From the IMG/VR virus record IMGVR_UViG_3300027792_000211, positions 1-57,984 of that record: a stretch of 57,984 bases of DNA; one strand, written 5' to 3'. Positions 1-57,984 of this stretch are shown piece by piece. The first letter of the stretch is position 1, and every line of letters begins with the position of its first letter. The position numbers were made by a program, and so were the translations under genes. Below the pieces are notes generated by a model, which ran no database searches, was not told where the DNA came from, and saw nothing but the letters and a program-made list of their open reading frames with translations. Origin of the DNA: a virus. Lineage: Duplodnaviria > Caudoviricetes.

Positions 1-110
1 AGTAATTCGTTAACTACCTTTGTCATATTGCCACCGTCTGATAGCCTTTCAATCTCTTTTACAGTTGATTTTTTTATATAATAGGTTTTCTTTGTAATAT
101 CTGTTCTCAT
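1..110 (-). CDS. Ribbon-helix-helix (CopG/Arc-like) DNA-binding protein, 5' part; continues across the junction to 57984..57948
   Basis: Manual translation MRTDITKKTYYIKKSTVKEIERLSDGGNMTKVVNELL + RVNMDSIYEVF* (48 aa); beta-strand plus two-helix pattern; GGGGA RBS upstream. Confidence 0.65.
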   Translation of the reverse strand, partial: MRTDITKKTYYIKKSTVKEIERLSDGGNMTKVVNEL

Positions 111-137
111 AATTTATATCTCCCCTTTTTTTATTTT

Positions 138-183
138 TATTATACCATATATATTTTAATATGTAAATTAATATGGTATAATA
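138..183. promoter_or_regulatory. Back-to-back promoters inside a 13-bp inverted repeat
   Basis: TATTATACCATAT-N20-ATATGGTATAATA; minus strand TTTACA-17-TATAAT, plus strand TGG-TATAAT; lies between divergent genes. Confidence 0.7.
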
Positions 184-207
184 TATAGTAAAAGGAGTTG
201 ATTATTA

Positions 208-342
208 ATGGATAAAGTTTATATTGTTTTTAGTGATACCGACGAAATCGAAGCCGTATTTAGAAATGAAAAAGACGCCCAGGCTTATGTTCAAAAATTC
301 TGGGATGTTACTTTCACATATGAGGAGTGGGATGTCGAATGA
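208..342 (+). CDS. Small hypothetical phage protein (44 aa)
   Basis: AAGGAG RBS; MDKVYIVFSDTDEIEAVFRNEKDAQAYV..., typical small phage beta-beta-alpha protein. Confidence 0.7.
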   Translation: MDKVYIVFSDTDEIEAVFRNEKDAQAYVQKFWDVTFTYEEWDVE

Positions 343-437
343 ATCATGATACACTTAAAAAATTTTTAATAAGAGTGATAATTTTGATGTTTTTATTTGA
401 AAATTTAATGATAATTTATGAACATTATTTTAAATAA
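339..437 (+). CDS. Small hydrophobic peptide (32 aa)
   Basis: ATGA overlap with the upstream stop; MNHDTLKKFLIRVIILMFLFENLMIIYEHYFK. Confidence 0.45.
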   Translation: MNHDTLKKFLIRVIILMFLFENLMIIYEHYFK

Positions 438-455
438 GAAAGGAGTTGACTAACA

Positions 456-860
456 ATGAATAAAAAGGGACACACTGTGGGATGTATTTTGGTATCTACA
501 GCATCGATATATTATTTACATACAAATATATTAAATGATATTTTAATGACGTCTGGAATCATTTTAGGGTCATTCTTGCCCGACCTAGACGCCGACTATT
601 CTTTTATAGAATACAAACTAAAAGGCGTAAATCCCATGAAGGTAATTCAAAAAATATTACCCGCCAATCCCGTAACGGATCATAGAGGGGCATTGTTACA
701 TTCAATTTTGACAATTATACCATGTATTATCTTTATGAAGTACGATTTCGTCAAAGGTTTAGGCCTTGGCATTTTAGGTCACCATATATTGGATATGATG
801 ACCCCCGCTGGCCTTAGATATTTTTTTCCGTTTAAATTTAAAATTAGATTATTTAGATAA
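456..860 (+). CDS. Membrane-bound metal-dependent hydrolase (YdjM-like)
   Basis: Motifs GH, GSFLPDLD, HRGxxHS, HHILDMMTPAG; hydrophobic helices. Confidence 0.85.
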   Translation: MNKKGHTVGCILVSTASIYYLHTNILNDILMTSGIILGSFLPDLDADYSFIEYKLKGVNPMKVIQKILPANPVTDHRGALLHSILTIIPCIIFMKYDFVKGLGLGILGHHILDMMTPAGLRYFFPFKFKIRLFR

Positions 861-2003
861 TTAAACCGCCACAAAGGTCCACCCGGCCGCGATTAAGTGA
901 TTCCTTGCCGCGTCACTTGCCGCGGTCCTATTATTTTTATGACTTAATGTTCCATTAATTCCATGAGTTACAGCCGCTGTATTGATAATTGTATCATCGG
1001 TATTTGTAGCTGACATATTAGTTCCATTGCAATATATATAAGTAATACCGTTAGCTGGCATATAAGCCCCGGTTAGTAAACTACACCCATCAACTCGGAG
1101 TATTACGCTAACAGGTCCTAAATTCCCAATAGACCCCGTCAAATTAGGTATATTTTGAGCATACAATGAATTAGTTGGTTTTGGCATATTAGCAACATCA
1201 CCTGTTAATAAATTACATCCCCCTATGTGCAATATAGTTAAAACCTTTGGTAAATATGCAATATCCCCAGTAATTTTTGTTGAGCTAATATTTAAAGTAC
1301 CCGTTAACCTTGCAAAATCTTTAGTATTACCTACATATCTGACCCCAGTCGTATTTGCGGCTATGGTTATATTTGCGGCTAACATGTTTGTAGCAAACAT
1401 GTAACTATTCCCAGCGTTAACTAAATTAGGGGCTGGCTTGGCTAAAGTTGAGACATTCCCGTCGGCGTCATACCACATAATGTTAGAACCATTTGTAATG
1501 CCAAAATCCATTACGCCGGCTGTACATTTAAAAATATTGACATAATCGGCCGTATAAGTTGGAACTGTTACGGGTCCTTTGAAACCAATGTATGTATACA
1601 TATTCAAATTTCTAAGCCTATTCACAACCGCCGCGGGTGTCATTGTTAATGATGTATTTTGAGGAACATCCAAATTATATTTATTTGTATAAGATACCCA
1701 TACCCCTCCATTTACGACTTGTTGCCGTTGCCCTACGGGTACATTCGTTCTTAATCCAGTAACTTGATTATAATAGCCAGAAATATATCCACTATTAGCC
1801 CCGCAAAAGGCCAAAATTCCGGCTTGATCTTCAAATGCAAATTCTTGAGTGGTGCTTCCTCCCGTTTCAATGACTTCACACCATGGACACCCACAAGTTA
1901 ATAACTTTTCTTGTGAATAAACAAATTGAAGTTGACTTTTGTAAGGATCTAAAGGAAAACGTTTTACATTTCCCTTGGTTATCTGTAATCCATTGCCTAA
2001 CAT
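861..2003 (-). CDS. LRR-like repeat protein, putative receptor-binding/virion protein (paralog 1)
   Basis: Repeats ITGDIAYLP/LTGDVANMP/LTGSIGNLG; C-terminal cap RTAASDAA..L..GWT; paralogous to 2017..3105. Confidence 0.55.
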   Translation of the reverse strand: MLGNGLQITKGNVKRFPLDPYKSQLQFVYSQEKLLTCGCPWCEVIETGGSTTQEFAFEDQAGILAFCGANSGYISGYYNQVTGLRTNVPVGQRQQVVNGGVWVSYTNKYNLDVPQNTSLTMTPAAVVNRLRNLNMYTYIGFKGPVTVPTYTADYVNIFKCTAGVMDFGITNGSNIMWYDADGNVSTLAKPAPNLVNAGNSYMFATNMLAANITIAANTTGVRYVGNTKDFARLTGTLNISSTKITGDIAYLPKVLTILHIGGCNLLTGDVANMPKPTNSLYAQNIPNLTGSIGNLGPVSVILRVDGCSLLTGAYMPANGITYIYCNGTNMSATNTDDTIINTAAVTHGINGTLSHKNNRTAASDAARNHLIAAGWTFVAV

Positions 2004-2016
2004 TTTTACACCTCCT

Positions 2017-3105
2017 TTACACTGCTGTTAAGGTCCATCCTTTTGCTAATAATATTGCCACCGCTGCATTACTTGCGGCGGTCCTATTATTTTTATATCT
2101 CAAATCTCCGTTGATCGCTGTTATTACGCTCGCACAGTTTATAAGAGTTTGATCTGTCTCATTAGCTGTCATTGCATTACCATATATAAAAATTAAAGTG
2201 TTGTTAGCTTTAGGTGTATACGTACCAGATAATAACGAACAATCTCTGGCATATAAATACGTAACAGACGGCACATTATTAAATAAACCCGTTAATTTAG
2301 AGCCTGCGGATATTGCTAAGAAAAAAGTTACCCTTGGTAAAAATATAACATCATCCGTAATTTCAGATACATTAAATAAATCCACATAATATGTAAATCT
2401 TGGTAAATCTTTTAAGCTACCTATCCACTTATTAGTTGTACCATTTGAAGCTAATTGTATATTACCTAACATATTAGTACAAAATAAATAATCTGTACCA
2501 GCACTTACACAAGTAACGGCTGGCCTTGCCGCACCACTCGTGGTGTTATCTCTGAAGTACCATAATAAATTTAAGCCGTTCGTTATACCAAAGTCATTTA
2601 GACTATTAGCTGACATTTTCATAGGGAATACATAGTCGGGCGTATAACCGACTATACTTATCGAGCCTTTAAATCCAATATAACTACACATACTCAGGTT
2701 TTTAAGCCTGTTTAACGCCGCTATACCAGACACGGCCAAGGTCGAATTTACAGGTATTTCAAGGTTATACTTTGCAGTACCCGGACCCCATACCCCGGCA
2801 TTTATTATTTGCCGTTGTTGGGCCTCAACTGTTACATCGACTTTTACACCTGTTTTTTGTTCATACATAGCGGATATATAGCCGCTATTAGCACCAACGA
2901 AAGCCTGTATTGATGCCTTATCAATGTATCCGTCGATATAATCAAATTCTTGCTTCACCCCTCCACCTGTTTCCCGGATTTCAATTTTAAAATTTCCAGG
3001 CAAAAGTTGATAATCTGAAAAAACAAATTGAAGTTGCGATTTATATAAAATTAAAGGGAAATGTCTAACATCGCCCTTATTGTTCTGTGCTCCAACTCCT
3101 AACAT
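2017..3105 (-). CDS. LRR-like repeat protein, putative receptor-binding/virion protein (paralog 2)
   Basis: Shares FPL.YKSQLQFV, GANSGYIS, YIGFKG, DFGITNG and KNNRTAAS..GWT.AV with the neighbouring gene. Confidence 0.55.
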   Translation of the reverse strand: MLGVGAQNNKGDVRHFPLILYKSQLQFVFSDYQLLPGNFKIEIRETGGGVKQEFDYIDGYIDKASIQAFVGANSGYISAMYEQKTGVKVDVTVEAQQRQIINAGVWGPGTAKYNLEIPVNSTLAVSGIAALNRLKNLSMCSYIGFKGSISIVGYTPDYVFPMKMSANSLNDFGITNGLNLLWYFRDNTTSGAARPAVTCVSAGTDYLFCTNMLGNIQLASNGTTNKWIGSLKDLPRFTYYVDLFNVSEITDDVIFLPRVTFFLAISAGSKLTGLFNNVPSVTYLYARDCSLLSGTYTPKANNTLIFIYGNAMTANETDQTLINCASVITAINGDLRYKNNRTAASNAAVAILLAKGWTLTAV

Positions 3106-3107
3106 AA

Positions 3108-3452
3108 TTACACCCCTTGATAGGCTACGACAGCCCCGCTTGTTACTGTTACACTCGTAAACCTCCCGTAAATTGGTGTATTAGTTGTAACAGTTATGGC
3201 CGTTATCCCTGTTACATTTCCCACCGCGGTTATTACTGCATCAGCTACAACATAAATACAATTAAATACATAACCCGCGTCAGGTGCTATCACACCCGCC
3301 CCGGAATAAATACCACCTAAATTCCCAACCGTGGCATCTAAAATATTTTTAATATCATCATTGCTTGTTTTAACATCTTTTAAATTATCATTGTTCAATA
3401 ATTCTTTAATATCATTTAATAACTCAGCAATTATAAATTTTTTATCAGACAT
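3108..3452 (-). CDS. Hypothetical virion-associated protein (coiled N-terminus, beta-rich C-terminus)
   Basis: Likely start MSDKK at 3452 after AAGGATGTG; C-terminal G/T/V-rich beta domain. Confidence 0.6.
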   Translation of the reverse strand: MSDKKFIIAELLNDIKELLNNDNLKDVKTSNDDIKNILDATVGNLGGIYSGAGVIAPDAGYVFNCIYVVADAVITAVGNVTGITAITVTTNTPIYGRFTSVTVTSGAVVAYQGV

Positions 3453-3512
3453 TTTAACACATCCTTTTACCCTTATTATATAATAAAAGTAAATCGAAAG
3501 AGAGAAAAAAAT

Positions 3513-3674
3513 ATGGCTGATCACAAATGCACACAACTAGAAAGAATTTCTAGAATAGACACCCAACTTCAAGATACTAGAAATTTACAAACATTATTAT
3601 TAAAAATTTTAATAACTACCCTTGCAAGTTCGGTTTTTACTTTATTAACTACAATAGTTATTTTATTAAATTAA
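3513..3674 (+). CDS. XhlA/hemolysin-like small membrane protein (53 aa), lysis cassette
   Basis: Manual translation MADHKCTQLERISRIDTQLQDTRNLQTLLLKILITTLASSVFTLLTTIVILLN; coiled coil plus C-terminal TM directly upstream of the holin. Confidence 0.6.
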   Translation: MADHKCTQLERISRIDTQLQDTRNLQTLLLKILITTLASSVFTLLTTIVILLN

Positions 3675-3677
3675 GGA

Positions 3678-3878
3678 GTGATTATTTTGAAGAACAGATT
3701 TAAAGACAAATTCACCTGGTTGTCAATATTATCATTAGTTATCATAATATTAACTCAGTTAAACGTATTTGAATTAATTGGTATTAACTCCGACTCTTTC
3801 AAAATCATCATTGAAAGTATCTTGAGTATTTTGGTCCTAGTAGGCATATTAAACAACCCAACCACCAAACAATTTTAA
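3678..3878 (+). CDS. Phage holin (phiLC3-like, 2 TM)
   Basis: NRFKDKFTWLSILSL...LVGILNNPTT signature. Confidence 0.85.
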   Translation: MIILKNRFKDKFTWLSILSLVIIILTQLNVFELIGINSDSFKIIIESILSILVLVGILNNPTTKQF

Positions 3879-3909
3879 AAAGAAGCTAAGAATTTCTTAG
3901 CTTCTTTTT
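3877..3909. terminator. Bidirectional intrinsic terminator
   Basis: AAAAAGAAGCTAAGAA-T-TTCTTAGCTTCTTTTT perfect inverted repeat between convergent genes. Confidence 0.85.
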
Positions 3910-3951
3910 ATTAAATAGGATACACAATGAAAAAAATTCTATTCTATTATA

Positions 3952-4104
3952 TCATTTTTTATACAACTCGATATTATCAATTTCAGATTGTTTAACCCAT
4001 TTACTCCAACGCCCACAATCAGCACAATATAAGCCGATATGTTGCGCTTTTTTTTCTAAATAATAATCGGTACACTTACAATATTTACATTTAAAATTTT
4101 TCAT
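3952..4104 (-). CDS. Small zinc-ribbon protein (50 aa)
   Basis: GGAGG RBS; MKNFKCKYCKC...GLYCADCGRWSKWV with two CxxC pairs. Confidence 0.75.
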   Translation of the reverse strand: MKNFKCKYCKCTDYYLEKKAQHIGLYCADCGRWSKWVKQSEIDNIELYKK

Positions 4105-4205
4105 GGTTTACCTCCTTTCATAATAAAATTACCAAATCAATTTCCCAGTTATGGATTGGATTTTACAGTACTGACATTATTTTATATGAAATGTATACAA
4201 TAACG

Positions 4206-4510
4206 AACACCCGCAATGCGGGGGTTATATAAAATCATTGTATCCATTGATATAACTAAATTTAAATGTATTTTCGCGGGGGTTGCGGGTGATGTTTTCC
4301 TATTCTTTTCAAAAAAAGGGTTGTACTTAGTGTCACTTATTAGTATTTTACCATATTACCCCTTAAAGCTTTATAAATAAAATATTCTCTTTTTTTTTAT
4401 ATATTAACACCCGCACACCCGCAAAAAGCTTTATAAGTCAACTTATCACTAAATAAAAGATATGCGGGGGTTGTTAAAAATCACCCCCGCATTACACCCG
4501 CACACCCGCA
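4206..4510. repeat. Iteron-like array, putative replication origin
   Basis: Ten CCCGC-core repeats (ACACCCGCA / TGCGGGGGTT) in both orientations with AT-rich spacers, immediately downstream of the primase-helicase. Confidence 0.75.
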
Positions 4511-4531
4511 AAACTTCAATTGGAAATTATC

Positions 4532-6841
4532 TTATAATTTTTTTACATAAAATAATTCAATTTTTTTATGCTCATCTCTTTTCATTTTTACGTTTAATTT
4601 TTTTAATTCACGGCCAATAGTGAATTTATTCAAGTTTTTTCCAAATGTAGTGTTCATGGCATTTTCAGCGTTTAACACACTAAAAATTTCTTTTCCAGAT
4701 AACCATTCCCCAACTTCTGGAAATAGGTCTATTTTATCCTCAATAATTAATGTATTATCAGATTTTAATAAATATTTATTATTATTTCTTTCTACTTTTT
4801 CCTTTTCTTCTCTAGTATGCCAATATCGTTCCCCTTTTAAATATAAATCATAAAAGTAACCCCACATAATATCGATATCAATATTTAAATTCACTATTAA
4901 TTCCGCGTTACCCATTGTTAAAAATCTTCGAGACCCGGTTGTATCTGTTAAATACTCGTAATCATTTGTTGTCCCACAAAAACATGTTCGACGTTTTATA
5001 TCAATAAACTCCTTGGCATAAGGGATTCTAACCCGGTCTTTCGTATCATTAATATAGGCCTTTAGAGAATTTTGATCTGATTTTTTAAATGTACTTGAGA
5101 TTTCCCCTATCTCCACAAGCCAGTTAGAACTAACTTCAATTAAATGATCTTTGTTTTGGACATCTAAAACTTTTAGAGACATAAAATAATTCTGTCTAAA
5201 TTGTTTAGGTAATAGTGATTGAAACCATCTTGTTTTATTACTTCCCTGTACACCTTGAAAGACTGGTAGAAATTGCCCCCTTAAAGGCTCTTCCTCTTCC
5301 TCTCCGTGTTCACTTCGACACCCCATCCAAACCATTTGTAAAAGGGTATGATGCATATACCAATTTTTATCTAGCTCAGGCGTGATTATGGTTTCGCATA
5401 TATCTTTAAAAGGTTGTGTACTGGGATTATTTAAATATTTTTCATGTGACATTTTTAAATAATCATGGATAGGGTTATATTTATTACTCATTGCTATATA
5501 AATTAGTGAAGCTTCTAGTTTTTCTTTTGAAGGCTTGAACCCGTGTTTAATTCCGAAATCTTGAATTTTTACTAAAACACTGTCAAGCGTATAAACCGTT
5601 ATTTTATTTTTGTGAAATACTTCAATATTTCTTTTTATTAAATTATATTTTAGGCTTAAATTGTAATGCAGTAATAAACATTCAACATTTTCAATAACTG
5701 GCAAAACTTTGTATTCCTCGAATTTAGGCTTTTTTTCAAGCCCCTCGTACATATTCCAAAATTCACTTAACCGTTTTGTCATTGTACCATCTTTGGTATC
5801 AGTGAATTTAACCATGACATAATCTGGATTCCATTTCACAAATGTAAAATCCGGGTTTTCGTTCTTAGCTTCCTTTTTTTCATTCATTCCCAACTTATCG
5901 GCACACCATCGGACGGCTTTAGCTAAATCATTATTACACAAATGAATCTTTATCAAATCAAAACTATTACATTGTTGTCCATTACCCGCGGGATCGGTCC
6001 CGTGGAAAGATATACATAAACTATCATTATCAAGGATTTTAAGGCCGTTCGTACCTTCACCGTTTATCCAGGTATAACAATCTTTCTTTGAACCTTTCTC
6101 ATAAAATTCACTTAAAAATTCTTCGATTACCTGGGATATTGTATATTTTCGGCAAAATTCACCGATAGGTCCAGTTTTTTCCCGGCCGTTGCTTTTTGGC
6201 CCCGGTTTACTTTCAGTTGCCTTTTTATCTTTTGTATCTTTTTTTCTTAATTCTAAAAGTTCATCTTCCCATCCGGGCTTTAAATAATTTTCAGGATTAA
6301 TAATCGGACCTGAGATATTATTAAAATAAAATTCGGCATCCTGAGAGCAAGAAGGGTAGTACATAAATTGACTGATTTTAAAGCAAGAAATATCAATTTC
6401 AGGCCACAAATTCAAATCATTGACTATTTTTCTCATGATAAAGTTATATTCATTGAAATTAATTTCCCTGGTTAATGGTACTATGCAACGAATTTTAGGC
6501 TTATTCGCCCGGTGACTATGTGTACTATATAATACACATTCAAAATTTATTCGTTCTAATTTATTCCAGATATTTTTATCACAATTGTCGAAATCCAAAG
6601 TTAGGATTGATCTAGTTAGAATTGTCTCGTTGGTCCTTTTATTTTTATCACAAAAACCACCGACAAACCCGCGGCCGTCTTTGGCTTTGTGCTTAAACTC
6701 TTTTTTGTAATTGTTATACTGTTCCATTGTTTCGGGAGTTATTCGAGGAGTTTTTAATTTTTCTTTCAACTCTTCCCATGTTAAACTTTTATTTTCCCAA
6801 TAACTGGTTTGGGCGTTTATGCCTTCTGCAATTTGAATCAT
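4532..6841 (-). CDS. Primase-helicase (N-terminal AEP-like primase, C-terminal VapE/SF3-like helicase)
   Basis: GFVGG, LTLDFD, YSTHSH, RCIVPL motifs; Walker A-like GVQGSNKT, EIGEI, RIPYAK, GTTN..YLTDTTGSRRF. Confidence 0.9.
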   Translation of the reverse strand: MIQIAEGINAQTSYWENKSLTWEELKEKLKTPRITPETMEQYNNYKKEFKHKAKDGRGFVGGFCDKNKRTNETILTRSILTLDFDNCDKNIWNKLERINFECVLYSTHSHRANKPKIRCIVPLTREINFNEYNFIMRKIVNDLNLWPEIDISCFKISQFMYYPSCSQDAEFYFNNISGPIINPENYLKPGWEDELLELRKKDTKDKKATESKPGPKSNGREKTGPIGEFCRKYTISQVIEEFLSEFYEKGSKKDCYTWINGEGTNGLKILDNDSLCISFHGTDPAGNGQQCNSFDLIKIHLCNNDLAKAVRWCADKLGMNEKKEAKNENPDFTFVKWNPDYVMVKFTDTKDGTMTKRLSEFWNMYEGLEKKPKFEEYKVLPVIENVECLLLHYNLSLKYNLIKRNIEVFHKNKITVYTLDSVLVKIQDFGIKHGFKPSKEKLEASLIYIAMSNKYNPIHDYLKMSHEKYLNNPSTQPFKDICETIITPELDKNWYMHHTLLQMVWMGCRSEHGEEEEEPLRGQFLPVFQGVQGSNKTRWFQSLLPKQFRQNYFMSLKVLDVQNKDHLIEVSSNWLVEIGEISSTFKKSDQNSLKAYINDTKDRVRIPYAKEFIDIKRRTCFCGTTNDYEYLTDTTGSRRFLTMGNAELIVNLNIDIDIMWGYFYDLYLKGERYWHTREEKEKVERNNNKYLLKSDNTLIIEDKIDLFPEVGEWLSGKEIFSVLNAENAMNTTFGKNLNKFTIGRELKKLNVKMKRDEHKKIELFYVKKL

Positions 6842-6868
6842 CTTTTCCTCCTTTTATTTCCCTTTTTG

Positions 6869-6897
6869 TTGACTATTATCCATTATCTTGATATAAT
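6869..6897 (+). promoter_or_regulatory. SigmaA-type promoter pointing antisense to the primase-helicase leader
   Basis: TTGACT-17 bp-TATAAT with TG extension. Confidence 0.75.
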
Positions 6898-6902
6898 GAA
6901 TA

Positions 6903-6983
6903 ATAGAGTAATTTTAATAAACGCTATATTGAAATTACCAAGGGTTATGTTTAATTAATGCCAGCTTCGCACCTGGCTTTTTT
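6903..6983 (+). ncRNA. Putative ~80-nt antisense (countertranscript) RNA
   Basis: Bounded by the promoter at 6869..6897 and the terminator at 6960..6983; no RBS-led ORF; complementary to the AbrB-primase intergenic leader. Confidence 0.55.
6960..6983 (+). terminator. Intrinsic terminator
   Basis: GCCAG-cttcgcac-CTGGC followed by T6. Confidence 0.7.
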
Positions 6984-6994
6984 GTTGTCTAGAA

Positions 6995-7174
6995 TTACAC
7001 CGTTTCTTGTTTTTTATCTTTATCATGATAAGCCTCGATTATTATTCTATTTCCTTCTATAGACATTTTTACTTCTTTATCAAGTCCTAATAATTCTTGG
7101 AAAGGATTAGGAATCAATACACCTCTACTACCTGGCCCCATCACTGATAATTTTTTAATCAAATAATTTTTCAT
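6995..7174 (-). CDS. AbrB/MazE/SpoVT-family DNA-binding protein (59 aa)
   Basis: Manual translation MKNYLIKKLSVMGPGSRGVLIPNPFQELLGLDKEVKMSIEENRIIIEAY...; AAGGAG RBS. Confidence 0.8.
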   Translation of the reverse strand: MKNYLIKKLSVMGPGSRGVLIPNPFQELLGLDKEVKMSIEGNRIIIEAYHDKDKKQETV

Positions 7175-7277
7175 ATGTTTTTTATCTCCTTCTATCTATA
7201 TTTATTTCTATATAGATATTATATATTATTTAATTATTTAATACAATGATTTTTATTTGTAATCTAATTGTAATATA

Positions 7278-7312
7278 AAAGTATAGACATTTATATTTAT
7301 ATATGATATTAT
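7278..7312 (+). promoter_or_regulatory. Conserved early promoter, copy 1
   Basis: AAAGTATAGACATTTATATTTATATATG; TAGACA-17-TATTAT with TG extension. Confidence 0.8.
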
Positions 7313-7339
7313 ATAGATAGTGGAAGGGAGGTGGCAAAC

Positions 7340-7447
7340 ATGGAATACGACCCTAACATCGTAACACCAACGGACGGCGACGAAAACGACAACGAAGCAA
7401 TTGACAACATTACAGAAAGTCCAGAAAAAGGAAGCGAAGGGGTTTAA
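7340..7447 (+). CDS. Small acidic peptide (35 aa)
   Basis: Strong GGGAGGTG RBS; MEYDPNIVTPTDGDENDNEAIDNITESPEKGSEGV; stop lies in hairpin AAGGGGTTTAACCCCTT. Confidence 0.6.
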   Translation: MEYDPNIVTPTDGDENDNEAIDNITESPEKGSEGV

Positions 7448-7483
7448 CCCCTTTCCCCACCAGGGGAGGAAAGAGAGGATATC

Positions 7484-8248
7484 ATGAAAATTTCAAAAAA
7501 ATTAGAAAACTTATATCTTAAAAACTTTGAGAACGAAAGAGAATTAAATTATCCCTTGGGATATCGGGGAATAGAAATAAAATTTAGTAATAAGGTAGAC
7601 TTTGAAAATGAACAAGAAGGGGAAGAATATCTAATATGTTTAGAGATGTATTTAAATGAAACTGAAATCGATTACTACGAGTATGACGGATCAAGGTCTG
7701 TCATCGGCAACCTGGCCGAAATAACATTTGTAGTTAACCAGGATAATTTAGATGAATTTAATAAATCTTACAAAGAATTTAAATCCAACTATGAAACAAT
7801 TATGGCAAATTATAAAAATACTATTATAGCCGAAGAAGAAATTACACCTGTTATTGATGTAAAACAATATATTGTGGCTGGTAATGCTACAATAACCCTT
7901 GAAGGCAAGAATAATCATTTTACATATAAGATACAAAAACATTCAGAATCAAAAATATGGTTTGTAAAATTATTAACAGGCCAAAATAATGACATCGATT
8001 ATAAATACATAGGATTCTTTAGAGAAGATTTAAAGTTTAAAACTTCTAGTAAATCAGAAATAAGCATAGATTCACTGGGTTTCAAGGCATTTGCTTATTT
8101 TATGAGAAGACTTGAAAATTTACCACCTGAATTGAAAATACACTATGCTAGTAAATGCCCAAAGTGCGGGCGTACACTAACAACCCCCGAATCAATTCAA
8201 AACGGTATAGGTTCGGAATGCCTAAAACAACTTATGGAGGTGTCGTAA
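7484..8248 (+). CDS. Phage protein with C-terminal DUF6011-like zinc finger
   Basis: CPKCGRTLTTPESIQNGIGSEC. Confidence 0.75.
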   Translation: MKISKKLENLYLKNFENERELNYPLGYRGIEIKFSNKVDFENEQEGEEYLICLEMYLNETEIDYYEYDGSRSVIGNLAEITFVVNQDNLDEFNKSYKEFKSNYETIMANYKNTIIAEEEITPVIDVKQYIVAGNATITLEGKNNHFTYKIQKHSESKIWFVKLLTGQNNDIDYKYIGFFREDLKFKTSSKSEISIDSLGFKAFAYFMRRLENLPPELKIHYASKCPKCGRTLTTPESIQNGIGSECLKQLMEVS

Positions 8249-8249
8249 A

Positions 8250-8588
8250 ATGATTTGTCCATATTGCAATCAATCGGCTGAGCTAAAGGATAGCTCAGTC
8301 ATTTATGGGAAAAGTTATGGCCTAATATATATTTGTTTTCCATGTAATGCATATGTAGGAACTCATAGGGGAACAAACACACCATTGGGAACATTGGCCA
8401 ATAGTGAATTAAGGAAGCTAAGAAAACAATGTCATAGTATATTCGATATAAAATGGAAATCTGGAAAAATGTCCAGGTTTGAAGCGTACGTATGGCTTAG
8501 TAAACAACTTAAAATTGATATAAATCAATGTCATATAGGGATGTTTGATGTAGATCAATGTAAAAAAGTAATGGAGGTATTACAATGA
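8250..8588 (+). CDS. Zinc-finger protein, DUF3268-like
   Basis: CPYC...CFPCNAYVGTH..PLGTLANSELR...CHIGMFD. Confidence 0.85.
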   Translation: MICPYCNQSAELKDSSVIYGKSYGLIYICFPCNAYVGTHRGTNTPLGTLANSELRKLRKQCHSIFDIKWKSGKMSRFEAYVWLSKQLKIDINQCHIGMFDVDQCKKVMEVLQ

Positions 8589-8968
8589 ATATCAAAAAAA
8601 TTCAAAAAATGCTTAGATATAATTCTTCACACTGTGAAGATTGGGTGTTTAAATCATGGCATAAATACGAAAATCATCTATGGTTTTTCAATGGATACAT
8701 GATGGTAGCTATTCCCAAATACGAGGAGGCAAAAATACTAAGATTTTACCCTGAAGAATCTAAACAGAAAATAAACATTAAAAAGTTTATTCCCCAGGAT
8801 TGGCAAGACTGGGGAAATGAATTAGGAGAATTTAGTTTTAACCAGGAGTTTATTGATTTAGTCAACAACATATGGAATCATTTGGAAACCGAAATAAAAA
8901 TTGATAAATACCGCATGGTATTTATACACGATGGCGAAGTTATAGCTTTTATATTAGGAAGGAGATAA
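8585..8968 (+). CDS. Hypothetical protein
   Basis: ORF with GGAGG RBS, coupled to the upstream gene. Confidence 0.7.
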   Translation: MNIKKIQKMLRYNSSHCEDWVFKSWHKYENHLWFFNGYMMVAIPKYEEAKILRFYPEESKQKINIKKFIPQDWQDWGNELGEFSFNQEFIDLVNNIWNHLETEIKIDKYRMVFIHDGEVIAFILGRR

Positions 8969-8972
8969 AACA

Positions 8973-9878
8973 ATGAATAATCAAATAATAAACTTAAATG
9001 ACATAGGTATTAAATACATTATACTACGAGATAGTGGAACCTATCTTATTGATGGAAAAGTGATTAACAAAAGCTACGGGGATAACAAGGAAGTAGCCGT
9101 TCAAAATGTTGATGATATTAGATTAGTTACTACTATGAGGATAACAGAAAAATATACCAGTGGTATAAAGGAAATGAGTGTTGAGGATTATAACGCTAAT
9201 ATTCTCGAATTAAACAGAGAATATTTTGAGGACTGTGATGAGGAGTATGTATACAAATGTTTCATCCGAGATTGGAAACCTATTTATAGAGAAGAACAGC
9301 GGATAAGTGAACCAATCAAAGTTGAAATAGTAGAATCCTGTTATAAGCCCGAGAATAAATATATTTCCAATTGTTTTTTTAATGGCACTGATTTAAATAT
9401 ATGTTTATTCAAGTACGACCGCCCTACTGCTTTATTAGATATAGTTAAAGAAGCTTTTGACAAAGTAGGTATGGAATATGTTAGAGGTGGATGTTATAGA
9501 GAAACTGTAAATCAAAAAATTTGGACAAACTCCGATCATAGTTGTATTGAATATGTCCAGGCATTCGGGACATATATATTTTCAAAGCTATATAAGAATA
9601 CAACTCCGCTTCGAGGAACTCTCGAAGACATGGAAAAAAAATATAATGAGGATTATAAAAACATAAGAACTATTATAATCAGCAAATATAATATGATGTT
9701 TAAAAATAAAAATCATGACCTGGATTTTAATCGGGTTATTGATAAATTACAACAAGCATTAGAATATTTTAATAAAATCGATCCAAAACAAAAAAGTATC
9801 CAAGATTACAGAAGTACCGGGATGTATTTAAGGGATGCTAAACAGTTAATAATTGATCATTTTAGTAAGGAGGAATAG
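8973..9878 (+). CDS. Hypothetical protein
   Basis: 301-aa ORF with RBS in the early operon. Confidence 0.75.
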   Translation: MNNQIINLNDIGIKYIILRDSGTYLIDGKVINKSYGDNKEVAVQNVDDIRLVTTMRITEKYTSGIKEMSVEDYNANILELNREYFEDCDEEYVYKCFIRDWKPIYREEQRISEPIKVEIVESCYKPENKYISNCFFNGTDLNICLFKYDRPTALLDIVKEAFDKVGMEYVRGGCYRETVNQKIWTNSDHSCIEYVQAFGTYIFSKLYKNTTPLRGTLEDMEKKYNEDYKNIRTIIISKYNMMFKNKNHDLDFNRVIDKLQQALEYFNKIDPKQKSIQDYRSTGMYLRDAKQLIIDHFSKEE

Positions 9879-10218
9879 AAATGGCAAGCATTGAAAGAGA
9901 AATGATTGAAAATTATGAAGACATAGCCCGGAGGATTCAAGAATTTCAAGAAGAAAACACAGTATACGAGAATACGACGTATTTTTAGAATTTATTCGCT
10001 TGGCTTGTTGGGATAATTATAATTCAGGTGCTAGATATATGGGGTGGACCGATGAATAATCATGAATTACTAACTTTATTTTATAAAAAACAATCAGAAT
10101 TACATGCAATACAAACGCCATTTTAGAGGCTGAATTAAAAGATTTAATGAAACAACTAGACCAACGGTGTCAGACCGAAGGTCTAGAACATTGGCAATTT
10201 GATAATAAATATAGATAT

Positions 10219-10253
10219 AAAGTATAGACATTTATATTTATATATGGTATAAT
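10219..10253 (+). promoter_or_regulatory. Conserved early promoter, copy 2
   Basis: Same sequence as 7278; TAGACA-17-TATAAT. Confidence 0.8.
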
Positions 10254-10288
10254 TTATTTAATGAAATAAATTTTTGGAGGAATGAAAG

Positions 10289-10651
10289 ATGAAATTAACT
10301 AGAGTAATGAGTTTTAGTAAATATGATACGGATGAATTAATTAATAAATTTGTAGATGGAGAAATTACCAGCATGAAATTTAAAAAAGGTTCATCATGGT
10401 CGGGGATGAATGGAAACGAAGGATTTGTAAATGAAACCCAATATGGAGTAGAGATTTTTGTATGGTGGAATGAAGTAGATGAAAAATTAGTAAAAAAAGT
10501 AACAACTGAAGATATCGACGAATATGACATAATGGATATTGACATTGAAAAGTATGACGAATACAGAAATTTAGAAGAAGTAAACCTTAAAATTGAAGAT
10601 ATTGCCGACGGAAGAGAAGACGTTGGATATGTAGAAATATATGTAAAATAA
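10289..10651 (+). CDS. Acidic hypothetical protein
   Basis: GGAGG RBS; first gene after promoter copy 2; D/E-rich. Confidence 0.75.
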   Translation: MKLTRVMSFSKYDTDELINKFVDGEITSMKFKKGSSWSGMNGNEGFVNETQYGVEIFVWWNEVDEKLVKKVTTEDIDEYDIMDIDIEKYDEYRNLEEVNLKIEDIADGREDVGYVEIYVK

Positions 10652-10699
10652 TTTATAAAATAAGGGGGCACTAGTCCCCGGAAATTGGAGGAATGAAAA

Positions 10700-11008
10700 G
10701 TGAAGCAAACATTTAATATAGGTGATAAAGTGGTGGTAATTGGTAAATGGGAATTTATAGGTGGTGTCATAGCTACGCCACCTGATAGTTGGATAAAAGA
10801 ATTATTTAATAAAGTTTATAAAGTGCATGATATTAAAAATAATTTTATTGGTGAAATTATTAATAAAAATGATCAATATCATATCATTAAAAATTTCACT
10901 ACTAATGAGTTACATCTAATTAACAATCATTATAATGAAATAAGACATTATTATAAAGGCTGTACCGACGATTTAAGAAAAGAAGTGAAAAGGTGGGATG
11001 ACCAATGA
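10700..11008 (+). CDS. Hypothetical protein (SH3/KOW-like FNIGDKV start)
   Basis: GGAGG RBS, GTG start. Confidence 0.7.
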   Translation: MKQTFNIGDKVVVIGKWEFIGGVIATPPDSWIKELFNKVYKVHDIKNNFIGEIINKNDQYHIIKNFTTNELHLINNHYNEIRHYYKGCTDDLRKEVKRWDDQ

Positions 11009-11057
11009 AATGCTAAAGTTGGATGTCGTGAATGTCGAAAACAAGCCATAGAAAGGA

Positions 11058-11333
11058 TTGAAAAAGATGAATGAACCAAAAGTAAATGGGTTTAGGCTGA
11101 ATTTTTCAGCCATGAATAATAAAAACTTCGATTACAGAAGACAACAAATATTATATGAGTTAGACTTTCTTGGTCTACATTTTATATGTGTAGGTTGGGG
11201 AAAAATAACTAAAAAAGGAACGACCGGGACATTTAAAACGGCAACATATGAGGAAGTCGAAGAAAAGGTAAAAGAATTAAGAAAGGAAGTAAGTAAAAAT
11301 TATGGAAATAATAATAACAATGCCAACAAATAA
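11058..11333 (+). CDS. Hypothetical protein
   Basis: ORF in operon; start uncertain. Confidence 0.6.
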   Translation: MKKMNEPKVNGFRLNFSAMNNKNFDYRRQQILYELDFLGLHFICVGWGKITKKGTTGTFKTATYEEVEEKVKELRKEVSKNYGNNNNNANK

Positions 11334-11514
11334 AAGTTTAGAGGATTTAATTAACCTAACAAAACATTTAACTTCAATACGGTTAAGATATGAAATTCGT
11401 GATATGAATCGAGTATGTATAACAAAAGCCGCGAACGGTGCGACGGTAAACCTTAAAAGTTTAATTTATGTTTTAAATGAATATAAACTTATGGACTTAA
11501 CGGAGGTGGAATAA
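11302..11514 (+). CDS. Hypothetical protein
   Basis: ORF abutting the polymerase start. Confidence 0.6.
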   Translation: MEIIITMPTNKSLEDLINLTKHLTSIRLRYEIRDMNRVCITKAANGATVNLKSLIYVLNEYKLMDLTEVE

Positions 11515-13986
11515 ATGGATCTTAAATATCTTATAGCTGATATAGAGTGCCTCGAAGATTATTTTTGTCTTCAGGTAAAAGATGAAATCATGGATGATGT
11601 AGTTATTTGGGAATGTTACACGGATGAAGATTGTATAGAACTTTATAAAAAATTACAAAATATTGATCGCGCTATGTATTTCTATTCAATTGATTATGAT
11701 CGAACCATGATCAATGCATTATGTAAACTGGTAGAAAATGACATTCCTAATATTCTTTATCATTTACGGAAAATCAATGATTTCCTGATTCAAAAAAATA
11801 TTCATTATTTTAAACTTAATCGCGAATATTGGGGTTATCATTATGACGGCCTCGATCCGACCGAACAAATAAAACTCGTACACCCTAACGAATTAGGCAT
11901 ACACGAGTTTATTGATTCATATCAATTTACATTAGGAAAATCCAAAGTATTTAAGAATTTAATATTAAATGAAATTCCAAAGATACTATTTTATTATAAC
12001 ATAGATATCAAAGGAAATATTAAACCTTCGATATCTTTAAAATCTCTTAACCTAATTAAGAAAGGTTATAATATAAAATTTGATTTTTCTAAATATCAAA
12101 GTATTAAAAAAATTAAAATCGACGGATTCTATGATAAATGGATAGAATACTCAAAAAACGATGTTCTATTCCTGGAAGAATTATTTCTTGATAAATGTAA
12201 ATCCGATATTGAAAAAAGATATTGGGCATTTCAAGCCGCTAAATCAATCGATAATACCCTTGAATTATTAGATAGGGATTTATACGCTGAAAATAACACG
12301 GGGTTAATTGTGAGCATTTTAAAGCTTACTGAACCTAATAAAAATATCAAAGTAGATTATACAAAATATATAACTACCCCTTATCCCAAGTTTAATGAAT
12401 TTGTTAAATTTGTAAGTGATAACAATGATGTCGAGAAAGACAAAGATTTAAAAAATGGATATTGTGAACACTATAAAAAAGAATACATTGACGATGATAT
12501 CCGTATTGAAAATGATACTTTAATAAATTCCTTTGATGAAATCGAAATCAATGGAACACTGGTTAAGATAGGTTTAGGAGGGGGTCATGCGGCAATTGAT
12601 CACTACATTGGGCAAAATTTGCGCCACCTGGATTATCAAAGTCAATACAGTAGTATTATGTTGCAATACAAAGAATTGTTTTCTAATATTATAAATATCC
12701 CCTTGTACGAGGCGATTTATGATTTAAAAAATATTACATTTAAAAATGAAAAAATTCAATTAGATAATGAAATCGCAGAAATGGAAAATTGGGAATATAG
12801 TCCACAAATTGATCAAAAAATGGACCGAATAAATGAAATCAATAATTTAGTTGGTGGTATTAAATTAATCCTGAATACCACTTATGGCCTAATAAATTCT
12901 AACTTCACCTTACCAATATCATGTAAAACCCTAGGACGATTCATATGTTTAAAAGGTCAATCTATGCTCTTAAATTTAGCCCACAAATTAACCCAGGACG
13001 ACCCGGATCTAAAATTAGTTAACCTTAATACCGACGGAATTATTGTTGAGACTAAATTGCCTATAGCCATTGATAATGATGGTTACTTTATATTGGACAA
13101 CTCAGAAATTAAAAACCTGATCCAATTGAATGTTAATTCATACATTAAGGATAAAAAAGTCAAGGGGATGTTTAACATTAAGGTTAAGCAAAATATTAAT
13201 AAACATGGCCGGTTATCAGTAAATACTATAAATGCCATTAGGTTAATCAATGGCGAAGATGTCAAAATATTACCAATATATTTTGATGTAAAAAGAATTG
13301 ATTTACCAGAAAAGCCGTGGTATTTTTCAAACACTGGTAAAATTGCAATTAAACAATTAAAAAAGCCGGAAATACTAAGTCTGAACGGAGAAAAATTTTA
13401 TTTTACTGATGAAAAGGAAAAGGCATGTTTAAACATTTATAAAAAATATGCTGAATTAACTAAACAAAGTATTCTTGATTTTACTTTTATAGACAAGGAA
13501 AACGTAACTCTTAAATATATAGCAAAAGAATTAATATCTGATACTAACGAAAATATAGCAAGTAAAAGAAAAGTAAAAAGGGATCTATATAAAATATTTG
13601 GAAAGGATTTTATAGATGTGAATGTAGATAAATTAGAATATCCATGGTTTACTATGACGCAAATACAGAATAGCACCGTATGTCAAGGATTTAAAATTGA
13701 AGGGCTGAATAAATATTTAATTTTGAAAGTTGAGTGTAAAAATACCAAATGGGATAAAAATATAATTACACAGTTAAAGGAAGCTAAGACCTTTGAAACT
13801 TGGGAAGAAGGTAATCGTTATGATAGAACATTTGTATTTTTTAATCCATTTGTTGATAATTTTAAAGTAAAAAAAGAATATGAGGATTATATAAAAGTTG
13901 TTGATTCTTCAGCAATTGAAGTATATCAAGGAAATCCTATAGAAATTGATTTAAATTTGTTACAATTAATTTGTGAAAAAGTATAG
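11515..13986 (+). CDS. Family B DNA polymerase (divergent phage type)
   Basis: ExoI DIE, ExoII YD, ExoIII YSKNDV; motif A DYQSQYSS, motif B KLILNTTYG, motif C NTDG. Confidence 0.85.
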   Translation: MDLKYLIADIECLEDYFCLQVKDEIMDDVVIWECYTDEDCIELYKKLQNIDRAMYFYSIDYDRTMINALCKLVENDIPNILYHLRKINDFLIQKNIHYFKLNREYWGYHYDGLDPTEQIKLVHPNELGIHEFIDSYQFTLGKSKVFKNLILNEIPKILFYYNIDIKGNIKPSISLKSLNLIKKGYNIKFDFSKYQSIKKIKIDGFYDKWIEYSKNDVLFLEELFLDKCKSDIEKRYWAFQAAKSIDNTLELLDRDLYAENNTGLIVSILKLTEPNKNIKVDYTKYITTPYPKFNEFVKFVSDNNDVEKDKDLKNGYCEHYKKEYIDDDIRIENDTLINSFDEIEINGTLVKIGLGGGHAAIDHYIGQNLRHLDYQSQYSSIMLQYKELFSNIINIPLYEAIYDLKNITFKNEKIQLDNEIAEMENWEYSPQIDQKMDRINEINNLVGGIKLILNTTYGLINSNFTLPISCKTLGRFICLKGQSMLLNLAHKLTQDDPDLKLVNLNTDGIIVETKLPIAIDNDGYFILDNSEIKNLIQLNVNSYIKDKKVKGMFNIKVKQNINKHGRLSVNTINAIRLINGEDVKILPIYFDVKRIDLPEKPWYFSNTGKIAIKQLKKPEILSLNGEKFYFTDEKEKACLNIYKKYAELTKQSILDFTFIDKENVTLKYIAKELISDTNENIASKRKVKRDLYKIFGKDFIDVNVDKLEYPWFTMTQIQNSTVCQGFKIEGLNKYLILKVECKNTKWDKNIITQLKEAKTFETWEEGNRYDRTFVFFNPFVDNFKVKKEYEDYIKVVDSSAIEVYQGNPIEIDLNLLQLICEKV

Positions 13987-14012
13987 ACATTTATATTTAT
14001 ATATGGTATTAT
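13978..14012 (+). promoter_or_regulatory. Conserved early promoter, copy 3 (overlaps polymerase stop)
   Basis: Same sequence as 7278 and 10219; TAGACA-17-TATTAT. Confidence 0.8.
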
Positions 14013-14044
14013 ATAATTAATGAATGAAATGGAGGTTGACAATA

Positions 14045-14314
14045 ATGGGTTATGCGATGAATACAATTTTCAATATAGAGGAAGTCATAAATATATATGA
14101 TTTAAATTTTGGAAGGATATTGAAACAATATGAAATTTCAACTATTAGGAAAAATTTATCCTCAGAGCCAAAGATTTTAACAAATGAACAAATCGAAAGA
14201 TTTGAAAAAAATGAAATTAAAAAAATCTTTGGTAAAAATAAAAATTCCGTAGTATATGGAATAGGGTCACATATCTATTGGAATAGAGGAAAGGAGTTCA
14301 GGAAATTATTATAA
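14045..14314 (+). CDS. Hypothetical protein
   Basis: GGAGG RBS favours the start at 14045. Confidence 0.6.
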   Translation: MGYAMNTIFNIEEVINIYDLNFGRILKQYEISTIRKNLSSEPKILTNEQIERFEKNEIKKIFGKNKNSVVYGIGSHIYWNRGKEFRKLL

Positions 14315-14379
14315 ACATATTAGTAAAACCGAGTTAAACAAATGGATAGATTTAATTATGGAAAGGATGGCGGCTTAAA

Positions 14380-14493
14380 GTGCCAGATAAGAAAAAGAAA
14401 AAAACACCTAAAGAAAAAAACACCAACGACAACAAAAAAATCGACAAATTAAGTAAAAAACAAAAACCAGATAAAAAAAGTGAGTGGCTTTAG
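14380..14493 (+). CDS. Small lysine-rich peptide (37 aa)
   Basis: GTG start; MPDKKKKKTPKEKNTNDNKKIDKLSKKQKPDKKSEWL; stop lies in hairpin GTGAGTGG..CCACTCAC. Confidence 0.4.
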   Translation: MPDKKKKKTPKEKNTNDNKKIDKLSKKQKPDKKSEWL

Positions 14494-14520
14494 CCCACTC
14501 ACATCCAAGAAGGTGATAGC

Positions 14521-14892
14521 ATGACCCGCGAATTTTGGAACTATTACGAGGACCTTAAAAGGGCCCGTAATTATAATGATTCGTTGATAAAAATTTTAAT
14601 CGACGAAAAAATTGAAAAATTAGAAAGGATGATTACAATGAATACAACTTATTTAATGTTAGTTGAAAGCGTAATGCAGGATTGCCCGGCTTTATGTGGT
14701 AAATGTGAATATTGTAATAAGTTAGAGTGGATTATAAATAGGGCCAAACATTATTCAAAAGAATTAAATCTCCCATGGAAAATTATTCTCAATGAATGGG
14801 AAAAAGAGAGAACCTATTGGTATTACTCATTTTACAACGAAGTGAACCAACCAGAAATGATGGAGGAGGTGAAAAAAGAAGATGTCATATAA
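14521..14892 (+). CDS. Hypothetical phage protein
   Basis: RAKHY...WE.ERTYWY..FY...NQP pattern; Cys cluster. Confidence 0.7.
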   Translation: MTREFWNYYEDLKRARNYNDSLIKILIDEKIEKLERMITMNTTYLMLVESVMQDCPALCGKCEYCNKLEWIINRAKHYSKELNLPWKIILNEWEKERTYWYYSFYNEVNQPEMMEEVKKEDVI

Positions 14893-15259
14893 AGTTAAAA
14901 AAAGTTACGCCCAGGGCTTAACATCTAGGTCTATAATATTACCAAGAACATTCCTAAAAAAATATGAAATAACTGATAAAGTAAAAATTACTTTGAAAAA
15001 AGGATATATTTTAATAACAAAAGCTCATGGCTCCGATTTTTTTCAAATGGGAATAGAATTTAAATCTGTCATTGATGAAAAAGGAAATTATTATAGAGGT
15101 TTAACGACTTTGACATCAGGGTGTCAAAGTGTAACTATCCCAAAACTTATGTTATCTAAATTATATATAAAAGATGATGATTACATAAAAATAAGTAGTT
15201 TATCAGAGGAGGGGATACAGCTTAGCAAAGCTAAAAAGGAGGATTTATTCAATGAGTAA
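14882..15259 (+). CDS. Tandem AbrB/MraZ-like DNA-binding protein
   Basis: Two repeats, SRSIILPRTFLKKYEI..V.I and CQSVTIPKLMLSKLYI..I.I. Confidence 0.65.
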   Translation: MSYKVKKSYAQGLTSRSIILPRTFLKKYEITDKVKITLKKGYILITKAHGSDFFQMGIEFKSVIDEKGNYYRGLTTLTSGCQSVTIPKLMLSKLYIKDDDYIKISSLSEEGIQLSKAKKEDLFNE

Positions 15260-15506
15260 ATTTGCATACTTCTATATTAATAACAAAGAAGACTTTACAA
15301 AAGAATTAAAGTATTTCGATGTAATTAATAGCTTTATAAAGAAAAGAAAAAAGTTGATTTGTGTAATAGAGAGTAACGACGAATACACATATAAAACTAT
15401 AGCCGTAAACCTTCGACAATACATAAATCGAATTGAACTCAGTTGGAGTCAAAAGACCGAAATAGAAATCAACAATTTATTATTGAAAGGTGGTGAAAAG
15501 GAATGA
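15252..15506 (+). CDS. Hypothetical protein
   Basis: Coupled ORF with RBS. Confidence 0.6.
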   Translation: MSKFAYFYINNKEDFTKELKYFDVINSFIKKRKKLICVIESNDEYTYKTIAVNLRQYINRIELSWSQKTEIEINNLLLKGGEKE

Positions 15507-15703
15507 ATGAAAAACAATGGCAAAAACAAGAAAGAAATCACACAATTTTAGGAATAACATCATTATTAATTAGCTTAGGATTAGGGATTGGATGTTTATC
15601 TATGAACAAGGTTGTATTTATAGCTTTTTTAATTAGCTGTAGTATATCTTTAATCATAGCTGTTACGGAGGGAGAATCATGTTACCCAGAGAATATCAAG
15701 TAG
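15503..15703 (+). CDS. Small 2-TM membrane protein
   Basis: Two hydrophobic stretches. Confidence 0.6.
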   Translation: MNEKQWQKQERNHTILGITSLLISLGLGIGCLSMNKVVFIAFLISCSISLIIAVTEGESCYPENIK

Positions 15704-18084
15704 ATTGTTTAAACATAATAAAATCAAAACCCCATGGCAAATATTTAATTGTCATGGGGACAGGATTGGGAAAAAGTTTTACTTTTTCCCGAATCTCGTT
15801 TAAAAAACATATGTTAATTTTATCCCATCGGGAAGAATTAGTAAACCAACCCCGTAAATATTTTGATTGTACTTATGGGGTTGAAATGGGGAAATACACA
15901 AGCAATGGGGAAAAGGTAATTTCCGCGTGCGTTCCAAGTTTAATCAAGAGGTTAGAGAAATTTCCCAGGGATTACTTTGATGTAATAATAACAGATGAAT
16001 GTTTTCCAAGTGGAACAATAATTGATAATAAATCTATTGAAAACATTCACTGTGATGATATAATAACATCATACAATCATATGACAAATGAAATTGAATA
16101 TAAAAAAGTAATTAATATTTTTAAATCAATACCTAAATCAATTGTGATTGTAAAATTAAATAATAAGGAGATAATTTGTACTGGTAATCATCCCATTTAT
16201 ACTAAAAAAGGATATAAACCAGCTATAAATTTAAATGAAAATGATGAAGTGTTTTATATGTCAGCAAGAAATAATAAATCCAACTCGATCACAAAAAGAA
16301 ACATGGTACAGAACAAAACATCAACGAATGTATTGTTCAAAAGAATGTTCAAAAGAATATTGCAAAAAAATAAGTTCAGAAACAATGACAAAAACCAACA
16401 AAAAATATGCATCAGAAAGAATGAAAAAAAACAACCCAATGAAAAATTTAGAATCACGACAAAAAATGTCAAAAAGATTAAAAGAAATTGGGCATTGTCC
16501 AAAAATAAGATGTGGAAATGGTGCAGGTTTAACAGTTCCACAACAAAATTTATTAATAGCCTTAAAAAACTTAGAACCATATGCCGAATACCCATTAATA
16601 ACAAATATGAAAAGAAATTCAGGGTACCCACAACATTACAAAATAGACATAGCAATAATAAATTATATGATTGCAATAGAAATAGACGGGTCGTCTCATT
16701 CTGCAATGATAAGAAAAGAACAAGACAAGAAAAAAGAAGATTTTTTAAATGGATTAGGGTGGAAAGTGTTAAGATTCAAAAACAAACAAGTGATGGAACA
16801 TTTGGAGGATTGTGTAAAGACGGTTATGTCTACAATTTAGAAATAGAAGATAATAATAATTATTTTGTAAATAATGTTTTAGTACATAATTGCCACCACA
16901 GCCCCTGCGCGTCATATCAAAAGATTTACGAATACTTTCAATATGATTATCATTTTGGCCTAACAGCAACGCCCAACCGGTCCGACAACGTGAGATTAAA
17001 TAATATCTTTGATGAAATAATATTTAATAGAGATCTAAAATGGGGTATCCAAAATAAATATCTATCTGATATTTATGCCATGAGGTTTTACATGGATTAT
17101 GATTTATCCAGGGTAAAAACATCGAATGGAGATTATCAAATAAACCAATTAGAAAAGGCCGTGAATACCACGGAGAACGCCGCGGCAATCGCAGAAATAT
17201 ATAATAAACATGCGATGGGATCCACTCTTATTTTTGGGGTTTCGGTGGCCCACTGTGAAGAAATCGCAAAACAAATAAAAAATAGTGTAATAATTACAGC
17301 TAAAACAAAAAATAGATCCGAAATCATAGACAAATTCACTTCAGGGGAAATTAAATGCCTGGTCAATTGTCAAATTTTCACAGAGGGAACCGATATTCCA
17401 AGGGTTAACACATTAATCATAGCTAGACCCACAAAAAACATCAGTCTTTATACTCAAATGGTTGGCCGGGGACTTCGTCTATATCCCGGTAAAGAAAATT
17501 TACGTTTAATAGATTGTTGTGGGGTATCAGGACTAAATTTGTGTATGGCACCCTCATTATTGGGTTGTGAAATGTACGACCTCGGTAATAAAAAAACCCC
17601 TGGGCGTGATGAATTAATTGAGGGTGATTTGTTTGATCTTCCAGAAAAAATCAAAGAAGCTGAGAACACCCCCGATTATTGGAAAATCAATTATAAAATA
17701 GTTGATTTGTGGGCTAAAGGTCAAGGATACAACACCCACAATATAAATTTTAGAAAATTATCAAATGGTGATTTGACTCTTGAATTACCGAATATAGAGT
17801 TTACAATAAATGCCCCGGATGAATTAGGTCAAACCTGGTATCATGGTAAAAAATTACCTATGCAACAAGTTTTAGACTATTGTTATACATATCTTTTAAG
17901 TAAACAGCAAGAAGCAACGGCGTTATGGGATTTGTCTATTTGTAAAAAATGGGGTAAACATCCCATAACCCAAAAACAAAAAAATATTATTAAACGGTTT
18001 TTACCAAATTATGATTTAAATATGACTAGTCTTGAAGCTAGTCAGATAATCACTAAATTATTAGGAAGGAAAAAAAAGAAATGA
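15679..18084 (+). CDS. SF2 DExH helicase (Irc3/ResIII-like) containing an intein
   Basis: Q motif REYQ, Walker A GTGLGKS, DE-[intein]-CHH, TATP, EGTDIP, QMVGRGLR. Confidence 0.92.
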   Translation: MLPREYQVDCLNIIKSKPHGKYLIVMGTGLGKSFTFSRISFKKHMLILSHREELVNQPRKYFDCTYGVEMGKYTSNGEKVISACVPSLIKRLEKFPRDYFDVIITDECFPSGTIIDNKSIENIHCDDIITSYNHMTNEIEYKKVINIFKSIPKSIVIVKLNNKEIICTGNHPIYTKKGYKPAINLNENDEVFYMSARNNKSNSITKRNMVQNKTSTNVLFKRMFKRILQKNKFRNNDKNQQKICIRKNEKKQPNEKFRITTKNVKKIKRNWALSKNKMWKWCRFNSSTTKFINSLKKLRTICRIPINNKYEKKFRVPTTLQNRHSNNKLYDCNRNRRVVSFCNDKKRTRQEKRRFFKWIRVESVKIQKQTSDGTFGGLCKDGYVYNLEIEDNNNYFVNNVLVHNCHHSPCASYQKIYEYFQYDYHFGLTATPNRSDNVRLNNIFDEIIFNRDLKWGIQNKYLSDIYAMRFYMDYDLSRVKTSNGDYQINQLEKAVNTTENAAAIAEIYNKHAMGSTLIFGVSVAHCEEIAKQIKNSVIITAKTKNRSEIIDKFTSGEIKCLVNCQIFTEGTDIPRVNTLIIARPTKNISLYTQMVGRGLRLYPGKENLRLIDCCGVSGLNLCMAPSLLGCEMYDLGNKKTPGRDELIEGDLFDLPEKIKEAENTPDYWKINYKIVDLWAKGQGYNTHNINFRKLSNGDLTLELPNIEFTINAPDELGQTWYHGKKLPMQQVLDYCYTYLLSKQQEATALWDLSICKKWGKHPITQKQKNIIKRFLPNYDLNMTSLEASQIITKLLGRKKKK
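16000..16890 (+). mobile_element. Intein (297 aa) inserted in the helicase Walker B (DE/CHH)
   Basis: Block A CFPSGT, block B CTGNHPIY, block F VYNLEIEDNNNYF, block G VLVHN followed by Cys+1; excision restores DECHH. Confidence 0.93.
16235..16840 (+). CDS. Vsr/DUF559-like endonuclease with N-terminal Cys finger, overlapping the intein in the +1 frame
   Basis: CFIC...YCSKEC; NUMOD-like ERMKKNNPMKN; YKIDIA..IAIEIDGSSH...DKKKEDFLNGLGWKVLRF. Confidence 0.85.
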   Translation: MKMMKCFICQQEIINPTRSQKETWYRTKHQRMYCSKECSKEYCKKISSETMTKTNKKYASERMKKNNPMKNLESRQKMSKRLKEIGHCPKIRCGNGAGLTVPQQNLLIALKNLEPYAEYPLITNMKRNSGYPQHYKIDIAIINYMIAIEIDGSSHSAMIRKEQDKKKEDFLNGLGWKVLRFKNKQVMEHLEDCVKTVMSTI

Positions 18085-18296
18085 TTAAAAATAATTTATT
18101 AAAATACAGAATGTACTATGATATTACTCAAGAAAATTTATCTTATCAATTAAAAATTTCGGTACAATTGATAAGGAAGATTGAAGCTAAACACTATTAT
18201 CCGAAATATCAAATTAGGGCAAAAATATGTAAACGCTTTAATCTATCATACGAACAAATGTTTTATATGGAGGAGGAAAACAATGGTAGACTATAA
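18081..18296 (+). CDS. XRE-family helix-turn-helix protein
   Basis: LLKYR..DITQENLSYQLKIS..IRKIE...P...KICKRF. Confidence 0.85.
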   Translation: MIKNNLLKYRMYYDITQENLSYQLKISVQLIRKIEAKHYYPKYQIRAKICKRFNLSYEQMFYMEEENNGRL

Positions 18297-18480
18297 CATC
18301 GACACAATAGAAACTCAATCATCTTTGATGGCTGAATTTGACCCAATATTTGTTGGGACATTTGAAAAATTAAGGCCCTATTTAATTAGGGGTTTATTAT
18401 ATTTAATATCAGGGTGTATATATATTTTTATAATGTATATAGCATTATTAACGATTGGAGGCTTGATAAATGAAACATGA
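18283..18480 (+). CDS. Small membrane protein
   Basis: GGAGGAGG RBS before MVDYN; C-terminal TM. Confidence 0.6.
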   Translation: MVDYNIDTIETQSSLMAEFDPIFVGTFEKLRPYLIRGLLYLISGCIYIFIMYIALLTIGGLINET

Positions 18481-18691
18481 CAGTTTTACTATAAACGAAT
18501 TTAAACAACTCTTATCAGAATATGACGGGCGTAAATTTGTTTTTAACAATGAAAAATTTGTAATTTTAAATGAAAAATTGTTTTATGATGATATTCCTAT
18601 TCCCCGCCGGTGCATGTGGTATTCGATGGGAACACAATTTTCAAAAAGAATTGAGGTGGTTTTAAATGAATTATCTAGAAAATCAAATTGA
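18470..18691 (+). CDS. Hypothetical protein
   Basis: Coupled ORF with GGAGG RBS. Confidence 0.6.
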   Translation: MKHDSFTINEFKQLLSEYDGRKFVFNNEKFVILNEKLFYDDIPIPRRCMWYSMGTQFSKRIEVVLNELSRKSN

Positions 18692-19064
18692 TAAACTTAT
18701 AACATATATAAACGAAAATGACCTTGGTTTTGGATGGAAAAACCACCCCGAAAGGACGTTTAGAGGTGAATTCAAAAACGGTGAGCCATTTGATTATACA
18801 ATATTTACCAATAAAGGGCGAATAGTTTTTGATGCAAAAGAGACAGACAAAGCAAAATGGGTAATTCTACCCAAGGATAAAAAACAGGGTTTAAACCTGT
18901 TTAAATGTCAAAAGGTGGGTATTGAAGCGTTTTTCTTAATTTACTTCATTACTTCAAAAAAATTAATGAAGCTAGACATTAAAAAATTTTTTGACACCAT
19001 GGCGACAAGAAAATACATAATGCAATCAGATTGCATTGAATTTAATTTAGAGGAGTTGATATAA
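18666..19064 (+). CDS. recU: RecU-like Holliday junction resolvase
   Basis: GEPFDY...IVFDAKET...Q..L...G..AFFLIYF. Confidence 0.75.
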   Translation: MNYLENQIDKLITYINENDLGFGWKNHPERTFRGEFKNGEPFDYTIFTNKGRIVFDAKETDKAKWVILPKDKKQGLNLFKCQKVGIEAFFLIYFITSKKLMKLDIKKFFDTMATRKYIMQSDCIEFNLEELI

Positions 19065-19065
19065 A

Positions 19066-19224
19066 ATGGAATTACATTCAAAAATAAAAAATGAGTGTAG
19101 CATCCAAGGGTGTACAAAGGAAGCTAAAAATATATGTTCAGTACCCGGATGTAACAATATGGTTTGCAGTGACCACGCGCACGGCTGGGGAAATAAAGTA
19201 AAATGTGAGGAGTGTATAGATTAA
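19066..19224 (+). CDS. Small Cys-rich zinc-finger protein (52 aa)
   Basis: Manual translation MELHSKIKNECSIQGCTKEAKNICSVPGCNNMVCSDHAHGWGNKVKCEECID; GAGGAG RBS. Confidence 0.7.
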   Translation: MELHSKIKNECSIQGCTKEAKNICSVPGCNNMVCSDHAHGWGNKVKCEECID

Positions 19225-19225
19225 T

Positions 19226-19519
19226 ATGGATGAAGAATTTAAAGAAATTGAAATCCTAGATAGTTTAGGTAATGAATATCACTATTTTAACGTGGAATAT
19301 TTGTGTATTAAGGATAAAATTATATTAGAAGATCAAAAAAGAGTATTACAACATTTTAACCTGGATCATATAATTAAATATTCTATAAAAACATATAAAG
19401 ATAAAGTAAATAACAAAGATTATACACTTGTTGAAGGCGAACGAGAGACAGATGAAGATAAAGAAGGATTTAACGAATTTATACAAAATTATTTTGATAG
19501 TGAGGAAGAAAAACTATGA
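19226..19519 (+). CDS. Hypothetical protein
   Basis: ORF with RBS. Confidence 0.65.
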   Translation: MDEEFKEIEILDSLGNEYHYFNVEYLCIKDKIILEDQKRVLQHFNLDHIIKYSIKTYKDKVNNKDYTLVEGERETDEDKEGFNEFIQNYFDSEEEKL

Positions 19520-19764
19520 TAAAAGCTGAAATTGATTTGTGGGAGGCCGTTAAACTTCTTACTACCGACGACGCTCACGAATTCAAAGAAATAGACATCG
19601 ACAAAGATATAATAAGCGAAAGTTATTTATTAAGTAATGAATTAGGATATTCAATACATATTAGACTTATAAAATCTTCCATAGATGATGCTAAGATTAT
19701 TTATGAAAAAATTGAAGAAATATCTAAGGAAGATTTTAAAAATCAATTATTCAGAGTGCTTTAA
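19516..19764 (+). CDS. Hypothetical protein
   Basis: Coupled ORF; converges with the tail gene. Confidence 0.6.
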   Translation: MIKAEIDLWEAVKLLTTDDAHEFKEIDIDKDIISESYLLSNELGYSIHIRLIKSSIDDAKIIYEKIEEISKEDFKNQLFRVL

Positions 19765-21497
19765 AGCACTCTGATTTTTTTGACATCCATATAAGTACCA
19801 TAAGCGTAAACAATCGTATTACCTACAACGGCCGTAACTTGCGCCCATTGTAATGTAACTGTACCACCAACTGGTCCAGTTTTAACCATTAACTGCTCAT
19901 GAATACTTGATGCATATACCCCATCAGTTCCATAATGTTGCTCAATAGTATAATTGGCTTGTACAGCATTAACATATGTTTCATATGTATTTAAAGTTCC
20001 TTGCGCGGTTGGTCCATAACTACATCTCGGTGCCAGTTCCGAGACATCAGTTGAAAAGTCATATCTACATTTAAAATTAGCACCCGCCGGTCCAGATACA
20101 CATATAACAACATTAATGTTATACATTGAATAAGGATCTAAATAAGCAATTATATCATTATCATTCTGTATTACATTTGAATTATTAACTGTTTCATCAG
20201 CTCTTTTTTTAATAATTTGAGGCATATATTCGGTTTCTAAAGTCAAATCTTTCATTGAATTAGAAACGGTAAAATCTGTTAATAAAGAATATGAATTATT
20301 CCCGGATTGACCTAGCATGACATCGCCATCAGTATCCGTTGCAATACTTGTTTCATATTCCAGGGATTTCACCGCTTCACCTTTTTTATATAAAATACCC
20401 CTGAAGGTATCAACATTTTTCTCAAAGTAAAATTCAACTCTTTCATCCTTCAATAAATTATTTGTCAATGCCACGGTCGTAGTAGTAGCTACACCGGCCT
20501 CATTAACTTTTAAACTAAAAGTATTAGATGTAATATATAATTCAGCATAATTATCAGAATCGACATACCAAACCATACTTGTAGTTTCTCCGGCATATTT
20601 ACAAATAAATTCCCACCTGGATATAAAATTGATACAATCTGAATATACTTCTAAATTTGTTGTATAATCGGAACCTACTATTTTCATATATCCTAATTCA
20701 TAACTATAATTTCCCTCGTCTTGATATAATAAATTTAAGGCGTCCCATTGATCAAATGCATAAACCCATCCAGTAGCGGCACCCATGTATTTTTGGAAAG
20801 GATTTGCATAACCCGAATAAATAGGGTCTTGTCTTACCATTTGGATTAAATTCATTAAAATATATTCACCATCCGAATTGACCGCCGATACGGGTGCAAC
20901 ACGAATATAGTCGATGCTATTCCAACCACCAGGCGCCCCAATCGTTGTAAAATCTGATTTTTGAGGCCAAAAGCTATTCCAACCTGTAACTACAGCCCCG
21001 GTATAATTATAGTAATAACAGTTACCGAAATCATCGCCTAATCTAAATTGGATTTCAGGCCATTTTGCAAAATCAGAGACATATAAAACAAAACAAATAC
21101 AATCATCAGTTGTCGAGGTGCTCCCATCGTGAAATTTTGTTAAATCCAAGGTAGATGGTAACGCCCGTGACACACTACAAAAACCCGCGGTGTTATCTAA
21201 TTCCTCAATTTTCAATGCTGATTTACCCATTAATTGGTTTGTTGAATCATCGGCGGTCAAAGTAGTGGCCGCGTCTGCTATAGTCCAATCGGTATAATCA
21301 TCGAAATTTTCTACCAATTTACAATTTCTTTGATAAAAATAGTTCTTATATTTTCTAAATTGAATATCTGAGGATCTATAAAATTCATTATCCGCTAACT
21401 CTACAACCCTTTCGATTTCGTTTAAATTAGTATCATTAATGGCCGGTGCTCCACCATTAACAAATGTTAACTCTGTAAATTTACCCGCTTCTGCCAT
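19761..21497 (-). CDS. Tail fibre/baseplate protein with carbohydrate-binding-like domain
   Basis: N-terminal PAINDTNLNEIE motif typical of tail proteins; last gene of the tail operon. Confidence 0.7.
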   Translation of the reverse strand: MAEAGKFTELTFVNGGAPAINDTNLNEIERVVELADNEFYRSSDIQFRKYKNYFYQRNCKLVENFDDYTDWTIADAATTLTADDSTNQLMGKSALKIEELDNTAGFCSVSRALPSTLDLTKFHDGSTSTTDDCICFVLYVSDFAKWPEIQFRLGDDFGNCYYYNYTGAVVTGWNSFWPQKSDFTTIGAPGGWNSIDYIRVAPVSAVNSDGEYILMNLIQMVRQDPIYSGYANPFQKYMGAATGWVYAFDQWDALNLLYQDEGNYSYELGYMKIVGSDYTTNLEVYSDCINFISRWEFICKYAGETTSMVWYVDSDNYAELYITSNTFSLKVNEAGVATTTTVALTNNLLKDERVEFYFEKNVDTFRGILYKKGEAVKSLEYETSIATDTDGDVMLGQSGNNSYSLLTDFTVSNSMKDLTLETEYMPQIIKKRADETVNNSNVIQNDNDIIAYLDPYSMYNINVVICVSGPAGANFKCRYDFSTDVSELAPRCSYGPTAQGTLNTYETYVNAVQANYTIEQHYGTDGVYASSIHEQLMVKTGPVGGTVTLQWAQVTAVVGNTIVYAYGTYMDVKKIRVL

Positions 21498-21726
21498 TCT
21501 TTTTCACCTCCGGCGTATCCTTACCTACATTCCATTTAGGTTTATCTTTTTTAACAGGCTTTACATGTTCAATTTTTTTATGAATTACAACCATGTCCAT
21601 ACTAAACACATTTTCTTCAAATTTATAATTTAACTTATCTCTAATTTGATTGACATAATTTACGCAAAATTTTTGATAAGCCTCGTCTTTATCCATTTTT
21701 TCGTCAAATTCCATTTCAAATTTCAA
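21481..21726 (-). CDS. Hypothetical tail-region protein
   Basis: Position and RBS. Confidence 0.55.
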   Translation of the reverse strand: MKFEMEFDEKMDKDEAYQKFCVNYVNQIRDKLNYKFEENVFSMDMVVIHKKIEHVKPVKKDKPKWNVGKDTPEVKKNGRSG

Positions 21727-21731
21727 TTGTA

Positions 21732-22229
21732 TTACCCCCTTATAAATTCGTCGGTCCTAGTTACATCAATTTGCTCATCGTCGGTCTTCCCTTCCGGGGT
21801 AGTTAAAACAATTCTAGATAATAATAGTCCTGTATCTTTTCCAACTCCACTATTCCAAGCCTTCGCGGTGGTACCGACAAACCATCCAATTTCTTTTATT
21901 GTCATAACACCAACCGTCGCGGTTGGTTCTGTATCCAACAATACACCCTTACTTTGCACTTTACCCGTCCCAGTTCTTAAAAGAGTAATGATTGGGACCC
22001 GATATAATTCGTTGCCTAATTTAACGTCAGTATTAGTAACGGCCGTGTTGTTGTCTCCAAAAGCTAAATATTTCAATACCATATTAGGATTCGGAAGGTA
22101 TAACGCTTTTATTATTTCATCAAAAGCCGCATTCATTATTCTATTATAAATAATATAATCCTTTGTTATTACTCCGTTTTTTCTTTTTATTATATTAACT
22201 TTCCCAATCCACCCATATTTTTCTATCAT
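21732..22229 (-). CDS. Minor tail/baseplate protein
   Basis: YLAFGD..TA...D.KLGNELYR...IKEIGWF...LLSRIV pattern. Confidence 0.7.
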   Translation of the reverse strand: MIEKYGWIGKVNIIKRKNGVITKDYIIYNRIMNAAFDEIIKALYLPNPNMVLKYLAFGDNNTAVTNTDVKLGNELYRVPIITLLRTGTGKVQSKGVLLDTEPTATVGVMTIKEIGWFVGTTAKAWNSGVGKDTGLLLSRIVLTTPEGKTDDEQIDVTRTDEFIRG

Positions 22230-23759
22230 TTAATCACTCTCCGTAACTGTACTTGTCAGTGTTCCAGGGTATAAATTATTAGCGGGCCATAATGCCGCCC
22301 CTGGGTATAAATCATCAAATGTTTTTATTGTTACATCCCCGTGCCATTCTATTTTTTCACTTTTGGAAATTTGGATCTCGACAACAGCATCGGGGCGAAT
22401 TATCCAATCTTTGCCGGGACTTAGCCAATTGCTAAAATAATTAATCCACCCACTCAAAGGTTTACCGTCAATCATTGTAATTTTTGTTTTTAATAAATTA
22501 CCTACATCAGTAACCGATTTTTCAGTAATTAAATATTGATCACTTATATTCATACTAGGAATATTTACATTTATTAATTGCCCTACTTCCCACTTTATAG
22601 TATATGTTTCAACTTCAATTATATTTGAAATGTGGGCATATCTATCAAGGAGAGCAAGGGCCTTTTCTTGGGCTATAGTAACATCTTCAATATTACTACC
22701 ATCTTCAACATGTGTATAAATCCCGGAACCACCTTCAATGGCTATTCTTGCGGCTATGGCCGCCGCGTCTTGCTCAACTATATCAATGTTAAATTGACCA
22801 ATATATTTTACTACTAAATAAGATCCCGCGGGAATCGTGGGCGTTCCTACCGTTGTATTATCTCTTTGAATCGTATTAGAACCTTTATTCCAATAAAACC
22901 ATAATCCCGAATCTATGCCACCAATGCCAACCTCATGAGGGTCTATCATTTCCCCAGGCAATGGGTTGTCGATATCGGTAGTTATGTATAAAGCCGGTAC
23001 CTGATTAATTGGAAAATTTACAATAAAACTATTATCATTGTCAGGAGTTGGCGTCGCCTTTTCATTTAGTAATAATGTTAAACCATGTACATTTTTTAAT
23101 ACTTGTGTATTTCTATAATCTTCTCTATTGTCACTTACTTTTAAACTATTAGGTATGTAATTACTAGTATGCTCGGTTAACCCTGGCCCTATCTCCGAGG
23201 TCATATCATTTAAATAGAATTTTTTATCAGGTCCTATATGCCATTGCCAATTGATCAACCCTGCTATTTCATTAAATGCATCAGAAGCCTTGACATAGGG
23301 GCAATTTATACTAACATATTGCCCAGGCGTCGCGACTATTGACGTTCCATCATACCATATCCCCTCTATAGCTAAAAAATCATCAATCATATCTTTAAAT
23401 GTATCAGAAATTAATTGTTTTTGATAGGATTGATTTATATAACATCTATTAGTTAGGTAATGCCAATCTACACATGTTATTGATTCACCATAAACCGGGT
23501 GCTCATTGATTTTACGTGTTTTTGGCTCATCTAATTGTCCCCCATAAATTAAAATTCCGTTATGATCCCATAGTTCAATCTTTTGTCCAATTAGAGTAGT
23601 CCAGATAAAGGGGGTAACACCTGGATTCATATCAATTAAGACGAAGCTAAGAACTGAAATTTCCCCCGCCTTACCTTGATTTATATTCAATGACCCGGAT
23701 TTTACTTTTACGCCCACGGGAAGACTTGCACCATTTATTTTTAAGGTAAAAATACTCAT
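22230..23759 (-). CDS. Tail protein (distal tail/baseplate hub-like)
   Basis: Follows the tape measure; LYPG..LWP..LYPG C-terminal motif. Confidence 0.7.
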   Translation of the reverse strand: MSIFTLKINGASLPVGVKVKSGSLNINQGKAGEISVLSFVLIDMNPGVTPFIWTTLIGQKIELWDHNGILIYGGQLDEPKTRKINEHPVYGESITCVDWHYLTNRCYINQSYQKQLISDTFKDMIDDFLAIEGIWYDGTSIVATPGQYVSINCPYVKASDAFNEIAGLINWQWHIGPDKKFYLNDMTSEIGPGLTEHTSNYIPNSLKVSDNREDYRNTQVLKNVHGLTLLLNEKATPTPDNDNSFIVNFPINQVPALYITTDIDNPLPGEMIDPHEVGIGGIDSGLWFYWNKGSNTIQRDNTTVGTPTIPAGSYLVVKYIGQFNIDIVEQDAAAIAARIAIEGGSGIYTHVEDGSNIEDVTIAQEKALALLDRYAHISNIIEVETYTIKWEVGQLINVNIPSMNISDQYLITEKSVTDVGNLLKTKITMIDGKPLSGWINYFSNWLSPGKDWIIRPDAVVEIQISKSEKIEWHGDVTIKTFDDLYPGAALWPANNLYPGTLTSTVTESD

Positions 23760-25999
23760 GAATATTTCCTCCCCGTATATCGTGACACCGTTGATTGCAT
23801 CTGTTTTAAAAAGTCAAACATGTCAGTTACACCGTTAAACGTAGGGTTATATAAATTAATTCCGCCAATACCTGTATTTTCATTAACTCCTAAATTTAAA
23901 CCAGGGTTAGAAGAAATATTTTTTAAAATTTCATTCCCTAGATTTACCGATGGTAAATTAACTTTAGATTTAGCTAATTGTAAAGCTTTATTGATTGAAG
24001 TATAAAAATCTATTTTATCTAAATCTTTCAATGGTCCATCTTTGGCAGGAGAAAAAGGAAATTTATCTCTTATCTTTTGGGCAATATCACTTGCCGCCGT
24101 ACCAATATTTCCAATCATTGCTCTAATCCCGTTTATTAATGATTGGATTATTTTTCTACCACAATCATATAAATTAATATTACTTGTTATATTTTCAATG
24201 ATTCCTTTGATATTACTAAGACTTTCCGATATCTTGCCTTTCATTTCATTCATTTTACTTGATATTATATTTGATATATAATTCCACACCATACTAAATT
24301 GAGCTTTTACAGCATCCCAAGCGGCTCCCCAATCACCTCTAATAATTGCTAAGGCAAATGTGATATAATTCTTCATAGTTTCCATCGCAAATTTAATAAT
24401 TAATAATGTTCGATCCCAAACACCCATTAGATATTTGGTTATCGTTTCACCGTGAGCGGTCCAAAAAGCGGATATCTGAGTAATAGCCCATGTTATCGTT
24501 TTCATTATTTCAGCAAATATAATAGATGCATTTGCTTTAATATCAGCCCAGGCCGCCAAAACTTTAATTCTAAATTCATCATTAGTCTTCCATAAATATA
24601 TAAAACTTGCTACCAATGCACCAATAACACCAATAACGACGCCAATAATTGCACCTATAATCAAGAAAAACGGCAAAAATCCAGAAGTTAACACTGCGCC
24701 AACCGTGGCACCAATTACCCCTAAACTTGCAATAGTCGCACCTAATCCTACAATTAAGCCACCTATTACTAATAAAACAGGTCCTATCATCGCGGCAACA
24801 CCAGCAATAACTAATATAATATTTTGCATTGATGATGATAAACCTTGCCATTTAGCGATTACAAAATCTAATACTGAAATTATAGTATTAAAAACAGGGA
24901 TTAATTTAACTTTTATAGCATCAAATAAAGTTATTGCCATACTTTGGCCTTTTGATAATGTTTGATTCCATTTAAAATCAAGGGTATCACTTGCGGCCTT
25001 GAAAGCATCATCCAACATTCCAGTTGAATTTGTACAAGCATCTATTATTCTTCTATTTTCTTCCGAGTTTAAATTAGCAAGAGATAACGCACCACTAAAC
25101 GCCCTAATATTCGGGAACACATCGGCGAGTGCATCATCGCCATATTTTTTAGTTAAAGTATTTAATTCTTGCAAAGTAGCCAATAGGCCCTCTTCTTTTA
25201 TTTGTTTTCTTAGTTTCGCCGATGAAGTACCCATATCATTTAGTGCATCTTCGGCACCTTTTGCCGGTTTAATTAATCCAGATAAAATTGATTTAATTTG
25301 GGTTGTACTCTCAGCGGCATCTAAACCATTCCTTGTTAAAACAGCAACGGCCCCCGCAACTTCGGCAAATTTAACACCCATAGTTGACGCTATTGGTAAC
25401 ACTTGACCCAACGAAGCGGCAAATTCGGGCGCGTCGGCTTTACCTTCTCTAACGGCGGCAACTAGGATATCGGTGGCTTGTGTTGCATTCATATTAGCCG
25501 CACCATAAGCATTGATGGCCGATGTTACTAAATTTGCTATTGACTGAGTTTCACCTAAACCCGCCGCGGATGCTTTAGCCGATTGTGTCAAAGCATCCAT
25601 GGCCGCGGCACCTTGTAAACCAGAACTTGTAACATAATATAAACCAGCGGCTAATTCTTTTGGAGCCTTGCCCAATTCAGGGGCTAATTTTAAAATATCG
25701 GCTCCCCAGGCATCCACTTGTGTTTTAGCAATACCAACTAAGCCAGTAATATGACTCATTTCACTTTCAAAATCTTTACCTAAATTAAAAACCGCTACAC
25801 CGGCCCCAACTAAGGGGAGTGTAAGATATTTAGTTAGTGTAGATCCTAAACTTATTACACCTTTGCCCGCGGCGGTCATAGTATCCCCAATATCAGTGGC
25901 GAAATTTTGCCCGCTTACACGGGCGTTATTGATATCGCGGGTAAATCTGTTTATATCAGCTACAAGGTTAACAACTAATTCACCAATTACGATAGCCAT
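23756..25999 (-). CDS. Tail tape measure protein (TP901-type core)
   Basis: A/G-rich helical protein, LTKYLTLPLVG, W-periodic repeats, PFSPAKDGPL. Confidence 0.92.
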   Translation of the reverse strand: MAIVIGELVVNLVADINRFTRDINNARVSGQNFATDIGDTMTAAGKGVISLGSTLTKYLTLPLVGAGVAVFNLGKDFESEMSHITGLVGIAKTQVDAWGADILKLAPELGKAPKELAAGLYYVTSSGLQGAAAMDALTQSAKASAAGLGETQSIANLVTSAINAYGAANMNATQATDILVAAVREGKADAPEFAASLGQVLPIASTMGVKFAEVAGAVAVLTRNGLDAAESTTQIKSILSGLIKPAKGAEDALNDMGTSSAKLRKQIKEEGLLATLQELNTLTKKYGDDALADVFPNIRAFSGALSLANLNSEENRRIIDACTNSTGMLDDAFKAASDTLDFKWNQTLSKGQSMAITLFDAIKVKLIPVFNTIISVLDFVIAKWQGLSSSMQNIILVIAGVAAMIGPVLLVIGGLIVGLGATIASLGVIGATVGAVLTSGFLPFFLIIGAIIGVVIGVIGALVASFIYLWKTNDEFRIKVLAAWADIKANASIIFAEIMKTITWAITQISAFWTAHGETITKYLMGVWDRTLLIIKFAMETMKNYITFALAIIRGDWGAAWDAVKAQFSMVWNYISNIISSKMNEMKGKISESLSNIKGIIENITSNINLYDCGRKIIQSLINGIRAMIGNIGTAASDIAQKIRDKFPFSPAKDGPLKDLDKIDFYTSINKALQLAKSKVNLPSVNLGNEILKNISSNPGLNLGVNENTGIGGINLYNPTFNGVTDMFDFLKQMQSTVSRYTGRKYS

Positions 26000-26218
26000 T
26001 ATATTTCCACCTCTTCAAATTCTACAAAATTCCTATTATCTTTATTATTAGCCCAGGCCTTAAAAGCTGAATCATCGGGCAATCCTCGTATAAATACTAA
26101 AAATTTTCTTAATGTCAGAGAAGATTTATTATTTATATCGATTTTATAAAATCTCCAGAAATCAGCTTCTAACGCTCCCCAAGCCCAAATAATTAATCTC
26201 GGATCTAAATTTTTTTTT
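25999..26218 (-). CDS. Tail assembly chaperone -1 frameshift extension (A118 gp15-like)
   Basis: A9 slippery run at 26210..26218; -1 frame reads ...WAWGALEADFWRFYKID..LTLRKFLVFIRGLPDDSAF..EI*, with TAATG overlap into the tape measure. Confidence 0.75.
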
Positions 26219-26630
26219 GAGAAGTTTCTGAATTGTTCGATTGAACATTATAGCCCCATTTAGCTAGAATAGTACCAGCTAATTTATTGAATACTAAATC
26301 AATTGATACGGCTTTCTTAGATGTTTCTAAAGCGCGAAGCATCTCTTTTCCGAACATTAATTCAATAAATTGCATCATCCTATCCTCTGGCACCTCTAAT
26401 GTTACTTTGTTATTAATTTTTTTATAACAGTATCTGAAGAAAAAAGTCGCAAAACCCAAAGGCATTTCACGGGGCACATCATAGATTTTCCCGTTGAACT
26501 TTATCTTATATGGTTTTTCCGTTGTTTCTTCCACCGCCGCGTCAAAATCAAGAAGTAATTCAGCTTCTTGATTATCTGCTAATATTTTTAATTGGTCATT
26601 CAAATAACTTTCTCTTTTTTCATTATCCAT
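26205..26630 (-). CDS. Tail assembly chaperone
   Basis: Between major tail and tape measure; ends in slippery CAA AAA AAA ATT TAG. Confidence 0.8.
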   Translation of the reverse strand: MDNEKRESYLNDQLKILADNQEAELLLDFDAAVEETTEKPYKIKFNGKIYDVPREMPLGFATFFFRYCYKKINNKVTLEVPEDRMMQFIELMFGKEMLRALETSKKAVSIDLVFNKLAGTILAKWGYNVQSNNSETSQKKI

Positions 26631-26640
26631 TGATTTCTCC

Positions 26641-27066
26641 TTAACTTGCCGGTGTTATTTCTACTTTAGAATTTATCCTGAATGTTCCTTTATATTTATA
26701 AACTTCGGTCGTACTTCCCGATTCTTCATATTTTGTGAAAAATCCCGTAAATGTATATCCGTAGCCAGTATATCTGGTATATTTCATGCTTACAGTTTCG
26801 CCACGTTCCGCGGCGTCCCTTAATTCACTTTGTCCATCGTCAAGACCTGTCAAGGTCGATTCAATGGCGATACCTTCAACGTCTGCGGTTTCACCGACAG
26901 CAATTGATACAAATTGTTTATGTAATACATCAGTGCCGACAATATAATCCTCTGAACCGGTTGTATCTTCTTCGTCGATTTCAACACTTCTTTTGAAACT
27001 TGTCACTTTTGCAACGGTTTCACTTTGCACCTGTATAACAGTATTAGCAAATTTAACCTCATTCAT
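26641..27066 (-). CDS. Major tail tube protein
   Basis: Size, position and beta-rich GYTFTGFFT..E.G pattern; GGAGG RBS. Confidence 0.75.
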   Translation of the reverse strand: MNEVKFANTVIQVQSETVAKVTSFKRSVEIDEEDTTGSEDYIVGTDVLHKQFVSIAVGETADVEGIAIESTLTGLDDGQSELRDAAERGETVSMKYTRYTGYGYTFTGFFTKYEESGSTTEVYKYKGTFRINSKVEITPAS

Positions 27067-27067
27067 G

Positions 27068-27481
27068 TTATAACCTCCAATCATTCAAAATTGACGTAGC
27101 TCTTACATAATAGTGTGAAGTCCATTCACTACGCCCTTTGTCATCCTTACCCAATGAAGTTGGGGAGGTTTCGACGGTAACATATGATATATTATCACCG
27201 CCAGCAATAAGCAATTGCCCACCGAACCCCGCAACTTCTTTATGAACACCATTTATTATTGAATAGCAAGTATCATAATTAGTATTTCTAACCAAAATTT
27301 GTATTCCAAATAAATCAACTTCTAAACAACTTGATTCATCTAGGCCCGGTGCTGATTCATCATAAACAATAATACAATTATCCGGGGTATTTGGTTTAAA
27401 TCCATAAAATAAATCAACGTTTTCCGTACCGTATCCTTGATTATCAAGGTACTTCATTATTTGATTGGCTATACTACCCAA
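27068..27481 (-). CDS. Tail terminator / A118-type minor capsid protein
   Basis: P.NCI.VYD, IQILVR, LGKDDKGRSEW. Confidence 0.75.
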   Translation of the reverse strand: MGSIANQIMKYLDNQGYGTENVDLFYGFKPNTPDNCIIVYDESAPGLDESSCLEVDLFGIQILVRNTNYDTCYSIINGVHKEVAGFGGQLLIAGGDNISYVTVETSPTSLGKDDKGRSEWTSHYYVRATSILNDWRL

Positions 27482-27859
27482 TTACAACACCGCCCTTAAT
27501 TCTTCTATTAAACAATTTTGTAATGCGTTAGGCCCTAATCGATTAAAAGGATCTTTTAAATATTTCTTTTTTCTTCCATGCTGAAAATTGGCGTCGTTCT
27601 CGTGCCACCTAATAGCATAGGGAAGTTTAGGAAACCCAGTACCAGCACCACCACCATATGAAATGACAGCCACGGGATTACTACCCTTCCAACGCATTAA
27701 AACAATTCCCGTCCTAAGTAAAAATCCCTCGTCTAAAGGAACCTCTTGTTTAGTAGCTGGCAATACTACATTTGCCGCTTTTTCACAAGCCTTTCGACAT
27801 GCTTCTTTTACTACCCGGTTTATTCGGTCGCCGTCCCACCTTCGCCATCCACTTGCCAT
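27482..27859 (-). CDS. Neck protein (HK97 gp10-like / minor capsid)
   Basis: VPLDEGFL.RTG, PYAIRWHE, GRKKKYL. Confidence 0.8.
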   Translation of the reverse strand: MASGWRRWDGDRINRVVKEACRKACEKAANVVLPATKQEVPLDEGFLLRTGIVLMRWKGSNPVAVISYGGGAGTGFPKLPYAIRWHENDANFQHGRKKKYLKDPFNRLGPNALQNCLIEELRAVL

Positions 27860-28200
27860 TATCGTACCTCACATTCAAAATGATGTGTTTTACCAGTTCT
27901 TGGATCATCAATAGGATCTATTTTCAAAACTTCCATATTAGATCGAGTATAAGGGGCTATTTGATTTATCATCCAGTATTCCCAGTTTATATCAATTCCA
28001 CAATTATTCTGTAAAAACACAATAGCAGTAGCTTTCAAGGTTTCACCTTTGTCATTTGTAATCAAATGATCGCCATATTGAACAAAACCTTTTAAATTAG
28101 GTATAGTCGATACGGTTATAAAATCCCCTGATACATTTCTATTTCGTTTCACAAGATTGATTGTATGTGTACATAAATTAATAAAACTGGCCATACTCAT
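27859..28200 (-). CDS. Head closure protein
   Basis: Position; C-terminal HHFE. Confidence 0.65.
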   Translation of the reverse strand: MSMASFINLCTHTINLVKRNRNVSGDFITVSTIPNLKGFVQYGDHLITNDKGETLKATAIVFLQNNCGIDINWEYWMINQIAPYTRSNMEVLKIDPIDDPRTGKTHHFECEVR

Positions 28201-28627
28201 TACGATAAATCCCCCTTGTCGATCTTACTTTTAAATTTATAATTCCAGAACTAACCAATATACTATCGGCAAATCCCATTTCTTCAGGTAATAACGACCC
28301 CGAAGAACTCGTTTTTCCAACGCTAAATCGACCTAACTTCACATTTTGGGAAGTGGTAGGAGGTAGGCCGCCAGAATCTACTAAATAACTTATCATCGTA
28401 GCAACCCATAATTTTACAGCGTCCTTTTTGGCCGTATTCAATGTAATGTCTAAACCATCGTCCCACACGGTCCAATCAGGGGTAGTTATTTTATATCCCG
28501 TGGTATCTATTGCATAATTTCCTATACGATTATCCAATAGCTTAGAAGCCATTGTAATTCGTATTGTCGTAGCTTCTGCAATAGGTCTACCAGTTAAAGT
28601 AACATATTCAGCCGCCGTAATATACAT
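28178..28627 (-). CDS. Head-tail adaptor
   Basis: YIT.AEY, AS..LD, VKLGRFSV pattern; start at 28627. Confidence 0.7.
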   Translation of the reverse strand: MYITAAEYVTLTGRPIAEATTIRITMASKLLDNRIGNYAIDTTGYKITTPDWTVWDDGLDITLNTAKKDAVKLWVATMISYLVDSGGLPPTTSQNVKLGRFSVGKTSSSGSLLPEEMGFADSILVSSGIINLKVRSTRGIYRNEYGQFY

Positions 28628-28818
28628 TATTCCCACCTCCTCCAATTTCCATCGTTGTCCTGTTTATACCCGGCGTTTTTAATTGCGCCCCATGCTATTT
28701 TATTCGCGGATTCCTCACCTTTTGAGTAACTAGCATTAAACGCGGCAATCCAAATTTTTTGGGCTTTCTCAGGTAATTTTTTAATTCGTTCAGGTCTATC
28801 ATTAAGACTATAAGGCAT
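28627..28818 (-). CDS. chaB: ChaB family protein
   Basis: MPY...LPEKAQKIWIAAFN...A.KIAWGAIK..Y.Q..G.W. Confidence 0.85.
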   Translation of the reverse strand: MPYSLNDRPERIKKLPEKAQKIWIAAFNASYSKGEESANKIAWGAIKNAGYKQDNDGNWRRWE

Positions 28819-28822
28819 AATT

Positions 28823-29002
28823 TTACACCTTCTTTTTTTTACTTCTTGGTTTTTTTATTACATTTTTGGTTTGATTGAATGCTATTCTAACGACATTAGA
28901 AAATAGATAAGCCTTAGAATCCATCATATCCATATCAACAATAGAACCTTTTAAATATTTTCGTCCTTTATACATGCCGTTTTTTAAGAATTCAACTTTC
29001 AT
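28823..29002 (-). CDS. Small basic protein after the major capsid gene (59 aa)
   Basis: Manual translation MKVEFLKNGMYKGRKYLKGSIVDM...KKPRSKKKKV. Confidence 0.65.
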   Translation of the reverse strand: MKVEFLKNGMYKGRKYLKGSIVDMDMMDSKAYLFSNVVRIAFNQTKNVIKKPRSKKKKV

Positions 29003-29004
29003 AT

Positions 29005-29988
29005 TTATGATCCACCTTGTCCATATACTGCAAATGGGTACCTTGTATCTTCGTCGTCATTGACTCGATTAATTGGGTTTGGTACTTGCCAAGCTATACG
29101 CATACAAGATCTAAGACCAATCATGTTTTGTTGAGCTAAATTGTATACAATTTCCCCAGTCGTCGGATCTTGAATTACTGCTTGATCAAGAATTTTCCAT
29201 GTAATATCTTTTCTTATTGCATAGATTAGTTTTTGCCAATCACCCGCAATTATTTGACTACGAGCCGGTACAATTGAACCGTTTCTTGGGAAGATGCAAG
29301 GCTCACCATCTAACGTATAAATTGTTTTACCCTGGACGCCTTCTTTATTTGTAGATTTAAATATTGGATTTCCGGCGTTATCCCTTAAACCTCTAAGTTT
29401 TGCTCTTACAGTCATTGCACACAAATGACCATTTACTAAATATCCGTCTTCTTCAACTTTAGCTATCAATCCATTTTCGCCCATAATATCATCGTATAAG
29501 TCGCCTAAAGCACCCGCAGTAATAAAATTACCAGCGGCAGTAGCGGCGGCTACGATATTTGTAGGCCAAACATAAGGCGCATTGATACCATATAAAACGG
29601 CTTGATCAAATGCTAACCCATAAGCTTCAAGCAATAAAGGTTTAACTTCTGCCCAAATATCATAGTCGGCGTCGTCCAAAACAGCCTCGGGGATTGCAAC
29701 GATAACGTTCAATTCTTCGGCATCAAGGTATTTATTTTCCCACATTACTTTGGTTGTTGATTTCCAACCTAGATAATCGGCAGTTGGCTTTGTTGGTCCT
29801 GGGTTTGTAAAATACGCGGTTGGTAATACACTTAAAACTGGAATCCTTTTCTGCGCTCTAGTCATATTAGGCGCACGATAGGCAAGTCCCATAACTGCGC
29901 TCATTTCGGGTACTTCCTGAATAATTTCGCGCATATAATCTTCAGGCATTAAAGCCTCAACGCCTGACCTTGGAATATATGTTGCCAT
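29005..29988 (-). CDS. Major capsid protein (HK97 fold)
   Basis: LMPED..EII, AEELNVIVAIPE.VLDD, FDQAVLYG, LRGLRD..G.PIF, GDW. Confidence 0.92.
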   Translation of the reverse strand: MATYIPRSGVEALMPEDYMREIIQEVPEMSAVMGLAYRAPNMTRAQKRIPVLSVLPTAYFTNPGPTKPTADYLGWKSTTKVMWENKYLDAEELNVIVAIPEAVLDDADYDIWAEVKPLLLEAYGLAFDQAVLYGINAPYVWPTNIVAAATAAGNFITAGALGDLYDDIMGENGLIAKVEEDGYLVNGHLCAMTVRAKLRGLRDNAGNPIFKSTNKEGVQGKTIYTLDGEPCIFPRNGSIVPARSQIIAGDWQKLIYAIRKDITWKILDQAVIQDPTTGEIVYNLAQQNMIGLRSCMRIAWQVPNPINRVNDDEDTRYPFAVYGQGGS

Positions 29989-30010
29989 GTGAACACATCC
30001 TTCTTTTTAA

Positions 30011-30622
30011 TTATCGACCCGTGGCCCGTCTAATTAAATCATTCAAAGACACGGATTTCTTTTTATTATTGCTACCTTGTTGATCATCCCCGGATTTATT
30101 CGTGTCTTCCGAAGATGTTTTTTTAATCAAATAGGGCTTTGCAGTGATTAACGTTTTTATTGCTTCTTCTACTCCTGTAATGTTTCCATCATCATCAATT
30201 TCGATATCGTCCTTATCTAATAACTTATAAGCCGCATCGGTATCAATGACCCCTAAATTCGCCGCTTTATTAAGAATTTCAGACTTAACCAAGCGTTGGT
30301 TAGCCTTGACAATTGCCTCGCTTGCTTTGTTCTCAGCTTCGACCTTTTCTGCTTTTAATTTTTCTTCGTTTGTCATTTGGGCCTTGAGTTTTTCATCGTC
30401 AACCTGTTTTTTCCAGGCTTTACGTTCACGACTCAAACGTTTTTCGATTATTTTATCAATTTCTTGTTGTGAAAAAGTTTTCGCTGGCTCTTGTTTTTCT
30501 TCGGGTTCTTCTGGTTTTTCCTCTAGCTCTGGTTCTTCTTCTTTTCCTTCTTCCCCTTCTATGCTAAGAACTGGGAATAATGGACCTAACAACATTATTG
30601 TTAGTAATTTTTTTAATTTCAT
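30011..30622 (-). CDS. Capsid scaffolding protein (DUF4355-like)
   Basis: KTFSQQEIDKIIEKRLSRE, KPYL, NDLIR; directly upstream of the capsid gene. Confidence 0.85.
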   Translation of the reverse strand: MKLKKLLTIMLLGPLFPVLSIEGEEGKEEEPELEEKPEEPEEKQEPAKTFSQQEIDKIIEKRLSRERKAWKKQVDDEKLKAQMTNEEKLKAEKVEAENKASEAIVKANQRLVKSEILNKAANLGVIDTDAAYKLLDKDDIEIDDDGNITGVEEAIKTLITAKPYLIKKTSSEDTNKSGDDQQGSNNKKKSVSLNDLIRRATGR

Positions 30623-30682
30623 TTTTAATACCTCTTCCATTTTTTATGTTTGGCAACATAACCGTTTGTCAACGTAATTTGA

Positions 30683-30946
30683 TTATAACATAGATTTAAT
30701 TGTTTTAAATTTTAATTTCACGGTTTCGGGAGTATTCTTCAATAAACTTATTAAAAAGTTAATTTGAAGTTGATTTAAATGCTTAACAAAGATTATAGGC
30801 CGACCCCCTTTAGTGTTTTTTCCTGGTAATAGTTTTTTTTCTTTAATCGGCCCTAACTCTTCAAAATAGTTTCGATGTAAACATATTATTCGATAAACTG
30901 AAAAATGTGACATATTTAATTTTTCAGCTAATTTAATAGAGTTCAT
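30683..30946 (-). CDS. Rha-family phage regulatory protein
   Basis: S..LAE...H.SV.R.I, GGRP, LNQLQ..FL..LLKNT. Confidence 0.7.
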   Translation of the reverse strand: MNSIKLAEKLNMSHFSVYRIICLHRNYFEELGPIKEKKLLPGKNTKGGRPIIFVKHLNQLQINFLISLLKNTPETVKLKFKTIKSML

Positions 30947-32063
30947 TTAATGCACGGGCGGCGGTTTCACCGCTTTTACCTCTCAATTTATTTGGAAAGA
31001 TACTTTCCATTAATTCTATTTCTTGTTGTTGCATTCCATCACTTGCCGCGATTTCAATCATTTTATTTAACTCTTTCATGTTATTAGCATGATAACCTAT
31101 ACTTTTATTATAAATAATATATTCCAAGTTATTTTTGTCTGTCTTAAAATGTCCTAAAACATCATCTTTACAAATCCAATCTGGGAATACTACAGGTTTA
31201 CCCAAGGCCCATGCTTCGTATACAGTACTACCGGCATCAGCAATGACAACATCAGCATCAATTAACAATTGCATAGTGGGGTAATTCTTTTCTTTATTGT
31301 GTAACTTCGTCGTTGGATGCATACCGTCGACAAACTGATAATCTTTAGGTATTTGATTTACAAAACGACTAAACATAGGAAAACTAGACCGTCCCCGATG
31401 TTTATTATTGTATCCATGCGTAGGTAACCACGCCACAACTATTTTATTCGTGGAATTTTTCACATATTCACCGTTAAAAAGTGGATCTAATTTAGTATAT
31501 CCAACTTGAAAAATTTCCCCTTTGTACCCTGTTTTTTTCATTCTGTTTTCCCAGGCTGGACCCGGACAAAAGGCGTATTTATAATCTTGAATATGAGGAC
31601 CTATCCAATAATTTTTATCACCTATCCCGTGACTTATAAAAATATCTCTCGGTCCAACCGGGGTTTTACCTTGTTGATTAATTCGTAGACTTGAAAAAAA
31701 CCTACAATTTAATCCCTTACCGCCTTTACCGGGAACCGGGCGGCTATAATAGGCCGTTTCTTCTTTTGGCAAATATTTAATTATCGGGTCCGCTAGTGCT
31801 TCAATAGCGTATTTATAGGCAAATCCAATATTTACGTCGTTATCATCGTAGGCAAAATTAAATTTACTACCCAAGTATAATTTATGTTTCTTAATATACT
31901 GAGCATTATTTAATTTTCCTACTCTTAAATTTGGATTACCTCGTATCATTTTAAAATCGAAATCCATAGGCCCAACATTTATTATTATTTCTTCGTAAGG
32001 TTTAAACGTCCATGGACCTATACAAATATTAAAGTGGGCTTTATTCATTACATTTACTAACAT
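30933..32063 (-). CDS. CDP-glycerol/ribitol phosphotransferase-like (TagF/TarL-like) GT-B protein
   Basis: FISHG, VGYTKLDPL, WLPTH, HP, ADVVIADAGSTVYEAWALGKPVVF. Confidence 0.75.
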   Translation of the reverse strand: MLVNVMNKAHFNICIGPWTFKPYEEIIINVGPMDFDFKMIRGNPNLRVGKLNNAQYIKKHKLYLGSKFNFAYDDNDVNIGFAYKYAIEALADPIIKYLPKEETAYYSRPVPGKGGKGLNCRFFSSLRINQQGKTPVGPRDIFISHGIGDKNYWIGPHIQDYKYAFCPGPAWENRMKKTGYKGEIFQVGYTKLDPLFNGEYVKNSTNKIVVAWLPTHGYNNKHRGRSSFPMFSRFVNQIPKDYQFVDGMHPTTKLHNKEKNYPTMQLLIDADVVIADAGSTVYEAWALGKPVVFPDWICKDDVLGHFKTDKNNLEYIIYNKSIGYHANNMKELNKMIEIAASDGMQQQEIELMESIFPNKLRGKSGETAARALNELY

Positions 32064-32674
32064 AATTTCACCACCTGACCATCTAAAAATTTTCCGTCTT
32101 CTACTAAGTCCATGATGAATGAAGCTAAGAACGAAGGCTTTAACATATTATCAAAATCGTCATCGGGGGCAATTTGATGCCTCATGTCCGAATCAAAAGC
32201 ACCCGGACATAAACAAAAAACTTTTATTCCATATCCTTTTAATTCATGGGATAAGCTTAAACTTAAATTAATAACCGCGGCTTTACTAGCGGCATAAGCT
32301 GACCGTCCAGGCCTAGAGCCTAAACCAGCCGTTGAAGCAATATTAATAATTTTTCCAGGTAATTTATTTTTTATACATAATTCAGCATATAGCTTTGAAT
32401 TATTAAAAACGCCATTCAGATTTACATTGATAACTTCTTGCCAATCCTGGACATTCATTTCTAATATAGATCCACCTTTATAAATTCCCGCATTATTTAT
32501 CAACGCTTCGGGTAATTCCATTTCTTTATAAAAATTACTTAACGCCTCATAGTCGGTAACATCTATATCGTTCCACCTACAAATTGGATAATAAAAATAA
32601 CCCCTTTTACTTGATTCTTTCGCTACTTCTTTACCTAGTCCCCTATTTGATCCTGTTATGACTATTGATTTCAT
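32057..32674 (-). CDS. SDR oxidoreductase (putative alditol-phosphate dehydrogenase)
   Basis: ITGSNRGLG, NNAG, YAASK; adjacent to the IspD/TarI-like gene. Confidence 0.85.
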   Translation of the reverse strand: MKSIVITGSNRGLGKEVAKESSKRGYFYYPICRWNDIDVTDYEALSNFYKEMELPEALINNAGIYKGGSILEMNVQDWQEVINVNLNGVFNNSKLYAELCIKNKLPGKIINIASTAGLGSRPGRSAYAASKAAVINLSLSLSHELKGYGIKVFCLCPGAFDSDMRHQIAPDDDFDNMLKPSFLASFIMDLVEDGKFLDGQVVKLC

Positions 32675-33345
32675 TCTTGTTTTTCTCCTTGTAAATATTT
32701 ATAAATAGCTTCAGCAATATAAACATCAAGAGGGGTAGTTATCTTAATATTTACATCTTCACCTTTTACAATTTTAGGGATTAACCCTAATTCATTAATA
32801 ATTAAAGCGGCGTCATCTGTATAATCAAATTTTTCATTTACTCTAGCTTTGACATGTCCATGATTTAATAGTTGGGTATTATATTTTTGGGGCATTTGAA
32901 CGGGTCCAATGGTATTCCTATTAAAACTATTTCCACAACAATCTATTACCGAAGCATACATTTGTGTTATTGGAGTTACAAATTCATTTTCGCAATCCAA
33001 CACCTTTTTAATTAAATTTAAACTCATAAAGGGCCTAACTGCTTCACAAATCAATACTTCATCAGTGACAACTTCACTTAAACCAAGATAAGTGGAATTT
33101 TGACGAGTATCACCGCCTTGGCATATGATCACATGATCGATATTGTAGTTAAAACAAGCCTTCAATATTTTTTGTCGGTCTTCTTCAGGGCAAGGAATAA
33201 TAATTTCCCCTATTTCTTTTATCCTTCTTAATGTTTCTAATCCGTGTATTAATAATGGTTTGCCATGCAAACTTAAAAATTGTTTAGGGTAACCGAGGTT
33301 GGCGCGTTTGCCAACCCCTGCACATAAATAAATTACGTCAATCAT
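32671..33345 (-). CDS. IspD/TarI-family cytidylyltransferase
   Basis: AGVGKR...PKQFL, GGDTRQNS, EAVRPF, QMPQ, TDD, NIKITTPLD. Confidence 0.9.
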   Translation of the reverse strand: MIDVIYLCAGVGKRANLGYPKQFLSLHGKPLLIHGLETLRRIKEIGEIIIPCPEEDRQKILKACFNYNIDHVIICQGGDTRQNSTYLGLSEVVTDEVLICEAVRPFMSLNLIKKVLDCENEFVTPITQMYASVIDCCGNSFNRNTIGPVQMPQKYNTQLLNHGHVKARVNEKFDYTDDAALIINELGLIPKIVKGEDVNIKITTPLDVYIAEAIYKYLQGEKQE

Positions 33346-33944
33346 TTGACAAATACCTGAGTTACCATTTTAGTTGGACACGGAATGAAATATTTAGTTA
33401 ATTCTTCTTTTATTAACATTAAGCCATCTTGCTCAAATATAGCCTTGTAATCTCTGTTTATTAGAGTATCCTCAATGATTATTATCTTATTTGCTATTTT
33501 CCTCATAATACTAAAAACATAATCTGCTTGTTGTGGGTGGATATGCATTAATACGGCACAAGTAAATATTAAATCAAAATTACCAAGGTCATCAATCACA
33601 TTTTCAACCGGGCTATTTACTACTTTATAGTTATCATTTTTATAAAAGTTTTTGCCAAACTCTATGGCGTCCTCATTAATTTCTATACCAGTTAAATTTT
33701 TATATCCGGCACCTTCTAAATAGTTTAAATTACGGCCACAATTACATCCTATTTCTAATATTTTTGCATCATGTTTAATATCAAAATCTCTAAATTGTTT
33801 TAATATATACGCTGATCTATCTTCGTGTTTCGCGTACTCCTCAGGTTGATTGGTATTATCTGGATTTCTCCAAAAATCATGGCTTAATTCTTGAGTGTCA
33901 AGCCACCCATTTCTAGTATGATCAATTCCTAAATATTCTTTCAT
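33342..33944 (-). CDS. Class I SAM-dependent methyltransferase
   Basis: ILEIGCNCGRNL, GIEIN, FDLIFTCAVLMHI. Confidence 0.85.
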   Translation of the reverse strand: MKEYLGIDHTRNGWLDTQELSHDFWRNPDNTNQPEEYAKHEDRSAYILKQFRDFDIKHDAKILEIGCNCGRNLNYLEGAGYKNLTGIEINEDAIEFGKNFYKNDNYKVVNSPVENVIDDLGNFDLIFTCAVLMHIHPQQADYVFSIMRKIANKIIIIEDTLINRDYKAIFEQDGLMLIKEELTKYFIPCPTKMVTQVFVK

Positions 33945-34774
33945 TTTGTAAAACCTCCTATAATTTCTCTTCCAAGACCCATTTTTCCATAGATCTTGTA
34001 TAATTCAATTGTTTGTTTACTTGATATTTTATTAAACAAAACTTCTTCATGACATCTAGCAAAATGACATTCACGTCCCAAACTTTGCGTTTCTAAGTAA
34101 TTAGTATCTTTATGTAAGGCATAAAATTCAGTTAAATAATTACCTAAAATAAATTCTTTTTCAAGGCCAACGGCTTTACATAGATTAATTAAACCATCTT
34201 TATTAAAATAATTAATATGATCCGGGGTAACTACCCAATATTGTTTTTCAACTTTTCGGATTCCCATTACATACTTTTGAAAAACTGAAAAGTCATTTGG
34301 CACCTTGATAATAATCTTTTTAGAACACACCTCGATGCATTTTTCTAAAAGTTTCCTAGGTTCTCGTACATGCTCAAGAACGTTATCAAGATTAATAATG
34401 TCAAACTTTTCTTTTATGTGTTCCAGGATATCAAAGATATTACCAATATCAATAAACTCTTTCATATCTGGATTATGTTTTAATAATCCTGCATCGCTGT
34501 AATCAATGCCTTTAACGTTATACCCTTTATCGTGGAAATATTTTAAAGCGAATCCTTCGCCGCAACCAACATCCAAAAAACTTGTGAATGATCCACATAA
34601 CATGTGTTTTTGTTGTAATTTAGCCTTAAAAAAATCTAGTTCTAATTGGGTATACTCTTGTTTGTAAGAAGTACTTTTATTATTCTGATAATAATTAGAA
34701 TAATATCGACTTAATTCTTCTTCACTGGGCATATTGGTTAATTCATAATAACCATATTGATTTAGTTTAACCAT
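33941..34774 (-). CDS. Class I SAM-dependent methyltransferase
   Basis: LDVGCGEG, GIDYS, NVLEHV.EP, VPND, PDHINYF. Confidence 0.85.
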   Translation of the reverse strand: MVKLNQYGYYELTNMPSEEELSRYYSNYYQNNKSTSYKQEYTQLELDFFKAKLQQKHMLCGSFTSFLDVGCGEGFALKYFHDKGYNVKGIDYSDAGLLKHNPDMKEFIDIGNIFDILEHIKEKFDIINLDNVLEHVREPRKLLEKCIEVCSKKIIIKVPNDFSVFQKYVMGIRKVEKQYWVVTPDHINYFNKDGLINLCKAVGLEKEFILGNYLTEFYALHKDTNYLETQSLGRECHFARCHEEVLFNKISSKQTIELYKIYGKMGLGREIIGGFTK

Positions 34775-36025
34775 TTAAATTCCTATCCTTTCTTTGAATT
34801 TAAGTATCATAGAGTTGTAATTCAAAGGATGTAAAAATGGCTCTAAACCCTTTAAATATGCCTCTAGTTTTTCCTTGTCAAATTTAAAACTTCTAATTTC
34901 TTGAATGGCTCTCATTACATCCGGGTATGATCCGACAGAAAAACAACCCGGGAGATATTGATAATAAATATTACCAAACAATAAACAACATTTTCCTTTC
35001 AAAATGGCCTCCCATCCGGCGGTCCCTGTCACGGTAGCCACCGCAAAGGCTTTATCAATCAATGTATAATGATTAGTTTCCACTGGTATTAAATGAACAT
35101 TCCTCATTTTTGTAAGCCTGTTATAATAAGCTATTGATCGATTTTTTGACATGTGAGGGTGTTCCTTGACGTAAATTGTGTAACCCGTGAAGCTAAGAAT
35201 TTCAATCATTAACAATTGATCAACGAAGACTCCCCCTAATGGACATGTTGACGCCTCATATTGATAGTGGAGGGGAACATAAATAAAAGGCTTATTAATA
35301 TCAAATTTTTTACAACATGCTTTGTAAAAATCAAATAAATCCTTGTATTTAATCCTTACATTCTTTTGAAATTCTACAACACGAGAAACATTGGGAATAG
35401 TAATAGGCTTATAACTTAAAGGCTTATTATATAAATATTCTTCAAATATACTCTTTAATCGGGGATATTTGAAATCACTATAAAGAGGTTCAAATCCCGT
35501 CATAGGATCTTTAATTGATTCAATAAAATAACCCCAATCAGGAAATAAAAAATAATTGGTAAATGTTTTAATCCCTTTAAACTTACACAGATTATAAATA
35601 ACAAAATCATACCCCATATGAGGAACAAAAGCCGCCAAGAATACATCAATTTTATTTACTGCTAAATAATACGACCAATATCGCAGGCAAGCCAAATAAT
35701 GAGATTTACGCGTGTCAAAGCTATCATTAGGCTTAATTGATTTAATACGTTCATACATTTTCATTACTTCGCTTTCGCAATCATGCATACCTTCAATGGT
35801 ATACTGATCTAGCGGTGTGACTTTAGTCCAGTCTACAGTTCTAAAGAAATTAAAATTTTTCAATTTTTTGTGGGGATGTAAAGTCATATTTTTATTAATT
35901 TGCAAAAGTTTTTTTTTCATAGGTAATGTTAGCCTATCCCCAACTATACAAAATAATTTATGATCTTTTATGTTTTTCCCTGCTTCTGCAATAAATTTAT
36001 GATCCCCTAAAATTAATATGTTCAT
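34775..36025 (-). CDS. KpsS/Capsule_synth-like glycosyltransferase, putative nonulosonate transferase
   Basis: YVPLHYQYEAST, VKEHP, TVTGTAGWEAILKGK..FG. Confidence 0.75.
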   Translation of the reverse strand: MNILILGDHKFIAEAGKNIKDHKLFCIVGDRLTLPMKKKLLQINKNMTLHPHKKLKNFNFFRTVDWTKVTPLDQYTIEGMHDCESEVMKMYERIKSIKPNDSFDTRKSHYLACLRYWSYYLAVNKIDVFLAAFVPHMGYDFVIYNLCKFKGIKTFTNYFLFPDWGYFIESIKDPMTGFEPLYSDFKYPRLKSIFEEYLYNKPLSYKPITIPNVSRVVEFQKNVRIKYKDLFDFYKACCKKFDINKPFIYVPLHYQYEASTCPLGGVFVDQLLMIEILSFTGYTIYVKEHPHMSKNRSIAYYNRLTKMRNVHLIPVETNHYTLIDKAFAVATVTGTAGWEAILKGKCCLLFGNIYYQYLPGCFSVGSYPDVMRAIQEIRSFKFDKEKLEAYLKGLEPFLHPLNYNSMILKFKERIGI

Positions 36026-36642
36026 TTTATCACCCTTACTATTTCAAAAGTTTCACAATAATTTTTTAATACTATACTACCATTTACACTCATTTTATCT
36101 TTTATAATTTGCCAACTTCGAGGGTGTGGATAACCCCTTAACTCGCTTTTATAACAATCCATGGCTAATATTTTTTGATCGATATCAATTTCAACAAACA
36201 TTTGAGGCTTAAACGATGTAAACCCCCATTCGGTACTAGATAATATTTCAAAACTGTATATTTGCTTAACTAAATGAGAATTACAAGGCCTTGCCGCTGT
36301 TAATACGGCCTCAAATATAAGCCTATGATCTTTGTTTAAATCATGGTTACTATGTGTATAAATGATATCTGGTTTATACACTTTTATATATTGCTCAATA
36401 CTTTGTATAATGTCCAAAATAGGCACGGTGTCAAATCGCTGATCCGGCAAATTTTCAAAAGTTAAATGATATCCAATAATCTTTGAAGCTAAGGACGCCT
36501 CAGTTTTTAAATCAACTTCACGGCCGCCCGTGGACATTATAAGAACTAATACTTTATCACCATTTTCAACATGTTTACTAAGTGTTCCACCGCATCCTAA
36601 AATTTCGTCATCGGGGTGGGCAACAATACATAATACGTTCAA
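36022..36642 (-). CDS. PIG-L/LmbE-family N-deacetylase
   Basis: AHPDDEILGCGGT, THSNHDLNKDH, YKSELR.YPHPRS. Confidence 0.9.
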   Translation of the reverse strand: MNVLCIVAHPDDEILGCGGTLSKHVENGDKVLVLIMSTGGREVDLKTEASLASKIIGYHLTFENLPDQRFDTVPILDIIQSIEQYIKVYKPDIIYTHSNHDLNKDHRLIFEAVLTAARPCNSHLVKQIYSFEILSSTEWGFTSFKPQMFVEIDIDQKILAMDCYKSELRGYPHPRSWQIIKDKMSVNGSIVLKNYCETFEIVRVIK

Positions 36643-37129
36643 TAAATTTATCCTCCTTCACATCAATAAAATAGGCGTCGGCGTTTTCAGCGAATCTTCT
36701 ATCGCTTTCTCTATCGCCGACATAACACACTTTATCTACTTTTAATACGTCTGACATTATTTGTAATGACGACGGATTAGGTTTATAAAATTTCGGATCA
36801 TCTAAAATTATAATATGATCAAAATATTTATGAATACCTAAAATATCGATTTTATTATTTTGTATTTCCTTGTCACCGTTTGTTATCAATCCTACCTGGC
36901 AAGTTAAAATTTTAAATAACGGATTTACCCAAGGATACAAAGTCAATTTAGGTTTAATACCTCTATAAATAGAATTGCCGAATCTATGCATAACTTTATT
37001 AGGGTCAATGTTATAAAAATTTTTAAGCATCTCCACAGATATTTTTTTACAAATTTCTTCAAACCCTGCAAATACAAATTGTTTTGAATCATACAAGGTA
37101 TCATCCAAATCAAATACTAACCCGACCAT
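36608..37129 (-). CDS. HAD-family hydrolase
   Basis: FDLDDTLY, ITNG, KPNP, YVGDR.SD. Confidence 0.9.
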   Translation of the reverse strand: MVGLVFDLDDTLYDSKQFVFAGFEEICKKISVEMLKNFYNIDPNKVMHRFGNSIYRGIKPKLTLYPWVNPLFKILTCQVGLITNGDKEIQNNKIDILGIHKYFDHIIILDDPKFYKPNPSSLQIMSDVLKVDKVCYVGDRESDRRFAENADAYFIDVKEDKFIERIMYCCPPR

Positions 37130-37965
37130 TCCGTTAAATACCTATACACTTTCTTTTTATCTTGGATATTATAATCTGATTTATAATAATTCCCGGTCCA
37201 AATATCTATTGAATCCTTTATAATATCAAACCCCGCCATAATACTAAATATAGCTGACCCCGCTAATCTAGGATTTATTTCTATAAGATAGATTTCATTA
37301 TCCCTAACTATAACCTGAATATTGATAGGACCCTTGAATTTGATTTTACTTACAATATCTTTTGTAAAATCAATTAAATCCTGTCTCATGTCAATTTCCC
37401 CTTGAAGGGTAACATTTGTAAAACTTACTCGTTTCCGGGGTACACAAAATATAAATTCACCATTCAAGTTAACTAAACAATCAATAGTATACTCTATACC
37501 TTGAATAAATTTTTGGACTATGTATTTACCATTCAACATATATTGTCTAAAATCCGTTGTTAAAAAGGCCTCTTTGGACCCTCTCGAATAAATACCCCTA
37601 ACAAATCCATACTTATCCATTACACTACTTAAAGCCGGTACTTGTATATCATGGGATATACAATATTGATATAAAAAATGTTTATTTATACATGTCATAT
37701 TTGTTTCATGATCGCATTGAATTATTCTTGCGTCATTCATACATAAAAGTAATTCTTCATCGATAAAAGGAAAAAATAAATCATACTCAATATCATTGAT
37801 ATATCCAGGATGACAAGGGTCCACTTTGTAAAATTTATCACAAAAATGTTTACCTGGAATATCATTATTCATATCAATACCAATCACATAATGACCTAAC
37901 TTTTGTAAGTGCTGTATATAGCTTATAGCTACACTTCCACCTACAGCACTAATCATTATTTTCAT
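37117..37965 (-). CDS. ATP-grasp ligase (carbamoyl-phosphate-synthase-like, glycan cluster type)
   Basis: Start MKIMISAVGG after AAGGAGG; VQKFIQGIEYTID, GPINIQ, LIEINPRLAG. Confidence 0.85.
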   Translation of the reverse strand: MKIMISAVGGSVAISYIQHLQKLGHYVIGIDMNNDIPGKHFCDKFYKVDPCHPGYINDIEYDLFFPFIDEELLLCMNDARIIQCDHETNMTCINKHFLYQYCISHDIQVPALSSVMDKYGFVRGIYSRGSKEAFLTTDFRQYMLNGKYIVQKFIQGIEYTIDCLVNLNGEFIFCVPRKRVSFTNVTLQGEIDMRQDLIDFTKDIVSKIKFKGPINIQVIVRDNEIYLIEINPRLAGSAIFSIMAGFDIIKDSIDIWTGNYYKSDYNIQDKKKVYRYLTEWSG

Positions 37966-38452
37966 TGTAACCCTCCTTATTAAAACTAAAATACAACGAA
38001 TTCCAATAATATCCACCGTAATATTTCCGGGCCGGTAAAATTGTTGTATAAGATGGTTCCATCTTTTTCCAAAAATCAATTGAATTATTGCATTCGTAGC
38101 ATTCACCATATACATTTTCTAAATTTAATTCATCAAAAGCATAATCCAGGATTAATTTTAATGCCTCTCTTCCATAGCCTTTACCGGTTTGTATTACAAA
38201 CATGGTTATTTCTCCAAGCCTATTTTCCCATTCAATATGTGAAATCCCGGTAGTTCCTACTAATTTCCCATCGGCATTAATCCCAAATATTCTATTATTA
38301 GAATTTCTATTAGATACAACATCATTATAATAATCGTGTTGCATTTCTTTAGTTAATAGAAATGGAGTTCGCCAACTTCCTTTTATTTTGTTTTTTTCTA
38401 TTCTAATATACTCTAAATCCTGCTCATTTAAGACTTCGAGAGTAACGCCCAT
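37949..38452 (-). CDS. GNAT N-acetyltransferase (PseH/RimJ-like)
   Basis: GKLVG..G...I.W.NR.GEI, GKGYGREAL...YAF.ELNL. Confidence 0.85.
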   Translation of the reverse strand: MGVTLEVLNEQDLEYIRIEKNKIKGSWRTPFLLTKEMQHDYYNDVVSNRNSNNRIFGINADGKLVGTTGISHIEWENRLGEITMFVIQTGKGYGREALKLILDYAFDELNLENVYGECYECNNSIDFWKKMEPSYTTILPARKYYGGYYWNSLYFSFNKEGYNENND

Positions 38453-39000
38453 ATTAAATCACCCCTGACTTTCCCAGATTTTATCATTTTTAAATTGTAC
38501 AACTTTTGAAAATCATTTATAAAATCACCTTTAAAAAAGGCGTTTTCCCTTTCACGATATACCACCGTAAAAGGGTGTTTACTAATATGTTCTATGAGTA
38601 ATATATATTTATTGCTATGCTCATATAAAACCTTGTAGGCCTCGTTTAAATCATCAGGGGATATATGAATGAGTAGGCCATATGTAAATACTAAATCAGC
38701 TTTAAGGTCCAATTTATCAAATATAGATTGATTCCAGGCTGTACATGATTTTTTTAGTTTATCATAAGCCTTTTTGTTTATTTCTACACCATAATATTTG
38801 GCTTTGGGATAACATTGTTTAACCGCAGGAATATTTAAGCCTATATTCGCCCCATATTCAAGTACACTGTTTATATTTAATTTCTTATCTAAAATAGTTC
38901 TGAATACCCCAATTTTATACTGAACATATCTTTCCCGGTCGTTATCATCAGTGTAATTATCCCCTAACTTGCCTTTCCATAATTCTTCTTGGTATCTCAT
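38428..39000 (-). CDS. Pseudaminic acid biosynthesis-associated methyltransferase
   Basis: QEELWKG..GDNY, SVLEYGANIGLN, LIHISPDDL, YR...AFFKGDF. Confidence 0.85.
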   Translation of the reverse strand: MRYQEELWKGKLGDNYTDDNDRERYVQYKIGVFRTILDKKLNINSVLEYGANIGLNIPAVKQCYPKAKYYGVEINKKAYDKLKKSCTAWNQSIFDKLDLKADLVFTYGLLIHISPDDLNEAYKVLYEHSNKYILLIEHISKHPFTVVYRERENAFFKGDFINDFQKLYNLKMIKSGKVRGDLIWALLSKS

Positions 39001-39001
39001 T

Positions 39002-39631
39002 TCATTTTCTCCTTAAAAAATTAAATGCATCCTGGATTTTTTCAAAATCTTCTAAAGTATCCACGGACCACTTTTGATTATAAATATCATAAAAAGTAAC
39101 TTCACCAAATTTAAATCTATCATGATCCCGCATATAAGGGCAAACATGTTCCCTATCCGACCCGGTAGCTTTGTCGTATGTCTTCATTAAAGTATCGAAT
39201 GTAAACACTTCAACATCGAGGCCCGAACAAGTCCCAAAATTACCCCTATTCCAAGTATAATCATTTTTATTTACATTATGGGAGGCTATAGTTGTATCAA
39301 TGATATCAGGATAAAAATACAAAAGAGGGCAATCACTTGTTATCCTTACAATATTTTTAGACTCATATTTACATGCAATATGATAAAACCGACTCAATAC
39401 ATCCTCAGATTTACATTCTATTTCTTCAACATCCTCAGATTTAAAATAATTTTTAATAGGCGTATTTTCGTATTCTTTAGCAATTCCGATAACGGCCTTA
39501 TCGATATATAAACTTTTATTAGCCGCCCTTAAAACCCATTCCGTCATAGGAATGCCGTTAATTTCTGCTAAACATTTACCAGGAAATCTGGAAGACGTCA
39601 TGCGGGCCGCAATTATACATAAAAAATTCAT
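39002..39631 (-). CDS. SpsF/PseF-like acylneuraminate cytidylyltransferase
   Basis: ARMTSSRFPGK, EDVLSRF, VRITSDCPL, GLDVE, REHV, SVDT.ED. Confidence 0.88.
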   Translation of the reverse strand: MNFLCIIAARMTSSRFPGKCLAEINGIPMTEWVLRAANKSLYIDKAVIGIAKEYENTPIKNYFKSEDVEEIECKSEDVLSRFYHIACKYESKNIVRITSDCPLLYFYPDIIDTTIASHNVNKNDYTWNRGNFGTCSGLDVEVFTFDTLMKTYDKATGSDREHVCPYMRDHDRFKFGEVTFYDIYNQKWSVDTLEDFEKIQDAFNFLRRK

Positions 39632-39813
39632 TTATAATTCGCCTCTCTTTTTTGAATTATGCTACATGCCATTTCTAGGCCATTATATAAACCTCGTTGA
39701 TATTCTTTTTGATCTTCGGCCGCTTTGATTAATTCAGCATATCGTTTTTTAAATTCCTCAGTAATACTATTTTCAATTGTTTCTAAAAATCCACTTAAAT
39801 CTAATTCTGCCAT
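39628..39813 (-). CDS. Small hypothetical protein
   Basis: Coupled ORF, GGAGG RBS. Confidence 0.6.
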   Translation of the reverse strand: MAELDLSGFLETIENSITEEFKKRYAELIKAAEDQKEYQRGLYNGLEMACSIIQKREANYK

Positions 39814-40145
39814 GTCTTAAACCTCCTTATTTCTTCCAATGTTTTACCAGGCTCACCATTGAAACAAATAGCTCTATCATCGATTGTTAAAAAGGCCGGA
39901 ACTTTAACCGCGGTAAACCCATCAACCTTAATTTTATATTGGTTTAACCAGCCTTTCATTGCTTCGATTCCTTTTTCTTCACAACATCGAGTTGAAAAAA
40001 TCAAAATAATATAATCTTGTTCTCTCAATTCGTTAATCATTTCTCGTATGCCATGGACTGGCTCATCAGGGATAATTTCAACCCCTTTCCACCCTGATTT
40101 ATAACTATGAATTACCCCGTCAAAGTCAATCAATATTGTTTTCAC
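39801..40145 (-). CDS. Minimal HAD-superfamily phosphatase
   Basis: IDFDGVI, FSTR, K, IDDRA. Confidence 0.85.
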   Translation of the reverse strand: MKTILIDFDGVIHSYKSGWKGVEIIPDEPVHGIREMINELREQDYIILIFSTRCCEEKGIEAMKGWLNQYKIKVDGFTAVKVPAFLTIDDRAICFNGEPGKTLEEIRRFKTWQN

Positions 40146-40749
40146 TAAAAATCACCTCCTGTAATTGTTCGGGCGTCCTGGCAAAACTACCAGAATCAAG
40201 CCCGGTTGAATCCAATAATCTATAATGCCATTCAATCCTTTTCGGTTTATATTTTTTATATAATTGAAAATTATCGGTGTGATCACTGATATTCTCAAAA
40301 TAATTAAATTTATTTTCGTAATCCTCAACACTAGCTGGATACTTACTTATACAATTAAATACTACCATGTTAGGCCTTGGATTCATAAAGATACCTGATA
40401 CATACACCTTAAATTTAGGGGGTATTAAATCAATTAAAAAATACCTGGTATCGTTATTTGATATTTTTACAAATGGGATATCAAAACTAAGTAAATATCT
40501 TAATGATTCAATATCATTAACCGAACTAGTCACTTCATAACCTAGTTGGCACCCGTAATTATACGCATAGTTGAACGAATTAGGATTTAATGGGGTATTA
40601 ATCCCATCGTCTCTAAAAAGTTGCCATTTAACGATTATCTTATGCTTTCCATTATCAACTTTTTTCAATTCATCATACATTTTTTTAATGTATTTTAAAT
40701 CGTTTTTACATGTGTTTCCAGAGCCAAAATCTAATATTATTTCAGACAT
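40126..40749 (-). CDS. Short NeuB/PseI/SpsE-like nonulosonate synthase (TIM barrel only)
   Basis: VKWQLF, FVKIS, CISKYPA, SDHT, IEWH, D..F; lacks the C-terminal SAF domain. Confidence 0.75.
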   Translation of the reverse strand: MSEIILDFGSGNTCKNDLKYIKKMYDELKKVDNGKHKIIVKWQLFRDDGINTPLNPNSFNYAYNYGCQLGYEVTSSVNDIESLRYLLSFDIPFVKISNNDTRYFLIDLIPPKFKVYVSGIFMNPRPNMVVFNCISKYPASVEDYENKFNYFENISDHTDNFQLYKKYKPKRIEWHYRLLDSTGLDSGSFARTPEQLQEVIFSENNID

Positions 40750-41756
40750 TGTTTTATCTCCCTTATAATGTATTCTTGTTCATTCTCAGATAGCCCCGGA
40801 TATAAAGGAATACTAAGAATTTTATCTTTTAATTTTTCGGTATTCTCAAAATTACCCTTTAAATCTTTATAATAGTGTAAATCATAGATAGGTTTGTAAT
40901 GTACTTGACACCCTATTCCCTTGTATTTTAAATATCCCATTACAACATCACGGTTATCAACCTTGATTACATATAAATGATATGTATGTTGCCGTTTATG
41001 TTCGATTGTTTCAAAATGTTCATCATATTTCTTAGCAATCTTCGATCTTTCATTTAATTTCTGCTTAATCCTGTTTAATTGAGATATTCCTAAAGCCGCT
41101 TGAATATCATTCATTCGATAGTTATATCCAAGACTCACCGTGTCGATACTGACACGTCCGTGATTTCTAAATGATTTTATCATTAAATTAAATATATAGT
41201 GATCTGTAAGACATGCCCCACCTTCGCCGGTTGTGATATGCTTAACTGGATGAAAACTAAAACATGTTATATCAGCCCTCGGGTCTACTTGCATACTATG
41301 ACAAGCATCCGAGATTAAATATAGATTATGTAAGCCGCATATATCCTTTATTCGTGGATAATTACAAGCTTGCCCGGCATAATCGACACAAATTACCGCT
41401 TTAGTTTTAGGGGTAATTAAATTCTCAATTTTTTCTGGATCAATACATAGACTGTCATCGACATCACATAGAACAACTGTTCCATGCATATATCTTATAC
41501 AATTTGCAGTAGCTACAAAGGTCATTGTAGGGATGATCACCTCATCACCGGGTTTTAAATTAATTGCGAACATAGCCGCGTGTAACGCCGCCGTTCCTGA
41601 GCTTAACACCCTGCAAAAATTAGAACCCGAATAATTACATAAAGCGTCTTCAAACTCTTCAATCTTAGGGCCTGTAGTTAAATAATCATCTTTTAATACT
41701 TGCCCAATTGCTCTTACATCATCATCGTTTATTTCTTGTCGGCTATAAGATATCAT
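40737..41756 (-). CDS. pseC: DegT/PseC-type PLP sugar aminotransferase
   Basis: ISYSRQ.I, LTTGP, SSGTAALH, DACHS, SFHPVKHITTGEGG, LGYNYRM. Confidence 0.85.
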   Translation of the reverse strand: MISYSRQEINDDDVRAIGQVLKDDYLTTGPKIEEFEDALCNYSGSNFCRVLSSGTAALHAAMFAINLKPGDEVIIPTMTFVATANCIRYMHGTVVLCDVDDSLCIDPEKIENLITPKTKAVICVDYAGQACNYPRIKDICGLHNLYLISDACHSMQVDPRADITCFSFHPVKHITTGEGGACLTDHYIFNLMIKSFRNHGRVSIDTVSLGYNYRMNDIQAALGISQLNRIKQKLNERSKIAKKYDEHFETIEHKRQHTYHLYVIKVDNRDVVMGYLKYKGIGCQVHYKPIYDLHYYKDLKGNFENTEKLKDKILSIPLYPGLSENEQEYIIREIKQCLK

Positions 41757-42714
41757 TTAATAAACCTCTCATTTCTTCGACTGTTAACCATTTATCATTA
41801 GTATCAGAGGTATAATCAAAGTTTTCTATTTCTTCACAATCATAGTCATAAGGACCTTTGTTATTCCAGTGATAGTTATTCTCAATAATATAAAAATTCT
41901 CAGCTTCCATTAAAATTCGATCATCCTTGGCAATCAACATTTCATGGATTTTCTCGCCAGGCCTTACCCCAATAACTTTTATCAGAGCATCAGGGGCGAT
42001 ACACTCGGCCAAATCCGTGATTTTCATTGACGGCATCTTTGGGACAAATATTTCCCCACCTTGCATGATACCCAAAGAATTTAATACAAATTCAACGGCA
42101 TTTTTTAAACTAATCCAAAACCTTGTCATTTCAGGATTTGTTATCGAAATAGTACCGACACGCTTTTGTTTTTTAAAGGTTTGCACTACAGACCCACGAG
42201 AACCAATGACATTACCATATCTACATATCGAAAATTTAATATCTTTATCCCCAACATAGGCATTCCCACCTATAATTAATTTTTCCATGCAAAGTTTAGA
42301 CGCACCATATAAATTCATAGGATTCACGGCCTTATCCGTAGATAATGCAATTACTTTTTTTACATTGTTATATAATGCCGCCTGAATTACATTTTGACTT
42401 CCTAAAACATTTGTTTTGATAGCCTCGAACGGGTTATACTCGCAAGACGGAACATGTTTTAAAGCCGCAGTATGAATTATATAGTCAATTCCATCCGTAG
42501 CCATTTTAAGACGTTCTAAATCCCTCACATCACCAACAAAAAATTGAAGTTCGGAAGAATCTTTTTTAAATTTATTATTCATTATATATTGCTTATATTC
42601 ATCCCTGGAATAAATATATACTTTTTTTGGGTCGTATTTTTCAAAGATTTGATTTGTAATTTCTTGGCCAAATGACCCAGTCCCGCCAACAATTAACCAT
42701 TTTTTATTTAGCAT
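41743..42714 (-). CDS. pseB: UDP-N-acetylglucosamine 4,6-dehydratase (inverting)
   Basis: GGTGSFG, SRDEYKQ, AALKHVP..EYNPFE, STDKA.NP.NLYGASK, RYGNV.GSRGSV, RPGEKIHE. Confidence 0.92.
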   Translation of the reverse strand: MLNKKWLIVGGTGSFGQEITNQIFEKYDPKKVYIYSRDEYKQYIMNNKFKKDSSELQFFVGDVRDLERLKMATDGIDYIIHTAALKHVPSCEYNPFEAIKTNVLGSQNVIQAALYNNVKKVIALSTDKAVNPMNLYGASKLCMEKLIIGGNAYVGDKDIKFSICRYGNVIGSRGSVVQTFKKQKRVGTISITNPEMTRFWISLKNAVEFVLNSLGIMQGGEIFVPKMPSMKITDLAECIAPDALIKVIGVRPGEKIHEMLIAKDDRILMEAENFYIIENNYHWNNKGPYDYDCEEIENFDYTSDTNDKWLTVEEMRGLLNDIL

Positions 42715-42764
42715 TGTAACCTCCGTATTTAATAACTTTATAACAATATAACATAAAAACATAT

Positions 42765-42797
42765 TAAAAAAAACCTCATTTTCATTAATGAGGTTTT
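42765..42797 (-). terminator. Intrinsic terminator between the LPXTG gene and pseB
   Basis: AAAACCTCATT-N6-AATGAGGTTTT with a long T tract on the minus strand. Confidence 0.75.
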
Positions 42798-42816
42798 GAC
42801 ATTTAAATTTAATTTA

Positions 42817-43089
42817 TTATTTGTGCTTCAATTTAAATACACCAAAGCCCGCCCCGATAATAACTACGATTAAACCTAAAATCGGCAATGTCATATTATT
42901 AGATTCTCCAGTTTTTGGAAGTGTATCACTATTATTATTAGTTGGTTGATCCGTTGGAGTATCGGTTATCGACGGGCTTATACTATCGGTTGGAATCGGT
43001 GTATAACAATTAGCAAATATAATATTATAGCTTCCCATTGATAATGTTAAACAGATTATTATAGTTAAAACTATTATTTTTTTCATCAA
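42817..43089 (-). CDS. Miniature LPXTG cell-wall-anchored protein
   Basis: Signal peptide, 30-aa S/T/P-rich core, LPKTG, TM helix and KLKHK tail. Confidence 0.85.
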   Translation of the reverse strand: MMKKIIVLTIIICLTLSMGSYNIIFANCYTPIPTDSISPSITDTPTDQPTNNNSDTLPKTGESNNMTLPILGLIVVIIGAGFGVFKLKHK

Positions 43090-44183
43090 TTTACTCCTTC
43101 TCTTGCATATTTACGAGGTAAATATGCATTATTTGATAAATGCTCTCTTTGTCTAGTTTGCCATTCTTTGACTTTCTTATCGGCCTTTTTCTGACTAACT
43201 TCATCCAAGGAGAACATTGATTCCCTTTTATATTTTCTAATTTGCCTTTCGATATACCTTTGTTGTTGCATCGCTTTATAAGCTATTTTCTGAGCTTCCT
43301 CATATCCGTATTTATTAACTAATGCCGCTTCGCCAGGGTCCAAAGGTGCAATGACTTGCTCTGTTAAACCCTCGAAAAATGGGGATATGTCGTGTTTACA
43401 ATTAGGATGGAACAATCCTTGCATTTCAGCATCCCATATTGAAGCATATGTATTAGACATTCCATCTAAACTTAATACAACGCCCTCATATGGGGTGCAT
43501 AAGTTACATGCTCTAAAATGCGCACTAACTACCCCTAAATTCCATCCTTTTTCACAATACCGATTTATTGATGCCTGTAAAGAACACCTTTGTATTAACG
43601 TCCTGGCAAGCATTTCAGTATAAGTATCTAGGCTGTATTTAGCCCCGTTTTTATATGTAATACATTGTAGACCTCGATCGGCGTAATTATTCATTAATCT
43701 TTGACTTATCAATCGACGAGTTACTACATCACTTTCTCGAAATGATACACTCCCAACTTCAATCGACGCCTGTCTAAATACATCATCGGCCGCCCGTAAT
43801 ATCTGCAATGTCGGTTTTTTTAAACTCTCCATAGCCGCGGCCCTGAAGACTTCGTAAAACTTTGTTTGATTAGGATAATCTTTGAATTTATCTACAATTT
43901 TCTCTGGCAACATTGGTATTTTATCAGGCTTTTTATGTACCAAAAAAGTACCGTTTTTTATAGAACCTGTCCCACCTTTGGGAACACGGTTTAAACCTGA
44001 TATATATGCCTCGGTTAAATCATTGTCAATCCATTTTTGCCCACCGATTGCAAAGCCCATAGCGGCTTTTCTTGCTACCATGTCATACTTTTTTTTATTC
44101 AGATTTGATTTTAATTGTGAAGCTAAAGTATTTCCAATAGCAAATACAACACTCTCAGCCTCGTATATTAAATCATCCTGCAT
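43086..44183 (-). CDS. Phage minor capsid protein (A118 gp4 / Mu gpF-like)
   Basis: Y.EM.ART, VSAH.AC..C.PYEG, GLFHPNCKH, QRYIERQIR.YKR, RE. Confidence 0.88.
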   Translation of the reverse strand: MQDDLIYEAESVVFAIGNTLASQLKSNLNKKKYDMVARKAAMGFAIGGQKWIDNDLTEAYISGLNRVPKGGTGSIKNGTFLVHKKPDKIPMLPEKIVDKFKDYPNQTKFYEVFRAAAMESLKKPTLQILRAADDVFRQASIEVGSVSFRESDVVTRRLISQRLMNNYADRGLQCITYKNGAKYSLDTYTEMLARTLIQRCSLQASINRYCEKGWNLGVVSAHFRACNLCTPYEGVVLSLDGMSNTYASIWDAEMQGLFHPNCKHDISPFFEGLTEQVIAPLDPGEAALVNKYGYEEAQKIAYKAMQQQRYIERQIRKYKRESMFSLDEVSQKKADKKVKEWQTRQREHLSNNAYLPRKYAREGVN

Positions 44184-44571
44184 TTTCGATTATCTCCCAC
44201 ATTCTAGTTTTTGTAACGCCCATCCAGGCGTTACCTTCTTTTATGTATTGACCGGCTTTATACAAAGCATTAACATCAGCTTTTATTTTACCTTCAATCA
44301 TATAATTTATGCCTTTAATATATGCCCTGATACATTCACAAAGTAAATTATGTATTTTAATATATTTTCTAGGTATATTAATACAATCCATATTTTTTAA
44401 TTCAGGCTTTAAAACATCTATTAATTTGTCAGGTTTAGCGTTTAAATCCAGCGATACCCTTTCAACTTCTTTTAATGCCGACCTTATCCCATGAGTAACT
44501 AGGTCATTTATAAATAGCCTGTATTTATATTCCTCGTTTGTTTCCTTTGGTAATTTCATATCATCATTCAT
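44173..44571 (-). CDS. Hypothetical protein
   Basis: Coupled ORF with AAGGAG RBS. Confidence 0.65.
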   Translation of the reverse strand: MNDDMKLPKETNEEYKYRLFINDLVTHGIRSALKEVERVSLDLNAKPDKLIDVLKPELKNMDCINIPRKYIKIHNLLCECIRAYIKGINYMIEGKIKADVNALYKAGQYIKEGNAWMGVTKTRMWEIIENAG

Positions 44572-45094
44572 TTGCGCTCAACTCCTTAATTTTTTTAGGA
44601 TTTATTCCTATATAAGTTAAAACATTATTTGTTGATGAATGATTTAATAATCTAGCTGTTTTTTTAATATCACCATCATAATTTATATTAGCATATGTTT
44701 TTCTTAATGTATGAGTTCCTATGTTTTCTTTTAAATTCAATGCTATTTGTACATCTTTCATTATCCTATATGTTTGTTGCCTTGAAATATATGAAACTAT
44801 ATGTTTTTTCCTTGATGGGAATAAATAATCATCATCATTCATATTTTTAATATATTCATTAATTTGATTTTTAATTGTATTTTTTATAATAATAGGTTTA
44901 TTATTTTTATGTTCAATCAACATTATGATATCTTTATTTATATCTTTTACTTTTAAAGATCGAATATCACTATCTCTCAAACCAAATGAATAACCTAAAA
45001 TCCAATAAAATGCATTTCTTTTATTTTTATTTTTTAAATATGTATAAATTCTATCTATACTCTCATAACTACTAATTCCATCCACATATTTCAT
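44564..45094 (-). CDS. Minimal tyrosine recombinase (catalytic domain only)
   Basis: GLRDSDI, K, HTLRKT, LNHSS, TYIG: full R-K-H-R-H-Y set in 176 aa. Confidence 0.88.
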   Translation of the reverse strand: MKYVDGISSYESIDRIYTYLKNKNKRNAFYWILGYSFGLRDSDIRSLKVKDINKDIIMLIEHKNNKPIIIKNTIKNQINEYIKNMNDDDYLFPSRKKHIVSYISRQQTYRIMKDVQIALNLKENIGTHTLRKTYANINYDGDIKKTARLLNHSSTNNVLTYIGINPKKIKELSANE

Positions 45095-45564
45095 AACAAT
45101 ACCTCATAATTCTTTACAATTTTATAAAACGTTGTTTTCTTTACATTTAATTGTTTCATAAATTCTATGGCTGTAATTTTATTTTGTTTCCAGAGATAAA
45201 AATTCATATTAAATATTTCTTTAGAATAATCAATTGGTTTTCGACCTTTATATTTTCCCTGCTCCTTTGCTTTCCTTATACCTTCTCTTTGAGAAGTATT
45301 TGCGTCTAACACCATATTAATTAAAGGATGCCTTAAACGTATTGAACTTCTTATTGTCATTTTTTCCAACATAAGTGCCATTTCCTCATTTAAACCATCA
45401 ATTAATATTTTTTGTTTAACAAAATTATCTTCAATTATTTCTAAAAATAATTTACTCCTACCGTTTATACTTTTATATCTATCGCCTGTTCCTTTTCCAA
45501 TATAAAATATTTGTTCTGTATCACCATAATACCAACAGTAAACATAAAATTTATCATCTTTCAT
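45091..45564 (-). CDS. GIY-YIG-like domain fused to a resolvase-type C-terminal arm and HTH
   Basis: FYVY...FYIGKG.G.R...E...I....N, then QREGIRKAKEQGKYKGRKP...KTTFYK. Confidence 0.7.
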   Translation of the reverse strand: MKDDKFYVYCWYYGDTEQIFYIGKGTGDRYKSINGRSKLFLEIIEDNFVKQKILIDGLNEEMALMLEKMTIRSSIRLRHPLINMVLDANTSQREGIRKAKEQGKYKGRKPIDYSKEIFNMNFYLWKQNKITAIEFMKQLNVKKTTFYKIVKNYEVLL

Positions 45565-45617
45565 ATTGCGTCCTCCAATTGTTTGAATTCTATATTACGA
45601 TATAGTCAAATTATAAA

Positions 45618-47126
45618 CTATGTTTCCGCATTAAACGTATTATTAAACGTTTCTCCTCCCACTCCGCTCTCATCTAATATTTTTATCACTTCTTCATTTA
45701 TTGCCTTTTCGTCCCAATCGGGGTGTAAAAGCTTAACCTTTGTAAGTGTAGAAATAGCTTTAGCCTGTTCTAGATTTCTCACTGTTTCGCTCTGTTCCTT
45801 CGCATCTACAGCGATACTATCTTCCATTTCCACAGTTACAATTTCAGGATCATAAAAAATAGTGTTTACACTATTATCTAATTGTTGCATTTGTAATAAT
45901 AGGTCCATTATTACAGGTTGCCAATATCTAGATTTCTTTTCCCTAGTCAACCATGATTTCCTTTCTCTTATTCTTAATGCCGTTCCTGATTCAGCACGAC
46001 CACCTTCATCAAAGCCAAAAGTACTAAGACTATAACCGGCCATGCTTATTATCTGTTTACACATGTAGTTACAAGAAGCCATATGTTCATCGACACGCAT
46101 TTCAAACTGAACTATGTCAATGGGTTTCGTATTCGATCCGGCCATTCTATAAGACCCTAAATTTAATTTCAAAAAACACTTTTGAAATTTAGAAAATGAA
46201 TTTAATATACTTTTTTCGGCCCCAAATGCCGTCGTTTCTTCTCGTTGTAATATTTCTTCATCAACAAATATTTGACCCATGCCTAACTCTATATCTCGAA
46301 TCCATGAAGTCCAGGCAAAATCAAGGGAATCCATTAGACTTATACATCCCTGATAATCGTTTATTCCCAACGAAGACCCAGGCACTAATTTATTAGGCCT
46401 CATGTTAGGAATGTAAACGACCCCTAGGCCGTTAACTTTTGTGTGAATGGTATCTTGTAAATTCAGGCTTGCTGTTTCATCAATTGAGTTTAAATCCACG
46501 ACATGACCCAATTTACCCTCAGAACCTCTATATAATCGATATTCAACCATGTACCCGTCGCCCGTCGATGTCCTTTTTCGATTTTCAAACAAGCGGTATA
46601 TATTAGATTTATCGGTTTTAACTTCACGATAAAATAAAATTTCCCATAGTCTACCTCTTAAAAACGTTGGAAATGCATTATTAGGGGTAATTACACTCAA
46701 TAGAGGAAGCTCAGAAAGTCGCTTATCAACATCAAGTTTTAAAAATGCTCCTGATAAAGACGCGGTTAATTCAGCGGTTTCTAATAATATATTTAAAAAT
46801 CCGTTTTCTGTCATAAATGCGTCAATTCGCTCCCCGGCTTTATTATCCTTTTCATAACCAAATCTAGGTGACTCACTAAATAATAAATTACTACTCATAC
46901 CGGCTATATCACCCGCGATTGGGAAATGGATTGCGTCGGCTCTTTCCTGGATGTCCAATTTAGCCCAAAACATATTTGATTCAATATTAAGGTTAGACAA
47001 TTTACAGGAATAATATTTTAATAATTCGTCAGAATCCCCCGAATACCACGAAGCCCATTCAGCATATTTATCATACCAATACGCCCATTCTTCAGGTGGA
47101 AAGGTGCTACCTTCACTAAAAAACAT
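45618..47126 (-). CDS. Portal protein (A118/SPP1-like)
   Basis: Follows TerL; YIPN, S.MDSLD..WTSW.RD..LG, GYS..TFG, SGTA. Confidence 0.88.
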   Translation of the reverse strand: MFFSEGSTFPPEEWAYWYDKYAEWASWYSGDSDELLKYYSCKLSNLNIESNMFWAKLDIQERADAIHFPIAGDIAGMSSNLLFSESPRFGYEKDNKAGERIDAFMTENGFLNILLETAELTASLSGAFLKLDVDKRLSELPLLSVITPNNAFPTFLRGRLWEILFYREVKTDKSNIYRLFENRKRTSTGDGYMVEYRLYRGSEGKLGHVVDLNSIDETASLNLQDTIHTKVNGLGVVYIPNMRPNKLVPGSSLGINDYQGCISLMDSLDFAWTSWIRDIELGMGQIFVDEEILQREETTAFGAEKSILNSFSKFQKCFLKLNLGSYRMAGSNTKPIDIVQFEMRVDEHMASCNYMCKQIISMAGYSLSTFGFDEGGRAESGTALRIRERKSWLTREKKSRYWQPVIMDLLLQMQQLDNSVNTIFYDPEIVTVEMEDSIAVDAKEQSETVRNLEQAKAISTLTKVKLLHPDWDEKAINEEVIKILDESGVGGETFNNTFNAET

Positions 47127-47128
47127 TT

Positions 47129-47428
47129 TTATTCCTCCTTTAATAAATATTCGAGTAACCATTTATTATCCCTTAGAATCCAAAACAAAGCCGATTCTAT
47201 TGTTGATATTTTATTATGTTCGAGATCTAATTCAAATTGATAATTAATACACTCTATTATTTCATGTAATAATGTTTTTTGTTCTACTTCTAATTTTAAA
47301 TCATTATCGAGTTTAATAATACTATCATTTCCGCAAAAGGTCCCAAGGAAAGTGTAATCCCTTGCATAATTTTTAACTTTCTCGATTTTACAATTCATTC
47401 CACAAATTCGTAATTCATTTTCCATCAT
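47129..47428 (-). CDS. Hypothetical phage protein with HExxE motif
   Basis: TLLHEIIE; likely start MMENEL overlapping the terL stop. Confidence 0.65.
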   Translation of the reverse strand: MMENELRICGMNCKIEKVKNYARDYTFLGTFCGNDSIIKLDNDLKLEVEQKTLLHEIIECINYQFELDLEHNKISTIESALFWILRDNKWLLEYLLKEE

Positions 47429-48777
47429 TTCACCGCTTTCAATAATGCCAATATTCTCCATCTTGACGCCGCCCATGCGATAATACTATCGGGGTAATGA
47501 TCATCTATTTTATCAATTATTCCTTGATCGGCGTTTTTGTAATGATATTTTTTCATTTTATCCTGAAGGATTTTATCTTTAATATTTATTAAATCATTTT
47601 CAAGGTAAAACCTAACCACATCTATTCCCGTGTCTTTCCATTTACTAAAGGCTATAGGCATTACTACAGTTGGAACCCGTTTATTTTTTAATATAGATTT
47701 TAAGGTAATATATGAATCTTTTGGATTGCTATCACAATAAATAACTTGTATCTTTCTTTCAATGCATATCTCGGCAATATCTTTGCACCGCTCATTTAAT
47801 TCTCTATATTCCCACGGGTACGCTTCAGGAACATTTATACTTTCTTTATCATCTTGAATAATACTTAAAACTGTGCAAGTATGGCCCCAATCCAATCCGG
47901 CCTCAACTGGTATTTTAGGATTAAATTCTATTTTCATTCCTCGTCTATAAGCTTTGTCTACAGTTTCAAAATCCCATATAGAATCCCCGATTTGAGGTCT
48001 TTTCAATAAATATTCTGCATCCCACATGGCTTTAGTCAATTGGCGTTTTCTTCTTCTTAATTCCTCTACACTCCAAAAGCCAAAAGGTTGTTTGATATCT
48101 TCCACACACCATTGATATAACCTTGCCCCTTTTTCGTGTCTTTCGTCGATTACTTTAGTCATAAGCCCGAAAGCGTGATGTAAAGTCGATGATATCAATA
48201 TATTGTCTCGAATCCCATGATTTTCCTTGGGCTGACCTAAAGCCGCATCATAGATTTTTTCGTCCATTTCGTCAAGTTCATCAAGGCGCAACTTTTGAGG
48301 ATGAGGGCCACGCACAGACTTAGCCGACGCCGCCAAAGCCGTTACCCAAGACCCATTTGTTAATTTATAACCTCTACCCGCTACATTTCCATTAGCTAAC
48401 ATATAATTTGGAACACCCGGTAAATTCCACAAATAATCAAGATATCCGACGGCTTTTGTGGATTGTTCCAAACTACCCCCTAAAATGGTTATGCCGCATT
48501 GAGGCTTAAATAGACTTTCCAAATATGACAAGCCGCTTAATGTATAGGTTTTACCTGATCCCCTCATTGCATACCAAATGGAAGAATCAACTTCCTCTGC
48601 GTAAGTATCCCATATAGCATCCAAAATGGAATCGTGATCATTACAACAATTGGGATAAGGAAATCGCATATTTAACACAATTGCACAATATAAATGTAAA
48701 TGCTCTTTAGTTTTAGGGGCTATTGTCTCGAAAGTATCGCCGACATCCACGACATTCAATAACTTACACTGGCTCAT
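47425..48777 (-). CDS. terL: Terminase large subunit
   Basis: RGSGKT, VRG, LDELDE, GLDWG, DDHYPDS. Confidence 0.9.
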   Translation of the reverse strand: MSQCKLLNVVDVGDTFETIAPKTKEHLHLYCAIVLNMRFPYPNCCNDHDSILDAIWDTYAEEVDSSIWYAMRGSGKTYTLSGLSYLESLFKPQCGITILGGSLEQSTKAVGYLDYLWNLPGVPNYMLANGNVAGRGYKLTNGSWVTALAASAKSVRGPHPQKLRLDELDEMDEKIYDAALGQPKENHGIRDNILISSTLHHAFGLMTKVIDERHEKGARLYQWCVEDIKQPFGFWSVEELRRRKRQLTKAMWDAEYLLKRPQIGDSIWDFETVDKAYRRGMKIEFNPKIPVEAGLDWGHTCTVLSIIQDDKESINVPEAYPWEYRELNERCKDIAEICIERKIQVIYCDSNPKDSYITLKSILKNKRVPTVVMPIAFSKWKDTGIDVVRFYLENDLINIKDKILQDKMKKYHYKNADQGIIDKIDDHYPDSIIAWAASRWRILALLKAVK

Positions 48778-49264
48778 TCTCTTGCTTCGCCGCCTCTAAT
48801 GCTTCCTCATTTAGTACCTGGAAAGCCTTTTTAATTTTTTCGTCGCTAAATTCTCTTTTTAACCCGTCAATGACCTCATTAACAAATTCTTTATCTAATC
48901 GTCTAAAATTATTAGGGTCCAAATTACATAAAGCATAAATTAGTAAACTCGGTTGGCTCCTAGCATACTTTTTAGTTATCTTCTTTTTAGTGCCAAGATA
49001 ACTTTCTTCATAGGTTACTTCGTCATATTCAAAGCCCATTGCTTCTTTCCAAAGGCTTTTTTTGAGTTTATTTACCAATTTTGTTTTAGAATGGCTTAAT
49101 GCGTCCGCAAAGTCAGAATATCTATTTTGATATTCGTACATTGTAGTTCTACTGATATTTAATTTTAAAGCTATATCATCAATTGATATACCTTGCTCAC
49201 GCCACGCAATGATTTCATCGCGCATAAACTTTATTCGTTTTTCATATTCGGACGGTCTTCCCAT
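48764..49264 (-). CDS. terS: Terminase small subunit (HTH)
   Basis: MGRPSEY, IA..L.ISRTT.Y, L.K.A.G, directly upstream of terL. Confidence 0.8.
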   Translation of the reverse strand: MGRPSEYEKRIKFMRDEIIAWREQGISIDDIALKLNISRTTMYEYQNRYSDFADALSHSKTKLVNKLKKSLWKEAMGFEYDEVTYEESYLGTKKKITKKYARSQPSLLIYALCNLDPNNFRRLDKEFVNEVIDGLKREFSDEKIKKAFQVLNEEALEAAKQENEPV

Positions 49265-49266
49265 TT

Positions 49267-50451
49267 TTACTCATCCTTTTTAAATTTATTGTATCTATTG
49301 ATTATAACATCACAATAAGCCGGATCTAACTCCATAATATAGCATTTCCTATTAAGTTGTTCACAAGCAATTAATGTAGAACCTGAACCACCAAATAAAT
49401 CTAATACTATTCCGTTTTCTTTTGAAGATATTTGTATTCTATTACTAATTAAATCTAAAGGTTTCATTGTTGGATGTAAATCGCCTTCACCTTCTCGACC
49501 CTCTTCTTTTTTCGATATATAATATTTTTTATATATATCAGTAGGTTTTAGAGAGTTATTCCAAATTCTTTTTTTACTATCTGCAAAATATAAAATATAT
49601 TCAATGTCGGGTAAAAAGGTATTGTTACTCCATGGCGTGGGATTTGATTTGCACCAAACTAATATATTAAAATTAAATTCATCAAATATTTTCAAATAAT
49701 CTTTTATCCCATTCTTAGATGTACATATATAAAACGTACCTATATCTAAATTAACAAAATGGGATAACTTATTTACATCAAATTCAATGATGTCATTAGT
49801 TCTTTTTTTCATATTCTTAGTTGATTCTTTAAAACAACCTAAACCACCCATTTGCATATCGTAAGGCGGATCGGTAAACATCATATCTATTTTATTATTA
49901 TTTATTAATTGATTTATTTGATTTATATCAAAACTATTTCCACACATTAAAACATGATTACCAAGTAAAATAATATCACCAAGTTTTGTTTTTATATTTT
50001 TTCTATCAACAACACCATCGAAATTATCGTCTTTTACTTTGACTTCATTAAATTTATTGGTTAATTGTTCAAATTCTTTAGAATCAAACCCAGTCAAGAA
50101 AAAATCATTCTCAAAATTTAATTTCAAATCTTCAAGGATAGTATTTAATTTTTCTTCATCCCAGGTCCCTTGAATTTTATTTAAGGCTATATTTAAAGCC
50201 TTTTCTTCTTTTTTATTTAATTCAAGTTGAACTACATCTATTTCAGTATAACCCAAATCCTTTAAAATTTGGACTCTTTGATTACCGCCAATTATTGTAA
50301 AATCCTTGTTTACAATAACCAAATCTACATATCCAAATTTTTCAATAGAAGCCTTAATTTTTTTATACTCTGAATCTTCAGGTGTTAGTTTTTTCCTGGG
50401 ATTATACCCAGGAAATATTAATTTATCTATATTTACTTTTACGATTTTCAT
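49267..50451 (-). CDS. ParB-like domain + N6A/N4C DNA methyltransferase
   Basis: YNPRK, GGNQR; TDPPY, HPTMKP, DLFGGSGST. Confidence 0.9.
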   Translation of the reverse strand: MKIVKVNIDKLIFPGYNPRKKLTPEDSEYKKIKASIEKFGYVDLVIVNKDFTIIGGNQRVQILKDLGYTEIDVVQLELNKKEEKALNIALNKIQGTWDEEKLNTILEDLKLNFENDFFLTGFDSKEFEQLTNKFNEVKVKDDNFDGVVDRKNIKTKLGDIILLGNHVLMCGNSFDINQINQLINNNKIDMMFTDPPYDMQMGGLGCFKESTKNMKKRTNDIIEFDVNKLSHFVNLDIGTFYICTSKNGIKDYLKIFDEFNFNILVWCKSNPTPWSNNTFLPDIEYILYFADSKKRIWNNSLKPTDIYKKYYISKKEEGREGEGDLHPTMKPLDLISNRIQISSKENGIVLDLFGGSGSTLIACEQLNRKCYIMELDPAYCDVIINRYNKFKKDE

Positions 50452-50458
50452 ATTATAC

Positions 50459-50803
50459 CTAATCCTCCGTCAATCTATTTAAAAATTTTATTGCAATTAT
50501 ATTGCATTCTTCGGCATTCAGTTGTGTATTGTCCATGATTAGCATGGCTAAATTACTTTGCCAACCATAATAAATACTACCCCCGGAATGATCTTTTTTT
50601 AATTCATTCCTAATTACTTTCATAGCTTCTTGATAAGTTATATCTTTTTTATTTAATTGATTCAAAGCGTATTTAGTGGCTTGTATGTCTGATTCTTTAT
50701 CTCTATCACAATCTCTTACCGCTAAAAAAATACATTTTTGTCTTTCAAGAAGCATTACTTCTTCTTTAGTAAGTTCTAATTTTTCTAATTGTTTTTTATC
50801 CAT
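50459..50803 (-). CDS. Hypothetical phage protein
   Basis: YYGWQSNLAM motif; ORF in operon. Confidence 0.65.
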   Translation of the reverse strand: MDKKQLEKLELTKEEVMLLERQKCIFLAVRDCDRDKESDIQATKYALNQLNKKDITYQEAMKVIRNELKKDHSGGSIYYGWQSNLAMLIMDNTQLNAEECNIIAIKFLNRLTED

Positions 50804-50804
50804 G

Positions 50805-51500
50805 TTAATCCTTTGCTTGCTTTATTAATAAGATTAATCCCCATATATTCAGGCCTCTATTTGCTAATACCTCAAATTCAGGAATCCATACCTTATTTGC
50901 ATAATTTGAAACGCTTTGTAATACCTTTATAGCTCTTTCTTTCTCAGAACTTATATAATTATAAGTAATACCGAAAAATTCATAAATAGTTTTGGCCATG
51001 GTTAAAGCTAATAACTCAATTTTATTAAAATAATCTACGACATCCCTTTCGTTATCATGGAACATAATCTCGATAAGCGAAGCCGGGGCGACAGTTTCTC
51101 TTAATTCTGCTAATCCTATGTCATATAATACGCTGTCAGGCATACAACCGCGGTCGGCACTAATAGTAATAGGGGCTATTGCGTTATACATCATTTGTGC
51201 GAATCTTCGCCCTTCTCCTACGTCTTCATGATAATAATAAATCTCGGTTCCTGCTCCACCACCAGCATTACTATGTATAGCAAAGTGAAAATCTGGATTT
51301 TTAGCGTTTGAATCCTCAATTATTTGAGCTAGTGACATATTCGGGTTATTCCGATAAATCGTAATACCTCCCTTGCCTTGATTCATATACCAAATAAGTT
51401 TATCGCAAAACTCATTCATTCGTCTTTCTTCATCCCCATAATTAAGGACCCCCGTGTTATTTTCTTGTGCGCTTGGACTTAAATAAATTGATTTACCCAT
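50805..51500 (-). CDS. N-acetylmuramoyl-L-alanine amidase (Amidase_3), endolysin
   Basis: IYLSPS.Q, EE, AIHSNA, GTEIYY, ELRET.APA.LIE..FHDN. Confidence 0.88.
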   Translation of the reverse strand: MGKSIYLSPSAQENNTGVLNYGDEERRMNEFCDKLIWYMNQGKGGITIYRNNPNMSLAQIIEDSNAKNPDFHFAIHSNAGGGAGTEIYYYHEDVGEGRRFAQMMYNAIAPITISADRGCMPDSVLYDIGLAELRETVAPASLIEIMFHDNERDVVDYFNKIELLALTMAKTIYEFFGITYNYISSEKERAIKVLQSVSNYANKVWIPEFEVLANRGLNIWGLILLIKQAKD

Positions 51501-51639
51501 TTTTTATTATCCCTTCCTTTCTTAAACTTCTTAAAATAACTTCTTTGATCGAAATATCCCTTTTTACACAATAATTTTTTAGTTGTCTGTGTTCCTCTTT
51601 ATCCATAATAAAATTTACTGATTTTTCATTTAATTTCAC
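51493..51639 (-). CDS. Ribbon-helix-helix protein (48 aa)
   Basis: Manual translation MKLNEKSVNFIMDKEEHRQLKNYCVKRDISIKEVILRSLRKEGIIKNG (GTG start). Confidence 0.6.
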   Translation of the reverse strand: MKLNEKSVNFIMDKEEHRQLKNYCVKRDISIKEVILRSLRKEGIIKNG

Positions 51640-52042
51640 AGTTCTTCACCACCGTCATTAAGGAATAACCATCAACTAGGCCAATTATAGTTACATTTTG
51701 GCCTTTTTGCAATGTTGCTAATTTATCCTTTTGATTGGGTTTAAAAAAACATAACACATGATTGTAGTCCTGACCTTCAATAGTTATGCTTTGACTTCCT
51801 AACATATCCGAAATATCATAGACATTTCCTGTTAGCTCTATCATTCGACCTTTGTATAATTTATCGGCGTTGATCTCATTAGCCTTATAAGTATTTGCTA
51901 AATCAATTGCAGTAATCTTTAATATTTCAGGTATCGGGGTACTTGTTGGGACAGGGGTTGTTGATGGTGTAGTATCACACATAGTCAATACAAAAATCAA
52001 TACAAAAATAATCCCCATCACAATAAATAATTTTTTTAACAT
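51626..52042 (-). CDS. Membrane-anchored OB-fold protein (tRNA_anti-like) with Pro/Thr linker
   Basis: N-terminal TM, TTPSTTPVPTSTPIP, ITA.DL...Y.ANE..AD..YKG..IE.TG.V. Confidence 0.8.
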   Translation of the reverse strand: MLKKLFIVMGIIFVLIFVLTMCDTTPSTTPVPTSTPIPEILKITAIDLANTYKANEINADKLYKGRMIELTGNVYDISDMLGSQSITIEGQDYNHVLCFFKPNQKDKLATLQKGQNVTIIGLVDGYSLMTVVKNCEIK

Positions 52043-52072
52043 TAATTTAATTCTCCCTTCTTTATTTATTTA

Positions 52073-52102
52073 ATTATATAATGTAAATAAGGATGGTGTC
52101 AA
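52073..52102 (-). promoter_or_regulatory. SigmaA-type promoter for the OB-fold/RHH/endolysin genes
   Basis: TTGACA-18-TATAAT on the minus strand. Confidence 0.6.
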
Positions 52103-52105
52103 AAA

Positions 52106-52333
52106 ATGATAGAAAAAATTTATTTAAAACAAATAGGAATCGAGGCCTTACAAGCCTACTTAAAAAACAATGATATTCAAGGGATTTTGGCGGTTGTACA
52201 TGATAATAGCGATTTATTTTGGATATTTAAAGCCTTTAGTATTATATTAAAAAAAGTAGATCTAAATATACATGATGAAAATTTATATGATTTAATTAAA
52301 GACGTCTTGAATAAAAATGATGAAATGATATAA
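52106..52333 (+). CDS. Hypothetical protein
   Basis: AAGGATGG RBS, isolated plus-strand ORF. Confidence 0.55.
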   Translation: MIEKIYLKQIGIEALQAYLKNNDIQGILAVVHDNSDLFWIFKAFSIILKKVDLNIHDENLYDLIKDVLNKNDEMI

Positions 52334-52434
52334 TTAAATCAGTGCATATTAACGTTATATTTAAAAGAATTACTACAGAAATAAAAAAGCCTCTCCCCCC
52401 TAAAAAAAAGGATTGGCTTTTTTATTATGCCTCT

Positions 52435-52746
52435 TTAATCGTCGTATAAAAAGAATAATCTAGTTATATCTTCGGGCTTATGTCCATCCCACTCCGGCGC
52501 ATTGGGTAATTCTTTAATATGATTAAAAAGTTCCCAATATTTTATTTCACAATGGTATGTATAATCACCGACCGCCGTCGTTATACCGGCTATAAAATAA
52601 TCTTTAAACATGGACCCATCGGCGTGCAACTTTGACCGCCAGGCCATTTTTTTATTTTGTCTGCATATTATGGAAAACAAAATAGTTCTATGATAATATA
52701 ATTCTTCAAATGTATGATAACCGTCATAACCGTCGCTTTGATTCAT
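52435..52746 (-). CDS. Conserved phage WDGH-motif protein
   Basis: DGYHTFEELYYHR...AWRSKLHADG...TYH...PEWDGH. Confidence 0.8.
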   Translation of the reverse strand: MNQSDGYDGYHTFEELYYHRTILFSIICRQNKKMAWRSKLHADGSMFKDYFIAGITTAVGDYTYHCEIKYWELFNHIKELPNAPEWDGHKPEDITRLFFLYDD

Positions 52747-52976
52747 TCGATCAACCCTTTCTTTTTTTTATTTATATATTCTTCTCTTTCTATGCGGACC
52801 GTCTCCAACATGTTTTTAATTACTCTTTCAAAATCAGTTTTGTAAGTTATATCGTGGATACACATTGTTTGATGTCCATCGAATTTAAATTCTTTTATGA
52901 CAATTATTTGTTTTTCGTTAAATATGATTTTTTCGTCATATTTTAATAAACTGATGATCTCGTAAAACTTCGACAC
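52743..52976 (-). CDS. Hypothetical protein
   Basis: Coupled ORF. Confidence 0.5.
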   Translation of the reverse strand: MSKFYEIISLLKYDEKIIFNEKQIIVIKEFKFDGHQTMCIHDITYKTDFERVIKNMLETVRIEREEYINKKKKGLIE

Positions 52977-53692
52977 CCTATTATCCTGTTCAATTTATCC
53001 CGAATCATATCGCCGGGATAAATGACATCCTTCCTTCCCTTTAATTTACCGGCACACATGGCCGATACAATATAAATAATACCTTCTTTAAACTCAGGAA
53101 ATACCCCGACTTCAATTGAGTCATTTGTTGTTTTAATTATAGTTACATCGCTATAATTCTTATCAACTATGGTAAATTCACCATATTGACAAAATTGTTT
53201 CTCGTTTCCTTTTACTATTTCTTCGCACCGGGCGATAAACCCGGAGGGCTCAATAACAATATCCCCTAAAATGATATCATGCGAGGTATAATTGACAATT
53301 TGTACTGGGTTAACAATTCTATTAATTATATCTAATGAATAAGGGGTATCATTGTAATCATTAAATTCATAACATCTTATTCCGTCGATGCAATAACCAT
53401 AACGGTCCATACCATTTACAAGTATAACAATGTCGTCTTTTGTAGGTATTCCCTGGTTTTGATATGAAAAAACTTCGCTAGGATATATTGTAATATCTTT
53501 TCTTAATTTAAATTTTTCTTTTAATTCCTTAAATTCTGTTTGCAATGGCACAACTGACCCGTCAATATGATATGAATCATACCATTGCATCCATTCATCC
53601 GTGTTTAACTCTGGCTTTTTTGGGTCCTTTTCCATAATATCATTAATTTCACTCGTTTTACTTACAATAATTAAGTATCTCATTAGTTTCAC
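52943..53692 (-). CDS. Hypothetical phage protein (C-terminal NxTxH...PSG..AR domain)
   Basis: VNYTSHDI, EPSGFIAR, YIVS, RD...IIGC. Confidence 0.65.
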   Translation of the reverse strand: MKLMRYLIIVSKTSEINDIMEKDPKKPELNTDEWMQWYDSYHIDGSVVPLQTEFKELKEKFKLRKDITIYPSEVFSYQNQGIPTKDDIVILVNGMDRYGYCIDGIRCYEFNDYNDTPYSLDIINRIVNPVQIVNYTSHDIILGDIVIEPSGFIARCEEIVKGNEKQFCQYGEFTIVDKNYSDVTIIKTTNDSIEVGVFPEFKEGIIYIVSAMCAGKLKGRKDVIYPGDMIRDKLNRIIGCRSFTRSSVY

Positions 53693-53705
53693 TCCTTTAT
53701 ATATT

Positions 53706-53730
53706 AAAAAAGGGTTTAAAAACCCTTTTT
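53706..53730. terminator. Intrinsic terminator after the SSB gene
   Basis: AAAAAGGGTTT-aa-AAACCCTTTTT. Confidence 0.65.
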
Positions 53731-53731
53731 A

Positions 53732-54277
53732 TTAAAATGGTAAATCTTCTTCCTCCTCTGGCTCTTCTGTAAAATCATCAGCGGCATTAAAGCCGGTTTG
53801 AACTTTTAAAGTAGATTTTCCTAATACCTGAACACCTTGTAAAAAACAAGTTAATCCTTTTCCATCATTGTCATATGCTCCGATTTGAAACGAAACCTTG
53901 CCATAATTACCAACGATATCGTCGTCTGATCCTGTCCATGGTTGTTTTAAACCATCAACCACGGTAATATCAAATTGTGTTCCTATTTTTATAAAATAGT
54001 TTCCTTTGTACATTTCAACTTGACGACCTTTTTCGTATAGAATTTCGGTGTATTCATCACCGTCAACCAGCGGATAATGATCCTTTCTGCAAAGTTTATT
54101 TTCTTTCCATAACTTGTCAAGAACCTCTTTTAATTTTTTTGCTTCATTAGAATTTTTAGGGAACATAGCCGTTACGCTATATGTTAATTTGTTTTTGTAA
54201 TTTTGTTTTTCTTCGAGATGTGGATAAATTAACCAAACTTTTCCAGTTACATATTTGACTTTTTCGCTTTTTGCCAT
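53732..54277 (-). CDS. Single-stranded DNA-binding protein (T7 gp2.5 / DUF2815-like)
   Basis: YPHL, YSV, PL.DGD, AY...GKG....L.GVQ, acidic tail EEEDLPF. Confidence 0.85.
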   Translation of the reverse strand: MAKSEKVKYVTGKVWLIYPHLEEKQNYKNKLTYSVTAMFPKNSNEAKKLKEVLDKLWKENKLCRKDHYPLVDGDEYTEILYEKGRQVEMYKGNYFIKIGTQFDITVVDGLKQPWTGSDDDIVGNYGKVSFQIGAYDNDGKGLTCFLQGVQVLGKSTLKVQTGFNAADDFTEEPEEEEDLPF

Positions 54278-54329
54278 TATAAATCAATCCTTTCAATTTT
54301 TCAGTTTAATTTTTTGTTACTATATAAAC

Positions 54330-54369
54330 TATACCATATCTATTTTCAAATGTAAATAGATATGGTATA
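54330..54369. promoter_or_regulatory. Back-to-back promoters inside a 16-bp inverted repeat
   Basis: TATACCATATCTATTT-N8-AAATAGATATGGTATA; minus strand TTTACA-17-TATAGT, plus strand TGG-TATAAT. Confidence 0.7.
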
Positions 54370-54402
54370 ATAAAAATAAAAATATTTTTAGGATGTGATT
54401 TT

Positions 54403-54558
54403 ATGAATTTTAACAAAGAAATAAAGCCAAAAACCCATACAAATATAGGCCTGTATTTACCTATTGAAACCGTCGAACACCTTAGAAAACTGAGTAAACA
54501 ACAAAAAAAATCAATGAATAAAATAGTAGAAGAGTTAATAAAAAAAGAAAGCCTCTAA
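54403..54558 (+). CDS. Ribbon-helix-helix protein (51 aa)
   Basis: Manual translation MNFNKEIKPKTHTNIGLYLPIETVEHLRKLSKQQKKSMNKIVEELIKKESL. Confidence 0.75.
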   Translation: MNFNKEIKPKTHTNIGLYLPIETVEHLRKLSKQQKKSMNKIVEELIKKESL

Positions 54559-54571
54559 GCTTTCTTTTTTT
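54541..54571. terminator. Bidirectional intrinsic terminator
   Basis: AAAAAAGAAAGC-ctctaa-GCTTTCTTTTTT between convergent genes. Confidence 0.8.
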
Positions 54572-54606
54572 ATTAAATATGATTGTGCAATTTGCCTTGT
54601 TTGTGT

Positions 54607-54939
54607 TTAACTACATTCTAACATTTTTATTACTTTAAAGGAATACCCTATTTTTTCTATTTCTTCCCTGGAAAGAATTACCCCTTCTTGCGACCTAGCA
54701 TGTAATTTAAAACATAGTGCATATTGTCCGGGGGTTTGTTTAAATTCTTCGCGGTTTACTGGTACTTCTACACCTAATAATTCCGTTAATACCTGGCTTG
54801 TGCTTTCATGCCCTACATAAGATATAGTGTTATTTGGACCAATCATTCGTAAAGCCTTTTCTAAACTCACACTCCACATTTCAAAAGACCCATCCGCGGT
54901 TAAAATTGTAGTGTTAAGTATTGCTAATTTTTTCATCAT
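54607..54939 (-). CDS. acrIII-1: DUF1874/YddF-family protein, AcrIII-1 viral ring nuclease
   Basis: ILNT.I, SYVGHEST...L..LLG..V.VNR, KL..R..EG.IL..EEI..GY.F match the DUF1874 pattern. Confidence 0.85.
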   Translation of the reverse strand: MMKKLAILNTTILTADGSFEMWSVSLEKALRMIGPNNTISYVGHESTSQVLTELLGVEVPVNREEFKQTPGQYALCFKLHARSQEGVILSREEIEKIGYSFKVIKMLECS

Positions 54940-55804
54940 ATATTTTCTCCTTTACTATATAAGTTCGATCATTCTTTTTCTCAATAAGATTTCGCTTTAC
55001 CAACTCAGGTATTAAATTTCTATATTCAAATCTGGTTATTTTTAATTCTTCCATTATTTTACCTGATTTTAAATTATCTCCAACCGATAATTTACTAAGA
55101 TAATTTTCAAATTTTTTTAAATTAGGATTTTCTAATAATAATAATTTTGGTTTTTCCAAGTTAGGTTTTTGGTTTTTTGGCTTTTCTCCTAACTTTTTTG
55201 GTTCTTCTAAATTAAATCCTAACTCATTATATTTGGTTTCAATGAATAACTTTGGTTTATAAGTTAGGATTGCAAAAATCATTGAAGTTATAGTAATTTG
55301 GTGGTGCTTTTCTTTAATCCCAAACATAATATCAAATCCAATTAATGGCGATTTGATCGCCAAAATATCAAGGATAATACACACAGACCATATAAAAATA
55401 ACATTAACCGAAATATCCAAAATCCAATCATAAAAAGGTAATATTTTTAAGCCTGGAATAACCCTATATATTTCTGATAAAGCCTTTTCATGCTCTAAAA
55501 CAGTCTGAGCATTATTTGTAAAAAAGGTCATTGTAGATATTATTGATACAAACATGAGTATATTAGCAAGTCTATTGATTAACACATAATGCTGAGGGGC
55601 TTCTCTGGCTATGTAATTTTTAGTCATAGATAAAAAGAAAACTGAAATTTGGATTATTACAAAAATCCCTATCATTATAATCCTTATATAATCAGTAAAA
55701 CTCATAACTATTGGCACTAAGGTGGCGTATGTCGAAAACACCGCCGAAAAAATCCCAAGTAGAATTAAAAATAATCCAACCATTATTTTAAATAATTTTT
55801 TCAT
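54914..55804 (-). CDS. Multi-TM membrane protein with C-terminal winged-helix-like domain
   Basis: Four hydrophobic segments, KP-rich linker, C-terminal IMEELKIT..Y..L..LVKRNLIEK. Confidence 0.7.
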   Translation of the reverse strand: MKKLFKIMVGLFLILLGIFSAVFSTYATLVPIVMSFTDYIRIIMIGIFVIIQISVFFLSMTKNYIAREAPQHYVLINRLANILMFVSIISTMTFFTNNAQTVLEHEKALSEIYRVIPGLKILPFYDWILDISVNVIFIWSVCIILDILAIKSPLIGFDIMFGIKEKHHQITITSMIFAILTYKPKLFIETKYNELGFNLEEPKKLGEKPKNQKPNLEKPKLLLLENPNLKKFENYLSKLSVGDNLKSGKIMEELKITRFEYRNLIPELVKRNLIEKKNDRTYIVKEKIYDEKISNT

Positions 55805-55805
55805 C

Positions 55806-55943
55806 CTATCTTTTCGCCTCCTTACTTTTTATATAATCATCCATTAGTTTTTTAATTACATTACTCATGGATCTACCATCGCAAGCCTTTATGAATTCCT
55901 GTTTAAAATCCTTACTTACTAAAATCCTTATTTGATCATTCAT
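55806..55943 (-). CDS. Ribbon-helix-helix protein (45 aa)
   Basis: Manual translation MNDQIRILVSKDFKQEFIKACDGRSMSNVIKKLMDDYIKSKEAKR; AAGGAGTG RBS. Confidence 0.8.
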   Translation of the reverse strand: MNDQIRILVSKDFKQEFIKACDGRSMSNVIKKLMDDYIKSKEAKR

Positions 55944-55966
55944 ATTTTTTATCACTCCTTTATAAT

Positions 55967-55995
55967 ATTATACAATACATTGCAATGTATTACAA
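55967..55995 (-). promoter_or_regulatory. Promoter with an 18-bp perfect palindromic operator
   Basis: TTGTAA-17-TATAAT; AATACATTGCAATGTATT (55974..55991) fills the spacer. Confidence 0.75.
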
Positions 55996-56400
55996 GCCTG
56001 TCTTTAAATAGTCTTCAATTTTACTCTTCTGCACTTGCAGAAGTTTAGCTCTTTTAAACCCTGGTACTAAATAGCCTCTCTCAATGGCTAATTTACGCAC
56101 TCTTTGGGCTTTATCTTCAGAGGATAAACCAAGATCATTCCAGACTTCTTTGTCAGTTTTATAATATTGGCCATCTTCGTTGTTTTCTAAAACATATCGT
56201 AAGTAAAACGGTAAAATTTGATTTACGGATAATACCGCAAGGTTTACATTGCAAACCTGTTTTTCATATATATTTTTATTTTGCGTTTTTTGGAAGAAAA
56301 AACGCCCTGACCCTGTTCCCACCCAGGGTTTAGGAAATATTTTCACTTCCGCATTCGGTAATTTCTGCATTTTCTTTTTCTTCCACAACAATTCCAACAT
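55990..56400 (-). CDS. Hypothetical protein downstream of FtsK
   Basis: GGAGG upstream; overlaps the FtsK 3' end. Confidence 0.6.
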   Translation of the reverse strand: MLELLWKKKKMQKLPNAEVKIFPKPWVGTGSGRFFFQKTQNKNIYEKQVCNVNLAVLSVNQILPFYLRYVLENNEDGQYYKTDKEVWNDLGLSSEDKAQRVRKLAIERGYLVPGFKRAKLLQVQKSKIEDYLKTGL

Positions 56401-57961
56401 CCCCGTAAACCTCCTTTAAATTTTGATATGTTAAATCTTGTAAATCGTCGGTAACCCTTGCATTTTGCAGTCTCAACACTTGATTTTTATTGTCCAATAC
56501 AATGTATTCACCAACAAAAAGGTTATGTTCTTCTTCGGCAATCTCTTGTAAATTCTCGAATATCATTTGACATTGCCTCAATTCCCTTAATTTCATTCCT
56601 ATTCTTGTCATAGCCGCGCGCCGCCATGATATACTATAATTTTCTTTTGTAACTTGTTGCATAGTATGTAATTGCCACATACCAGCATTACGACCCCTTG
56701 CGCAGAGGTTATCAACTATCGCCTCGATTTCCAAAAATACATTTGGCAATCTCTTTTTTACTAATTCAAACAAGGCATTAGCTTCATCGATTACGATTAG
56801 CATGTATGGTATTTTTTCAACATGCAATCTATTATATCCATCAATGTCCTTTACGCCACAATCAGAAAAAAGTCGTTGTCTATTATGATATTCCTTTTCT
56901 ATTTCAATAAATCCTTGTAAAATCAATTGAATAGCTTCATTCAAATTATCACCATCATTGATACTAAATACTTTGCAATTTGAGAATTTCCCATATGCAC
57001 TAGGTAACTCGGACCCTTTCAGGTCGAACATGTAAAAACAAATATCATCATTCCAGAACATTAATGTATATAATATCCCATGTAACACGCTTGACTTACC
57101 ACACCCAGTCATACCCGCACAGATCATATGCCCGATGTGCTTATAGTCGTAAATAACAGGTTTCCCAGTTTCTTTATTAATTCCAATTATAAATGGAATC
57201 ATCATATCTTTAGGCCTTGGCGTATCCATAATCACATCATCAATAAAATAATTCTTGATGATAATATGTTTATGGGTAAACACTGCTTTTTCTTCATCAA
57301 ATTCAATACTCAATGTATTTTTTTTACATCCAAGTTTATGTTCGATATCCTTTAACAATCTAATCAATCTTTTCTTTCCTATAGTTGTTATAAACTCGAA
57401 TTTGTCGCTAACTTCTCCATGAAGTGTTGTTACATACAATGGTTTTGTATCTCCATAACTTTTTAAAATCAAGTGAAGTCTATCACTAGAAATTTTTTCT
57501 TTATGTCGGTAATCATTATAAACACCCATTTCATGTTTTATATGAAACTTATATTTATACTTTAAATCCTGTGTTATACTTATAATAGTTGCATTTGTTA
57601 CTAACTCCAGTTGACTTTTATCATTTTCGTTTAATGGGATCTTTGAGTTAAGAGCCAAGATCCCATTAACATTATCAATAATTTTTACATCATCATCCTT
57701 ATAGTACCTTTTTAATCGGTTTTCCATAGCTAACATTTTTCCATAATGCCATCCAAAAAATCTTAGAAAATCTAAGATTGGACTTAGAAACAAAAACAAA
57801 TATGATAATTTAAAGTAATAACATAGTCCTCCCAGGCCCAAAAAACACCCTAGAACACCTTGAAAATTCTTTTGGCTAAAATATACCTTTATTAATCTAA
57901 TGAAAGAAAACAGCCAAAATTTTTCCTTCTGAACAATCATAGAATATTTAAAATACTTCAT
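56330..57961 (-). CDS. FtsK/SpoIIIE-family DNA translocase ATPase with N-terminal TM
   Basis: HMICAGMTGCGKS, DLKG, LIVIDE, RGRNAG, MQQ; hydrophobic N-terminus. Confidence 0.88.
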   Translation of the reverse strand: MKYFKYSMIVQKEKFWLFSFIRLIKVYFSQKNFQGVLGCFLGLGGLCYYFKLSYLFLFLSPILDFLRFFGWHYGKMLAMENRLKRYYKDDDVKIIDNVNGILALNSKIPLNENDKSQLELVTNATIISITQDLKYKYKFHIKHEMGVYNDYRHKEKISSDRLHLILKSYGDTKPLYVTTLHGEVSDKFEFITTIGKKRLIRLLKDIEHKLGCKKNTLSIEFDEEKAVFTHKHIIIKNYFIDDVIMDTPRPKDMMIPFIIGINKETGKPVIYDYKHIGHMICAGMTGCGKSSVLHGILYTLMFWNDDICFYMFDLKGSELPSAYGKFSNCKVFSINDGDNLNEAIQLILQGFIEIEKEYHNRQRLFSDCGVKDIDGYNRLHVEKIPYMLIVIDEANALFELVKKRLPNVFLEIEAIVDNLCARGRNAGMWQLHTMQQVTKENYSISWRRAAMTRIGMKLRELRQCQMIFENLQEIAEEEHNLFVGEYIVLDNKNQVLRLQNARVTDDLQDLTYQNLKEVYGDVGIVVEEKENAEITECGSENIS

Positions 57962-57984
57962 AAATGGAATCCATATTAACCCGG

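What the first reader, a model, noticed from the sequence alone, without database searches (positions are those of the whole stretch)
16000..16890. Intein whose homing endonuclease is encoded out of frame: ~600 nt of dual coding
Seen in sequence: a canonical intein (CFPSGT ... TGNH ... VYNLEI ... VHN/C) splits the helicase DECHH motif. Its in-frame middle (~200 aa) is K/N/R-rich and has no recognisable domain. The +1 frame over the same DNA (16235..16840) encodes a coherent Cys finger, NUMOD-like segment and Vsr/DUF559 nuclease (IDIA..IEIDGSSH..D..L...GWKVLRF). This ORF begins where the N-terminal Hint segment ends and stops inside block F. Established: intein endonucleases are normally in-frame LAGLIDADG or HNH domains, and Vsr-like endonucleases occur as free-standing genes between split inteins. 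Inference: this is a third arrangement. The intein frame must stay stop-free as a disposable linker while the nuclease is made separately, by internal initiation (ATG AAA ATG ATG, no clear RBS) or by +1 frameshifting. It may be an intermediate on the way to split inteins, or a way to control nuclease dose.
Basis: partly seen in the sequence, partly recalled or inferred. Interest (0 to 1): 0.85.

Follow-up and report, generated by a model that had tools for sequence, protein, structure and literature searches.

The report
Helicase intein with overlapping endonuclease gene
A phage helicase gene carries a self-splicing protein insert (an intein) whose middle also encodes, one base out of step, a separate DNA-cutting "homing" enzyme; the double coding is real and kept by selection in a large phage family, but this general layout is already in print.

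Summary
The helicase ORF 15679..18084 holds a 297-codon class-1 intein (16000..16890) inserted at DE|C..HN|CHH. A 201-codon ORF in the +1 frame (16235..16840) encodes a zinc-ribbon plus DUF559/Vsr-like (EDxHD-type) nuclease. The helicase frame has no stop across it, while synonymous resampling expects 10-15 stops (0 of 20,000 resamplings had none).

It is not an assembly error. Contigs from three runs of another study are identical. The same +1 layout occurs in 75 of 80 nuclease-anchored viral loci, 71 of 80 intein-anchored viral loci, 7 of 9 bacterial-genome loci and 4 of 4 GenBank phage records.

The nuclease frame is under purifying selection (median dN/dS 0.15). The helicase-frame linker is not (1.32) and is predicted to be disordered. 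Separate translation by internal initiation is the likeliest route.

Relatives include split ("fractured") forms, mini-inteins that keep a +1-frame stump of the nuclease, and one in-frame form. The contiguous dual-coding form is therefore the stable majority state, not a rare intermediate.

Out-of-frame intein endonucleases are already described (Gorbalenya 1998; two preprints of 2025-26). This scan has also met this family before, on other DNA (80 earlier notes). I rate it a new variant of a known kind, of moderate interest.

The parts
15679..18084 (+). SF2 (DExH-type) phage DNA helicase precursor gene, 801 codons including the intein
   Evidence: ORF. Pfam ResIII and Helicase_C. PHROG phrog_16 'DNA helicase', 7.4e-70.
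15679..15999 (+). N-extein (107 codons), ending in motif II residues D-E
   Evidence: Translation; junction ITDE|CFPSGT.
16000..16890 (+). Class-1 intein, 297 codons, from Cys1 to the His-Asn end
   Evidence: In 44 aligned inteins C1, F2, T6, I13, V277, V295, H296 and N297 are invariant, and T61 and H64 are nearly invariant. The AlphaFold2 model matches Hint folds only: 16 PDB matches at E<=1e-3, all inteins or BIL domains.
16000..16275 (+). N-terminal Hint part (intein residues 1-92)
   Evidence: pLDDT 92-98 with beta strands; conserved in alignments A3 and A4.
16276..16740 (+). Helicase-frame linker (intein residues about 93-247), K/N/R-rich, no domain; it only has to stay free of stops
   Evidence: pLDDT 41-53 with no secondary structure. 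No Pfam or PHROG match. dN/dS is 1.32 in this frame across the nuclease overlap. 0 stops against 10-15 expected.
16741..16890 (+). C-terminal Hint part (intein residues 248-297, blocks F and G). Its first 100 nt also encode the nuclease C-terminus.
   Evidence: pLDDT 87-97. Conservation in the two frames converges here. This stretch is the 80.9% nucleotide match to the GC-rich Corynebacterium phage phi673.
16235..16840 (+). Homing endonuclease gene in the +1 frame (201 codons from the first ATG). The ATGs at 16241 and 16244 are the ones shared with the closest relative, L005.
   Evidence: ORF. Pfam DUF559 9.1e-13. AlphaFold2 mean pLDDT 91.1. Top folds are I-Bth0305I 3r3p, DUF559 3hrl and Vsr 1cw0. 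Profile against PDB: 3hrl 9.2e-13, 3r3p 0.0092. dN/dS 0.15. Start comparison.
16250..16348 (+). Four-Cys zinc-ribbon-like N-terminus of the nuclease (C6, C9, C34, C38)
   Evidence: C34 and C38 are invariant and C6 and C9 nearly invariant in 64 nucleases. Weak profile matches to eL24 and MYM-type zinc ribbons, E 0.012-0.08.
16532..16837 (+). Vsr-like / EDxHD-type catalytic domain of the nuclease (residues about 100-201)
   Evidence: D138, D151, H155 and D164 are invariant and E149 nearly invariant. Pfam match covers residues 133-199. Fold matches.
16037..16064 (+). Promoter-like site TTGAAA-16-TATAAT with TG extension, about 170 nt before the nuclease start. A candidate internal promoter, unproven.
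   Evidence: Best hit of the scan, 11 of 12 matches. The region has 24 promoter-like sites against 16.2 +/- 4.0 in shuffles. Both hexamers are conserved in L005, but the same bases also encode a conserved Hint motif.
16891..18084 (+). C-extein (397 codons), starting with the +1 Cys and H-H of motif II (DE-CHH after splicing)
   Evidence: Translation. [quoted passage not shown]

Best explanation
This is a mobile class-1 intein sitting in motif II (DE|CHH) of a phage SF2 helicase. Its homing endonuclease is not a domain of the intein polypeptide. It is a separate gene written in the +1 frame over the same DNA.

Ribosomes reading the helicase frame make an 801-aa precursor. In it, the two Hint halves (residues 1-92 and 248-297 of the intein) are joined by a disordered linker of about 155 residues whose only requirement is to contain no stop codon. 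Splicing would remove the 297 residues and restore a 504-aa helicase with an intact DECHH motif.

Separately, ribosomes start at the ATG cluster 16235-16246 and make a protein of about 200 aa: a zinc ribbon, a helical DNA-binding part and a Vsr-like (EDxHD-type) nuclease. By analogy with I-Bth0305I, this protein would cut intein-less helicase alleles near the insertion site during co-infection, and repair would copy the whole element in.

Shown here:
- the two open frames;
- their conservation in relatives;
- purifying selection on the nuclease frame only;
- the predicted folds.

Inferred:
- splicing;
- internal initiation;
- cleavage of the empty site.
For: Sequence and chance:
- Both frames are open.
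- 0 of 20,000 synonymous resamplings leave the helicase frame stop-free.

Not an error:
- Contigs of runs X2-X4, from a different study, match with 0 differing letters and 0 gaps. Together they cover 15650-17150, including both ends of the overlap.

Recurrence:
- 4 of 4 GenBank phage records hit by blastn have one long helicase CDS with a 215-263-codon nuclease ORF at +1.
- Of 80 nuclease-anchored IMG/VR loci, 76 have 0 stops in the host frame. 75 of those are contiguous as far as the contig reaches, at GC 26-69%.
- Of 80 loci anchored on the N-terminal Hint part instead, 71 carry the nuclease at +1. 54 of these 80 loci are not in the first set.
- 7 of 9 loci in bacterial genome contigs are nested at +1.

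Selection:
- The wobble position of the nuclease frame is the most variable: entropy 1.55 against 1.17 and 1.04.
- In 19 of 19 pairs, dN/dS is lower in the nuclease frame. The medians are 0.15 and 1.32.
- Outside the overlap the host frame has dN/dS of 0.21 and 0.11.

Structure:
- Nuclease model pLDDT 91.1, nearest folds 3r3p, 3hrl and 1cw0.
- Intein model: Hint halves have block-mean pLDDT of 87 or more and the linker 41-53; PDB matches are inteins.

Initiation:
- A stop in the nuclease frame lies directly before the ATG in the window.
- Shine-Dalgarno-like motifs precede candidate starts in 29 of 67 loci (strict motif, control 14%) or 41 of 67 (loose motif, control 30%).

Intactness of this copy:
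- It keeps every family-invariant residue of both the nuclease and the intein.
Against: - No direct evidence of splicing, of the nuclease protein, or of cleavage.
- The window's own start has no Shine-Dalgarno motif. The nearest AAGGA is 24 nt upstream, so its translation may be weak, or driven differently.
- The one RNA-library contig (X5, 16483-16691) does not prove transcription and says nothing about frame.
- dN/dS in overlapping frames is biased, because each frame depresses the other's synonymous rate. The numbers are comparative only.
- The two locus samples overlap (26 of 80 shared) and contain near-duplicates.
- The Foldseek E-values for the nuclease are weak (4.5e-3 at best).
- The tree is a quick search with SH-aLRT support only; the careful search did not finish.
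Confidence: 0.85

Rival explanations
1. The nuclease is made by programmed +1 ribosomal frameshifting from the helicase frame. This would give an N-extein/Hint-N/nuclease fusion rather than a protein started internally.
For: The window lacks a Shine-Dalgarno motif before its ATGs. One locus (L030, also fetched as L155) and one database protein (P0001) are read-through chimeras that pass from the helicase frame into the nuclease frame. So such fusions can be encoded.
Against: A stop in the nuclease frame lies directly before the ATG at 16235. A shift would therefore have to occur within about 15 nt. Several relatives show the same stop-then-ATG pattern. An ATG or GTG stands just before the first CxxC in all 67 loci examined, and Shine-Dalgarno-like motifs are enriched there. 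I looked for no slippery site systematically and saw none. The chimeras are 1 locus of 80 and 1 protein on a single contig, and they break the helicase.
Confidence: 0.06
2. Artefact or decay: either the nuclease is really in frame and two compensating assembly indels displaced it, or the +1 ORF is a dead relic inside a mini-intein with a long linker.
For: The record is a metagenome-derived virus contig. Homing endonuclease genes are expected to decay after fixation. Mini-intein relatives do exist (7 of 80).
Against: Identical contigs occur in three runs of a second study. The same +1 offset recurs in about 130 loci from three collections. dN/dS is 0.15 in the nuclease frame. All invariant residues are kept in the window copy. 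Only one in-frame relative was found among longer proteins (P0002).
Confidence: 0.02
3. The helicase-frame linker has a function of its own, such as binding nucleic acid or timing the splicing reaction. On this view both frames would be functional along their whole length.
For: The linker is never deleted in 71 of 80 intein-anchored loci. In this window it is very basic (K/N/R-rich). The last 100 nt or so are conserved in both frames.
Against: dN/dS is 1.32 in that frame. Pairwise identity is 0.10-0.40 there against 0.17-0.70 in the nuclease frame. The composition follows genome GC: K/N-rich here and E/S/G/R-rich in GC-rich phages. The model shows no structure. Mini-inteins lacking the linker persist.
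Confidence: 0.05

Closest known systems
Non-canonical actinobacteriophage inteins (Gosselin, Arsenault, Gogarten; bioRxiv 10.1101/2025.01.02.630785; passages read; supplements not seen)
   Same: The homing endonuclease is an ORF overlapping the intein outside the extein/Hint frame. The in-frame middle gives no recognisable structure. The authors argue that a free-standing endonuclease gene invaded an intein, and that annotation pipelines miss such genes.
   Different: Their cases are antisense LAGLIDADG, antisense VSR-like and same-strand frame-3 endonuclease VII-like. They lie in DNA polymerase, minor capsid, terminase and thymidylate synthase. Here the VSR-like gene is on the same strand at +1, in a helicase, and occurs far outside actinophages (Vibrio phages, low-GC phages, prophage-like contigs of several phyla).
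Cyanobacterial dnaX intein with an out-of-frame endonuclease (Phillips, DeSimone, Gogarten; bioRxiv 10.64898/2026.09.14.751524; abstract and sections 10 and 17 read). It credits Gorbalenya 1998, 'Non-canonical inteins', which is not held and was not read.
   Same: A same-strand overlapping ORF inside a contiguous intein. omega is low in the endonuclease frame and raised in the extein frame over the overlap. The in-frame linker is disordered. Full, mini and empty alleles co-occur.
   Different: That endonuclease is LAGLIDADG, in a +2 ORF, in a cellular gene of one phylum. Here it is an EDxHD/Vsr-like enzyme at +1 in phage helicases.
Fractured genes: split inteins flanking a free-standing Vsr-like or GIY-YIG endonuclease gene (Dassa et al. 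2009, PMC2677866; passages read)
   Same: The same nuclease family and mostly phage replication genes, including helicases. The endonuclease 3' end overlaps the start of the C-terminal intein part by 6-69 bp. Relatives L058 and L061/L062 have exactly this split layout.
   Different: In the window the helicase frame runs through without a stop or a restart, so the intein is contiguous and the overlap is 606 nt.
I-Bth0305I, prototype of the EDxHD homing endonucleases (Taylor et al. 2011, PMC3239194; passages read; PDB 3r3p)
   Same: It is the top structural match of the nuclease model. The acidic/His catalytic signature is shared. The architecture is an N-terminal DNA-binding part followed by a C-terminal Vsr-like domain.
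   Different: I-Bth0305I is encoded in a group I intron of a phage recA gene. Sequence similarity to it is marginal (E 0.0092). The window protein is closer to DUF559 proteins such as 3hrl (9.2e-13).
ShiLan-type out-of-frame HNH insertion in phage methylases (PMC11855218; passages read)
   Same: A homing endonuclease hidden in another frame of an insertion that the host frame reads through without stops.
   Different: That insertion has no splicing domains and stays in the host protein. Here the host-frame product is an intein that should excise itself.

Membership tests
Class-1 intein (Hint domain) | Nucleophilic Cys/Ser at position 1 and Cys/Ser/Thr at +1 of the C-extein | tested here: met
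   Cys1 at 16000-16002 and +1 Cys at 16891-16893. C1 is invariant in 44 of 44 aligned inteins.
Class-1 intein (Hint domain) | Block B Thr-x-x-His and terminal His-Asn | tested here: met
   TGNH is present. T61 and H64 are nearly invariant, and H296 and N297 invariant.
Class-1 intein (Hint domain) | Hint fold formed by the N- and C-terminal parts | tested here: met
   AlphaFold2 gives block-mean pLDDT of 92 or more (residues 1-92) and 87-97 (248-297). Foldseek finds 16 PDB matches at E<=1e-3, all inteins or BIL domains. The Pfam Hint models match only below their cut-offs.
Class-1 intein (Hint domain) | Protein splicing activity | not testable with these tools
   Inferred from intact catalytic residues and from purifying selection on the exteins (dN/dS 0.11-0.21).
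EDxHD / Vsr-like homing endonucleases (Pfam DUF559) | Sequence match to the family model above the curated cut-off | tested here: met
   PF04480: 48.5 bits against a cut-off of 20.6, E 9.1e-13.
EDxHD / Vsr-like homing endonucleases (Pfam DUF559) | Vsr-like nuclease fold | tested here: met
   The top three Foldseek matches are 3r3p, 3hrl and 1cw0 (probability 0.99-1.00, but E only 4.5e-3 to 1.1e-2). The profile matches 3hrl at 9.2e-13.
EDxHD / Vsr-like homing endonucleases (Pfam DUF559) | Conserved Glu, Asp, His, Asp catalytic signature | tested here: inconclusive
   E149 is nearly invariant and D151, H155 and D164 are invariant in 64 sequences. I did not map them residue by residue onto the catalytic residues of 3r3p or Vsr.
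EDxHD / Vsr-like homing endonucleases (Pfam DUF559) | Site-specific cleavage of the empty allele | not testable with these tools
   There is only indirect support. In several pairs the nuclease region is less diverged than the flanking helicase, for example L072/L073 pS 0.14 against 0.58.
Non-canonical inteins with an out-of-frame endonuclease gene | Endonuclease ORF overlaps the intein in another frame while the host frame stays open | tested here: met
Non-canonical inteins with an out-of-frame endonuclease gene | Purifying selection on the endonuclease frame and relaxed selection on the host frame over the overlap | tested here: met
   Median dN/dS 0.15 against 1.32, in 19 of 19 pairs. Codon-position entropies agree.
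Split-intein 'fractured gene' (Dassa et al. 2009) | Host gene broken into two ORFs, with a stop after the N-terminal intein part and a new start before the C-terminal part | tested here: not met
   The window's helicase frame has 0 stops from 15679 to 18081. Relatives L058 and L061/L062 do meet it.

The most novel reading that the evidence does not exclude
The overlap may be a lock, not merely something tolerated. The last 100 nt or so of the nuclease gene (the conserved GW-V-LRF-N...STI end of the DUF559 fold) are the same bases that encode the first beta strands and block F of the C-terminal Hint part. The first 41 nt overlap the end of the N-terminal Hint part.

This entanglement would tie nuclease and intein into one unit that cannot be cleanly separated. 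It would slow the loss of the endonuclease that the homing-cycle model predicts. It would also explain why the +1 offset is the same in about 130 loci spanning GC 26-69%.

In line with this, 5 of 7 mini-intein relatives still carry a +1-frame stump of the nuclease exactly where it overlaps the Hint part. Split and free-standing forms lie inside the contiguous clade in the quick tree. That would make this family a living series for the origin of split inteins.
Probability: 0.3. Interest if true: 0.65.

Novelty: new variant of a known kind. Interest (0 to 1): 0.45.

Why it matters
- It shows that out-of-frame encoding of a homing endonuclease is the normal, long-lived state of a large, widely spread phage intein family. 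It is not an oddity of a few actinophage or cyanobacterial inteins.
- Annotation misses this state. The 4 GenBank phage records examined annotate only the helicase.
- One family holds contiguous dual-coding, in-frame, split, mini and free-standing forms. This makes the models of Dassa et al. 2009 and Gosselin et al. 2025 directly testable. Those models concern how endonuclease genes enter inteins and how split inteins arise.
- It is a natural example of two proteins sharing about 600 nt, with both frames constrained at the two ends of the overlap.
- Practically, the family offers compact Hint domains that tolerate a linker of about 150 residues, and a set of EDxHD nucleases aimed at a conserved helicase motif.

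Tried and rejected
- **Sequencing or assembly error.** Rejected.
- **Dead relic ORF.** Rejected.
- **+1 frameshifting as the main route.** Judged unlikely but not excluded.
- **A function for the linker frame.** No support.
- **NUMOD domain.** No Pfam match at E<=1.
- **Internal promoter.** The best promoter-like site (16037-16064) is conserved in L005, but it also encodes a conserved Hint motif, so it is only a lead.
- **RNA evidence.** One 215-nt contig from a metatranscriptome run (X5) lies on 16483-16691. It shows neither transcription nor frame. Runs X5 and X6 held only 0.12 and 0.11 of the sampled words. I draw no conclusion about habitat from them.
- **Other copies in the same record.** None. 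There is 1 match, the locus itself.
- **Longer fused forms.** 2 proteins among 361 candidates: one true in-frame form and one frameshift chimera. That search is weak evidence for rarity, as its own output says.
- **Literature searches.** Searches found no paper describing a same-strand +1 Vsr-like gene in a helicase intein. This covers only the held library.
- **Tree.** The careful tree search did not finish within the time limit, so I used the quick tree.
Full report
**1. What is in the window**

The + strand ORF 15679..18084 (801 aa) is an SF2 helicase. Pfam gives ResIII 6.5e-16 and Helicase_C 1.1e-15, and PHROG phrog_16 'DNA helicase' gives 7.4e-70.

Its motif II is interrupted after D-E by a 297-codon insert, 16000..16890. 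The insert begins with Cys, carries TGNH and VYNLEI, and ends VHN followed by CHH.

A second ORF, 16235..16840 (201 codons), lies in the +1 frame on the same strand. It matches Pfam DUF559 at 9.1e-13, above the curated cut-off. The helicase-frame reading of the same bases matches nothing in Pfam (best E 0.5) or PHROGs.

The record is an IMG/VR virus contig of 57,984 bases, estimated 64% complete, with one copy of the nuclease.

**2. More than chance, and not an error**

- Across the nuclease ORF the helicase frame has 0 stops and the third frame has 34.
- Resampling synonymous codons of the nuclease gives a mean of 15.5 stops (window codon usage) or 10.0 (own usage) in the helicase frame. None of 20,000 resamplings reached zero.
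- Contigs of three DNA runs from a different study (X2-X4) lie on 15650-17150 with no differing letter and no gap. Together they cover both ends of the overlap.
- These are contigs, not reads, so rare variants cannot be excluded.

**3. The layout recurs**

A sensitive blastn against phage records found nucleotide similarity only inside the insert. The hits were helicase genes of Vibrio phages and of Corynebacterium phage phi673. In all 4 records examined:
- the helicase is annotated as one long CDS;
- an unannotated 215-263-codon nuclease ORF lies at +1 inside it.

*Nuclease-anchored sample.* A search of IMG/VR with five aligned nucleases returned 80 loci.
- 76 have no stop in the host frame across the nuclease.
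- 75 of these are contiguous as far as the contig reaches.
- L030 changes frame upstream.
- 4 loci have many stops in both other frames (L020, L058, L061, L062).
- GC content ranges from 26 to 69%.
- Most insert at DE|C..HN|CHH, and a few at other junctions.

*Intein-anchored sample.* That sample is biased towards loci with a nuclease, so I repeated the census anchored on the N-terminal Hint part. Of its 80 loci, 54 are not in the first set.
- 71 carry the nuclease at +1.
- 7 are mini-inteins of 130-170 aa.
- 1 is the L030 frameshift locus again.
- 1 is cut by the contig end.
- None has another kind of endonuclease.

*Bacterial genomes.* In bacterial genome contigs, 7 of 9 loci are nested at +1 and 2 are free-standing. 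Record titles name Oscillospiraceae, Ruminococcus, Lachnospiraceae, Akkermansia, Spirochaetaceae, Thermodesulfobacteriota, Alphaproteobacteria and Enemella.

**4. Which frame is selected**

- Over 184 well-aligned codon columns of 67 distinct sequences, the third position of the nuclease frame is the most variable: entropy 1.55 against 1.17 and 1.04. That position is the first position of the helicase frame.
- In 19 pairs with 70-98.5% nucleotide identity, Nei-Gojobori dN/dS has a median of 0.15 in the nuclease frame and 1.32 in the helicase frame over the same bases. The nuclease value is lower in 19 of 19 pairs.
- Outside the overlap the helicase frame has medians of 0.21 (upstream) and 0.11 (downstream).
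- Such ratios are biased in overlapping genes, so I use them only comparatively.
- Block by block, amino-acid identity is higher in the nuclease frame everywhere except the last few codons. There the helicase frame (block F) catches up: 0.54 against 0.61.
- In several pairs the nuclease region is much less diverged than the flanking helicase, for example L072/L073 pS 0.14 against 0.58. This fits recent transfer.

**5. Structures**

- *Nuclease.* With 64 aligned sequences the nuclease folds confidently: mean pLDDT 91.1. The best PDB folds are the I-Bth0305I catalytic domain (3r3p), a DUF559 protein (3hrl) and Vsr (1cw0). Probabilities are high but E-values weak. The sequence profile matches 3hrl at 9.2e-13 and 3r3p at 0.0092.
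- *Conserved nuclease residues.* Four Cys, D138, D151, H155 and D164 are invariant or nearly so, and the window copy has them all.
- *Intein.* The helicase-frame intein, folded with 44 aligned sequences, has two confident Hint parts (residues 1-92 and 248-297). Between them lies a stretch of about 155 residues with pLDDT 41-53 and no secondary structure. Its PDB matches are inteins and BIL domains.

**6. How the nuclease is made**

- In the window, a stop in the nuclease frame directly precedes the first ATG (16232-16237).
- The ATGs at 16241 and 16244 are the ones shared with the closest relative, L005.
- There is no Shine-Dalgarno motif nearby, although the helicase's own start has one.
- Across 67 loci an ATG or GTG stands just before the first CxxC.
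- Shine-Dalgarno-like motifs are enriched there: strict motif 29 of 67 against 14% in controls, loose motif 41 of 67 against 30%.
- A promoter-like site (TTGAAA-16-TATAAT with TG) at 16037-16064 is the best in the region and is conserved in L005. However, it overlaps a conserved Hint motif.

I conclude that internal initiation is the likeliest route, and that expression in this copy is probably low.

**7. Relatives with other layouts**

- *Split form.* L058 and L061/L062 are split, 'fractured' helicases. An N-terminal fragment ends after the N-terminal Hint part. The nuclease gene follows. A C-terminal fragment starts inside the 3' end of the nuclease gene.
- *Free-standing form.* L020 has the nuclease gene directly upstream of an intein-less helicase that is 52% identical to the window's C-extein.
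- *In-frame form.* P0002 is a UvrD-like helicase whose intein holds the nuclease in frame.
- *Mini-inteins.* 5 of 7 mini-inteins keep, in the +1 frame, a stump of the nuclease C-terminus exactly where it overlaps the C-terminal Hint part. This points to internal deletion of a dual-coding ancestor.
- *Tree.* In a quick maximum-likelihood tree, the split pair and L020 lie inside a well-supported 50-row clade of contiguous forms. Contiguous forms also lie on both sides of the midpoint root. The sampling started from intein-borne nucleases, so distant free-standing relatives are under-represented.

**8. Comparison with what is known**

- Out-of-frame or antisense endonuclease genes in inteins are in print. 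They are described for actinophage inteins (passages) and for the cyanobacterial dnaX intein (abstract and two sections).
- Both papers cite Gorbalenya 1998, which I could not read.
- Vsr-like endonucleases between split intein halves were described by Dassa et al. 2009 (passages). The family prototype I-Bth0305I was described by Taylor et al. 2011 (passages).
- In what I read, the VSR-like cases inside contiguous inteins are antisense and are not in helicases.
- My four literature searches found no description of this same-strand +1 helicase family.
- This scan has noted the same layout before on other DNA: 80 notes in at least 64 genomes, and the follow-ups reached the same reading. I treat those as agreement, not as evidence.

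**9. Verdict**

Interest is moderate, for three reasons:
- the breadth and stability of the family;
- the two-frame constraint at the ends of the overlap;
- the presence in one family of contiguous, in-frame, split, mini and free-standing forms.

Noticed in passing
L020:2959-5090: In a low-GC viral contig the same nuclease is a free-standing gene directly upstream of an intein-less helicase that is 52% identical to the window's C-extein. That helicase is broken by one extra base exactly between the D-E codons and G-H-H, which is the intein insertion point. It could be an assembly error, a repair scar or a real split. Seen on one contig only.
   Followed up: partly
L030:2389-4622 (same contig as L155); protein P0001: Two frameshift chimeras. 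In L030 the N-extein and N-terminal Hint part run in frame into the nuclease, and the first CxxC is missing. P0001 passes from the linker frame into the nuclease frame midway. Both would break the helicase unless they work as split forms.
   Followed up: partly
protein P0002 (1472 aa, seen on 4 contigs): A UvrD-like helicase with an intein at DE|C..HN|CQD that carries a shortened version of this nuclease in frame. It is the only canonical in-frame form found.
   Followed up: partly
L099, L115, L121, L145, L169 (mini-inteins); L161, L170: Mini-inteins of 130-170 aa at the same DE|C site. Five keep a +1-frame remnant of the nuclease C-terminus over the C-terminal Hint part. Two have a different lead-in to block F and no remnant.
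   Followed up: yes
L001-L004 (GenBank: Vibrio phages 159E43-1b, CP-T1 and 1.088.O; Corynebacterium phage phi673): In all four cultured-phage records the helicase is annotated as a single CDS. The 215-263-codon nuclease ORF inside it is not annotated.
   Followed up: yes
L005, L008, L016, L032, L070/L071, L092, L093 host ORFs: Several host helicase ORFs appear to carry a second intein at another site. L005 and L032 show a junction just after the P-loop GK. L008 and L016 show a LAGLIDADG-like LGFLLGDG motif. Further ..THN|T or ..THN|C ends are also seen.
   Followed up: no
window 16757-16850: This 94-nt stretch is 80.9% identical to the GC-rich Corynebacterium phage phi673, although the window has 32% GC. 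It is the part where the nuclease C-terminus and the C-terminal Hint strands share the same bases.
   Followed up: yes
window 15766-15792: A terminator-like hairpin (12 pairs, followed by a T-rich tail) lies on the + strand inside the N-extein coding region of the helicase.
   Followed up: no
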